DNA of 64,000 nucleotides from Octopus sinensis. Its lineage: Eukaryota. The stretch is taken from NCBI RefSeq assembly GCF_006345805.1, contig NC_042997.1:152024001-152088000 (forward strand). The letters run 5' to 3'. Position numbers and translations under genes: made by a program. The notes beneath the pieces are model-generated. The model was not told the origin of the DNA and made no database searches. It was given only the letters and a program-made list of their open reading frames with translations. Below, in pieces: positions 1-64,000 of this stretch; position 1 is the first letter of the stretch, and each line of letters starts with the position of its first letter.

Positions 1-426
1 CGTGACGAAAAATACTCCTCCAGTACTGTTCTGACCTCGTTTACAGATTTCATATTTTTTCCGTCCAAATGATTTTGAAGACTGCGGAATAAATGATAAT
101 CAGATGGGACAATGTCCGTTGAATATGGTGGGTGATGCATAGTTTCCCATTCAAGCTGCTCCAGCCTTTGGAATGCCATCCTTGCTGTATGAGGCTGATG
201 GAAGAACAACTTAAGCCGTTCAAGCTGCTCGTAGTAGGTCTTCTTTGTTATCGTTTAGTTTGGATTTAAAAGTTCAGTGTGGACTAAACCTTTCATTTCC
301 CACGAAACAGATAACAACATTTTACGTGGGTGGTGCTTTTATAGAAATTTGATGCAGGTAGGTTATCTCCTCCGACTTTTAGTTCATGCAATTGAAAAAC
401 CGCATTATTTATGCGGTGACCCGACA
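1..426 (-). mobile_element. Mariner (Tc1/mariner DD34D) internally deleted relic with terminal inverted repeat
   Basis: Manual minus-strand translation gives ...HPRKMLLSVSWEMKGLVHTELLNPN... and ...PHTARMAFQRLEQLEWETMHHPPYSTDIVPSDYHLFRSLQNHLDGKKY..., matching the mariner HPPYSPDLAPSDYHLF motif. TIR-like end at 396-426 is followed by TA. Confidence 0.85.
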
Positions 427-1849
427 TATGTATGTATGTCTATATATATATAGTGGTCTTGCTAACCTGTACTTTCGCTTCTATGCTCATGGGTCTTCGG
501 GCAAGTTATCACTATTTTATGATATTGATTACTCTTCCCTCTGCCAGTTAACACCGAACGTGTGCATGTATCTGTGTGTGTGTATGAGAGAGAGAAGAAT
601 ATCCGAATATTTCTTGAGAGCAATATCGACTTCACTCGAGGAATAACATCATGAAGCGATAGTGGTTTCAGCTTTTGTGCAGCTTAGTTATTACTCTCCG
701 AAGATAGCTGAACTCGAATTTGTATATTGTCTTGTATACATCCAGGTCTTGATTTGTTCAACTAGAGGTATTAGTTATCTAAGAAACCTGTCTGTAATCA
801 TTCAAAGTGTTAAAAATAGCAGCCAAATTTCTCTCAAAGCCCAATTTTACTGTTTCGCAATGGCTTAGGAGAATTTAGATTACCTAATCCAACATACTAG
901 GAAAATGGCGCAATTACAACGGTTGAAACTATTTTCATCATAGGTCTACCCGAGCAAAAAAACAAATACCACAACTACTGCCATCACAATCATCATCACC
1001 AACATCAACAACATATAAGAAGCCAACGATGGAACCGTTGTGTAGTCGCATATTCTGTGAGCAATAGCAGCCGATTTCCCTCAAATTTCACCTTATTGTC
1101 ATGGTATAATGTAGTCTTACATACACTATGCTTGAAAAAAAAATCTGTTTTACATTAATTTTATTTGATTTTGTTTTTGTTTATGCTTTTTTTTTTCTGG
1201 TCTGTAATGTCTTTCATCAAAGGTCTGTTGAACCAAGCCTGACCTGAGGCTAAACAACAACGGCCACCATTAAAATTATAGAACTCAACATGTTTCGCAG
1301 TATTAGATTGATATTTCTATCGGCTATAGCGTATTTATACTAAATTCAAATATAGTAAAAATGTATTAACAAACCTAAAAATAGTCTTTTGTTACAGAAA
1401 TAACTTTGGACTCATTGAATTCTTGTTTCGTTTATTTGTTTTTTATGTGCATTTGTGTATCTGTGATGTTTATTTTTTGTTCATTTTTATATACATATTT
1501 TATTCATCTTACTTTTATATGTTGACTATGCAAGCAACGGATTCACCTTTTGTTAAACATATTAATTTTAACTCTAATGTTAAACATTATACCAAAGGTG
1601 GAGATGTCCGTGTATATGAGATTATTTCTGTGCATGTGTATGTGTGCGTGTGTACGAGTGTATATAGATGTGTACACGTTCTAGCATGTTTCAGTGTGTG
1701 TAAGTATTTTGTGCTTGAAAATTTTCAGACTGTGTATGAAAGAGTATTTCAGTGAATGTTTAAATGTCTTTATGTGTTCAAGTGTGGGTTGTATGTATGA
1801 ATACATGTATTGAAATGTCCTTTATATTACATTTGTGTGTCTGTGTTGT

Positions 1850-1982
1850 GTAGGTGAGTGTAAATATATATAAGCATGTGTATGTATTTGTGTGTATGTA
1901 TGCATTTGCATGTATGTTTCTATGTATATATACATATGTTTATATATATATATATGTGTGTATATGTATATGTACATATATA

Positions 1983-2019
<37 letters not shown>

Positions 2020-2134
2020 GTATGTATGCATTTATGTATATGTGTCTGTATATATGTATATATATATATATGTGTGGGTATGTGTATATATATATTTATA
2101 TGTGTGTATATATATGTGTATATATATATATTGT

Positions 2135-2165
<31 letters not shown>

Positions 2166-3243
2166 TATATATATATATATGTGTATATATAAGAGGAGGC
2201 AATTATATGTGCCGGGATGTGACTATGTTCAAGTGCGCGTGTGTATCCTATATATTGAAGTGAATAAGAATGTATTTTCCCTCCATGTGTAAGAATGTAT
2301 GTAATACTTTGAGTATGTTTATGTGTCCCTGTTTGTATATGTGCATTTGTGTGAGGGCGGCGGCCATAGAAAGACAGTGAATTAGCTTGTACATACTTAT
2401 GTATCAGTGTGTGATTATGGACGCTCGAATCCTTTCGGGTGTGGCTAGTTTTATGTGTGTGGCTGTTTGTGTGTGTGTGTATGTGTGTGTGTAGGCGTGT
2501 GCGCGTCCAATTGCCTGTATATTTGTGTTTTCTGTCTTCATTTCGGCATATGTGTATGTCTCGCACTGTATGTAATATGATGTATGTATGCGTGTATGCG
2601 TTTGAGTTTGTGTCTGAACAAGTGCGTGGATATCAGATGGTTTTAGGTGTATATAACAATATGTATGTAAGGATGTGCATATATATGTATGTGTGTGTGT
2701 GAGTATGTGTGTATGTGTATATTTGTATGTGTACATTTATAATATATAAGATATATATATATATATACTACATATAAATATATATATATATATGTATATA
2801 TATTTAATACATAGGATATATATATCTATATGTATATATGTATGCATATATGTATATGTCTTCGTGTATGTACTATACATACCTATATATATATATATCT
2901 GTTTGTGTGTGTATGTGTGTGAGTGTGTATATATGTGGGTGTGTATGTGCGTTTGTGTATGTGTTTCTATGTCTGTGTTTACTTCGAATGCTTCGATGTG
3001 CGTGTATCTAGCTATATGTGCATGTGTTTATCAACGTGTGCGGGTGAGAAAGAGACAGACAGACAGACAGACAGACAGGCAAGCAGACATACAGAGACAG
3101 AGTATGTGTTTGCGTGCGCGTACGTGGGTGCAGGTAGATATGTAAGTGCTCGTATTTTAAATCTGAATTTGTGCGCAAGTTTGTATGTTAGTGTGGAAGA
3201 GAGAGAGAAAGAGACAGAGACAGACAGACAGATACAGACAGAG

Positions 3244-3282
<39 letters not shown>

Positions 3283-3379
3283 AAAAGAGAATGTGCGTGT
3301 AAAGAATGAAAGAAAGAATGTATGTGTAAAGAATGAAAGAAAGAAAGAAAGAAAAAGAGAATGTGTGCGTATATGTTCG

Positions 3380-3417
<38 letters not shown>

Positions 3418-4203
3418 AAATATGTGCAAGTATGATAGAGATTGCATGCCTGATCCTGTATTGGTTAGTGTGCATGTCATCAGGTGTCTCTACATGTGTG
3501 TGTCTGTGTGTGTGTGAGTGATTTTGTAATTGTGTGTGCGTGTGAGTGCGTGTGAATAATTGTGTGCGTGTGCGTGTGTGAGTGCATGTTTGAGTGATTG
3601 TGTGTATGTATGAGTGTGCATGAGTGATTGTGTGTGTGTGCGTGTGAGTGCGTGTGAGTGATTGTGTGTGTGAGTGTGAGTGCGTGTGAGCGATTGTGTG
3701 TGTGAGCTATTGTGTGTGTGAGTATGTGAGTGTGAGTGATTGAGTAATTGTGTGTGCGTGTGAATAATTGTGTGCGTGTGCGTGTGTGAGTGCATGTTTG
3801 AGTGATTGTGTGTATGTATGAGTGTGCACGAGTGATAGTGTGTGTGCGTGTGAGTGCGTGTGAGTGATTGTGTGTGTGAGTGTGAGTGCGTGTGAGTGAT
3901 TGTGTGTGTGAGTGTGTGTGTGAGTGATTGTGTAATTGTGTGTGCGTGTGAATAATTGTGTGCGTGTGCGTGTGTGAGTGCATGTTTGAGTGATTGTGTG
4001 TATGTATGAGTGTGCACAAGTGATTGTGTGTGTGTGAGAGAGAGAGAGAGTGACTGTGTGTGTGTGTGTGTTTGTGAGTGAGACAGAGAGTGAATGTACA
4101 TGTATGCATGTGCATGCCTATATGTGTATTTGTTTTGATGTGTGCGTATAAACCTGTGCGTTGAAATTTGTGATTATTTTCATGCATGTATGTATATGTG
4201 TTG

Positions 4204-4260
<57 letters not shown>

Positions 4261-4265
4261 ATATA
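1850..4265. repeat. Compound microsatellite field: (TA)n, (TG)n, (GACA)n, (GAAA)n and a GT-rich internally duplicated minisatellite at about 3490-4075
   Basis: Direct reading. It accounts for all poly-YI/HT/CV ORFs in the track here. Confidence 0.9.
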
Positions 4266-4568
4266 TATATTATATATGACTGGACGTTTGATTTCAAATG
4301 CATATTCATGTGTGTAAGTTTATAGTGAATAGCTTTTGTGGCTGTACGCATGTTGTGTGCGTGTACATGTTGTATCAGTTTGTGTGTGTGTATGTGTGTG
4401 CGCGTGTGTATATGTGTGTGTTTGCTTGCATGTGGTGAGCTGCTGTGTTAAAACCAATTCTCGTATTCAATAAAAGATAAAAGCTTGTCAAAACTTAAAG
4501 CTACACACAAAACAAAAAAAATTCTCTGCGATGACATCCAAAGGATTCGTGATAAACCACAAAGCGCT

Positions 4569-4569
4569 G

Positions 4570-4636
<67 letters not shown>

Positions 4637-4849
4637 TAATAATAATAATAATAATGATGATGATGATGATAATGACAATAACAACAACAACAATAATAAT
4701 AATAATAATAACAATAATAATAATAATAATAATAAAAATAATAATAATAATAATGATGATGATGATGGCAATAGCAAAAATAATATAACTAATGATAATG
4801 GCATAATAATAATGATAACTTTAATTGTTATTATTATCATTACTACTAT

Positions 4850-4893
<44 letters not shown>
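4569..4893. repeat. Trinucleotide microsatellite block (AAT)n/(GAT)n/(AAC)n/(ACT)n
   Basis: Direct reading. Confidence 0.95.
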
Positions 4894-5950
4894 ACTATCA
4901 TAGGATTGTGTCTCCTTGTGTGTATATGTCTGATTTTATTGCTAGTGCGTACACAAATATGCACAAGAGTCCATGCTTCCGTGTGTGTGTATGTATGTAT
5001 GTCCATGTGTTCGTATGTCATTAAATGATTGTGTGTGTTTGTGTTTAACACTAATTTTACGCTTCATGATGTGTGTATCGCAAGAAACATATATTTGATG
5101 TTGATGTTGTTGTTGTTGTTGTTTTGACGCTGTCCCCGTGTGTGTATGTATATGCATGTGTGCATACGTGAACTTGTATTGGTCTCCATGTATGTGTCTT
5201 CGTCTATATGTAAATCACCTTCCATTTGTGAATTGCTCGGATGAAGTGCTTGTGCACACGTGCTAATCTCTGCATGTATATATGTGTGCATGGGCGAATA
5301 TGTATAAGTGCTGTCCTGAAAATTGCAACACTTGTAAGGAATGTGAATGTGTGCGCATATGCCTAAAACTATGTGCAATAACACATAAATATGATCATGA
5401 ATGCATGCTTTTTCTTTTTGTAAGATGCATGTGTTATCGAGTAAAATGAACGGTACTGTCTGAACAGATAACTCTATACATTAAAAGAGATAACTCGACA
5501 CACTAACAGTATTAGTTAATATTAGATATCTTCTACAGAATTACTACTGAGTGTCTGTACAAAAATTATCATCGAAGCAAGTAATATTTTATTTAGAATT
5601 ATTCTATAGAGCTTAATACAAAATATCATCTGAAAACCAAATCTAAAATTTATACTGAAATCTTTAACTAGTATCAAATATATGATGATGTAGCAGTATC
5701 TTCTTTAAAATTCCTTATCATGCATAGCATGCAAGGTGGGATAGTTTGGTATACCAACTAAAATGTAGAATTAGATCATTCATGCAATGGATGATAACAT
5801 ACACGATGCAAAATATCTCATTGACGATGGTACAATTAACTCAAATATCCAACGACAAAATTATTATTAATGATTTGAGTTGCAAAATTCATTTAAATGG
5901 AATTGAGAGACGGAAACACTACAGAAGCTTGTCGTGCGTGTGTATGTATG

Positions 5951-6044
<94 letters not shown>

Positions 6045-6100
6045 TAAAGATATATATATGTATGCATGTGTGTATATATATATGTGTGCATATATATGTG

Positions 6101-6155
<55 letters not shown>

Positions 6156-6156
<1 letters not shown>

Positions 6157-6256
6157 AGTCTTTTACGTTTCGAGCCTACGCTCTTCACAGAAAAATACAC
6201 AGAAAAAAAACAAGGAGAGAAAAAATGCGTGTAGAAGCTAACGATCTACCATGGCG
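6156..6256 (-). mobile_element. Short dispersed element carrying a minimal hammerhead-like motif (family H2), 3'-truncated by (TA)n
   Basis: Reverse complement cgccatggtagatcgttagc...ctgtgaagagcgtaggctcgaaacgtaaaagactt aligns with the copies at 12411-12599 and 45606-45790. Confidence 0.75.
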
Positions 6257-7494
6257 TCTGACTTCGGACACAGAATGGTCAGACGCGAGAGGGGACAGTA
6301 GGGGAGATAACAAGGTCAAGAGAACACATATATATATATATATATATATAGGATCAACTATATATTTTAACCAGAGATATGCAGTACATCTCAATTCTTT
6401 TAGATACGAGAATCACAGTAAACCGATAATTCTCGCCAGTCACATGCATCATCTTAAAATAGGAATATTCTATATCATTTATCAAGTTCCATAATATATT
6501 CAGGGCTTCCTTACTGTGGTCAACGATCAGCTTGTAAGTTATGTTTGAAAGAGTCATTCCACATATTAAAACATAACTTTTCAATACCACTAAATAAGTA
6601 TAATGAGGCACTAGGTATATGCAACCACGACTTTTTTCATACCTTCAAATTTTACAACAGATCTAAATGCAACCTAAATCATTACATAGCACATATATCG
6701 AATAACTCATAGGTAAACTCCAACAACCTTATTTGGCTTTCCAATTTCTTAATTTGAAAAAATAATTTTGTTTAATAATATATACATACATGTATGAGTA
6801 TGTGTATGGATGCATACGTATACGTATATGTGTGAGTATGTGGTCCTATGTAATAGTGCATATATAGATTTATATGTATGCGTGTGCGCGTGCACATATA
6901 ACTATACATATTCTCCTTTCTCTCACTGATTTATCAGTCCCCACTATCACTTTAGCTAGTACAATCTCTGACTTTATATAAAAATAGACTACGTCTATTT
7001 TTCGAAACTTGACCGTTATATTTTCTTATTCTTTCTTTCCATTTTGAGTTTTACTACTAACTTTTAAACCCCTCCGTAACACATTCTTTATCTATCCCTC
7101 CACCTTTTTGCTTTCATACATATCACCCCAACTTCCACCTCTCACACATATTCTTTCTTTACATTCTTAGCTCTTCCTTCTATCCCTCCTCCTATTTCTT
7201 CTATCTATTTATATCTCTCCTCCCCTCACCCTCTCGGAATATACTGACTACCATCTAGCACTCCTTTTTCATTTTCACTTCCCCTTTCTTTCTTTCCTTC
7301 TTCTTTGCTCCCCCAATCCTTTTGACCAATACTATTTTCTTCCTCCTAACTCTATTTTCTCTATCTAATTCCCCCTACCAGTATATTCTTAAAATGTCAT
7401 TTACACTACAAGATCCCTTCGTATAAACAGCACATGGAATTAATACCTGCACACTATCCATTTGTAATTATAAAATATGAACTATCGAAATTTA

Positions 7495-7860
7495 CATACC
7501 ATGGACAAGAAGCCTTGCTTCCCAACCTCATGGTTCTGGATTCAGTCCCAATGGGTGGCTTCTTGGCAAGCCTCAGGTCAACCAAAATCCTTGAGAGTGG
7601 AATTGGTAGACGGAAACGGAAAGAAGCTCATCGTATATATGTGTCTTTTCGTGTCTATGTTTGTCGCCCTATTACTGCTTGACAACCGGTGCAGATATTT
7701 TACGTTCCCATCACTTAGCGGTTTGACAAAAAGGCCTGATAAAATCAGTACTAGGCTTAATATTAATAGTCTTCGGGTCGATTTGTTCGACTTAAAGCCC
7801 TTCAAGGTGGTGATCCAGTATGGTCGTAGTGAAATGAATGAAAGAAGTAAAAAACCAAAA
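7495..7860 (+). mobile_element. tRNA-derived SINE (family S1, bipartite with internal TA/TG spacer)
   Basis: Head ggacaagaagccttgcttcccaacc...ggattcagtccca and tail ...tcgatttgttcgac...aagtaaaa. Homologous to 51555-51915 (-) and to tails at 10955-11165, 13440-13505 and 20180-20245. Confidence 0.75.
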
Positions 7861-7882
7861 GAATATATATGTATATATATAC

Positions 7883-8184
7883 GTAACCGTGTCCAACCAG
7901 GCTATCAGATGTTGCTACACAACGCTGGTCACAATGTGCTTCACATTGTTTTAGCCTTCATATGTTGCCACTCCGCTGTTTAAGCGAGCAGGCCAACAGA
8001 AGAAAGAGTGAGAGAAAGTTGTGGCGAAAGATACAGAGGGGATCGCCATCACCCCCTGCTGGAGCCTCGTGGAGCTTTAGGTGTTTTCGCTCAATAAACA
8101 CTCACAATGCCCAGTCTGGGAATCGAAAGCGCGATCCTACGACCATGAGTCCGCTGCCCTAACTACTGGGCCATTGAGCCTCTC
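7883..8184 (-). mobile_element. tRNA-derived SINE (family S2)
   Basis: Minus-strand head gaggctcaatggcccagtagttagggcagcggactc...ttcgattccc has A/B-box-like motifs. Near-identical copy at 45268-45570, partial copy at 43300-43498. Confidence 0.85.
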
Positions 8185-8203
8185 ACACACACACACACAC
8201 ACC

Positions 8204-8247
<44 letters not shown>

Positions 8248-8257
8248 TTTTATAGAA

Positions 8258-8311
8258 GGAGCTTCTACAGGACTAGAACTGTTTCATTCAAAGAAATCAT
8301 CAGGAAGCTCC
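8258..8311 (-). ncRNA. Type I hammerhead ribozyme motif (family H1)
   Basis: Minus strand reads GGAGCUUC-CUGAUGA-uuuc uuu gaau-GAAAC AG-uucuaguc-CUG UA|GAAGCUCC. Stem I is 8 bp, stem III is 4 bp (ACAG/CUGU), core is canonical, GUA cleavage triplet with cut between 8266 and 8265. Stem II is short with a U.U closing pair. Confidence 0.75.
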
Positions 8312-8357
8312 TGATGATTTCTTTTGAATAAAACAGTTCTAGTCCTGTAGAAGCTCC
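8305..8357 (+). ncRNA. Hammerhead motif H1, probably inactive copy
   Basis: CUGAUGA...AAAAC instead of GAAAC (G12 to A) and a 1-nt deletion in the 5' strand of stem I. Confidence 0.6.
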
Positions 8358-8478
8358 TTCTATAAAATAAATTAATTTACTCTGCTATGTATTGAGTACC
8401 TTATTTACTGTGGTTAACCCCGACTCAACCCGGAACTCATATATATATAATATAAATATATATATATATAAATATTAC

Positions 8479-8514
<36 letters not shown>

Positions 8515-8552
8515 ATTATATGTATATATATAATATTAATTTATATAGAAGG

Positions 8553-8603
8553 AGCTTCTACAGGACTAGAACTGTTTCATTCAAGAGAAATCTTCAGGAA
8601 GCT
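8553..8603 (-). ncRNA. Type I hammerhead ribozyme motif (family H1)
   Basis: AGCUUC-CUGAAGA-uuuc ucuu gaau-GAAAC AG uucuaguc CUG UA|GAAGCU, with 6-bp stem I. Confidence 0.75.
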
Positions 8604-9118
8604 AGTTAACAAGAATTGTATTGGCATTTATACATTTAGGCAGGTTTAACGGGGTGTTGGTGGGGGACTTTTCTGGGGGTAGGCATAGCGTAAAATATCA
8701 TACTTGGGGGAGTGGTCAAGGAGTCAGTGTTAAATTAGATAGAAGAATAAATAAAAATATAAAAAAAATAAAATAAAAAACCTATATATAAAAAAAACCT
8801 ATATATATATAGGTTTTTTTTATATATAGGTTTTTTATTTTATTTTTTTAATCTTTTTATTTATTCTTCTATCTAATTTAACACTGACTCCTTGACCACT
8901 CCCCCAAGTATGATATTTTACGCTATGCCTACCCCCAGAAAAGTCCCCCACCAACACCCCGTTAAACCTGCCTAAATGTATAAATGCCAATACAATTCTT
9001 GTTAACTAGCTTCCTGAAGTATGATATTTTACGCTATGCCTACCCCCCAAAAAGTCCCCCACCAACACCCCGTTAAACCTGCCTAAATGTATAAATGCCA
9101 ATACAATTCTTGTTAACT

Positions 9119-9169
9119 AGCTTCCTGAAGATTTCTCTTGAATGAAACAGTTCTAGTCCTGTAGAAGCT
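9119..9169 (+). ncRNA. Type I hammerhead ribozyme motif (family H1)
   Basis: agcttc 9119-9124, CTGAAGA 9125-9131, GAAAC 9144-9148, stem III ACAG/CTGT, GTA with predicted cleavage after 9163, gaagct 9164-9169. Confidence 0.75.
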
Positions 9170-9249
9170 CCTTCTATAATAAATAATTTTACTCTGCTAT
9201 GTATTGAGTACCTTATTTCCTGTGGTTAACCCCGAATCAACCCGGGACC

Positions 9250-9300
<51 letters not shown>

Positions 9301-9352
9301 ATATATATATTATATATATATATATATACATGTATCTATATAATGTATATTA

Positions 9353-9451
9353 TATCATAAATATCTACTTACTTACTCGTGCGTTACCTCTACATATATA
9401 TCTATATATCTATCTATCTATCTATATATATATATTATATATATATATATA

Positions 9452-9504
<53 letters not shown>

Positions 9505-9536
9505 CATATATATACATATAGATATATGTATGTATA

Positions 9537-9584
<48 letters not shown>

Positions 9585-9631
9585 CATACATATATAATAT
9601 GTATATTATAGTTATATATACATATATATAT

Positions 9632-9681
<50 letters not shown>

Positions 9682-9754
9682 ATAGATAGATAGATAGATA
9701 GATATATAGATATATATGTAGAGGTAACGCACGAGTAAGTAGATATTTATGATA
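9353..9754. repeat. ~400-bp palindrome with unique outer arms and mirrored microsatellites around a (TA)n core
   Basis: tatcataaatatctactt(actt)actcgtgcgttacctctacatatatatctatatatctatctatc...(CA)n is the reverse complement of (TG)n...gatagatagatatatagatatatatgtagaggtaacgcacgagtaagtagatatttatgata. Confidence 0.9.
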
Positions 9755-10285
9755 AAGACGGACGAAAATGCTACTGTTTTAGAATTAGGAACATTTTAAT
9801 TTCTTTGTATAAATACTTAAAAAAACTGTTTTTGCTTTACATGTTTCGGTGGTTTATAAACCTTATCAAAAATATGTACTTAAATAAAATACATAGAGAA
9901 AAATAATTATTAATAAAATTATTAATAAAACAAACGTTCATAATGTACTTTTCATTTTCCTGCAAGAGCAAGTGGTAATTTTCAGTAATTTACGTGGCAT
10001 TGCTAGTAGCAACTTCTACTGCTGTCTAAAGTTGCTACAAGCAGTGCCACGAAAATTAATGGAAGTTACCCCCTGCTCCTGCAGGAAAAGGAAAGGACGC
10101 TATGAACGTTTATTTTATTAATAATTTCTTTTTCTCTCTATATTTCATTTAAGTACATATTTTTGATAAGGTTTATAAACAACCGAAGCATATAAAACAA
10201 AAGAGTCTTTTTATGTATTTACATAAAGAAATTTAAATGCACGTAACTTTAAAAAAAATAGCATGTTCATACTTCTTTTCCATAT
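9717..10285. mobile_element. Palindromic (fold-back) MITE-like element, centre about 10020
   Basis: Long imperfect arms, e.g. tttataaaccttatcaaaaatatgtacttaaat / atttaagtacatatttttgataaggtttataaa and cgtggcattgct..gtagcaactt / aagttgctac..agcagtgccacg. Confidence 0.75.
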
Positions 10286-10327
10286 ATATATATATATAAT
10301 ATATATATATATATATAATTTATTATG

Positions 10328-10362
<35 letters not shown>

Positions 10363-10381
10363 GTATGTATATATATATATA

Positions 10382-10435
<54 letters not shown>

Positions 10436-10507
10436 TATAATACATATATATATATATGTGTGTATATATATATATGTATATAATATATATATTATATATA
10501 TATATTA

Positions 10508-10553
<46 letters not shown>

Positions 10554-10611
10554 TGTGTGTATGTGTGTATATATATATACATATATATAACAAAGTGAAG
10601 TCGTAAGATAC

Positions 10612-10690
10612 CGCACGAGTGGAAATATATGAAAGAAGGTTTGAAAATGCACCTTTTAAAATTGCGTTTTCAAACCTTGTTTCATATATA
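10612..10690. mobile_element. Short hairpin derivative of the same MITE family
   Basis: cgcacgagt...tatgaaagaaggtttgaaaatgca-loop-tgcgttttcaaaccttgtttcata. The start resembles 9728-9774. Confidence 0.6.
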
Positions 10691-10757
10691 CATATATATG
10701 TTGATATATATATACACAATATATATATATAATATAATATAATATATGTATATATAT

Positions 10758-10835
<78 letters not shown>

Positions 10836-12374
10836 TATTATATATATATATATACATACATATATTATATATATACATACATATATATATATATATACAT
10901 ATATATATACACACACGACACATACATACATACATACATACATACACATCTTACTGTCTGACAACCAGTCTTGTTTTACTTACGCTGCAATAAGTGACGG
11001 AAACACAATACAAGAGTCTCTGTAACTTACTGGTCCGGCACAGAGTTTGCTAGAATAGAAACAAAACGTCAAAATAAGTATTAGGGTCGATTTAATTTAC
11101 CAAACCCGTCAAGGGATTTTCAAATATAGTCCTACTCCATTGACTGAATACAGTAAAAGAGTAAAATAGCTTTACATAAATGTTCTAATTTCTTGATATC
11201 TCATTTAAAGTTACAAGAAGTCGGAAATGATATTATAGGATTATTGATAATATACTGTTCAAAAAAAGAACTCTTACATCTTTCATAAAATTAATGATAA
11301 AATAATTGTAATATTATCTTGTGCCACTTATAATGACATGAAATACAAGAATTCACATGTAAATGTTCGATATTTTCTATAGAATTGGTTGTAATCTTAT
11401 ATGAGCCGTACTGTTTGGAACTAGAAATCTTATTACGAAAAACCAGTAAAGCCAAACAGCAACAACATTTCTGGAAGAATTACTGATATCTCGTGCAGAA
11501 TTTATAACAAGATATAATGTTAAAAGAGCATTGTGTAGAATATCTTCTGATAATGCACAATACAAATGAAACCCGTGATAGCTCGTGTAGAATGATTATC
11601 AAGTAGAATTGCTGATGCTTTATAATGAATATATTATAACACATAACCACAATGTACCAGATTCAATCTATTGTAAATTTTGTAGGATTGATAATGATAG
11701 TAACAAAAATATCATAGCGATTTAAAGATACACAGCAAAATCAAAGATAGCGTAACAAAAAATATAATGGGAAAATCGTGCTAATCTCTGTAGAATTAGT
11801 GATAACCCATAATGCGCAATATATTTTGAGATATGAGTGATAATGTGCACTGTCGAAAATATCATCTTGCCGTATTATATATTTTCTTAAGATTTCAAGA
11901 TCAAAACATAAAATCAAAATTGAACTTACAACTCATATATGATTTGTGCATGTGTTAAACATGCAACACTCATATCGTGTCGTATTACTGATATTTCCTT
12001 TAAAATTACTATCATTTATGTATTGTTATCGTCTATAAATTTGCTATCAGGTAAAATTTGTAATATCTTCTATAAGACTGTGGAGAAACAGGCAATACAA
12101 TATATCGACTTTATTAAGTTGTATCACCCTCAAAATTTGTGATCATACACATAGACATAATTATAATCTAACATTTATAAAACGAGACACAGTTATGGCA
12201 TAGGCAAACAATACGGATCTTAGAATGATATCCCTATGCAGATCTCAGCTAATTCGGCATACTAAATGTTATGAAGAATGCGAGATACCATTTATAGAAT
12301 TAATAGCACAGACAACGAAGATATGGCGAAAATCTGACTACTAGCGTGAAGCGAAGCGATATTTGTAGTAATAT

Positions 12375-12410
<36 letters not shown>

Positions 12411-12411
<1 letters not shown>

Positions 12412-12599
12412 TTGAAATTTACAGAAAAACAAAAGACGAAGACAAGTGTATAAACAACAAGCAGGTGTATTAGTTTGACGCTCGGGAAGGTGAGAAAGTC
12501 TTTTACGTTTCGAGCCTACGCTCTTCAACAGAAAGGAACACGATGAAATAAACAGAGAGAGAAGAAAAAAACTTTTGGGGATAGCGGTCAATCATGGCG
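12411..12599 (-). mobile_element. Short dispersed element with minimal hammerhead-like motif (family H2)
   Basis: About 190 bp homologous to 45606-45790 (+). Starts cgcca and ends in a (TG)n tract. Confidence 0.75.
12500..12535 (-). ncRNA. Minimal type I hammerhead-like motif, non-canonical core
   Basis: CUUU-CUGUUGAA-GAGC GUAG GCUC-GAAAC GUA|AAAG. Stem I 4 bp, stem II 4 bp, loopless palindromic stem III (ACGU). Confidence 0.6.
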
Positions 12600-12719
12600 A
12601 CTGGTTGGACAAAGGTAGTTAGACAGGAGAGCTAGGAAGAAGGGGAGATAATAATGTACTGCTGATCCCAAAATGAAGGTGTGTGTGAATCTGTGTATGT
12701 GTACGTGAGAGTGTGTAAG

Positions 12720-13080
12720 TGTGTGCGTGTGGATAGGAGCTGGTGATTTTCGCGTGTGGATGTGTGCGTCTGTAATGTGTGGGTGTGTGGATGATAGGGT
12801 GGGTGCTGGGAAGTGGTCAGTGGTAGTCTGCGCGGTGTGGGGTGAGGGTGGTGTGATGTGGTGTAGTGGTGTGGTGGTGTGTGGTGTGATGGTGTCAGGT
12901 TGCGGATTTGGGGAGTGGGATGTCGGGTGGCAGTGAGTATGTGGGGTGGGGTGAAGATGTGGGGTGGGGTGATGATTTGGGGGTGGGGTGAGGATGTGGG
13001 AGTGGGGTGAGGATGTAGGAGTGGGATGAGTATGTGGATGTAGGGTGGGTTATGTGGGAGTGGGTTATGTGGGGATGGAT
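12720..13080. repeat. G/T-rich low-complexity tract with ~18-bp minisatellite (gtggggtggggtgaagat-like)
   Basis: Direct reading of 12945-13075; G-run rich, G-quadruplex potential. Confidence 0.75.
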
Positions 13081-13086
13081 GGTGAA

Positions 13087-13398
13087 TGGATTCCCCTATG
13101 CTCACACCTTTTCAGAAGCAGGTACGAGACAATTGCTTGCAGGCTCTTTTGGCAATGTGCCAAGAAAGTGGCAGATTTATCACACAGGATGAAACATGGG
13201 TCCATTACCATGATCCTGAGACTAAAGTCCATTCGAAGCAATGGAAGCTGATAATTCAGCACCTTCAAACATGGCGCGTGTCCAACCCTCAACAGACATG
13301 GTGCTCACAGTCTTTTGAGACAGCACCAAAGTAGAGAGGTGTGGCATGCTGACCAAAGGAGTCCACTTTCTCAAAGACAACGCCCAATTCCCAATGCG
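13087..13398 (+). pseudogene. Mariner transposase fragment
   Basis: ORF 13086-13334 contains FITQDETWVHYHDPETKVHSKQW (mariner IVTGDETWVHHYDPETK motif). A second frame gives RCGMLTKGVHFLKDNA. Confidence 0.85.
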
Positions 13399-13516
13399 CA
13401 TATATATATAAATATAAATAAATATAAATATGTATATAAAAGCAGTGCTCTAGCATGGCCGCAGTCAAATGACTGAAACAAGTAAAAAACGAAAGTAAAA
13501 AAAATAAATAATATCC

Positions 13517-13594
<78 letters not shown>

Positions 13595-14125
13595 CGCATA
13601 TAGAGAAGAAAAAAGAAGAATCATCTCCTTATTCTTTTATTCCTCTTATGTGTGTGACTCTGTGTGTGTGTATGTGTGTGTGTGAAGATGATAGGACAGG
13701 AATAAAAGAATAAGGAGATGCTTCCTTTATTTTATCCCTTTTCATCTCCTTATTCCTTTACTCCTTGCTCTTTGACGTCATTTCATATATCAATGCCCTT
13801 CTCATTTTTCCCTATTTGTCTTTGATGACGGAATATCCCATATTCTGGGATATCCCAGAAACAGCTGTAAGACTTTGAATTCTTTTCCAATAATAATAAT
13901 ATATATGACTTGAGATGTTTGCATTGCCTTAACGTTTGTTGTCCTGTTTAACAATTATATCTCCGCTATATCGGAAATCTGCAATGGCTCCATAACTACC
14001 GTCTCGGCTACAACCTTGGAGCCTTAGTAATCCGTTACAGCACTTACTTAGCGTACCTATTCGTTTAGATCACCTGTGAACTAAACCCTCACACTTTGTA
14101 TATATACATATCTATCAATCTACCG

Positions 14126-14187
<62 letters not shown>

Positions 14188-15112
14188 ATATGTATATGTA
14201 TATATATATATATACACATACATATATACATACATATATACATACATACATATATATATACACATATATACATGTATATACATATATATACATATATATA
14301 TATGCATATGTATGTGTGTGTTTGTATTTATATATGTATGTATGCATGTATGTATACGTACGCATATATGCACATATATATTTACATATACGCGCATATA
14401 TTCTACATAAAATTTATCCATCTGTTTTCTCGGAGCGTATATAACTGCACATGTGTGGTGTATATCTGATGGTGTTTATTTCTCGTATCAGTGAGTGCGT
14501 GCGCGCTTGAGCGTGGAAGCGCGCGAGTGTGTATAGTATGGAAGTAGTATTAAAGGACGCCATTCTGCATTTAAAAAGAGACGTGGGAGAAGTAAAGGAA
14601 TGAAACTGTGAAAGAGTGTCGGAAACGAGTTAGTGATATGCATACGTGTATGTATATGTGTGCATATGCAGATTGTTAAAGACAGTATAAGGAGGGAAGC
14701 AGACTGTTATAGAGAGGTTAAATCTTTATGCGTATGTATGGGTGCATAGGTGTGAGCGTGTGGAAAAATCAATGAAAATAAAAGAGCAAAGAGAGAAAAG
14801 GAAATTCGAAAGAGGGAGGAGAGAAGAGTGTGTGTATATTTATGTTCATGTATATGTGTGGTGTGTCTGTGATGTATGTGTGAGACCGTGTGCGAGTTCT
14901 CTAGCTATGGTTTAAGTCTATACGGCAGAGATTGTGTGCGAATCGTCACGGTGTGAATTAAAACACAAAGAATGCGAGTGAAAGAAAATGAAAACCAAAA
15001 AAATTTTAAAATTAAATATGCCAAAGAGAAAATGTGTATGTGTGTGTATAAGTACGTGATTATGTCTGATTATATTTGTAAGCATGTAGGTGCGTCCATG
15101 TATATGTTTTCT

Positions 15113-15146
<34 letters not shown>

Positions 15147-15160
15147 TGTGTGTGTGTGTG

Positions 15161-15242
<82 letters not shown>

Positions 15243-18232
15243 GTTATGTGAAATTACAAGAATTTGAGAGATGGTGCGATCTTTAATGACAATTTCTTTT
15301 AACCTTCAATCTGGAAATGTTTGCGTCTTTATTTTGACATAGAATCACTTTGAATTCCATTCCCCAATTTTTCTGTCTAAATTAAATCGAAATCCGTTAA
15401 ATTTTTAGACACTAAAAGAAAAACAATGGTTTGAAATATAATCAAAAGAAATAAAAGAACAATTCGGAAAAAAATATATAAAGAAAGAAAAAGCAGAAGC
15501 CAGTATCAAAGGAAGCTCAAGAAATTTGATTGACACAGACGATAACTTGTAGTTGTAATCAACAAATGTGTGTAAGTGAATGAGTGGTAGAAATAGTGGG
15601 ACATAGAAGGTGAAAGAGAGGAAGAAAGTGTGGGACGTGTATGTGTGCTTACGTGTATTAAACGCTGTGAAAGAAAGTGAATGGGAAAGGGAGAAGTAGT
15701 GAGAATAAGTGCAGCTTATGATGGGCGATTGAAAATCTTTAAAAACGTTTTAGAAACTGCATAAAAGTTTAAACGGGAGAAGGGAAGACTAAGAGATATA
15801 GGAAGAGCATAAGATAGTAATTTGTTGTTGAAGAGACGAAGCTATAAAATGAGTGACCACAATGAGAAAGTGAGAGGAAGAGACAAGCGAGAAGAGAGAC
15901 GATGAATTGTGAAAGAGCGAGTGAAAATTGACTTTGAGAGAGACAGGAGGATATAAAAAGACAGAGACAGAGAAAATGAATGAGGTCAAAAGATAGATAT
16001 TTATGTACAAGTATCATAAAGTGATGCTAAATCAGATTTTGTGATGGGAGTTCGATTACCGATTGAACTTTACCTCACAAATCCAAAGCTAACTTCTACA
16101 CAATAATTCGATCTGCCTGAAGCAGGAGCTAAATTAACCTCACATCATGTCATATCTTCTTTAAGAAGGAAGGAAAGGGTGGTCACATCTATTAATGAAA
16201 ACATAGCTACTATTAGAATACGTTGGTTACGATTAGAATACTTTGTATAAAAATTTTTTTGCCATCATATTTGACCCAGGGTTAAATAATAACATTGCAA
16301 CCACTGCAACAATCTGTTAAACTTGTAGAGAGATATATTCAACAAAGTTAAGCAATGTCGTTTGTTGGGTTCCCTTTTTTTTTCTTTCGAAGAAGCGCCC
16401 AGCCTGAAGCGTTAGACCCCAGTTTTTTTCATCTTATTTTATGAATTTTATCTTCTCTTCTAAACACAAGCCATTACCATTTGTCTTTGATTTTAGTTGA
16501 TTTGGTTTTTGGTTTTAATTTACACTTATTTTTTGGAAATGGCAAGAAATTATCCCTCATATCATCTCCGAAAATGAAAAGAAGCAAACACTGGATTACA
16601 TAGTCCTGAAGATGAGAAGAGATCAGCATGACTGGTATGTCTCTGGTCAAAGGTTTGTTCGATCTGATCTGATAGAGAACTAAATAACAACAGCAACATG
16701 ATGACACGGTGACTCGATGACTATTTGTCATGAAACGAGAAAAAAAAAGAAAGAAAACGGTGTAAATATAGAAAGTGAGAAAAAATGTGTGCAAGTGAAA
16801 TGAAAGAGTAGGGGAACGGAGTTCGAGAAAGAGGAAGAATTAATAGTGATAGTGGAAGATAAAGTTGTAGGTTAAAGAGAAAGAGAGATGAAATTGAGTG
16901 AATGACAAAATGAGCAAGAGAAGGCGAGAGTAGGTGAGTGAAAGGTGGACTTTATGAGTGATAAATGATTTTTGATTGATTGAGTGAGTGAGTAAATGAG
17001 TGAGTGAGTGAGTGAGTGAGTGAGTGAGTGAATGAGTGAGTGAATGAGTGAGTGAGTGAGTGAGTGAGTTAGCGAGTGAGTAAGTGTGTGGGTGAGTGGG
17101 TGAGTGACTCACTGACTGGCTGACTGTGTAAATGTGTAAGTGAAGAGAGAAGCTAGAAAATAATAGTGAATTATGCAACTGACGAAGTGAATTTGAGAGA
17201 AGAGGAAAAGAATGAATTGTAAGTGCTAAAGTGTGAGCGAGAAAATGAATGCGAGAGACTGACGGAAATAAGTGAGTGAGAAAGGGAAAGTGAAAGTGGA
17301 AGTGAAAAAGACAGCAAGGTGTCTAACATGATGGGAGATAATGACTGAGCACATTTGTTACATTTTCACCTTCGGTTATCGTTAAATCCTCGATGGTTTT
17401 ATAATGAAACTTAATGATGCAAGAAATTGTTGAGAGCTACTTTACAGTTTTGACTTCACGGCAATTGTAAATAAACTGGCGATGGAGAGGAATATGCTGC
17501 GGGGGGAAAAGTTTAGGTAGTAAAATGTCGTGAATATTCATGATGTAAAATGTAAATGCTGTTTCTCTATTAAGCCCAAAGTGTTCGTTTATTTCAATGC
17601 TGATGTTGCTAAGCAGATAAAATAAATATCGCCCCTTTGATGGAATGCCACAAGTCATTACAAGTATCATTTACATTTGGTTTGTTAACTTTTCCACCAC
17701 TTAATGTATTTTCTGCATTAAGTGCAATATCTAAAAATAGACCTTTAAAATGCAGTTGTACTGGATTTGAACCTCACGACACATACTTTGCTGATTATCA
17801 TGTACTACATTTCGGTTTTTACAATGAAGCAAGCTTTGGGTAGTTTATATGTTAATAGTGGACTCTGATTAAAGTTCACTAAGCTCTAAGATAACGATGG
17901 TACAGAAGGGTCTATGACACCGCATTTAAGATATTTGCTTCTTTAAAAAATACGAAGCCCACTTAAAGATCTGTTTCACGTAATTCCATTTCAGTTCTCT
18001 TTTCAGACAGATACTGTTGCATGTTAGAGTTGTTTGAAACATCTCTGGCAATATCCAAACTAGTTGATATCTTAAAACGTTATTTAATCAAATGGTAAAT
18101 ATCCAAGCACAGTATATACCACAGGCTACTCTTTAGATTAAAGGTATCTTGATAAATGAAGTTTACATTATGGTAAGGAGGTACAGGTCAATGCACGGAC
18201 GATTTGATCAGAATGTGTGCAGCTAACCTTAC

Positions 18233-18284
<52 letters not shown>

Positions 18285-18286
<2 letters not shown>

Positions 18287-18908
18287 TAATGCAAAGAAAA
18301 TGGAGAATGCGTATACAGAATGATCAATATATTTATTATAATAATAGTCAATTCTGTTGCCTACGCACGTTTCAGTTTTAATTACTTGCATTATGAATTT
18401 TAAAAAGCAAAATCCTTCGTCATGGCAAGAGTTTATCAAAGTAAAACATTCTTTTTTCAATACATCCCCAACGGATGTATTAAAAAAGTAAAAACATTTT
18501 TCCATTCAATCTCAACGTTGGTATCCTATATTCCTATATAAGCTATAATTTAAGGCTGATTACATGTCATAAACTAGAAACGAAGATAAATCATACAAAA
18601 TACACTACTGGCGATTGAATGTGCTGCCATAAATGCAATAATATTCGAAACAACCTCAAAATAGCAAAACTTCTCAACAAGGTGTATGACTACAGGAAAA
18701 CTTGGGAAAATGAACTACTTTTAATTGATAGAATTATGCAAAATGATAAAAATGTTTTTTGCTTTTTAAAATTCGTAATGCAATTTAATTGCATAATGTG
18801 GATTTAAGTAATTAAAACCGAAACGCACACAAGCAACATAAATGACTGTTATTAAGATGAATTTATTGATTATTCTGTATACACATTCGCCATTTTCTCT
18901 GCATTGTA
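18285..18908. repeat. Inverted repeat pair (18285-18412 / 18757-18908) enclosing ~345 bp, MITE-like
   Basis: tataatgcaaagaaaatggagaatgcgtatacagaat...ttttaaaaagcaaaa versus the reverse complement of ttttgctttttaaaa...attctgtatacacattcgccattttctctgcattgta. Confidence 0.8.
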
Positions 18909-19130
18909 AACACTTTTCTCCTATATCGAAACGATGAAAATATATATAGTGAAAACTGTGACTTCAAGAGTGTAAGGTACTTATTATCGGAGAAGAACCA
19001 ACTATAAGTACTAGTACATATGCACATGTGGAATTTCCAGTATCGTTAATTGGTAAGGAGCTAAAGCGATGTACGCTTGGATAGAATATCTTTAGGAAAG
19101 AACAGACTTATATATACAGTATATATATAT

Positions 19131-19170
19131 AACTAGCAGCTAAGCCCGATTTCACCCGGTCAGTTTGGAT
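19131..19170 (+). mobile_element. Possible Helitron/Helentron-like non-autonomous 5' end
   Basis: aactagcagctaagcccgatttcacccgg resembles the ACTAG...GCCCG..TTC.CCCGG starts of such elements. Recognition only. Confidence 0.3.
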
Positions 19171-19247
19171 AATGTGGCTGTAAAACCTGCTCTGTGTAAG
19201 CATTCGACTTGTTTGGGCACGCTTACGTTAAAAAGTAATTTTAGAAT

Positions 19248-20155
19248 ATGCCATCAGTGACAAAGGCAGTCATGCTTAGCAGCTATGCCGACGACACAAA
19301 AGTTGCACAGTCAGTCAAGGAAACCTCTGATGCTACGCTCTTACAGAAGGATCTAGATACCATCTATACATGGGCTGAGGATAACAACATGCAATTTAAT
19401 GCAAGTAAATTCCAGGCCCTCCGCTACCAGTTAAGCACTGCTCGGGAAACACGACATCAGTACGTTGGACCAAGTGGAGCAACGATCCAAGAATCAAATA
19501 CGGTGCGTGATCTTGGAATAGAAATGAGCAACAATGCCTCATTTCACACACATATCAAGAAAATGGTTGCAGTATCCAGAAGACTGACTGGTTGGATCCC
19601 GAGAACCTTCCGCACAAGGGACCAAGAAACTACGATGACTCTATGGAAGTCATTTATCCTCAGCCGCCTGGACTACTGCTCTCAGCTATGGTCACCTTAC
19701 ACTACAAGGACGATAGCAGAGCTTGAAGCAGTCCAACGACATTACACAAAGAAAGTAGCATCAATGGAACGATTGAGTTACTGGGATAGGTTGAAAGAGC
19801 TGCGACTCTATTCCCTGGAACGAAGGCGGGAGAGGTATGCAGTGATATATATATGGAAGATAGTGGAAGGACTGGTACCAAACTTTGGAATAAAGAGCTA
19901 TACCACACCACGAACAGGACGTCACTGTGCTGTCCCCATTGTGCCGACTGCTTCATCTCGGGCAAGGACGATGTACTGCAATAGCTAGGGTTTCAAGGGC
20001 CCACAGCTGTTTAACTCTCTGCCGAAGCATCTGAGGAGCCTCCATGAAGTGGATGTAGACGTTTTCAAACGTGAACTTGACCTCTGGCTCGCCGAGATCC
20101 CGGATGAGCCAATATCTAAGCAAGAAACTCAAAAAAGGGCAAAAGCCGCTCCGAC
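19248..20155 (+). mobile_element. 5'-truncated non-LTR retrotransposon (CR1/L2/Crack group) RT C-terminus
   Basis: 246-aa ORF with SYADDTKV, LQKDLDTIYTWAEDNNMQFN and LERRRERYAVIYIWKI. The frame continues after one TAG at 19986 with GPQLFNSLP...FKRELD...IPDEP. Confidence 0.9.
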
Positions 20156-21455
20156 AAAGGTGGAAAGTGGAAAGATGATTACAATGGCGGTGCTCCAGCA
20201 TGGCCACAGTCATTGGACTGAAATATATAAGAGAATAAGAGAATAACAATGACTTTTTCTGTCAAAACGCTAAAAATAACTGACCAACAAAAGAAACAAC
20301 CAAGATTCAACCAAATCAAAAAATAAACCCACATTGTAAGCGAACAAAGATGCAAAACAACAGAAACAAGCATAAAAACTAAAGCAACAATTAAAAGAAA
20401 TAAAACATAGGTAAAAAAAATCTTTTAAATTTTCAAAGGTCAAGAAACAACAAAAACATAATATCTGAAAAACATTAAATACCTTAACTTCAATGGGAAA
20501 TATTACACAAAATTTAAAAACCAAAAGAAAAAAACATCTGAGACTGAAAAACAAATAACTGAAACACTACAAAAAAAGACTTCACAAAAGTCCATTGCGT
20601 GCGCACTCGCACACACACACAAACAAACACACACACACACATTCACATACACCCTTTTACATACACACACATATATTCACACAGAGTTGAAACGCTGTTT
20701 GATTTATTTTTTCCGCGTACTATTTTCATCATCCCTCTACCAAGTATGACATCACCCTTTCCTTCCTTATTCATCTATTACCCTTTAGTTTCTCATTCGT
20801 AAGCACAAGAGTATTATTATAGCAGATTATCTCTGTTACCATGGGAGCTATGAAAAAATGCAAACTCCAGCATCACCACCGGACCGTTCTACATATCTGT
20901 GTAATTTTTCGCGCAATTCCACCCAGCCGTTGGACCGTGAATCCCAAGACAAGAAAAAATCACCCATGTCAAATTTATATGTATAGATAAAATTTATTTC
21001 TTTGGTTGACAGAAATTTCTTGCTCTGAGTTTTACTATATAAAAACTTAAATGATTAATGATTAATATTTTAGTTATTAACAAAATGGTTAACTCTGAGT
21101 AGATGAAAGCTAGAGTTTGAATGCTTGACTTTCAGTTAATTTTCTTTTATTCTTCTCGTCAGTCTAGGTAATGCTGGCAGTGTTCCATGGCTTTAGTTGA
21201 TGCCCCTTCTTTAGTTGCGGAGATAAGGAAAACTAAATGTGGCTAGCGTAGTTGATGTTCACTGACTAGAAAATTTTGGCAGAGATTTTGAGAATAAAGG
21301 ATTTAGCATAGTGATTAATATATGACATACAAATATGAAACTGGTTTTTGGAGGAGTAGAAATCGATGTAGTTACAATAGAAGAAGCGTTTAAGGATAAT
21401 GTTGTAGTTTAGTTCCGCTTTACTTTTTAGTTTTGGTAGTTTGGTGGGTATTTGT

Positions 21456-21683
21456 TTTTTATCATTTTGCATAATTCTATCAATTAAAAGTAGTTCCAAA
21501 ATTTTCCTGCAGCCATACACCCTGTTGAGAAGTTTTGCTATTTTGAGGTTGTTTCAAATATTATTGTATTTATGGCAGCACATTTAATCGCCAGTCATGT
21601 ATTCAGTATGATTTATCTTCGTTTCTAGTTTATGACTTGTATCAGCCTTAAATTATAGCTTCTCTAGGAATATAGGATATCAA
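21456..21683 (-). repeat. Inverted copy of 18518-18752
   Basis: Extended reverse-complement match, e.g. gttgagaagttttgctattttgaggttgtttc / gaaacaacctcaaaatagcaaaacttctcaac. Confidence 0.85.
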
Positions 21684-22036
21684 TTCATGTTTACATTAGC
21701 ATTCAATTTATGGCTTATACTTACCAATTGGATATTTATATTTAATCTTGTTGAGGAAAATTTCAAATTGTTCTGATACAAAATAATGTAGCAAAAGTCT
21801 AATATATTTTTGCTATATCTATATATAAGATGCCTTAGAAATTTGCTATGAATGTGCTATTTTGAGATTTGACCTACAGAGAGAAACTTTAAGTTTTTGT
21901 TCTTGGTTAGAATTTGTTACAGAGAAGCGTGTAGATCATTATCTCCTGACACGATATTACCTATTGTATGTTCGAGATTTTTACGGCAATTACATAAAAG
22001 TAGATTGTTAGACATTGGCAATTAGAGCAAACTTAC

Positions 22037-22213
22037 AGTAATGACTTGGATGTTAAACTCGATCCATCGCCCAATTTAGTGCTACCACATGACTCTGGTG
22101 TGCCTTTAGTGAAGTCTCTTTTGTTGAAGCATTCGCTCCAGGTCCCAGAATAACTTCTTTTCTCCTTACCACTCAAAGAAACTCTGAAGAATACCATGGG
22201 AGCTACCCTTCTA
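22037..22213 (-). CDS. Candidate coding exon, product unknown
   Basis: tttttattgttttag acceptor, GTAAGT donor, 177 nt, one fully open frame (RRVAPMVFFRVSLSGKEKRSYSGTWSECFNKRDF...). Confidence 0.3.
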
Positions 22214-22551
22214 CTAAAACAATAAAAATATAAATCTTAGCTGAGTAGTTGGCTGCAAATAGTTAATATTGAATATACATAACGCATTATGAATTACGTT
22301 TATATATTTATATATTTATTGGCTAAACTGGCAAAATGACCATTCCTAAATACAACAAATTATGAATTACACTTTTACTTTAATAAAGAATACCAGTTAC
22401 ATTTTAATTTTAATAACTCTCTCATTAAAAAAATACAGTTTATTATCTTCATGGCATTATGAATATGGGCAACACAGATGAAATAAGCACCAATAATTAT
22501 TTAGATTTGTAGTTTATCTTATCTACTTTCGAGATGAGTGACAAAGCTGAC

Positions 22552-22960
22552 CTTCGGATAATGCGAATTCAGAGTGCAAATCCAGTTAGATATTTTGTCT
22601 GTGGCTTTAATGTATTCGCCAGTCTGGCACTTTATTTCATCATCTCCATAATGACAAAAGGCAAACTGACGTTGGTGGGATAGGAACTCTGAATGTAAAG
22701 ATCGTTGTAAGTTAGTTTGAGGAGAAGTACCCATGGTATTTGCACGCCTACCGACACAGGCTAAATTGATACGATTAGTGTTCAGCATGAACATTTCTTT
22801 GAGGGGAAAACGTGGCCAAAGAAGTGATTTCCAATGGGTTTCAGTTGTATGGGAAGATCCTGGGTAAATAGTTTGGATTGCAGTTTCGATGTGGTAAGAC
22901 ATAATGAGGGAACCATTGCAGTAGAAACAGTAGAGACAAATAGAGGAAACTGAGTATTTG
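22552..22960 (-). CDS. Candidate coding exon, product unknown
   Basis: tttattctcttacag acceptor, AAG|GTCAGC possible donor. It lies in a ~159-codon stop-free, non-repetitive frame (KYSVSSICLYCFYCNGSLIMSYHIETAIQ...NSHYPK). Confidence 0.4.
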
Positions 22961-23199
22961 CTGTAAGAGAATAAATTTCCAACTATTGCAATAACCTACA
23001 CTGGATTGTACAATAGGATTATAGTACAGTAGTACTTCCCATACTTATGAGTAGTTCTGAAGTGTGGGTCTTACGTTATCTTTCTGAAAGGTAAGCATGT
23101 ACGAATATATACCAGTATGAACGTCTTTAACTTAATGAAGTACAACCAAAAACTTATATATTATGTGTGTGTTCGTGCGCGCAAGCGTGTGTGTATCTG

Positions 23200-23284
<85 letters not shown>

Positions 23285-23301
23285 ATCTATATCTATATGC
23301 A

Positions 23302-23345
<44 letters not shown>

Positions 23346-23355
23346 ATATATATAT

Positions 23356-23468
23356 ATGTCATCAGCCACCCTGAGTAATTCCTGACGGCATGTGCCTGAG
23401 ATATATATATTATATATATATATATCAGGCACATGCCGTCAGGAATTACTCAGGGTGGCTGATGACAT
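23356..23468. repeat. Perfect 44-bp inverted repeat around a (TA)n spacer
   Basis: atgtcatcagccaccctgagtaattcctgacggcatgtgcctga 23356-23399 is the reverse complement of 23425-23468. Confidence 0.95.
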
Positions 23469-23859
23469 TTATGTAGTAAAACACACAAAAAAATAAGCGA
23501 AAGATATTCGCGTGACTGAGTTGAAGGCAGATTTACTTCTACCTTTTAGAGCACGTAAAGAAAAAGTTGTTGTAGGAATGTACGCAGCATGTGTACTACA
23601 GCAGTACTATACTCAGCTTAAATACTGAGATTGGAAGGTAGGGGTGAATTATGCCAACCTAATCTACAGAAAAATAATATATTTTGCATTTTATTCATAG
23701 TAACCAGAGTAATCTTCATAATTTTAGCAAATTAGGTGCATATTTTGCCATAAAAGGAAAATGTTGTTATCGATCTATTTTATTTATGGTGAGCACTGCA
23801 TACCTTTCCTACCATACATATATTTAGGAAAATACAAAATTCACATAAAATATAGTATA

Positions 23860-24060
23860 ATCTAACCGTGAATGCATGCTAGGTTGGTATGGTAAGAGCA
23901 TGGACGCCTTTAATCACACGTTTTCAAATTAGGGATGACCACAGATTAATAACAACCAGATGCACAAATTGGTGTCAGCATTATTGCAAAATCTTGTTGA
24001 GAGTGTAATTAAAAGGTTTAAAACAAAACTTACAAAAACAAATCGTGCAAAAGAGAATAA
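23860..24060 (+). pseudogene. Possible highly decayed Tc1-like transposase C-terminus
   Basis: Manual translation ...NRECMLGWYGK...MHKLVSALLQNLVESVIKRF resembles the Tc1 IENxW...LQNLVESMPRR motif. Confidence 0.3.
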
Positions 24061-24624
24061 TTATAAAATTTTGTTTATGAATAAATATAAATTCTAATTT
24101 TAAAAATATTAATTGCAATCAACCACTTGGTTTCAACAAAAACGAAAATATTTTGAATATATCAAAAACATTTTCAGTGTGCAGTTTTAATCGCAGCTAT
24201 ATATGCATATAAAGCATTGAACTGGCAGTATGTAGTATTCCTTCAGGCTCTTAGGTCCCTGCATTCTGAATACAAATATCGCGGTGATCATCATTATCTT
24301 GCATCCCCTCGGGATCGATAAAGGACCAATCCAGTACTGAGACTGATTCTTCTTCTTCGTCTACTTCTCCCTTTTCTCTTTCTCTTTATCTTGTCTTCTA
24401 AGTCTCTCTCTCTCTCTCTCTTTCTTTTTCTCTCTTTCTCTCGCTTTCTTTATGTTTCTCTCTTCGTCTCTGGGAGAAAATGCTTTTGGTCAGACTTCGA
24501 GAGGAATGGAAAGGCTTAAAATATCCAAAAGACGCCGAATTTCAAGACTGTTCTCCGTACGATTTAATCAAGATTTAAGAGACCGAATTAAGTCATGATT
24601 TAGTTTTAAGTTTTGGCACAAAGC

Positions 24625-24810
24625 CTGCAATCTGGGGTGGAAGGGAGGTAGGGATAAGTCATCGACCTCTAGTGCTCAGCTGGCACGTATTTTATCGGTC
24701 AGGGAAGGACGAAATGCAAAGTCGAACTCGGCGCAATTTGAACTCATAACCTAAATTCCGCTAAGTATTTTGCCCGGCGTGCTAACGATTCTACCAGCTT
24801 GCCACCTCGA
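24625..24810 (-). mobile_element. tRNA-derived SINE (family S3) copy
   Basis: Reverse complement ggcaagctggtagaatcgttagcacgccgggcaaaatacttagcgg...gagttcaaattgcgccgagttcgactttgc. Confidence 0.8.
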
Positions 24811-25160
24811 AGGTAAGTCATACATCAATATATAAAATGTAACCCTCTAGAGCAGTATAGTATAAACATAAAAAAATATGCGTACGGTAATAGAGGAAGC
24901 AATTAATAAAAAAGCCGTCAAAGCCGAACACGTTATAACTTTGCAGTGAATGTAAGCGGGACCAATTGAGGAAATTTATGCTTTTCTGCTTCTATATAAC
25001 GGTTAAGAATTAAGAATTAATCTGGCATGTTACGAGACAACGTAATTACTACTATATCATATATGCTTAGGGTTGGGCAGGCAGTTGGCATCAGTAAAAT
25101 ATTATATGTGTGTGTGTATATGTGTGTAGACTTAATCCATTACTCGTTTTATGACTATTA

Positions 25161-25353
25161 TTTGAGTGGGTTTAGTAAAATCCACTCTGTTAATAAATAT
25201 TCAGACGCTGTTTTCTAGTCTGAGCATAATCCATGAGCTATTGTTTCTTTTCCCTTTTTGAGTGGGTTTAGTAAAATTCACTCTGTTATAAACATTCAGG
25301 CGATGTTCTCTAGTCTCATGATAATCCATGAGCTGTTGTTTCTTATCCCTTTT
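25161..25353. repeat. Diverged ~96-bp tandem duplication
   Basis: tttgagtgggtttagtaaaat(c/t)cactctgtt...ataatccatgagct..tgtttctt at 25161 and 25257. Confidence 0.85.
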
Positions 25354-26684
25354 CTCCCACCCCTATAAGTCTCTGAAACCCTACATGAATTGTCATAAGT
25401 GCTGTTTTTCTCATCTGTCTGAGACATAGCAAATAATGAGTGTAAGAACAAGCGTGTAAGAGACAGAAAGCTGTATACAATATAGCTGCAAAATGCATAT
25501 ATAGATTTGACTCTGGACAAGATATTCATTGAGATGATTTTTTTTTTCCTGAAAGGGCTTTATTGACATTTCATGATATGCCTAGCACAATTTGTTATTG
25601 AGAATGTGTCAGCGAAATTCCAATTGGAGGCGGAAGTTGCAACACAAAACAGCCACATCAATCAATCCATACTATTCCGTAAAAAGCTACATATTACGGT
25701 GATGTTAACGATCATGAACACGACTATCATGACAATACCAACGGTGGTAGTATTGTTGTTGGTGGTGGTGGTGGTGTTGGTGGTGGTGAATTGGTGGCGG
25801 CAGCAGCAGCAGAAGCAGTGATAACGCTGTTGACTACGAGGTTAGGGACAGTATTGGTGGTAGCGTTGTCGATGGTAATGTTGATAACGGAAATAATGGT
25901 GAGGATAAATATGGTGAAGGATACGATGATAGCAATGATAGTGAGGAAAATAGAGAAAGAAGGTTAGTAGTTATAATGATTTACTGGAGAATTAAAACTT
26001 TGTGTATTTAATTATAATCTTTCAAGTAACTAAATGTGTTCAATTCTCGCCAGAGTAAACGTCTTACATCTTTCCGAGGATTGATACAAATAAAGGCCAA
26101 CCAAAGACTGAATGCGCGTTTATTTAAACAACTCTAGACTTTTTACCTTGAAATATGTGCCTTGAGCCAACAGAGCGGAACCGTAATGGGGTAAGACAAT
26201 CTGCCACAAGATTTTACGTTCTGAATTCATATTCTACCAAGATCATCTTTGCTTTCCTTCTTCTGGAGTCGAATGAAGTACCAACAAGGGGCTGGAGTTG
26301 ATTTAATCAACTAAAACATTTACTCAAAATTACTGGGTTTGTGATTATATGAGATTATATGAATTAAAGTCCCACCGAGGTTTAAATTTGTCTTTCATCC
26401 TTTCGGGAGCAATTTAATAAAAATACCAGTTACTTACTGGGTTCAATGATATCAATGAAGCCCTCTTCTCAAAAACTGCTGGCCTTTTGCTTAAATTAGG
26501 GACCATTATTATTGTCATTATAATTTTCTGTTTATCACAGGTTTTGTTGGAGCTCATGAAGTCTTTCGTGCGTAGCGGGCTTATTACCTGCAGCCTAAAG
26601 TACTATGCTATTCGTTCTTTCCAGCTGTCTCATACTTTCTTGATTATTCTAGCTGTGCAGAACTGTTACAAACCTTTTGTAACA

Positions 26685-28090
26685 TTCTGTTTTTAGACCT
26701 CACATTGGAGTTACCTCTATTTCCAGATCTTTGTATTTTAAAAGTATTTACGTGTCTTTTACAGAAACATTGCCATCTGTTGTTATTGATACATCGATTA
26801 GAAAGTATTTTCTCCTTGGTGATCTCTGACAATTATATCCGGTCTACTGGCCTTAATTTCTCTCTATGTATTGGCATAACCCAGGGTGTGGTTGCTTTCT
26901 CATTTTCTGTGACCTTTTCTGGTGTGTGCCTACACCATCTTTTTTCTTTCCATTATATGTTTTTGGTGATTTCTGGTTGGAAGGCATTGATCATGTGCTG
27001 CAATTAAAAATTCTTCAGTCTCAGCTTTGAGTCTTGAGTTTCTCAGTCATTGCTGGGATTTTGCTTTGTCTATTTCTTTTCTGTTTAGCTTAGCCCAATA
27101 TTTGCCAGGAAAGGGCTTTTCTTGCCATCGTTTTATCATAATCCGTTACTTTTCCAGTTTAGTTTGAATTTCAGTTGTTTTACAGTTTTTGTCGTTTCTT
27201 CTTTTTCTTCATAGTTGCTAGGTACTATGACTTCTTTTTTGTATTTGTTAGCTTCCTTAAAGACAGAAAGCAGATGTCTGTTTTGTTTGTGTTTTGTGGC
27301 TATTTGTATTAGTTTTCCTTGCTTCTGAAGTAGGTATTTCTGTAGTTCTATGGTGCTTATTTTGTAATAGTTTTCTATTCGTATGAGGCCTCTACCACCT
27401 TCGATACGTTGCATATATAACCTTTGTATGTTAGATTTTGGGTGGTGCATCCTAAATCCTGTCATTATTTTTCTTGTTTTCCTGTCTATTTTGATTAGTT
27501 CATTTAGAGTTCAGTTAAGAATATTTTAGCTGTAACTTATAACTGGGGCCACTAGCGTGTTGATACCTATTATTTTGTTTTCCGCATTGAGCTCTGTTGT
27601 CAGTATTAATCTAAATCGCCTATAGTATTCTTTTTTCTTCTCTTTCATTTGTGTGTGTGTTGTATTGTATTTAGTTCAGTGATTCCTAAGTATTTGTATG
27701 TCCGGTTTTGGTCTAATTCTCTTATTTCATTTGCTTTATCTAGTGTGATGATGCTACTCTTCACTGCTTTTCCTCTTTTCAAAGTTACTTTGGTACATTT
27801 TCGAAGCCAAATTTCGTGTATTTCTTTGATAAATTCATGTAGTCTTTAGTAATGTTTCCAGCTTCTTTTTCATTTGTAGCGTACAGTTTTAGATCATCCA
27901 TATAAAAGAAATAGCTGACTGTTTTGCCGCAACAGTTGTATCTACACCCAGTTTTATTTAGCATTTTAAATAAAGGTGTCAGTGCCAAGCAGAAAAGGAG
28001 TGGAGAGAGCGTGTATCGCTGGAATATTCATCTTATTATGACGATGGCTTTGTGCGTTTTTTGTAACTAGTTTAAAGTATGTACTTTACG
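26685..28090 (-). mobile_element. R4/Dong-type non-LTR retrotransposon relic (RT + RLE)
   Basis: ORFs with FFYMDDLKLYA, MHHPKSNIQRLYMQRIEGGRGLI and an RLE segment. Homologous to 47642-49815. Confidence 0.85.
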
Positions 28091-28440
28091 TTTGTTATCT
28101 TTGGGTTGAACAATACGGGTATTATTTAATTAATTTTTATTTTTTGTGTATTGTGGTGAGAGACAGAGTCGGTCTGATGTTGATTGGATCGCCATATTTG
28201 GCGAGCGTGTTTATACGTGTTGTTCAAGTGATGGAGATGATACACAATTAAAATACATCATTTTATTTGGAAAACAGAAGTAAATTTTAATGAGTATTAC
28301 TTGCTCTGGTATAGTCAAACACTTTATCAGTTATTTTAGGCTCCATTTGTTGTCTTTATTCTCTGTTTTTGGATAGATTTCGGAACAATGTTTTATCACT
28401 CTGAAGAGAGCAGTACATGCCACCAAAGTGATCCTGGCGC

Positions 28441-28810
28441 ACAATTATTATTATTATTATTTTTTATTCTTATTCTTCTTGTTATTATTATTATTATTAT
28501 TACTACTACTACTACTACTACTACTACTAGGTTGTCTTGAGGTTGTGCGCCAAAATATTTCTCAGACTTCAAGAATCTTTCTTAGAATTTGTGCTGAATA
28601 CAGTATTGTATTTTTCAGCAGGTTAACAAAGCAAGTCTCAGTTCCAATATTTTTTCAGCCTGTTAGGGACTAGTTTGGGTACTTTGCCAAGTGCATAAAT
28701 TACCACAAGTATAACGGTCGTCTTAGTCTTGCGCAGTCTCTTCAACACTTTGGCTAGGTATTGATATTTCTCAAGATTTTCGAGTACTTTTCCATCCACT
28801 TTGCTATCGT
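28441..28810 (-). mobile_element. R4/Dong-type 3' end (RLE) with (TAG)n(TAA)n tail
   Basis: Manual translation LEKYQYLAKVLKRLRKTKTTVILVVIYALGKVPK resembles the EKYxDL...VIPVVIGALG motif. Triplet tail at 28441-28529. Confidence 0.65.
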
Positions 28811-28837
28811 CATCGCCATTATGATCGTCACCACCAC

Positions 28838-28870
<33 letters not shown>

Positions 28871-29654
28871 TATCATCTCAATTTTAAGGCTGCATTTTGC
28901 CGATGGGATAGAAATCACCAACATTAGGTAAACTATCCAAGAATGTTGAGTTAACTTTCATTCGTTCACCACTGAGAAAATATAGATGAACACTACATAT
29001 GTAGACAGAAGATATCCATAAAGCTAAATGATGGATATGAATGCTCATAGACAAGAACTTGACACTGTTGTAAATTCTTTTTCTAATTAATCAATAAATC
29101 ATTCCAACAATTCTGACTACGATCAAAAGATCTGATGAAAAAGTAGTTTGGAATTCTCTTTCCATCCGAGTTTTTTTTTTTTTTTTTTGTAGGCATCAAC
29201 TTACAATTAAATTTCAGTTGTATCAATATCACTAGTTTCACTTATATGTATAGGTCATACATACAACACACACATCACCTTCCTTTGTACTAAATCCATA
29301 TACTGAAATATGTTTTCCTTGCCAACAAGGAGGCACTTAGCATTCTCCAATTCCAAATTATTTTCTACGAGTTATAACAGAAAAGGGGCGTGGAGAGGAT
29401 GACAAAGGAATAATAGAAAAAAATATCAGGAAAAACACACACAGATATGCTCAAACCCTGAAAAGTTATCGATCAAATATCATCACAATTTCGACACCTT
29501 CAAATAACAGTGTTCAATTTAGCGATGAGAGTGCGCAAACATGATAGACGGAAGTGAACAGAAAAAGAAAAAGACATATACAATAATAAGACACAAATGA
29601 GGCCACGAGACCGAGCGTTAAATATAGATGAGTCATTAGGAGAACGATATATAT

Positions 29655-29749
<95 letters not shown>

Positions 29750-29754
29750 ATATG

Positions 29755-29785
<31 letters not shown>

Positions 29786-29791
29786 ATATGC

Positions 29792-29824
<33 letters not shown>

Positions 29825-31259
29825 ATATAAATACAGTGTACATTTAAACACATACGAGATGGCCATAACAGGACATCTGGCCCGCTAGAAAGAATAGTTA
29901 AACTCCGAACCACTATTAGGGGTAATGTCGAAAGGGAATGACAAATAAGAACATTTACCCTCTATTTCCTGTACCATGGTTTCAAGCAATCTTCAGTAAA
30001 TAAATATGTATGCATATATATGCATGTATATGTATACGTATATATATATATTTATATACATATACATACATGAAAATTATGATTAACACAAGTTTATATT
30101 AAAGTTCCTACGCGCGTTTCAACATTATGGCTATTTGGAGCCCTGTGAGGGATGTTCCAAATGCCTATCGATGCTCACCACAACGTATTGTCAGAGAACA
30201 ATATATTGCATCAAGCTACACGTATATATGTTTACAAGTATATATATGCGGATATATATATATATGTATATAGATTTACATACACATACATATATACAAT
30301 ATATATATACATATATATATATATATGTGTCTATGTATAATGTATATATGTATGTGTATATATTTATATACATATATATATACATATATATGTATACATA
30401 TACGTATATATAAATATATGTATATATATATAATATATATATATATATAATATATATATATATTATATATATATATAATATATATATATAATATATATAT
30501 ATACATATATATATATAGAAGACGTGGCAAATATGCAAAGACAGGAGGTGGAAAGATATTCGCATATGTCGGAATATGTTTCCCTCAACAACTACAAATT
30601 ATTGCCTGTTAATTAGTTGTGTTAATCAATCTCTACAAGAATTTTCACATGTTTACTTCATTATTCATTAGCCAAATAGTGCAAGCAGAATAATGTATTC
30701 CACTAATGTCCAACACAAGAAAATATCACACGCATAATAAAAGCTTGAAACAAGGAATAAGATAAAATGCTAAATTAATGGGTGATGTTTTAATACAGCT
30801 ACCAATTAGAAAAAGAAAATGAACAGCAAACCCACTGAGGTGACCCACTATCCATTTCTATCTTATTCTCTCTTTCTCTCTCTGATTGTTTCTTTCCCCC
30901 ATCTTTCTCTCTCTTTCTCTCTTTCTTCTTTCTTTCTTTCTTTCTTCCTGTCTCTTTCTCTCTTCCTGTCTCTTTTTCTCTGTTTCCACCTCTCTTTCCT
31001 TCTCTCTATTTCCTTCTCTTTCTCTTTCTCTTTCTCTCTCACCCTCTCTTCCACCCACCATCTCTCTCTATCTCCCTCCGTCTCTCATTCGTTCTGCACA
31101 TATACGTGTGTGTTGAGTGCATATTTGTGTGTGTGTATATAGATGTGTGTCAGTGTGTGTGTATATCCTAGTGCTTATGCGCTGGTTTCAGCGTGTGAGT
31201 GGGTTATATGTGAATATGTATGTATATACACATATACATAGATATAACATATATATATG

Positions 31260-31300
<41 letters not shown>

Positions 31301-31398
31301 TTTATATACACATATACACTACAAACAGACATATATATTACCATATACGCACTTATATTTCATGGACGTCTGTATGTGAGTGTGAATGTGTGTGTGTA

Positions 31399-31475
<77 letters not shown>

Positions 31476-32221
31476 ATATACACTAAATCACAAGCCCCTA
31501 CTTATGTCGCTACCACTTGAAACAAATCTACCTTTTCCCGAAAGATACTCTACATAGTTCTGATAATCCTAATAGCAGTGATTACACTTAACAGCTTCTC
31601 TCAAGATCACCAAATATCTTTCATCTCTTCAACAACTTCTCTATAACACTCTTATTAACATTTTCCACTATTTTTCATAATTTTAAGATTCCTTTTCTTT
31701 GGATTTATGCATTTTCAATCAAACAATATTTTTAACCCATTTTTGCTCTTTCTCTCTTTCTGCTCCCTCTCATTTTACTTAAACTGTGTGTATATGCATA
31801 GAGAGAGATTTAGATATATACACCAACATACCTATACACACACTTAAATATGCGTATACACGTGCATGCATGTATTATATTAGCATCTAATCTGTCTGTA
31901 TATACCGATATATAGTTGTGAGTGTAGCAATGTGTAGTACATATAATTTAAAGATATGCATATTATCTGATTATAACATACAAGTATATATATATATATA
32001 ATATATATATATATATATACATATATACATATGTATATAAATATACATGCATACATATATACGTATATATTTATAGAATACACACACACACATATATATA
32101 TATATATCTAAACATACGTATATATATATATATATGTATGTATATGTGTGTGTTTGCATGTGTGTATGTATATATATATATATGTATGTATATGTGTGTG
32201 TTTGCATGTGTGTATGTATAT

Positions 32222-32266
<45 letters not shown>

Positions 32267-32778
32267 ATGTGTGTGTGTGTATATGTGTGTGTGTGTACTT
32301 GTGATTATATAAAAATGTGTTAATAGCTAGGTGTCCTATACATAATTATAATTATGTCTCTCTTTTGGTCTCTATCAACTTATTTATCCAGCAATCTCAC
32401 ACTCGTCTGTCTTTCTCTATCTCCATCATATCTTTTCCTCTATATTTTCCCATGTGTGTATTTTTGTCTACGATTTTATTTGAAATTCCTCTCTCTGATC
32501 TCTCAAATATTCGTTCACACACACTCGCACATACTTCCTGACACGTACACATAAATACATACATACACACAAGTACACACACAAACACACAAGTACACAC
32601 ACAGACACACAAATATACATAGATATATAAACAGTCAGACATATAGATAGGGAGAGAGAGAGATGTGCGCGCATGTGTGTGTATATTTGTATGCATATAT
32701 GTATGTATGTACGTATTTTTGTTTGTATATATGTGTGTATACACGTCTGTATCGAAAGATTGAAAGAGTGGTATTACT

Positions 32779-32860
32779 GGCGAGCTTGCAAAATCGTTAG
32801 GACTGCGGCTAAAATGCTTAGTGGCATTTCTTCCATCTTTACGTCCTGAGTTCAAATCTC
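32779..32860 (+). mobile_element. SINE S3 head fragment
   Basis: ggcgagcttgcaaaatcgttagg...gagttcaaatc. Confidence 0.6.
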
Positions 32861-32934
32861 TAACGTTGGAGATCTACAACGGTAACAGCTGTTCACTACC
32901 AGTGGACTAAGCTGACACACCAAGTGCTCCATAC

Positions 32935-33145
32935 TTATTGCATCCTCTGTTTGTTCCATGTACTTCTCAAGATTTTTACTCACTGTTCCCAGAGCTCCGA
33001 CAGTTATTGGTACTACTACCACCTTTTTTCAGCGACCACAGCTGCTTAACCTCCCAAGCTTACCTATCATATCTATCGACTTTTCTTTCTTCCTTATCGC
33101 ATACCGTGTTGTCAGCTGGGCATGCTATATCTATGATCTAGCATC
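32935..33145 (-). mobile_element. R4/Dong-type RLE fragment abutting a triplet microsatellite (33150-33405)
   Basis: Manual translation IIDIACPADNTVCDKEERKVDRYD..WEVKQLWSLKKVVVVPITVGALGTVSKNL. Confidence 0.75.
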
Positions 33146-33165
33146 GTTTGCTTCTTCTTCTTCTT

Positions 33166-33239
<74 letters not shown>

Positions 33240-33346
33240 CATCATCATCATCATCGTCGTCGTCGTTGTTGTTATTATTATAATTACTATTATTATTATT
33301 ATTATTATTATTATTATCAGCAGCAACAGTAGTAGTAGTGGTGGTG

Positions 33347-33377
<31 letters not shown>

Positions 33378-34017
33378 AGTAGTAGTAGTAGTAGTAGTAG
33401 TAACAATAGCTCTCCAAAAAATAATCTATTAGTAGTATCTAACAAAGAACCGTATGAATTTCAAACAGAGTAATGTATAGTTTTACACAAAAATGTGATG
33501 AGTTGCTCAGTTGAAAACGCGTTAACATATATATTAACTATACGAAGACACATGTATTTATAGACAAGAAAAACATAAACAGGTACTGAACCTGCATCAG
33601 ATGGTTGCTGTTGAAAACAAAATCGAATTGAAGTAAACATTTAATCACTCGTGGGACGAAAGACGTAGTGCATGAGATGTAATCATTGAGATGAAATTTT
33701 TTTTACAATTCAAATTTATTCACTGCAAGCTTAGATATACTATATCAGAGTACATCAATGTATTCAGATTAAATCAAAAACCTGGAGATATGCATTATTA
33801 ATGAATGTCGCACATAAATACAATATGAATATAGATTTCCAAAGCAGTGGCTAAAAAAAGGACTCAATAAGCTCGAAGCTTAGAGTAAAAGACTAATGCA
33901 TAAATTAATATTATGATGCAGACTAACTGAACAAAAGAAAAGAAAGCAACCTGAGTCGTATGTATAAATATATCAATATATCAATATATATATATATATA
34001 TTATATATGTGTGTGTA

Positions 34018-34062
<45 letters not shown>

Positions 34063-34075
34063 GTGTGTATGTATG

Positions 34076-34168
<93 letters not shown>

Positions 34169-34587
34169 TGTATATTAAATGAATTGGGATGTATTTGTGT
34201 TTCTCGAGTTTATAAATATTCGTGCACATAAACGCTTGCAGAGCCTTCATCAACTGAGCAGCAAATAAGGGAAACAAGAAAAAAAAAATTGAGATAAAGA
34301 CATGTATGTGTGTGGCTGTATGCATGAAAAAGAAAGATTTTGTGTTTGCACGGTTGTGTAGGTAAGTAGGCACTTATGTATATGTCTCCGTCTTTATGTT
34401 GTTTTTAATATATTATCTGACGTATAATTTGTTTGTTTGTTTTTTCTGTCATCCTACCAATTTTTTGTGGATTTGTCCGTTAATTTAATAACTGATCTCA
34501 CGTAATCTACTCACCTATCTCTCTTAATGCATCAATCTACACAGAATGCATATGCTAACATCATGGCATTTCATATTGAATCCGTCT

Positions 34588-34621
<34 letters not shown>

Positions 34622-34761
34622 ACTATTTGTCTATCTATCTATCTGTCTATCTTTCTATCTTCCTCACTCTTTCTCACTCTCCCAAATTTCTGCTTTAATC
34701 ATCTCTTTGAAACTTATGTTAATTACATCCTTCTCTCAGCTCCACATGTACACATGCACGT

Positions 34762-34803
<42 letters not shown>

Positions 34804-35010
34804 TTATTTATTTATATATGCATACGAACAGACCTACACCTCAATTAATGATGTTAGTATGTTTTACTTTTTCTTCAGAACCAGAAACGTCGTTATCCGA
34901 GGAGGGTTAAATATATTTTATGCAGATAGTTTCTTTAAAATTTTGAAAAAAAACACATTTACTTAAAAAAACAGTATGCCTGCAATACTCTAACGTATAT
35001 GTATGTGTGC

Positions 35011-35056
<46 letters not shown>

Positions 35057-35639
35057 GAGAAGAGAGAGAGAGAGAGAGAGAGAGATAGTTCGATAGATAT
35101 GTATATATATATACATACATATGTATATATACGTAATCATACACACACAAACAGAAACACACTCACACAAACACACACACACGCACATATATACATACAT
35201 GCATAGAAATGGAGAGAAATTGGGAGAAAGGAGAAATACAGTGAGAGAAATCCTTTTATATGTAATTTAATCAAAAAATATACACACTTTACACAGAAAA
35301 ATCCTTTGAACAAAATTGTATGAAATTCGATCCAAAAAATATATAGGTTCTTCAGTCTATGCAACAAGTAAAATATACGAAATAAGAAAAAAAATAATCA
35401 TCTAACTGATGGTTGTGTTAAATTTTTACTTTTATAAAAAAAAAAGCATGAAGGTTTGAATGCTTTGTTTTCTTCTTACGAACTTCTAATTCTTTTTTAT
35501 AACAAATCAGCGCTATCATTACAGATCTTTAAACTTTCATTCTTTATGCTTCGTTCAGAATTTTCATCGTTTCTCGTCTTTATCCTTTTTTTTTTATCTT
35601 TTTGTAATTCGTTCTAAAATAATTTTTTCTCTTTTTATA

Positions 35640-36415
35640 AAACATTTTGATAAAATCTCTGTGCTTAAAATCTACTTTGGAGGACTGTCTTCTTTGGTAT
35701 CTGGACTGGAGATTTGTGTTTCTAATAACTTCAGATGGTTCTACGTGAGAGAGGTTTCAAGATCAGTATTGTAATAAATTCTGAATATCACATGCATCAA
35801 TTTCTTGTACCATTTGTACAAGCCTGTTGTTGAACAGGGCTGTTTCTTCTATCATATGCGCTTCTTTAACTATATTTTGGCACAGTTTTTTTTTTTTTTA
35901 CCAAACCCAAATGTTGAACTTCTTTCCTAGCGATCTTAGTGTTTATTTTTTTTAATTGCTTGCATAATATAATTTTTCCAGAGTCTTTGAGTGTTAGATT
36001 CTTTGAAGGGCTGATCAGTCGCACTAATCAAACGATGTAAAGGTTCTCCTGGGATATTATGCCTTGAAAACGCAAATAACTCCCTGATCCATAAGCTGTA
36101 ATGGTAATGTGTTCAGTGGAATGAAAACAACTTCAATAGCTATGCACGTTTGGAATGAATCAAGATTTGAAGGATGACTCGACGTGTCACTCGAAATCAG
36201 AAGTGCATCCAGCCATGAATTATTCTTCTTGTCATAACACTGGCGAGTAGGACAGAAATATCCAACGAAATATTCTCTAAAAAAATCTTTACTATTTAAT
36301 TCACTGATAATAGGCAGACGAGATTTTAGATACACTTTTCATAACCTTGGAGTATGGAACAGGTAAACAAGCAATGAGTTAAATTTCCAATCTCCAGTGC
36401 AATGATCTGTCATTA
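35640..36415 (-). pseudogene. Tigger/pogo DDE_1 transposase relic
   Basis: ORF 36057-36335 ends VVFIPLNTLPLQLMDQGVICVFKA (FLPxNTTSLIQPMDQGVI motif). Upstream TGDWKFNSLLVY. Confidence 0.8.
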
Positions 36416-37988
36416 TTTTATACCCTGTTGCTTTGTTTGAGAGTATTGGAGCGCAACTGGTTCCGCAATTACCACGTACGTTTACATTTAAAACTAAACT
36501 TAATGTGTATTTACTACTTTTCAAAGATACCTGCCAAATATTCTGGAAATTTCGATGCAACCTGGAGGACTGCACATCCTGTTTCCATGTAAGTGAGATG
36601 CTATGGAGATTAGATCATTTCCTGATCTTTCAAACTATCCACGACAAATAGCACATGTTTGCTTGACTTACTAAAAATTGTTCAACTGTTTAAAGAAATT
36701 CAACGTCTTTCAAGAGTAGAAATTACTGTATAACACATCATTTACCAACACGCTTGATTTCTATATTTTTATGATTTTACAGCGCACTTATGCTATCTTA
36801 GATGTATTATTATATTCATATTAATTTTGCATGGAAACTTTTGTCAGATTGATTCATAAAGTATTAAAAAGCTCAGCAACTGCACTCTATATTCAAATCT
36901 CGCCGAGGTTAAATTTTTTTCAACCCTCAAATTTCGATAACTATAGAGCCGGTCGAAAGTGATAGATTGGTAGAATAGTTAGGGTGTCTATCTAGATGTT
37001 TTGTGGTCCCTGTACTGGCTCTTTGCGTTCTGAGTTCAAACTGTCCACTTTACTGAAGACTTATCACTACTAAGGTCATTCTAAATCCTTGCATCAATTT
37101 CAGCGTAAAAAAAAAGAGACCATGCAAAAACTTAATAAACGTGCACAAAACAACGTGGTAGATTTTACAAAAAACATTTCGCATCAGGAGCGGCCCAAAA
37201 GACACATAAAACTGACATGTAACAGAATTTTAGCAGGCTTTCTGATACCTATGTAAAACGGGAATGAGAACACTTTTCAAGGTACAGAATGTTCACACAG
37301 AATGTTCACAGAATGTGAACACATTTAAACGGTTGTGAGGATTAAACGATATATTTTCCTATTTTGAAATTTGATGTTATTTGATATAGGTCACCCCATA
37401 TATTTTAATTTGTTTCTTTTGGATTTACGGTAGGGATAGTGTTTACCTGGGTTGAGGATTCGTGTTACATCAAGGAAATTCATTATCTTCAAATTTATAA
37501 TTCAAACTATGAAAATTATAACTGGTGCTTTCTGAGCTTCTCCATTTCTTGCTGTTCAGATTTGGGATACAGAAAACATGCGTATCGATAAATCTTGTTC
37601 GTCAATTTTATATTTACAATTTATCAACGTATCAGTATATGTGTGTGTGTATGTATGAGTGTATATGTATCTATGTATGTTTGTGTGATAAATACACATA
37701 TATGTATCTTATATTTACCATTTATCAACGTATCAGTTTATATGTGTGTGTATGTATGAGTGTATATGTATCTATGTATGTTTGTGTGATAAATACACAT
37801 ATGTATATGTACATATATACATTGTATACATATTTATATATGCATACTAATAGTTTCTACCAATCTATCTATATATATATGTATGTGTGCACGTATGCAC
37901 GTGTGTGCGTGTGCGTGTGAGTGTGCGTGTGTGTGTGCGTGTGTGTGTGTGCACGTGTGTATATATGTATCTATATAAAATATATTTA

Positions 37989-38218
37989 TTTTTCCCTTTA
38001 CGGAAAAAGAAAAGCATCAAGTGCCGAAAATGAACTTTCTTATCTTCCATTTTAAAGGGTTACAGTTTATAACACATAAATCTTCTTCCACGAAAAGATA
38101 GCTTAAACTGTGTTCTAAATGGAGGTGTAGTCAAATCCTCTTTTATGGACTCAACCAAGTTCTAAAATAAGTCGAAAGGTAAGCTACTATAAATCGGCAC
38201 GAACTTTCCGGACAACCC
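37989..38218 (-). mobile_element. Mariner 5' end (TIR, UTR and transposase N-terminus) in (TA)n
   Basis: TA-flanked gggttgtccggaaagttcgtgccgattt TIR. ORF start MEDKKVHFRHLMLFFFRKGKN is typical of the mariner N-terminus. Confidence 0.85.
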
Positions 38219-38250
<32 letters not shown>

Positions 38251-38381
38251 TATACATGTATGTGTGTATATATACATACATACACATATACACATACATA
38301 CATACATACATACATACATACATACATACATACATAAATACATACATACATACATACAACATACATACATACATACATACA

Positions 38382-38414
<33 letters not shown>

Positions 38415-39164
38415 GTATTTGTGTGTATATGTGTGTAAGTAGGTATTTATGCATCAATATATGAATGTATACTTGTAATAGCTTTCTAAAAACGTCTCTC
38501 GCTGAACCAGTCTATGTACACGGTCATCACGAAAAGCAATTATTCTCGTATTTTCTGTGTTTTTACATAAGATATTTAGTCTCTTCAACTCTATTGCCGT
38601 TATGCGTATTGACTATAATTGTCTACAATAATTTTAAATATATAACCATACATGTACAGAAAGATTACTCAGAATATTGTTAAGTCTTCGTGGAAGTAAT
38701 TTCCTATTAATTGCAATCTATTTCTTCAAAATATTCTGTCTGTCTTGTGTTTCATTATCTATATCGTACGTAATTATATGTATATATATATAGATGTATG
38801 AAGCCATACGCGTGTGAATATGTAACTATGGTCATATATGTCAGTATTAATGTCTACATTTATCTTCCTTGTATGTGTGTATACATATATGAATTTATGT
38901 GTGTGCGTGCGTGTGTATGTATATGTATATCTATTTATCTATATATATATACATTTAACATTTGCAATTCAATTTTTCCCTACCTTTCCATTTTAGTTAG
39001 CTGTCTATACACACACAAAAACACGCATTTATATGAATATATACATATGTATTTATGTATATCTGTCATTAATTGCACATTCAGTCTTACTTTCCTATAG
39101 TTTATACCGCTTTATCTTGACACGTGGCAAGCTATATGAATTGCACTCTCTAACCATATGTATG

Positions 39165-39211
<47 letters not shown>

Positions 39212-40565
39212 ATATATATATATATATAGATATATATATAATATATATAATATATATATATATGCATGAATATATATGTATATATATATTGACATACATG
39301 CACATATGCATATATACATAGATATATACAAATATAAATGCATACGTACATAAATACATACGTATTCCTTGTGTTTGAGTATTCAGTCTTATGCATATAT
39401 ATATATATATATATAATATATACGTATGCGTGAAGCCATTTGCATAGATAAACACACACATACATCGTACAATCACTCATGCTTGATTATATTTCTAATT
39501 GGACCTTCATCCTTTCCGTCTATCTCTCGAGGTACTTTCACAATCTACATCACGTTAATTTCACTGCATGTGACAGTTGGCCATAATTTATGTAAATAAT
39601 TATTATTTGTTTTCGAATTGGCAGACATGCTGTATATATTAAATGATTTGTGAGACTTTCACATCCTTCACAATGCTATTATTCATGTAAATGAAGAGAA
39701 ACATCTTGAACTGGGAATCAAATCTGGGCCGTATTAGTTGCCTTCTTATCTTACCCATTCCATATATGCAAATTCTGTACTTCATTTTATGCTTATTAAT
39801 AATGAGCTTTTCGTCATCTTGAAGCTTCTGATTTGCAGACGATAGAAAATAGATTAGTGTTTTTGTATCTCTTGGGGTGATATTAATATACTTACTAATC
39901 TTGAGTCAAAATTTGAAACTAATATGAAAGGTCGTTGTTCTTCGGAATTAATCGGTAGCACTGCTGTTAAAATTATTTCATGTGAATACCTTATTTCTTT
40001 TCTAAAATCCTTCATTAACTTTTATATTCAATTTGTTATTTCTGGGGTGAGAGCTCTGCGGTAACTTTATTCTCTTATATATTCCTGCAATATATCTTTC
40101 TCTTGAACTCTGTTCAAATGCCACACACATTAGAGAATAGCTCATATCTAAGGAAAAGTGAAGTACTTTTTTATGGTTTATTAAGAGGAGGAAGAATACC
40201 GATTATGCTTTGCAGAGTATGCAAAACTGATAAGAAAAAAGTAGAGAAATACAACACAACGCTGAGATTCAATGCTTTCAACAACGTTGAGCTCATCCAG
40301 CTACATACACCCAACGACCTAGGGTTTAACCGAGTGAACGGTTGTGTCTATCACCTAGGAAAAAGAGCATTTCATTTAACCAGCTTCTGTAGTCATCCAG
40401 CTATGAAAATCACTCGCCTGTAGAAAACAGTCACTATGCAGTGCATGGTGATTGTATCTAAACCCTCGTGACTGCGAAGCAAATTTGTGTTCGTATGTTA
40501 GTGCAGTCTCACACACAGAGACAGACAGACACACACACACACAGACACACAAATACAAACACACG

Positions 40566-40596
<31 letters not shown>

Positions 40597-40993
40597 TAAT
40601 GTCACAAAAAACGGTGATTCAGTCGTTTAGTAAATATTATCTAACATCCTACACCCAATGTTTCAAAGACTTGGCATCTCCAGTCTGACCCACATCTGTC
40701 ATTTGTACGATTAGTGTTTGCTCCTCTGAACTAGCCTCTGACATATTTCAACTCTTGTCTAGATTCTCTTAAACCCCTACTGTGGCTCCGTGTGCTAAAC
40801 ATTTTCTCCACCCATTCTTCCCCACTGGCGTAACCCTAGAATTCTCTCCTCGCCTCTGTTTTTCTTCATATATGTTGACCTATACAAAACTCAAACTGAA
40901 CATGATATTATTCTTACAAAGCAAAAAGGACCGAAATATATTATAGCCGCTCTTCTGTTTCTTCTATCTGGTAATTAATAATTTCTAGCATAA

Positions 40994-41231
40994 AGGCGAC
41001 GAACTAGCAGAAACGTTTGCACGCCGTACGAAATGTTTAGCGGTATTTCGTCTGCCTTTACATTCTGAGTTCAATTTCCGCCGAGGTCGACTTTGCCTTT
41101 CATCCTTTCGGGGTCGATAAATTAAGTACCAGTTACGCACTGGGGTCGATGTAATCGACTTAATCCGTTTGTCTGTCCTCTCTGTGTTTAGCCCCTTGTG
41201 GGCAATAAGGAAATAAGAAACGTTAGCACGC
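40994..41231 (+). mobile_element. Host SINE S3 head plus an inserted chimeric SINE unit (S3 body + retrotransposon-like tail)
   Basis: Head ggcgacgaactagcag, site copy aaacgtttgcacgc 41011-41024, body, tail ...gtgtttagccccttgtgggcaataaggaaataag, site copy 41218-41231. Confidence 0.85.
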
Positions 41232-42455
41232 TTCCGGCGTTTTGGAAAGTGTACGTAAGTCACTTTGATGGTATTTTTCACAGAGTTAACATCGTTTATT
41301 TTGTATCAGTGTTTTTTAAAAACACTTTGTTAATTGTTTTTGTGCTGCTTTGCAACAATTTGTTTGTGCTTTCTCTCCTCTTTCGAAGAGAGTTAGCTAT
41401 GGAGAATAAGAAGTCTATTTTTTTTTTAGACTTTAGTGGGCTTGAACTATTGCCATCAGAAGAAGAACTGCTTAGAGCAGTAGGAAAAATGGATGAAATA
41501 ATTAAGAAAAATGAAAAAAAGAAAACTCCGCAGAATTGACAAGACAGGAGGAAGATGAGATTGACATCAAAAGAGGGGAACAATGTGAAGTTGTCCCCTC
41601 CAAAGGAAATGCTGGTAGGTATCAAAAAGAAAACAATCACATACAAAACATTCTCAACGAAAGCAAGGATTGAAAACATAAATACAAGCCAAATAGAGAA
41701 AGTAGTAAGGCCCATGTGGCAGGATACAGTCTTTGTAAGGAGAGGAACGATATTTGGTACAGTGGAAGTGAGAAATAGGCAGCAAAGAAACAGGCAGCAA
41801 AACAATAAAGGACGAAGAAGTAGTGTTGTTGCCCACTTATACGGGGAGAAGGGCAATTAGGACCAAAGTTGAAGGTATGCAGTCCTCAAATGAAGTGAGG
41901 ACGGTATAGCGGTGCTCCAGGCCACGAGCACCAGATGCGAGATGCGGAGGGAAAAAACACTCGAGATGACAGTGCAGGCATCAGCAGAAACCCTGGAAAA
42001 GATAGTAGAGATGGTCTTGTTTGATGACGCAGAGATGAGGGTCAAGGTGGAGGGCAGAGAATCAAGATGCTACAAATGTGGTCTAAATGGCCACATTAGA
42101 GCAGACTGCCCTTCAAAGGAAAATTTGGAGACAGTACTGAAACATATAAGTGGATATAAGTGGTGAGAGATAGAGATGGACAGGAAGGCGCTACCGGGAT
42201 TTTCGACGTACGAGGGGGTACTAGAACTATATGGGGTTGACATTTCAGAAGGAACGGGGGTACAAAAGATGATAAAGTGTAGAAATGGGGCCGCCCAGAA
42301 ATAGGGCTGAATTGCCCCATTCCATTTATTCATTTTCATGTTATTTATCTTTGTCATACGTTTATTTTTTGATTTGTCGTTCTATGTCACCACATGTGAT
42401 GTGTTGTCCCCTTTATGTTGCCCCCCCCCCCCCTGGCAGGCAATAAAGAATCAAG
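41232..42455 (+). mobile_element. 1.22-kb non-autonomous non-LTR element encoding a disrupted ORF1/Gag-like protein with CCHC zinc knuckle (L1/Tx1-like by inference)
   Basis: ATG at 41399, frameshifted pieces 41399-41539, 41555-41860 and 41912-42166. RVKVEGRESRCYKCGLNGHIRADC (CX2CX4HX4C at 42068-42109). Flanked by a 14-nt duplication (41218-41231 / 42456-42469). No RT detected. Confidence 0.75.
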
Positions 42456-42650
42456 AAACATTAGCACGCTGGGCGAAATGCTTAGCGGTATTTCGTCTGA
42501 CTTTACGTTCTGAGTTCAAATTCTACCGAGGTTGACTTTGCCATTCATCCTTTCAGGTTCGATAAATTAAGCACCAGTTGCGTACTGGGGTCGATCTATC
42601 GACTGGCCTCCTCCCAAAAAGTTTCAGGCCTTGTGCCTAGAGTAGAAAAG
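42456..42650 (+). mobile_element. Remainder of host SINE S3 (body + native tail)
   Basis: aaacattagcacgctgggcgaaatgcttagcgg...gagttcaaattc...tcgactggcctcctcccaaaaagtttcaggccttgtgcctagagtagaaaag. Confidence 0.85.
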
Positions 42651-43299
42651 AATAATTCCTTGCATAAGCACACAAACGTATATTTATATTATAGTAGAGA
42701 GCAACAGATGGCCTCAGATCGTGATTGATATTTTATTAATCGTCTCAGAAATGATTAAAGGCAAAGTTAACCACAGCAGTAAGTGAACTCAAGACGTAAG
42801 AAAACAATAAATACTTCTGCTCTGATAATTCTAATAATCTAAAGCTTTGACTGACTCGTCGGTTATAAAATCACGTCGCCTTACTATTTAAAACAAAGGA
42901 AGAACACAAGCAAAATATAGTTTTAGATAATAAGGACTGAACGCATTATATCTACAGCAGAGAAACCTTTCATCGTAGACCTGTTTGATCAGAGGTGAGA
43001 GAGGCTAAGCAGAAATGTTCTAGTCAGTCTCTACACCAATCATAGGCAAAATATAACCGCAGGACATTCTGAAGGTTATATTTTACATAAAACAACTTCA
43101 AATTTTTTAGTAGTGCTACTTGCCTGGTGATGAGGTATATCTCGTGCAGCCCGCTTCTCGTAAAAGGTTGCTTATTCCTGCTCTACACATTTATCCTTTA
43201 TTTTATGCGCGATTTTCAAGCCTAGCCAGGCTCATGGGCCGGTCTCCCAGTTTCTGTGACGTATGTATTTCCCCCCAGCTGGACGGGACGCCAGTCCAT

Positions 43300-43498
43300 C
43301 AAGAAAGAGGAAGAGAGAGTGAGAGAAAGTTGGAGCGAAAGAGTGCAACAGGGGTCCCCATCACTCCTTGCCGGAGCCTCAAGGAGCTTTATGTGCTTTC
43401 GCTCAATAAACAAACACAACGCCAGGTCTGGGAATCGAAACAGCGATCCTCCGACCGCGAGTCCGCTGCCCTAACCACTGGGCTATTGTGCCTCCACA
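43300..43498 (-). mobile_element. SINE S2 partial copy
   Basis: gagtgagagaaagttg...gctcaataaac...ctgggaatcgaa...gagtccgctgccctaaccactggg. Confidence 0.8.
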
Positions 43499-44035
43499 CA
43501 CATTTATCTATTTGCTAGAAATAACAGCTTTACTCCCAGAAAGCAATAACTCGCCATCTTACACAAAGTAAAGTCGGAATATAGTTCAAGTCAAAATCTT
43601 ACGGATTTGCCACGGCTGGAATACTCTCAATGATATCTTTTCTTTGGTACAAGATAATCTGCAACTAAACAACAACAACAACAGAAACAGCAACCCAGCG
43701 GATAAAATTTCTCTCGAAATAGAACAGATTAAATGGTGGTTACTACTAGCGATCGTTCCTTTTTATAAAGATTTACTTTGAAAGCATAATGATTCACGGA
43801 AGGTTAAAAAAATACGGCAGGCTCCAATCTATTGGATGCACGATAGCAGATATAGATAAAGATATTGTAAAAGTGAAAGTATAAGGGAATAACATCCTGA
43901 CTTTTACAGAATCTCGTGCAGTAATAAGGTGGTCGGGGGTACACGTTCGATAAATATACAAGACCTTCACGTTTGAGATAATCGCTCGCCAAAGAAGATT
44001 TATATAATTCTTGTAGTGGTGGTGGTGGGTGGTAA

Positions 44036-44092
<57 letters not shown>

Positions 44093-45267
44093 AGGCAACA
44101 GCAACAAGAATTGTAGGAATGATTTGTGGAAGATTAGATGAAAGATTTGAGCAGACGTAAAATTAACGAGAAGAGCTCTAAAAATGTTTTTTCTTTTTAT
44201 TTCACGAAAGAAGTTGCATTATAGCTTTAGTTTCAATGCCGACTTTATAGGATCATAAAAAAACATCATCACCGTCATCATCATCCTCTTCAGCGTTATT
44301 GCCGTCGTCGTCATTGCGACGGTGGCGACAACGATGAAGACGACGAAGTTGATAAGAATGAGAGAAATAGAAGAGGTAGAAGAGGAAAAGTAGATGAGAA
44401 AATAGGGATACAGAAGTGGAGTCCTTATAACAACTACACCAGGCTAAAAAAATATATATACATGTAGAAATTGTCGATCGACTGATACCTACTTTTCCGC
44501 CCTCAGAAAGATTGAAATCAAATTTTATCAGGGAATTCGAAATCGGAACGTAAATGGACGTATGTTAACGAACGCAAGGCACCTCCCTTAGCACCCTACC
44601 GACCCCGTCACTCAGCACTCAGCTACTTGTAGTAATAATGTTTTCTTACGTAAGCACAAAATGAGGAATTGTACAATTATATCCTCCTTAGTACTTGACT
44701 GTCCTGATTTTTTTGACACTGGAAAGCTGAAGGCAAAAAGCTGACCATAGCGAGATTTGAACACATAACATACAGAGCTGTAATTACCTATCAGAAAGTT
44801 TGACCGATGCTCTTATGATTCTCCCAACGAATTTTATTGATCATCTTTATTCGTTCTGCCACATGAACAACACAAATGCATAACTTTTAAACGCTGTAGT
44901 GATAGTAGTATATTTAGGAGTGAATACACAAACGCACATATATATAATCAGGGTACAAGATAGTAAACTGCATTGCTAGAAATAGGCTCAAGAACACTTA
45001 TACTGTAAATCACTTATACATACACCAGTATGTATAAAATATTTAGTGTGGTTCTTGAACCGTTTGGATTCTTATTTCTAGCAATGCTGTGTACTGTCTT
45101 GTACACTGATTATAAATTAATAATTTTATCTTTTTCGTTATATTATGCTCCCTACCCACGTATATCATTATCTTTTATTAATGATATATACATATTAATA
45201 ATATCTTTATATATATATAAATATATATATATATATAAATATAAATATGAATATATATATATATATA

Positions 45268-45570
45268 TCACCGTGATCACCGTGACCGACCAGGCTATCA
45301 GATGTTGCCACACATCGCTGGTCACAATGTTTTAGCCTTCGCATTGTTTTAGCCTTCAAATGACGCCACCCCGCTGGCTAAGCGAGCAGGCTAACAGAAG
45401 ATAGAGTGAGAGAAAGTTGTGGCGAATGAGTACAGCAGGGATCGCCACCACCCCTTGCCGTAGCCTCGTGGAGCTTTAGGTGTTTTCGCTCAATAAACAC
45501 TCACAACGCCCGGTCTAGGAATCGAAACCGCGAGTCCGCTGCCCTAACCACTAGGCAATTGCGCCTCCAC
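45268..45570 (-). mobile_element. SINE S2 full-length copy
   Basis: Aligns end to end with 7883-8184. Confidence 0.85.
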
Positions 45571-45602
<32 letters not shown>

Positions 45603-45605
45603 CTT

Positions 45606-45790
45606 CGCCAGGATAGATCGTTAGCCACTACACATTTTTTCTCTCCTTGATTTTTCTGTGTCCCTTTCTGTAGAAGACCGTAGGCTCGAAACGTAAAATA
45701 CTTTTTCTATTCCTGGGCGTTATACTAATACATCTGTTTGTTTTGTTCACCACCTGTCTTCATCTTTTGTTTTTTTCGTAAACTCTCCCT
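45606..45790 (+). mobile_element. Short dispersed element H2 with degenerate hammerhead-like motif (45664-45699), between (TA)n tracts
   Basis: cttt-CTGTAGAA-gacc gtag gctc-GAAAC GTA-aaat. One mismatch in stem II. Confidence 0.7.
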
Positions 45791-45832
45791 ATATATATAT
45801 ATACATTGATTTGCATAAATATTTGTCCCTAA

Positions 45833-45901
<69 letters not shown>

Positions 45902-46074
45902 TTAAAATAATAAGGGTGAAAAATTGAATATTAATTTGATTAATCTCAATTTAAAATCAGTGATCTAGCATATAGAAGAATATGAATATTCGGAAAAATT
46001 ACATTACATACATATAAGAGGGATGACCACTAAGTGGACATCCATTATGCAAGAATTTGTGGTATTGAGCAGAA

Positions 46075-47610
46075 TATGTATTTTAGCCCAATATTTATAT
46101 CAAGACAAAACAATGTACATTACCGGGTGCAGTTATGTGTGTCTTGGGTATGTGCTGTGGTTTGTTGTGAGGTTCTTATTTTTACTGTATTGAAAGTGTT
46201 TTAGTAGGATGTGTGCGGTGCCTAGTAGGACTATTTTCTGTACGTTATATATACTTGTTAGTCCTGATGTTTTTGTCATGTATTTGTGTGAATATTTTTT
46301 ATCATACCTAATGCGCCTACTATTGTTTCTGTTTTTAGACTCCACATTCGAGTTACCTCTATTTCCAGATATTTGTATTTTGAAAGTTTCTGCATTTCTT
46401 TTAGAGAAACATTGTCATCTGTTGGTATTGATATTGATTAATCCTTGTCCTCCTTCCCTCTTCTTTACATACAATCTTGACACGTCACTCCTAAGGTGTA
46501 GTTCTTTGTCCATTGTCATCAATTTACGTTTTCTCCCGTCTATCTCTTGTAATTCGTGCTTCTTCCAAGATACTATTCCTGTCCCATATCTTATCAAAGC
46601 AACAGCCCACGTGTTAAGTGCTCTAATCTTATAGCGGCCATTTAGCTTCGATTGGACTACAAGCCAAGTTCTACTCAAATACTTTTATACTTTTTCCTGT
46701 ACATTTCTTTCATCATGTATTCACTCATCCTATCTATTTCAATGATACCCAGGTACTTATATCCTTCCTCTCCGACTTCCCTTATAATTTCACCACTTTC
46801 CAGCTTCATCCCATGGCTTTTACTGATTTTCTCCCCTTTGAGAATCATTACACCACAATTCTCGATCCCAAATTCCATGCCAATATCTTTGCTAAACATT
46901 TGCACAGTTGCCGTCAAACACTCGGTTTCTTGCTCAGTCTTAGCGAATCGCTCTAGGTCATCCATAAGCCACAGGTTTTGTATTTTCCTCCTGCCTAGTA
47001 TGTACCCCACACGCAACTTTGTTAAAACGCTCCTTAGCGGTTGTATGCAGACAGCAAGTAGGAGAGACTGTCCCCTTGAAAGATTCCTTCAGCATTTAGA
47101 CTTCGAAGTATTTACTATCCATACAGACGCTTTTGACTCCACATTTCAATTTGTTTCTGACCGTTCTTTTTTGCAGTCTGCTTGATTCCGTTTTTCTTGT
47201 TTCGTGGCAGTGGTTTCAGGCTTTTCATCTGAGTCAGTTTTAATACCAAGTTTCCTTGCAAATTTGCAAGCTTCCTTGACAATAAAATTTTACTTTTTCT
47301 TCTTTCGTGTTTGCACACAAGCCGCAAAATCTAGTCTTCGTTACTAGATAAGTACCTATTCATTGCTATTATGGAGTTCTTCTAGCACAATTCTACCTGT
47401 ATCATTAATTTTCCTCCATTACTTCCAGGTAGGTACAGACGATCAACGTCTGCTTTTGGGTGATGCATGTTCTTAGATGTAAGTAGTTTTCTTGTCTTCT
47501 TGCACAGGCGTTGGTGCTCCGTAAGATTCCAGTTAATGACGTTAAAACTATATTGCCAGGGTGTTAATGGCTTCAATGCAATTTTTCGAGTTGAGTTCAG
47601 TTTTTATCAT
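46075..47610 (-). mobile_element. Rearranged R4/Dong-type fragments (at least two copies)
   Basis: 3' RLE end at 46075-46430. LHLRSDVSRLYVKKREGGQGLI and LWLMDDLERFAK at 46430-46985. MHHPKADVDRLYLP...WSQKRLYG at 47060-47590. Confidence 0.8.
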
Positions 47611-47641
47611 GAATTTTATTATTATTATTATTATTATTATT

Positions 47642-49814
47642 CAGTAGTTTTATTTTTATAGCATGCTTTCACTTCACTACCGAGCGCAGCTCTGTGTGCC
47701 TTAGGTATGTGCTGTGATTTGTTGTGATGCTCTGATGGTTATTGTATGGAAAGTGTTCTGCGTAGGATGTTTGCAGTGCCTAGTAGTGCAATTTTCTGTA
47801 TGTTATATGTGTTTGTAAGTCCTGGTGTTTTTGTTATGTATTTGTCTGAATATTTTTTTATCATGCCTAATGCACCTACTATGATAGGAATTGTTTCTGT
47901 TTTTAGATTCCACATTCTGGTTACCTCTATTTCCAGGTCTTTGTATTTTGAAAGTTTTTCCATTTCTTTTAGAGACACGTTGTCATCTGCTGGTATTGAT
48001 ACATCAATTAGAAAGCATTTTTTTTTCTTCATGATCTCTGACAACTATATCTGGTCTGTTGGCCTTAATTTCTCTATCTGTGTGTATCGGCATATCCCAG
48101 AGTATGGTTGCTTTCTCGTTTTCTGTGACCTTTTCTGGTGTGTGCCTATACCATCTTTTTTCTGTTGTTATTCCATAATGTTGGCATAGCTTCCAGTGTA
48201 TGTAGGTTCCAACTCTGTCATGTCTGTGAGTATATTCCTTCTTAGCCAGGACTGGGCAGCCAGAGATAATATGATTTATTGTTTTTTGTCCATCTCCACA
48301 TATTCTGCAGTTACTTGTTATATTTCTTTTCATTACATGTTTTTGGTAATTTCTGGTGGGGAGGCTTTGGTCTTGTGCTGCAATTAAAAATCTCTCTGCT
48401 TTGAGTCCTGAGCTTCTCAACCATTGCTGGGATTTTTCTTTGTCTATTTCTTTTGCGTTTAGTTTAGTCCAGTATTTACCATGAAGGGGCTTTTCTTGCC
48501 ATCGTTTTATCATGGTTCGTTGCTGTTCTATTTTTAGTTTGGATTTCATTTGTTTTATAGCTTTTGTTGTATCTTCATCTTCTTCTTCTTCTTCTCTTCT
48601 TCTTCTTCAAATTTATTGGGTGGTATGATTTCTTGTTTGTATTTGTCAGCTTCCTTAAATACTGAGAACAGTTTTTTGTTTTGCTCGTGTTTTGCCGCTA
48701 TTTGTATCAGTTTTCCTTCCTTCTGATGTAGATATTTTTGCAGTCCTATGGTGGTTATTTTATAGTAGTTTTCCAGCTGTATAAGGCCTCTACCACCTTC
48801 TATACGTTGTATATATAGTCTTTCTATGTCAGATTTTGGGTGATGCATCCTAGATCCTGTCAGTATTTTTCTTGTTTTCCTATCTATTTTGGTTAGTTCA
48901 TTTCGTGTCCAGTTAAGGATATTGTAGTTGTAACTTATAACTGGGACAGCTAAAGTGTTAATACCTATTATCTTGTTTTTAGCATTGAGCTCTGTTTTTA
49001 GTATTGATCTAACTCGTCTATTTTTTAAATTTTATTTTCTCTTTCATTTGTGTGTGTTGTGTCTTATCTAGTTCATGGATTCCTAAGTATTTGTAAGTTT
49101 GGCTTTGGTCTAATTCTTTTATTTCATTGGTTTTATCTAGTGTGATGTTGCTACTCTTAACTAGTTTTCCTCTTTTCAGGGTTACTTTGGCGCATTTTTC
49201 TAATCCAAATTTCATATCTATTTCTTTGGTAAATCCATGAACTGTCTTTAATAGTGTTTCCAGCTGTTTGTCATTTGCAGCGTATAGTTTTAGGTCATCC
49301 ATATATAAAAGGTGGCTGATCGTTTTGCCGTAACATTTATATCCGCATCCAGTTCTATTTAGCATATCAGATAGAGGTGACAGTGCCAAGCAGAAAAGGA
49401 GTGGAGAGAGCGTGTCTCCCTGGAATTTCCTCTTCTAATGGGGATGGCTTTGGTTTTCATGAGTCCCTCTTTTGCTTGGAGCTGTAGCACTGTTTGCCAT
49501 TTATTCATAGAGTGCCCTATGAATTTTATATTTGTTGGTGCTACTTTGTTAATGGCTAGTGTTTCGAGGATCCATGTGTGGGGGATGCTATCAAACGCCT
49601 TTTTGTAGTCGATCCAGGCCATACCGAGGTCTTTCTTCTTTCTGTGGCTGTCTTCAGTTATGGCTTTATTAATCATTAGTTGATCTTTACAGCCATATGA
49701 GCCTTTGCGGCATCCTTTCTGCTCTTCTGGAAACAGGTTGTTTTCGTCCAGGTGCTTGTTCAGCCTTTGCGATATCACTGCAGTAAATGCCTTGTACATT
49801 GTCGATATCACTGC

Positions 49815-49815
<1 letters not shown>
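47642..49815 (-). mobile_element. Best-preserved R4/Dong-type retrotransposon, 5'-truncated, flanked by (TAA)n on both sides
   Basis: RT: EQKGCRKGSYGCKDQL, AWIDYKKAFDSIPH, LLYMDDLKLYA. CCHC: CRICGDG..TINHIISGC..HDRVG. RLE: KANRPDIVV, FLIDVSIP..KLSKYKDL. Several frameshifts. Confidence 0.92.
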
Positions 49816-49893
<78 letters not shown>

Positions 49894-49899
49894 TTATCA

Positions 49900-49930
<31 letters not shown>

Positions 49931-49981
49931 TTATTATTATTATTATTTTATTATTATTATTATATTATTATATTATTATTA

Positions 49982-50028
<47 letters not shown>

Positions 50029-50039
50029 CATATGAAAAC

Positions 50040-51560
50040 TCATAGCTTATTTAGCTGGTTATGATGGAAAGTGTCAGCTATCCACAACCAGCAGACTAAG
50101 GTGACATTTGTTTACTGGTCATGCTTCAAACATCCTGGGAAGAATTTTTGCAGTTCCAAGCAATTCTGATTTTTGTAGGTGTTCTATCTTCATACTTGCA
50201 CCAAACCTATTTAACCATGTGGATAGTTGAGCGCTGATACTTCCAAGTGCTCCAATTACTATTGGTATCATGTCTACTACCTTCATTGACCACAACTTTC
50301 GTATTTCTCCCTTCAAATCGTCATAATTGTTTATTTTTTCTTCTTTCACATTGATCCTGTTGTCACCGGGACATGCTATGTTGATTATCATAGACGTTCT
50401 TTCTTTTTTATTCACCACAATAATATCCGGTTTCCGATGTCTGGTTGGGTGATCACACTGGATCATTACATCCCACAGGACTTTGCAGTTCTCATTTTCG
50501 GTGACTCCTTCTGGAGTTTTCTCACACCACGTCTTTGCTCGTTGTAAACCGTGATTTTCACAGAGCTCACAATGGATCATTCTTGCTATATTGTCATGGC
50601 GTCTGTTGTATTCGCGTTGTGCCAATTCCAGGCATTCGATAAGCCCTCTCACCACACACATTCTGCATTAGTTGCTATCGGTAGTGTTGTCTATTCTGCA
50701 CTTCTTATAGTTCGTCCTTAACGCTTGTTTCTGAGCTGCGCATGTTAGTACTTATATATATATATTCAGGTCACTCCTCCTCATCCATAGCCACCGGTCT
50801 TCTGTATCTGTCTTCGCGTTCATATCTCTTGCAAACTGACTACATTTTCTTTTCATTCCATGCTTTTATTATTTGTTTTTTGTTCATTTCTTGTTTAAAT
50901 TTTTCTTTAGTTACACAATTTTCAGTTTTGATGACGCCGGCCTTCTTCGTGTATTTCAACAGTGGATCCATACCATTTTTTGTATACCACCCTAAGTTTG
51001 TTTTCCTCAACTTCGATACAGTCCTGGCAAATGATCAAACTTCTCTCACCTTTTCTCCTGGACAAGTACAGCTTATCGGTGTCACTCTTAGGGTGGAAAG
51101 CTCCGTGTACAGTCAACATTTTTCTGATCTTGGTATCCATTTTCTTCCTTTCTCTCTTTTGCTATTTTATTATTCCCGCTCCACACCGAAGTGATGCTAT
51201 CGTCCACGTATTATCTGCTTGGATTTTATTCCATCCAGTCAATTTGAGCGCAACACCATCCTCACTTGCTCTTTCATTTCCTTTTCTATTATCTCGTTGA
51301 ACCTCCAGTACACAAAAGTGTTTGTCTCCCTCCGTTTCAATTTATTTAATCAAGTCTCTATTTGGTAATTCTATCCCTGCTAGAGACTGCACCTTCTATC
51401 TTTTTAGGTAGATTATTCTGCACTTCTTGAGTCCAAACTCCATTCTAATATCAGTACTAAAACAGTGCACCATGTTCATCAAGGAACTCACTTGTGTCTC
51501 ATCTTTGCTATACAGATTTAAATCATCCATGAATTGGAGGTGGTTGATTGTTTGGGATTT
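50040..51560 (-). mobile_element. R4/Dong-type copy of a different subfamily with internal deletions
   Basis: RHDNIARMIHCELC...LWDVMIQCDHPTRHRKPDIIVV...PIVIGALG; AFHPKSDTDKLYLSR; HLQFMDDLNLYSK. Confidence 0.85.
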
Positions 51561-51646
51561 ACCTAAGTTACGGGGACGTAAACACACCAGCGTCGGTTGT
51601 CAAGTGATGTTGGGGGGACAAACACAGACACACAAACATACACACA

Positions 51647-51743
<97 letters not shown>

Positions 51744-51915
51744 ATATAATACATATATATGACGGGTCTTTCAGTTGCCATCTACCAAATCCACTCACAA
51801 GGCTTTGGTCGGCCGAGGCTAAAGTAGAAGACACTTGCCCAATGTGCCACGCAGTGGGACTGAAACCCGGAACCATGTGGTTCGTAAACAAGCTACTTAC
51901 CACACAGCCACTTCT
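51555..51915 (-). mobile_element. SINE S1 copy
   Basis: Reverse complement gtggctgtgtggtaagtagcttg...ccgggtttcagtcccactgcgtggcacattgggcaagtgtcttctac...; tail gtttgtccccccaacatcacttgacaacc. Confidence 0.8.
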
Positions 51916-52559
51916 ACGCCTGAAAAAATATTAAAAACGTGAAAAAATATATTTTTTAATGTATAAATATGTTCAGAGCACGCTACGTGACAACACTCTA
52001 CATATATTCATCTGATGCAGGTATTTACAGACTTACAAGGAAATTCAGGCAAACTGCTACGAAATATCAAGGATTAAATGCTGAATACGTAACGATCACG
52101 AGAAAATAATCAATCATGTTGTTTCTGACGACGCAGTGTTATCCATGTAGAATATTATGAATAGAGATACGATTGCGTATGGTGCTTTCATCCATTGGAA
52201 ATTAGGTAGGAATTATTGAAATCCCTGCAGAAAGGACATGGTAAATATAAACATTACAAAATTATTCCGTGCAAATACAGCTGTAACAAATGGATCTGTT
52301 AGCTCTCCACCATAACGAGCACTTACCATTTATCTTTGCAGCATGTGCAACTGGGGACTTTTTCCAAGTGTGAGTAATGGGTTGATAGTTAGTATTATTT
52401 CGGCTAATTCTCACTGCGCATCGAATCACGTCTCTCGTGGCACATATATAAAGGTTACTTTTGGCATCTACCAACCTATTTTGTTTGCTCTCAGTTCAAT
52501 TCCTGAAGGGTTAATATACAACTGTGAAGTTTTATTTCGCTTATTCCGAATTATGACAC

Positions 52560-52750
52560 ACAAGTTCAACAAAAGAGGGAAAAGGAGAGGAAAGAAGAAG
52601 AAAGGGGGGAGGAGGAGAAAGAAGAAGAAGAAGAAGAAGAAGAAGGGAAGGAGGAAGCAGTGAAAGAAGAAGAAGAAGAGAAGAAGAAGAAGAAGAAGGA
52701 GAAAAATAAAAAGAAGTGGATAAGAGAAAGAAGAAGGGGAGGAAGAAGAA

Positions 52751-52798
<48 letters not shown>

Positions 52799-52799
52799 A

Positions 52800-52838
<39 letters not shown>

Positions 52839-52952
52839 GGGAGGAGGAGGAGGAGGTGGAGGAAGAGGAGGAGGGGAAAGAAGAAGAAAAAAGAAAGAGA
52901 AGGGGATAAGAGAAAGAAGAAGTTAAGAGAAAGAAGAAGGGGAGGAATAAGA

Positions 52953-52992
<40 letters not shown>

Positions 52993-53345
52993 GGAGGAGG
53001 AGGAGGAGGAGGAGAGGAAAGAAGAAGAAGAAGAAGAAGAAGAAAAGAAAGAGAAGGGGGTAAGAGAAAGAAGAAGAAGAAGAAGAAGAAGAAGAAGAAA
53101 AAGAAGAAAAAAGAGAAAGAAGAAGGGGAGGAGGAAGAAAAAGAAGAAGAAGAAGAAGATAAAAGAAAGAAGAAGGGGAGGAGGAAGAAAAAGAAAAAGA
53201 AAAAGAAGAAAAGAAAAAGAAGAAGAAGAAGATAAAAGAAAGAAGAAGGGGAGGAGGAAGAAAAAGAAAAAGAAAAAGAAGAAGAAGAAGAAGAAGAAGA
53301 AGAAGAAGAAGAAGGAGAAGGGGAGAAGGAGGAGGAGCAGTAGCA
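52560..53345. repeat. ~780-bp polypurine tract (GAA)n/(GGA)n/(GAT)n with internal duplications
   Basis: Direct reading. Confidence 0.95.
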
Positions 53346-53389
53346 ACAGAAAAGAAGAAGTAATGTTTACATTTTACCATTTATTAGCG

Positions 53390-54450
53390 CAAGTACTACA
53401 AAACTATGTTGTAAAGAATAAAAGGAAACCAATATAAATTGCAACAAACATGAAAAGAAAAAGCCACTATTTTTGTCTTTAAAAATGTCAACAAATATAA
53501 AACAGAGGCTGAGTTAACAGACATCTTTGAAGTGGATGGAGAGAAAAAAAAAGCGCAGACTTTATTTTTTAAAATCACTAAACAATAAACTAAAAAATTA
53601 AGATTATAAAACGTAATGCAAAGATGGCAAGAAAATTCCTTGCATGACCAATACCTGACAGGAATGAACAAAGACAAATTGTATAAAGGAAAACAGTGAA
53701 CGCTGGCCTAGAAGTGAAGAAATCAAAGCTAAGGTGAAAGGAGTTTTGATTGCAGCATAAAACTAGAACCTTCTCAGAAATTATGAAAAAAGATTAATAA
53801 CGATGCAAATTCCAGATTTTGGCACAAGGCCAGCGGTTTGAAGAATGACCCTGGTACCTCACTAGTCAGTTCCTTCAACCGTAGTACTTTGTTTTATAAA
53901 CTTCAAAGGAATGCAAGACGAAATTGACCACCAGCGTGGGGGTGAATTCAGAGTGTAAAGAATCGAAAGAAATGCTACACGGTATTTTCCCCAACGCGCT
54001 AACGATTCAGCCAGCTCGTCAGTAATAGTGAAATAGAATGCAATCAACTGCCGAATATTTGAGAGTTATGAAGAAACAGTAAATCACACGGTTTCTGACT
54101 GGTCATTGTTATCCAAGTAAAAGTTTATGTATACACATAAATACACGACAGATTTGGTGTTTTCATCCATTGGAAATTATGCGGGAATTATTGTAATGCC
54201 CATAGAAAAGCAATGGTAAATACACAGATGAGAAACGGATTTCGAAGAATGAGAAAGTCACCATACTCAAGGACATTACAGTTTATACAGACAAGAAGAT
54301 GAAGGTTAATCATCAAGATATTGCAATCAATGACATCTGTAAAAGAATTGTTTCCTAGATGATATATCAATCCCAACAGATTACAATATATTTGTAAAAG
54401 AAATGAAGTAACTTTGAAAGTACAAAGAAGTGAAATTAGAGTTAATAACA
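53390..54450 (+). mobile_element. Old plus-strand R4/Dong relic interrupted by a SINE S3 (about 53815-54020, minus strand)
   Basis: Manual translation MQRWQENSLHDQYL, FIHWKL, EKVTILKDITVYTDKKMKVNHQDI. A second relic of the same region lies at about 52050-52280. Confidence 0.65.
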
Positions 54451-57141
54451 GTCTCCTTGGAATACGTAATAAGATGTAGACAGATGCATAGCCAATTGCC
54501 CAGTATTTAATACAAAATAAAACACATAGCACAAGCAAGAAAGAAGCGCATATTGGAAATAACACAGGAGGTATAAATACAATATTAACCCAGTTATGAA
54601 AATAGCACCTTCATATAAATTAAATAGATTGAAGAGCTTAGAATAAAATACTATGTCACAGCCAACAGTGTCCAAAGCTAGTACTTCAAAGCTGATATAG
54701 ATATGATACAGATAACTATGCTACAGAATTATAGAAATATTAAACGAATACGATAGAAATATTAAACGAATACGAAGTATCAAAAGTGTGACTACAGAAT
54801 TACTAAGAAGCAAGTAAATGAAACTGATTCATGGAATAAAGAAACTAGAATTGCATTACATAATGTGGGGTACATTTAGATGAGGACAAAATAAAAGAAT
54901 AGACTAAAATAATAAAGTAAAAATGAAATTTCGAAATATATAAAAGAAAAACAGGAGCGATAAATGCTCCCTTCCTAATATATTACAGGACTCGAAAGAG
55001 GAGTATGCTGAAGTGAAAGTGAACAATCGTCTATATAGTGCAGGATGTAAGCAGAAACAGAAGTTCGGACTTCATCTGTTGAAGAAATGTAAATCAGTTT
55101 GGCATGGAGTGTATACTATACAATAAGTTTGAGACAAATGACTACTTCTGGCTGTCCATCTTTTGAAGCTGAAGAGCCGTTTTCAGTAACAGTGGAGTCT
55201 TTAGCTATATCTGAAAGACAATATGCCAAAACTTCGACTAGAAACGGACAAGAACTTAACATAAATACACACCGGGTATGTATTTATATTGCCCACATTC
55301 ATTTGATACATGCCTGTACAAACTAATAAAGAAATCGAATCAAATATCAAGGACTAGAAAGAAAATTCTCTGACCTCTGATCGAAATCTCGATGCCTTCT
55401 CATGTAAGTATCACTCAAAATAAATTGAGAAATTGCGAATGTACAAGGATTTTCAAATTAGAAAATACAGGATGTAGAGTTTGAAAGTGTAAAAAAAATT
55501 CCCAATCATAATTTTGACGCACAATGTAATATAGAAAAAACATGAACAAATCATCAATGCTATGCAGAATCTAACGGATGACCAAGCCAGACAAATATTT
55601 GTCTACAGTTAAGAAGTGCTTTAAGCATCCTATTTGTAAATAACACAACTTGAATCATGCACAACTACTTATATATCACTACTGGCAGAATACCTATAGG
55701 ATTAGATGTAAGCCTGTCCTAGTAAATAGCAATACGAGTGTATAAAATATAAAATCCAGTTCCCACAATGTTCGTTACCATATATGCCTTATGTATTTTT
55801 CAAAATGTATCTAATTTGTTTGATCTAGTAAAAGAAACCCTTGATGTATTTCTCAAACGCTGAGGAACAAAGATTTATGTTAATATAAGTGAAGAGTTGT
55901 TTGCACCGAAAAGAGGAGAATAGTATTAAGTTTAATGGAAATTCTTCGAAATCGGAATGGACTGTGTATGAAGCTAAAGATTCGAAAATACCTTTTGTAA
56001 ATGATAGAATGTAGTTTAGAGTTTCGTAAAAAAAACATTCCGTTTCGGAAGAGTGCAGCAAGATGATTTATTAATGACAACTGTGAGAGAAAAAGGGTAA
56101 AATTTCATCTTTCCTATAACAGTAATTTTTTCCCCTTTGTGAAATTGAAAAAGAGGGTGGGGGTAAGAAAATATTATTAAAGACAAGAGAAAGGGAAATG
56201 TATTAAATAAGCATGTGAAATAAATTGTTTGAAACAGAAAGTGAATAGGGTAAGTGAGTGACAAGGAAAATTGAATAAAATATGAAAACTACTTGGAAAT
56301 ACAAATAATAATAATATACTTGCTGTTGCGCATATGTGTGCATGTAAGTATATGTACACATATAAGCATATATTCACTCAAGCATACGCGCACATATCCC
56401 CCCAAACACATATACACACACTCATATATAGATATATTTTACATACATACATACACACGCATGCACACACACATATATACATGTATGTATGTAAGATAGA
56501 CAAATAGGTATAGCTATATATATTTGTATTTATATGTATATTTATAAACACCTACAAATAATACGCAATCACACACAGATACACACGCATATACACAAAC
56601 GAACGCACAGATACATGTGTGAGTGTGTGAGCGAATAGCATTTTTTATGCTATTTGTATAATGAATGTATACAGAAAGGTAGGTTTAAATATACATTAAT
56701 CCATCCATATATATAATATATTGTTATATCATATATATATATATATATTATATATATATAATATATATATATATATACATATATATATACATACATATAT
56801 ACACATACATACATATCAAATAAATAGATACATACATACATACATAGTTTACTTTTGCTTTTTCCGTCACTAGTGGGGCCGCTGTCAATGGTTTTGTCAA
56901 ATATAATTGTCTTACGCTACAATACTTCCATACCTTCACTCTTATACAAGCATAAAAACGCACCACAAAATCACATGAGCAACTCTACCCAACTCAGAAC
57001 ACGGATAGATTTCCTATGCGTGCACACACACGTCACCCTCTTTAACTTTCCTCCATATTACCCCGTTGCCCCCATCCCATCGTTCGGTTTTTTTACCTTT
57101 CTCAACCACTTTTCGTCTTTCACTCTCTCCCACTGCATTTC

Positions 57142-57181
<40 letters not shown>

Positions 57182-57317
57182 TTATATACCTTTCTTCTGA
57201 TGAAGGACTGGCATCTTAAACCCTTTTCTTTTCTATCCAAACGTTAATCTAATACAATGTTTGTGAAAACTTATCCTACATGTGTTGCCTTTTACCGTTT
57301 TGATTTTGTTCATTGCC

Positions 57318-57363
<46 letters not shown>

Positions 57364-57409
57364 TGTGTGTGTGTGCTTATTTGCATGCATGTATGTATAA
57401 ATCTTTTCT

Positions 57410-57642
57410 TATTTCTTTACTGCCCACAAGGGGCTACACACAGAGGGAACAAACAAGGACAGGCAAACGGATTAAGTCGATTATATCAACATCAGTGCGT
57501 AACTAGTACTTATTTAATCGACCCTGAAAGGACGAAAGGCAAAGTCGACCTCAGCGGAATTTGATCTCAGAACGTAGCGGAAGCCGAATTACCGCTAGGC
57601 ATTTCGCCCGGCGTGCTAACGTTTCTGCCAGCTCACCGCCTT
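57410..57642 (-). mobile_element. Solo full-length chimeric SINE (S3 head + body + shared retrotransposon tail) with ~20-bp TSD
   Basis: Flanked by atgtatgtataa(a)tcttttct at 57389-57409 and 57643-57662. Confidence 0.8.
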
Positions 57643-58747
57643 ATGTATGTATAATCTTTTCTGCTATAAGCATAAGCCCTGAAATTTTATATTTTTTTTT
57701 TGAGGGAGGTAGGGAGATAGTCGATTACATAGACCCCAGTACATGACATGTACTTATTTTATCGGCCTCGAAAGGGTGAAAGCGAAGTCGACCAAGGCAG
57801 AATCTGAACTCGGAATAACGATGATGATGATACTCTGCTTAACATATTAAGTTTACTTTATTCGTGAAATTGATTTGTAGGTAATAATACTCGTATGTAT
57901 AATGTCATGACTAAAATGTGTGTATATGCATGCATATGTTTGAATGTAAGTACGTATGTATTGTGCACGTACTAAGAACAAAAGTATTCTTTTATGATGG
58001 TCGGGTCCATTATACATAAGTACAGCACTTCGAAATAGTTAAAAATTATGTGTTATAGAAATTAAACTGTTATTCATAGGACATATTCACCATGGTACAA
58101 CATTTATTTAAATTAACTTATTGTAAAGCTTAAAATGGAGAACATTTGGAACATGAATACATAAGAATTCTAAATAATAAAACAAGTTAATAAAATACTA
58201 ACTATAAATTTTGAGAATTTACAGTTAGAATAGGAGTAATGTATTGACTTCGCAAACAATAGAATGTTAGTACATGCTAACGTATTTAGAAAAAAATCGC
58301 CATATTTGTTGTAAAACAACACCAGGCAGAAAATTTGAAAGGTGAGGTGAATGCATTAAGACAAAATAACAATAGCTGTAATAATATAAATATTATGAGA
58401 AATGTTAAGAGTATATACTGGTCATCTAATATACGAAATAGCTAAAGACGAATAATTGGCAATTATTGATATATAGTATGTTTTTAATTGAAGATATAAA
58501 TCTATGCAGCAAACGTCGATTACTGACGTAATGGATTAATAGTAGTTATGAAATGATATTAGTAAAGTTGTAAAAACTGCGTCAATATCAAGGGTAAAAA
58601 AAATCATATAGGTATATAATATAATAATATACAGTTTTGTGAACTATTTGTATGTGAACTCCCTTAGCAGTTAATGTCTATAACTGACTTTATATTGATA
58701 ATCTTGAAATAACTAACCTCTTTCATTTTGTAATATTCTTTCCCTAA

Positions 58748-59384
58748 AGGCACGACGAGCTGGCAGAAACGTTAGCACGCCGGGCGAAATGCGTAGCCGT
58801 ATCTCGTCTACCGTTATGTTGTGAGTTCAAATTCCGCCGAGGTCGACTTTGCCTTTCATCCTTTCGGGGTCGATAAATTAAGTACCAGATGAATACTGGG
58901 GTCGGTGTAATCGACTTAATCCGTTTGTCTGTCCTTGTTTGTCCCCTCTGTGTTTAGCCCCTTGTGGGTAGTAAAGAAATAGAAACGTTAGGCGCCGGGC
59001 GAAATGCTTAGCGGCATTTCATCTGCCGTTACGTTCTGGGTTCAAATTCCGTCGAAGTTGACTTTACCTTTCATTCTTTCGGAGTCGATAAATTAAGTAC
59101 CAGTTACGCACTGGGGTTGATGTAATCGACTTAGTCCCTTTGTCTGTCCTTGTTTGTCCCTCTATGTTTAGCCTCTTGTAGGCAATAAAGAAATAAGAAA
59201 CAGCACGCCGGGCGAAATACTTAGTGGTATTTCATCTGTCTTTACGTTCTGAGTTCAAATTCCGCCGAAGTCAACTTCGCCTTTCATCCTTTTGGGGTCG
59301 ATAAATTAAGTACCAGTTGCGTAGCGGGGTCGATCTAATCGACTTGCCCCCTTCCAAAAAATTTCGAGGCCTTGAGTAGATAGG
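58748..59384 (+). mobile_element. SINE S3 array: head + 2 chimeric units (~215-bp period) + terminal body with native tail
   Basis: Site copies at 58766-58780, 58982-58995 and 59197-59208. Outer direct repeat aatattctttc at 58732-58742 and 59385-59395. Confidence 0.88.
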
Positions 59385-59735
59385 AATATTCTTTCGCTTA
59401 GTTTGTATTAATTATATGCCTGCTATTTGCTATTGACAAGAGAAGTAGAAATTTAGTTAGAAGATATAATGGGAAAAAGTTATTAATGGGACGAAGAGCA
59501 TTAGTTAATTTTATTGTACAAAAGTAAGAATTGAGAAAGTACCTGAAAATATTTATTAAAGACAAATTATTATATCTTCGTAAATTAGTTGAGAAGGATA
59601 TGGTGGAATATAAACTTGAATTATTAAATATATCAGAATATCAGAACCCAGAGTAAACAATTGATCTGTAATAGAGTTCAGGAGGTTGTATTTAAGTAGC
59701 TCTCTATTTGTATCAGAGTCCATCCTCTATGTGTC

Positions 59736-59880
59736 GAGGTGCGTGGCTCAGTGGTTAGAGTGTTGGACTCATGATTGTAAGATTGTGGTTTCGATTCCTG
59801 GGCCAGATAACGCGTTGTGTTCTTGAGTAAAAAGACTTCATTTCACGTAGCTCCAATCCACTTAGCTGACAACACTGAGT
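59736..59880 (+). mobile_element. tRNA-derived SINE (family S4), 3'-truncated
   Basis: A box gtggctcagtggttag, B box gtttcgattcc, followed by gcgttgtgttcttgag...ttcacgtagctccaatccac. Related copy at 61163-61470. Confidence 0.8.
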
Positions 59881-59884
59881 AATT

Positions 59885-60866
59885 GAATTTAGACGTGTAG
59901 CAGGGGCTGAAGAACTTTTCCAGATGAGTCATCTTTCCATATTGCAAATGCCTCACTTTCCACTGCCGTTGATGTATGGTTTACACTTGGACAAGATCTT
60001 CCAGTGAATCTTATAGCTGACACCTTGTTCTTTTAAAGACCATATATAACTGGATCATTTGGTCGTTTTTCTTTTATCCCAGTGTCTGAAGCTTAAGCTG
60101 TGATTATTGAACCTGGCTTATAAAATTTCCCTTTCTGAGACCTACATATTTCTTTGATAAAACTGTGTCCTTAGCGGTCGTAGAATCTACGGTGGCTTCA
60201 TAAATGATGGTCTCGGTCATGCAAGCTCCATTAAGCGGGCACAAGTCTTTATCTCTGCAGGAACAGCCGGCTGCATGTTGTTGTTTCTATGTATTGTATA
60301 TAATTTTTTTTTTTTATTTTGTGGTTGAACTAAAACTAACTTTTAAGTTATGTCTATTAAAGTGCTTCCTTTATTTATGCTTAATTGGAAAATTCCTATC
60401 TATAAGTGATAAGAAATATCTACCTATATTAAAGGTCACTTCGGAGAAGTAAGAGGGTGTGAACCAGATAATTTTCCTATTCCTATGTTTTCTTTTCTTT
60501 ATTTCTGGCTAATAACAGGTGTATAAGTTATTTCTTCTCTAAAACCACTATCTTTATGAGTTTCATTATATATTAGGGCAACATTATTAAATATGTTTAT
60601 ATCGGTGGAAAGGCTGGAGATTCTCCTACTAATATTTTTAACTAAATTCTTAAACACTATGGGGGTGGGTGGCAGGAACCTACATTAATATAAATAAGTC
60701 TATTGTTGGGCTTTCTATAGGGTTTATGAATATTCTTATTCAAGTATAGAGATACATCAAGGAAATTCACAACCGTAAAGTTGGTATCTATAGATATGCT
60801 AAGATCGAATGTTTTCATCTTATGGATAATGTCCTTCCTTAACCGATCTTGCAAGATTTGAGCCTA
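59885..60866 (-). mobile_element. Penelope-like element relic: RT C-terminus/thumb + GIY-YIG endonuclease
   Basis: VNFLDVSL...KPYRKPNNRLIYINVGSCHPP; RKIIWFTPSYFSEVTFNIGRYFLSLIDRNF; CSCRDKDLCPLNGACMTETIIYEATV...KYVGL; YIWSLK...IHWKILSKCKPY. Multiple frameshifts. The 5' end abuts (ATATT)n at 60866-60957. Confidence 0.9.
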
Positions 60867-61162
60867 TATTATATTATATTATATTATATTATATTATATT
60901 ATATTATATTATATTATATTATATTATATCATATTATGTTATATTATATTATATTATAGCGGAGTTTTCTACTGTTTCTTCAGTTCATATATCAGAGTTA
61001 TAAATTCATCCACAAACTTTTGAATGGAATCTACGTACATTTAAGTACGTGTCACTGGAATTCTCTGCCTATTATTCGGGTTGTACTTTATAATACCCGA
61101 TTCTACGGCCAGGAATTATTTTATGTTTTGCTTTCGTGCCGCTGCTCACCTGGGCTGCTTAT

Positions 61163-61470
61163 TTTGGGTTGTGAAGGCATGTGGTTAGGATATTTGGCTC
61201 ATGACCTTAGGGTGAGTTCGATACCAGACAGTGCGCAAAACACGTTATTTTACGTTGCTCAAGTCCACACAGCTGGCAAAAATGAGTTATACCCCAAACT
61301 CAAAGGGCCTGCTTTGTCACATTCTATGTCATGCTAAATCTCCCTGAGAAATATGTTAAGGTTACGCGGGTCAGTGGAGTGATCAGCTACTTGCACGTTA
61401 ATTTCACGAGTAGGCTGTTCCATTGATCAGATCAACTGGAACCCTCGTCGTCGTAACCGACGAAGTGCCT
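61163..61470 (+). mobile_element. SINE S4 copy with 3' tail
   Basis: gaaggcatgtggttagg...gagttcgatacc...ttgcacgttaatttcacgag...ggaaccctcgtcgtcgtaaccgacg. Confidence 0.7.
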
Positions 61471-62476
61471 GTTATTTTTCGTTCTTTACTAGCCGTATAC
61501 TGTCCACTGCTGATATTCATATAGCCGGTATTTGTGCATGTATGTATATACCAGTGGCGTATGATGGCTTTTGTCGCAGGTTGTTCACTACGACAGTGCA
61601 AAGCCAACTACTCCTGCGTAACTATCGCTCTACAGCAAACATACAAACTTTTGTATAGTTCTAGACATAATACGATTTGCAAGCTGAAAATGATGTGAAT
61701 TGTCATGCATAAATAAACTGACATTCTAATATTCTATAAATTATATAAATTCCAAAATACGAAATGAATTATATCTCATGCATAAATTTAAAATAAAACT
61801 ACCAGATAATTTTACTGTAAACAACTGTCGATATTCCTATGTCTACTGCTTCATTCTTCAACCAGATATAATCTTTGTTTCTGAGTCAGAATTATTAGAT
61901 TTGAAAACAAATTACGTTCAGATTATGTCATGATAGAGCCAAAACAAAATTATTATTATAAAGATAATCATTTTAAGTTAATGAATTTTCAATGAATTTG
62001 TACATGCAAGTCATAAAGAAAACGAACGCGGGATGTGTGCCCGTGGAATGAAAATAGGCTTTTGGCTGTTGACCATAATTACATCATAATACAACTAGGT
62101 GTGTTATTTGAGACATCGTCTCAGAACGGAATATTTCATAACAAGGGACAGGGGAATGTACTTTCATTTATGGAAGAAAAATATTATCATTTTGTGAGGT
62201 GTGCTGTGCTCATCTTGCACAACAATACGTTCTACATATATGAGTGTGTGTGTGTGTATTTGCTACTTGCATATATAAATATATATACATATATATATAT
62301 GTACACACATATATATATATACACACACATACAGATATATGTACATTTATATACATATATGTATATATATATTTCAACACTTAGACATATATATTTATAT
62401 GTAAATATATAAAAATATATATGCATGTGTATACATACACAGACACAGACACACACACACACACACACACACACAC

Positions 62477-62512
<36 letters not shown>

Positions 62513-63018
62513 GGTGTATATACATAAACATATACACAATGAGTGAGATAAAATGTTGGTGGGATCAGACAAATAGAAATACATGCAGACAGACATACAG
62601 ACAGACAGACAGATACACACAGATAGACTGGGACATACATACATGCATACATACATGCATACATACATACATGCACACGAACACGTACGCACATGCATAC
62701 ACACATATATATTTGTGTTCACGTATATGATGTGTAGCTTTATCTTTTTTTTTATTAACAGTTTTTAGAATTCCCTTGGAAGTCCTTTGCACTTTCTTGA
62801 AACATTCAATTTCCTAAAGCTACGATCAACGTCTCTACACATACATAAGGTTTACAAGCTTTAGTATTGGAAACAAAATGCAAGGAACACGTGAAAATAC
62901 GAAGGAACGGTGATACAAAAGATAAAAAAAATAAAGACTACCGTGTTTTCAATGCAATATATGTTTAAAAGCAAAACGATGTTCATATATAAACGTTTAT
63001 TTATATACATGTGTGTGA

Positions 63019-63049
<31 letters not shown>

Positions 63050-63287
63050 TAATATATATATATATAATATATATATATTATATATATATATATATATATG
63101 TGTATATATATATATATACACGAATATATATGTATGTGTGTATATATGTGTGTGTGTGTATATATTATATATATATACGCATGCATATATATATATGTAA
63201 ATATCTATGTATGTATGCATATATACATACATATATTTATGTGTGTGTGTGTGTAAATATATACGTATGAATTTATGTATATGTATG

Positions 63288-63322
<35 letters not shown>

Positions 63323-64000
63323 GTATGTTATGTATAAATATGTGCGTGCGTATGTATGTATGTGTATGTGTATATATGTGCATATGCCCGAGTATGTGGT
63401 TATATACATATGTGTGTGTGAGTGAGTTTGTGTGTGTTTGTGCGTGTATTTATAGATGCTTATATACAAGCCTTGATACTATCAAATTGTGTATGTATAT
63501 ATATATATATATATCTATATATATATATATATCTATATATATATAATATGCATGTATGTATGTATACTATACATAACAAGTGCAGTTATTAGCGTTGAAG
63601 TGGGGATGGTCTTCAATAAAATGAAAGGAAAATGGGAATACGAGATTGGCAGATGTTCTCGACAAATCCCCCATTAAACTAGGCGATGCTTTTACATCTT
63701 CAGTGAAAATATTTGACAGAATTGAATCCATATCAATCAGATTTAACTAAAAAAAATCTTGCGTTTCTATTTTTACAGACTTAAAACATTTTATTTATTC
63801 TTCTCTCCAGGCTTGCACACAAAATGGGAAAATAATGTACGTCTTTCTTGTAGTCCACTTTCATAGACAAGTAATCAAGCAACAGAAGTTTTAGGCCCGT
63901 GTATAAAACGATATAAATATATAAATAATAACAGTATTACGGTATATGCTAGCAGCATCGAGTCTCGCAATGCGTCGTTGGCACACTTATTTTCAGGTTC

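What the first reader, a model, noticed from the sequence alone, without database searches (positions are those of the whole stretch)
40977..42667. Putative SINE-targeting retrotransposon: ORF1 zinc-knuckle element inserted at a fixed site in a SINE A-box
Seen in sequence: one host SINE is split. Its head (40994-41024) and its body plus native tail (42470-42650) are bracketed by a 17-nt outer duplication, aataatttctagcataa 40977-40993 / aataattccttgcataa 42651-42667. Inside, the 14-mer AAACGTTAGCACGC occurs three times (41011, 41218, 42456) and separates two inserts: a ~193-bp chimeric SINE unit and a 1.22-kb element with a CX2CX4HX4C ORF1-like protein. Both inserts end in a related tail (ttgtcccct.t.tgtt..gcccc..tg..ggcaataa.gaa..aag). 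Established: Tx1-clade L1-like elements are often sequence-specific for multicopy targets (tRNA, snRNA, microsatellites, other transposons) and make TSDs of this size by TPRT. Inference: an autonomous relative targets the A-box region of this abundant tRNA-derived SINE, a safe-harbour niche. The 1.22-kb copy is a non-autonomous derivative lacking ORF2.
Basis: partly seen in the sequence, partly recalled or inferred. Interest (0 to 1): 0.88.

Follow-up and report, generated by a model that had tools for sequence, protein, structure and literature searches.

The report
Retroposon hotspot in an octopus SINE
A dead, ORF1-only remnant of an L1/Tx1-like jumping gene and a SINE copy sit at the same base in the head of another octopus SINE, each flanked by the same 15-base duplication; the pattern recurs in this window and in a second octopus species, so this machinery appears to prefer landing in SINE heads.

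Summary
The repeat is 15 nt (GAAACGTTAGCACGC), and two of its three copies carry one mismatch.

The window is Octopus DNA. One SINE with a "B" tail, inside a 17-bp target-site duplication (TSD), was hit twice between its nt 16 and 17:
- once by a SINE unit with a LINE-derived "A" tail;
- once by a 1,223-bp ORF1-only element. Its ORF1 is decayed (5 stops, 2 frameshifts) but homologous end to end to ORF1 of intact LINEs.

Those LINEs, in O. vulgaris and O. sinensis, carry APE + RT + zf-RVT, are collinear with human L1 ORF2p, and end in the same tail.

An independent O. sinensis locus holds a different ORF1-only element (35% aa identity) at the same SINE position with the same 15-bp duplication. 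In about 206 kb of octopus DNA, 5 of 11 A-tailed non-autonomous elements end at this base.

Best reading (0.7): preferential target-primed integration into the SINE head. This parallels the crocodilian Tx1-Mar/SINEU-3 system. The preference is not exclusive.

Not verified: Tx1 clade membership, the "A-box" label and the tRNA origin of the SINE.

Main rival: reverse-transcriptase template switching.

The parts
40977..40993 (+). Left copy of the outer 17-bp target-site duplication of the host SINE (AATAATTTCTAGCATAA)
   Evidence: 15/17 identical to 42651-42667; the only two matches in the window
40994..41009 (+). Host SINE head, nt 1-16 (aggcgacgaactagca)
   Evidence: aligns with the heads of full SINE copies at 57645(-) and 58746(+)
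41010..41024 (+). 15-mer copy 1 (GAAACGTTTGCACGC), SINE nt 17-31
41025..41216 (+). Insert 1: SINE-A remainder (SINE nt 32 to end) with the LINE-derived A tail (...gccccttgtgggcaataaggaaataa)
   Evidence: carries the A-subfamily diagnostic bases and the A tail; its 5' boundary is ambiguous because it is homologous to the target
41217..41231 (+). 15-mer copy 2 (GAAACGTTAGCACGC), followed by non-SINE sequence
41232..42454 (+). Insert 2: dead ORF1-only (HAL1-like) derivative of an L1/Tx1-type LINE. 5'UTR 41232-41398; ORF1 remnant 41399-42304; 3'UTR and tail 42305-42454.
41399..42304 (+). ORF1 remnant: 5 in-frame stops and two frameshifts (frame of 41402 -> frame of 41400 around 41805-41899 -> back). 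CCHC knuckle at 42068-42109.
   Evidence: 35% identity, E=5e-41, to the intact ORF1 of the L131 element
42404..42454 (+). A-like 3' tail of the ORF1-only element (ttgtcccctttatgttgcccccccccccccctggcaggcaataaagaatcaa)
42455..42469 (+). 15-mer copy 3 (GAAACATTAGCACGC), resuming the host SINE at nt 17
42470..42650 (+). Host SINE body and its native B tail (...ggccttgtgcctagagtagaaaag)
42651..42667 (+). Right copy of the outer TSD (AATAATTCCTTGCATAA)
58732..59398 (+). Second example in the window: a SINE trimer inside one 14-bp TSD (58732-58745 / 59385-59398). Unit 1 has a full head and an A tail. Units 2 (from 58982) and 3 (from 59197) start at SINE nt 17. Unit 3 has a B tail.
57405..57645 (-). 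Solo SINE-A with full head, A tail and its own TSD at a non-SINE site. It shows that A-tailed elements also integrate elsewhere.

Best explanation
This is a three-storey nest of retroposons in an Octopus genome, built by stepwise target-primed reverse transcription (TPRT).

First, a SINE with a 'B' tail integrated with a 17-bp TSD. Then two RNAs carrying the same LINE-derived 'A' tail integrated in sense orientation at the same phosphodiester in that SINE's head, between nt 16 and 17 (gca|GAAACG). Each event duplicated the next 15 bp. The order of the two events is unknown.

One RNA was a SINE-A. Its cDNA contains the same 15 nt, so its 5' end was joined by homology and the new unit looks seamless. 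The other RNA was an ORF1-only, internally deleted ('half-LINE') derivative of an L1/Tx1-type LINE, and this copy is now dead.

The enzymes (APE endonuclease + RT) come in trans from autonomous LINEs that end in the same tail. The tail is the recognition handle. The endonuclease, perhaps helped by a few bases of pairing between the nicked TTTC and the A-rich tail end, gives a strong but not exclusive preference for this site in the SINE head. Each hit regenerates the site in both TSD copies, so repeated hits build head-to-tail arrays.

Shown: the architecture, its recurrence, the protein and tail homologies, the constant 15-bp duplication around two unrelated non-SINE inserts, and ordinary 16-bp TSDs for a relative.

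Inferred: endonuclease specificity, trans-mobilisation, and homology-mediated 5' joining.
For: (1) Fixed point. Six junctions 'retroposon tail | SINE nt 17', all in sense orientation: window 41216/17, 42454/55, 58981/82, 59196/97; L001 69649/50; L131 11055/56.

(2) Two different ORF1-only elements (35% aa identity) in two loci with different outer TSDs are both flanked by the same 15-mer. In both, SINE nt 31 abuts the element's 5' end: window 41231|41232, L131 9457|9458. Their 5' termini resemble each other and that of a third element (ttccggcgtttt / gttcggtcgtgtt / cgtgttt; my reading). So the 15-mer is flank, not element.

(3) That third ORF1-only relative (L135 2489-4186) has a perfect 16-bp TSD at a non-SINE site. 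This shows ordinary TPRT with a 15-16-bp stagger.

(4) Enrichment. 5 of 11 A-tailed non-autonomous elements (8 SINE-A, 3 ORF1-only) end at the hotspot, against 1 of 11 B tails. About 26 SINE heads lie in 205,842 non-N bases, so the chance per insertion is about 6e-5.

(5) Sequential re-use of one site is a habit here. TSD-SINE-TSD-SINE-TSD sandwiches occur at non-SINE sites in L131.

(6) The autonomous partner exists. L008 (O. vulgaris) and L135 (O. sinensis) hold full LINEs with a homologous ORF1, an ORF2 with Exo_endo_phos + RVT_1 + zf-RVT that is collinear with human L1 ORF2p (E=2e-71), and the same tail.

(7) Precedent. Tx1-Mar LINEs and SINEU-3 insert into Mariner-N4_AMi with a 16-bp TSD, and tandem copies sandwiching a TSD are explained there by sequential insertion (PMC4494074).
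Against: - No second copy of this exact 1.22-kb family could be examined. The recurrence rests on a sister family and on SINE units.
- The sample is small and biased.
- The preference is not exclusive: 6 of 11 A-tailed elements lie elsewhere, and generic TSDs start AATAT-like, which does not resemble GAAACG.
- SINE-in-SINE units carry no independent TSD evidence, because the insert and the target are homologous.
- One A tail joins a SINE at about nt 50 (L135 649/650). Full LINEs of different subfamilies form head-to-tail arrays. Both patterns also fit template jumping.
- All inserts lie inside one outer TSD, as a single chimeric event would also give.
- No empty-site allele or orthologous locus was available to show stepwise build-up.
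Confidence: 0.7

Rival explanations
1. Single-event chimera by reverse-transcriptase template switching. TPRT starts on a SINE-B RNA. Near the 5' part of the template the RT jumps to the 3' tail of an A-tailed RNA (the ORF1-only element), then to further RNAs. The whole composite is laid down at once inside one TSD. The 15-mers are copied RNA segments, not duplications of target DNA.
For: - Every composite lies within a single outer TSD.
- Possible short homology (GAAA) between the SINE nt 17-20 and A-rich tail ends.
- One A tail joins a SINE at about nt 50, not at the hotspot (L135 649/650).
- Full LINEs of different subfamilies are joined tail-to-5'-end in L135, L008 and L133, as end-to-end template jumping would give.
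- L1-type RTs are known to make chimeric retrocopies (established knowledge; template switching is invoked for SINEU in PMC4494074).
Against: - After finishing the ORF1-element RNA, the RT would have to land on a SINE RNA exactly after nt 31, in two independent events with unrelated elements (window, L131).
- Downstream SINE RNAs would have to be left at exactly nt 17 six times, although the SINE 5' end is 16 nt further on.
- Three or four jumps are needed for this locus.
- The L135 ORF1-only element shows a plain 16-bp TSD, and TSD sandwiches at non-SINE sites show sequential insertion.
- It does not explain the A-tail versus B-tail asymmetry (5/11 versus 1/11).
Confidence: 0.18
2. The 15-mer, or the whole 31-nt SINE head, is part of the ORF1-only element itself. 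The family would have captured a SINE head as its 5' end, and the locus would simply be three SINE-like units side by side. No TSD logic applies to the 5' junction.
For: In both cases the element is immediately preceded by SINE nt 17-31. SINE heads can be added to the 5' ends of retroposons (PMC4494074).
Against: - The two ORF1 elements are only 35% identical in protein and their 5'UTRs do not align at DNA level. Yet the 15-mers match the present SINE consensus 15/15. An ancestral fusion would have diverged too.
- A third relative (L135) starts with the homologous 5' end directly after a non-SINE 16-bp TSD, without any SINE head.
- The downstream tail | nt 17 junction would still need a hotspot.
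Confidence: 0.06
3. No targeting at all: unequal recombination or gene conversion between SINE copies, an assembly artefact, or chance adjacency in a SINE-rich genome.
For: SINEs are very dense here (about 26 heads in 206 kb; 11.6% of the O. vulgaris genome, PMC13282606). Assemblies of such regions contain gaps (L008, L132).
Against: - Recombination between SINEs cannot place a 1.2-1.6-kb non-SINE element between two copies of a 15-mer.
- The same architecture appears in three independent assemblies (this window, O. bimaculoides L001, O. sinensis L131).
- The chance of one exact-position hit is about 6e-5, and six were seen.
Confidence: 0.03

Closest known systems
Tx1-Mar LINEs with their partner SINEU-3 in crocodilians (Kojima 2015, PMC4494074)
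   Same: An L1-superfamily LINE and its tail-sharing SINE preferentially integrate at one site inside another multicopy transposon. The TSD is constant at about 16 bp. Tandem copies sandwiching a TSD arise by sequential insertion. The preference varies between families (90%, 23% and 13% of copies in the target).
   Different: - The target here is the head of a SINE, the same SINE superfamily that the machinery mobilises, rather than a DNA transposon.
- The non-autonomous passengers include an ORF1-encoding half-LINE.
- The host is a mollusc.
- Tx1 clade membership of the octopus LINE is not shown.
HAL1 (half-L1) of mammals
   Same: A non-autonomous LINE derivative that keeps the 5'UTR, ORF1 and the 3' end and has lost ORF2. 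It propagates as a lineage (PMC5753468). Three octopus members share the architecture, and two keep intact ORFs of 384 and 463 aa.
   Different: - The ORF1 here has tandem RRM-like domains plus one CCHC knuckle, not the L1 coiled-coil/RRM/CTD type (no Transposase_22 hit).
- The 3' end is a specific approximately 50-nt tail, not poly(A).
- The origin is independent, in cephalopods.
Xenopus Tx1L in Tx1D, and Keno, Kibi and Koshi (Tx1 clade, sequence-specific)
   Same: APE-type LINEs whose endonuclease selects a defined sequence in multicopy DNA: another transposon, snRNA genes or microsatellites (as summarised in PMC4494074).
   Different: Those elements are described as largely confined to their target. 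Here about half of the tail-sharing elements seen are elsewhere, and endonuclease specificity is only inferred.
L1-mediated chimeric retrocopies made by template switching (e.g. U6-L1)
   Same: Two or more RNAs joined head-to-tail inside one TSD. This is the mechanism of the main rival.
   Different: In those chimeras the RT lands on the 3' end of the acceptor RNA, and the junction positions in the donor vary. Here the junctions are fixed at SINE nt 16/17 and 31/32.

Membership tests
LINE ORF1 protein (RRM + CCHC type) | Homologues lie directly upstream of an APE/RT ORF2 in full-length elements | tested here: met
   P0095 is the ORF at L008 10001-11026, followed by an ORF2 whose APE domain starts at about 11340. 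The window ORF aligns with it end to end.
LINE ORF1 protein (RRM + CCHC type) | CCHC zinc knuckle | tested here: met
   Pfam zf-CCHC E=4.1e-5, 23.9 bits against a cut-off of 20.8; CYKCGLNGHIRADC at 42068-42109.
LINE ORF1 protein (RRM + CCHC type) | RRM fold before the knuckle | tested here: inconclusive
   The AlphaFold model is of the relative P0095, not the window copy (pLDDT 71). It hits tandem-RRM proteins at E about 1e-5, but with TM-scores of only about 0.2.
LINE ORF1 protein (RRM + CCHC type) | Open reading frame intact | tested here: not met
   The window copy has 5 stops, 2 frameshifts and a deletion relative to homologues. It is a dead copy of a member.
L1 superfamily LINE, Tx1 clade | ORF2 with an N-terminal APE endonuclease, RT and a C-terminal Cys-rich motif | tested here: met
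   Tested on the autonomous relative only (L008 6058-9453): Exo_endo_phos 1.9e-15, RVT_1 8e-31, zf-RVT 5e-9. It is collinear with human L1 ORF2p aa 6-891, E=2e-71. The window element has no ORF2.
L1 superfamily LINE, Tx1 clade | RT phylogeny places it inside Tx1 rather than L1 or another clade | not testable with these tools
   No reference Tx1 sequences were available (no supplement held). L1-Tx1 families are reported in O. vulgaris (PMC13282606), but no link to this family was made.
Sequence-specific LINE/SINE system (Tx1-Mar/SINEU-3-like) | Insertion at one fixed nucleotide of a multicopy target, in one orientation | tested here: met
   Six junctions at SINE nt 16/17, all in sense, in three assemblies.
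Sequence-specific LINE/SINE system (Tx1-Mar/SINEU-3-like) | Constant TSD made of target sequence, visible around inserts unrelated to the target | tested here: met
   The 15-bp GAAACGTTAGCACGC lies on both sides of the window element and of the L131 element.
Sequence-specific LINE/SINE system (Tx1-Mar/SINEU-3-like) | Most copies of the family reside in the target | tested here: inconclusive
   5 of 11 A-tailed non-autonomous elements are at the hotspot. The full LINEs seen are not in SINE heads. The sample is only about 206 kb and is biased.
Sequence-specific LINE/SINE system (Tx1-Mar/SINEU-3-like) | Endonuclease cleaves the target sequence specifically | not testable with these tools
   Needs biochemistry.
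HAL1-like ORF1-only non-autonomous LINE | Encodes ORF1 only; ORF2 removed by internal deletion; 3' end shared with the autonomous LINE | tested here: met
   The window element is 1,223 bp with no RT or APE remnant. The tail is shared with the L008 and L135 LINEs. The L131 and L135 relatives share the post-ORF1 region (70.7% over 133 nt) and also lack ORF2.
HAL1-like ORF1-only non-autonomous LINE | Propagates as a family (several copies with their own TSDs) | tested here: inconclusive
   No second copy of the window's own family was found. Relatives at L131, L135 and L009/L010, and an intact expressed-looking contig in six runs (L002-L007), suggest living lineages.
tRNA-derived SINE (SINE2) | Head recognisably derived from a tRNA, with A and B boxes | tested here: inconclusive
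   ARAGORN found no tRNA genes. Rfam found nothing at gathering threshold or at E<=10. In the 10-copy consensus, TGGCAGAAACG (SINE nt 11-21) and TAGCACGCCGG (nt 23-33) each miss the A-box consensus at 3 positions, and AGTTCAAATTC is B-box-like. The hotspot would fall inside the first candidate.
tRNA-derived SINE (SINE2) | 3' tail shared with a partner LINE; flanked by TSDs | tested here: met
   The SINE-A tail is the LINE tail. TSDs of 13-17 bp were seen.

The most novel reading that the evidence does not exclude
Octopus genomes harbour an L1/Tx1-like LINE lineage whose integration machinery prefers a defined site in the head of the genome's dominant SINE, and perhaps the 5' ends of its own copies. 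The LINE's passengers are a partner SINE and a protein-coding 'half-LINE' that keeps only ORF1. They pile up head-to-tail inside SINE heads. On this small sample, roughly one SINE head in five to ten has been hit. Each SINE-into-SINE hit hands the newcomer a complete promoter-bearing head from its target. That would make this a self-reinforcing safe-harbour niche that contributed to the octopus SINE expansion.
Probability: 0.45. Interest if true: 0.7.

Novelty: new variant of a known kind. Interest (0 to 1): 0.58.

Why it matters
SINEs make up about 12% of octopus genomes, and their expansion has been linked speculatively to cephalopod genome evolution.

A retrotransposition machinery that lands preferentially in SINE heads would:
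- explain the frequent head-to-tail SINE arrays;
- give a natural safe-harbour example outside rDNA, snRNA genes and microsatellites;
- show that SINE counts in these genomes are partly nested events, which affects age and copy-number estimates.

The ORF1-only elements with intact reading frames would be a molluscan parallel to mammalian HAL1. They could help test what ORF1p does for a non-autonomous element. A defined 15-bp target with a cognate APE endonuclease is also directly testable in vitro.

Tried and rejected
(1) The search for homologous proteins with the stop-joined ORF found nothing. With the 13-sequence alignment, the word filter was saturated by Lys/Glu-rich words and returned only P0151.

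(2) Exact look-ups of 20 window ORFs: none is in the protein collection. So neither the window's own record nor an orthologous or empty site could be fetched.

(3) Scanning the metagenome collection with the bare 15-mer gave 120 chance hits and no octopus DNA. The viral-contig scan with a 26-mer gave 0 hits.

(4) BLAST of the 1.22-kb element against every locus fetched found no second copy of this family. Only the knuckle region matches relatives, at 74-88% over 32-78 nt.

(5) Similarity between the element's 5' region and the SINE, as a test that the element is a diverged SINE: none.

(6) tRNA origin and the A box: no support from ARAGORN or Rfam.

(7) Microhomology as the sole cause of the hotspot: rejected. 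Most solo A tails do not end in GAAAAG. B tails do end in AGAAAAG, yet rarely use the hotspot.

(8) The idea that the L135 ORF1-only element sits in a LINE 5' end: alignment to LINE 5'UTRs was no better than shuffles apart from a poly(A) run. Left open.

(9) Look-ups of P0012, P0031 and P0105: not on record.

(10) Tx1 reference sequences from the Kojima 2015 supplement: none is held.
Full report
**What is in the sequence**

The window is AT-rich eukaryotic DNA full of microsatellites and retroposons. A six-frame translation of the SINE in the finding matches an annotated Octopus bimaculoides protein. SINE copies in O. bimaculoides and O. sinensis loci are 80-96% identical to those here. The window is therefore Octopus; the species was not determined.

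- The outer 17-mers are 15/17 identical and unique in the window.
- The inner repeat is 15 nt, not 14: GAAACGTTTGCACGC at 41010, GAAACGTTAGCACGC at 41217, GAAACATTAGCACGC at 42455. Only the middle copy is exact.

This 15-mer is nt 17-31 of the SINE itself. Its presence is therefore informative only where it is followed by non-SINE DNA. That is the case at 41231|41232, where ttccggcg... has no similarity to the SINE.

**The pieces**

Aligning the SINE copies in the window shows two subfamilies, which I call A and B.
- They differ in body positions: agttAcgCac/gatGtaatcgacttaatcc against agttGcgTac/gatCtaatcgactgg.
- They have different 3' tails: A ends ...ttgtcccctctgtgtttagccccttgtgggcaataaagaaataa, and B ends ...ggccttgtgcctagagtagaaaag.

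The host is a SINE-B: head 40994-41024, body and tail 42470-42650. Insert 1 (41025-41216) is the remainder of a SINE-A.

Insert 2 (41232-42454) has a 168-nt 5'UTR. Its ORF starts at 41399 and is broken by five stops and two frameshifts. It carries a CCHC knuckle (Pfam) and a 150-nt 3'UTR ending in an A-like tail.

**The ORF is a real LINE ORF1**

A full HMMER scan with the stop-free 90-aa piece found many multi-knuckle proteins. It also found about a dozen proteins matched in one stretch over nearly the whole query. Aligned, these cover the window ORF from its N-terminus to the knuckle, with motifs KKxIxYKTxS, RGxxFGTVEVR, VLLPxYxGRR, ILQAT and VEGRxPRCYKCGxxGHxRAxC.

One of them, P0095, is encoded in O. 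vulgaris (assembly identity from 10.1101/2023.05.16.540928), directly upstream of an ORF2. That ORF2 has Exo_endo_phos, RVT_1 and zf-RVT. It is collinear with human L1 ORF2p over aa 3-868 at E=2e-71.

This LINE ends in ttgtcccctctttgttggccccttgtgggtaaataaaataaaac. That is the same tail as SINE-A and as the window element.

So SINE-A and the 1.22-kb element share the 3' recognition end of an L1-superfamily LINE. Whether it belongs to Tx1 proper could not be tested. L1-Tx1 families are reported in O. vulgaris (PMC13282606).

A structure model of P0095 (pLDDT 71) resembles tandem-RRM proteins, but weakly.

**ORF1-only is a lineage, not an accident**

An O. sinensis locus (L131) and another (L135) hold ORF1-only elements of 1.6 and 1.7 kb. 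Both have intact ORFs (384 and 463 aa), the same post-ORF1 region and the A-like tail. Short Logan contigs show further ORF1-only relatives. One has an intact 294-aa ORF and was assembled identically in six runs. This matches the concept of mammalian HAL1 (PMC5753468).

**The hotspot recurs**

(a) In the window itself, 58746-59384 is a SINE trimer inside one 14-bp TSD. Units 2 and 3 start at SINE nt 17, directly after A tails.

(b) In O. bimaculoides L001, a SINE unit starts at nt 17 directly after a B tail.

(c) The decisive case is in O. sinensis L131:
- an outer duplication (attatttattgtttcaca / attattattgtttcaca);
- a SINE head ending ...gctggcaGAAACGTTAGCACGC;
- then a 1.6-kb ORF1-only element whose ORF1 is only 35% identical to the window's;
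- then its A-like tail, then GAAATGTTAGCACGC and the rest of a SINE-B.

So two unrelated inserts, two loci, two species, one insertion point and one 15-bp duplication.

(d) The third ORF1-only element (L135) lies outside any SINE and has a perfect 16-bp TSD. These elements therefore move by ordinary TPRT with a 15-16-bp stagger.

(e) Tally in 205,842 non-N bases:
- 5 of 11 A-tailed non-autonomous elements end at the hotspot;
- 1 of 11 B tails does;
- there are about 26 SINE heads, so a random hit has probability about 6e-5.

**Mechanism**

The simplest account is stepwise TPRT: a bottom-strand nick opposite gca|GAAAC and a top-strand nick 15 nt downstream.
- For a SINE-A cDNA, the top-strand 3' end (...GTTAGCACGC) is complementary to the cDNA. 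The 5' junction therefore forms by homology and the unit looks seamless.
- For an ORF1-only cDNA there is no homology, and the 15-bp TSD is visible.

Both TSD copies regenerate the site, so repeated hits build arrays. The same logic is visible at non-SINE sites in L131, where TSD-SINE-TSD-SINE-TSD sandwiches occur twice.

This is what Kojima described for Tx1-Mar/SINEU-3 in a crocodilian mariner element: a 16-bp TSD and tandem copies sandwiching a TSD (PMC4494074).

Endonuclease specificity and trans-mobilisation are inferred, not shown.

**Rivals**

Template switching during one TPRT event is the serious rival (0.18). In its favour:
- everything lies inside one outer TSD;
- one A tail joins a SINE at about nt 50;
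- full LINEs of different subfamilies form head-to-tail arrays.

Against it, it needs exact landings at SINE nt 31 and exact departures at nt 17 in independent events, and it does not explain the plain TSDs.

The idea that the 15-mer belongs to the element fails on the divergence argument and on the L135 copy. Recombination or artefact cannot place a non-SINE insert between 15-mers in three assemblies.

**Limits**

- No eukaryotic genome database was searchable by DNA.
- All octopus sequence came from twelve protein look-ups, so the sample is small and selected.
- No second copy of the window's own family, no empty site and no RT tree could be obtained.
- The 'A-box' and 'tRNA-derived' labels are unsupported by ARAGORN and Rfam. 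Only weak box matches exist.

**Verdict**

It is overstated in its details (fixed or exclusive site, Tx1, A box).

This is a new variant of a known kind: target-preferring L1/Tx1-type LINE systems. The unusual features are a SINE-head target and a molluscan half-LINE.

Noticed in passing
window 58732-59398: A SINE trimer inside a single 14-bp TSD (AATATTCTTTC[C/G]CT). Units 2 and 3 begin at SINE nt 17, directly after A tails. This is the same architecture as the finding but without a non-SINE insert.
   Followed up: yes
window 57405-57816 (-): A solo SINE-A with its own TSD (ATT(T)ATACATACAT), integrated 13 bp after the B tail of a 5'-truncated SINE-B. SINEs cluster at each other's 3' ends as well.
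   Followed up: partly
L008 4437-19185 (O. vulgaris); L135 4190-20850 (O. sinensis); L133/L134: Full-length LINEs of the tail-sharing family sit head-to-tail. In L008 there are at least 3 units, 99.2-99.5% identical, with a 5,278-bp period, running into an assembly gap. In L135 there are four LINEs of different subfamilies (74-93% identity to the L008 unit), with junctions 'tail|ACTGAATACTCGTCAT'. Either the LINE targets the 5' end of resident copies or its RT jumps end-to-end between templates.
   Followed up: partly
L131 9406-11500 and 17999-18470: Two SINEs inserted one after the other at the same non-SINE site, giving three copies of the TSD (TSD-SINE-TSD-SINE-TSD). Generic TSDs in all loci begin AATAT-like.
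   Followed up: partly
L135 2489-4186: An ORF1-only element with an intact 463-aa ORF and a perfect 16-bp TSD (GGATGTGATATAATGA), about 280 bp upstream of the ORF1 of the first LINE in an array. Whether the target is that LINE's 5'UTR was not resolved.
   Followed up: partly
It looks like an expressed ORF1-only element. The sample species was not identified.
   Followed up: no
L001 69650-69760: A SINE unit that starts at nt 17 after a B tail carries (TTAGGG)3-4, the telomere-type repeat, inside its body at the GCTTAG motif.
   Followed up: no
window 19248-19988 (+) and 48004-50661 (-): Fragments of other LINEs (RVT_1; RVT_1 plus zf-RVT) that lack the A-like tail, so several LINE families coexist in the window.
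   Followed up: partly
window 1876-5024, 10492-10947, 52468-53380, 62861-63469: Long microsatellite and low-complexity tracts (CA/TA-rich, CT-rich, AAT-rich) produce the longest 'ORFs' in the window. None looks like a gene.
   Followed up: no
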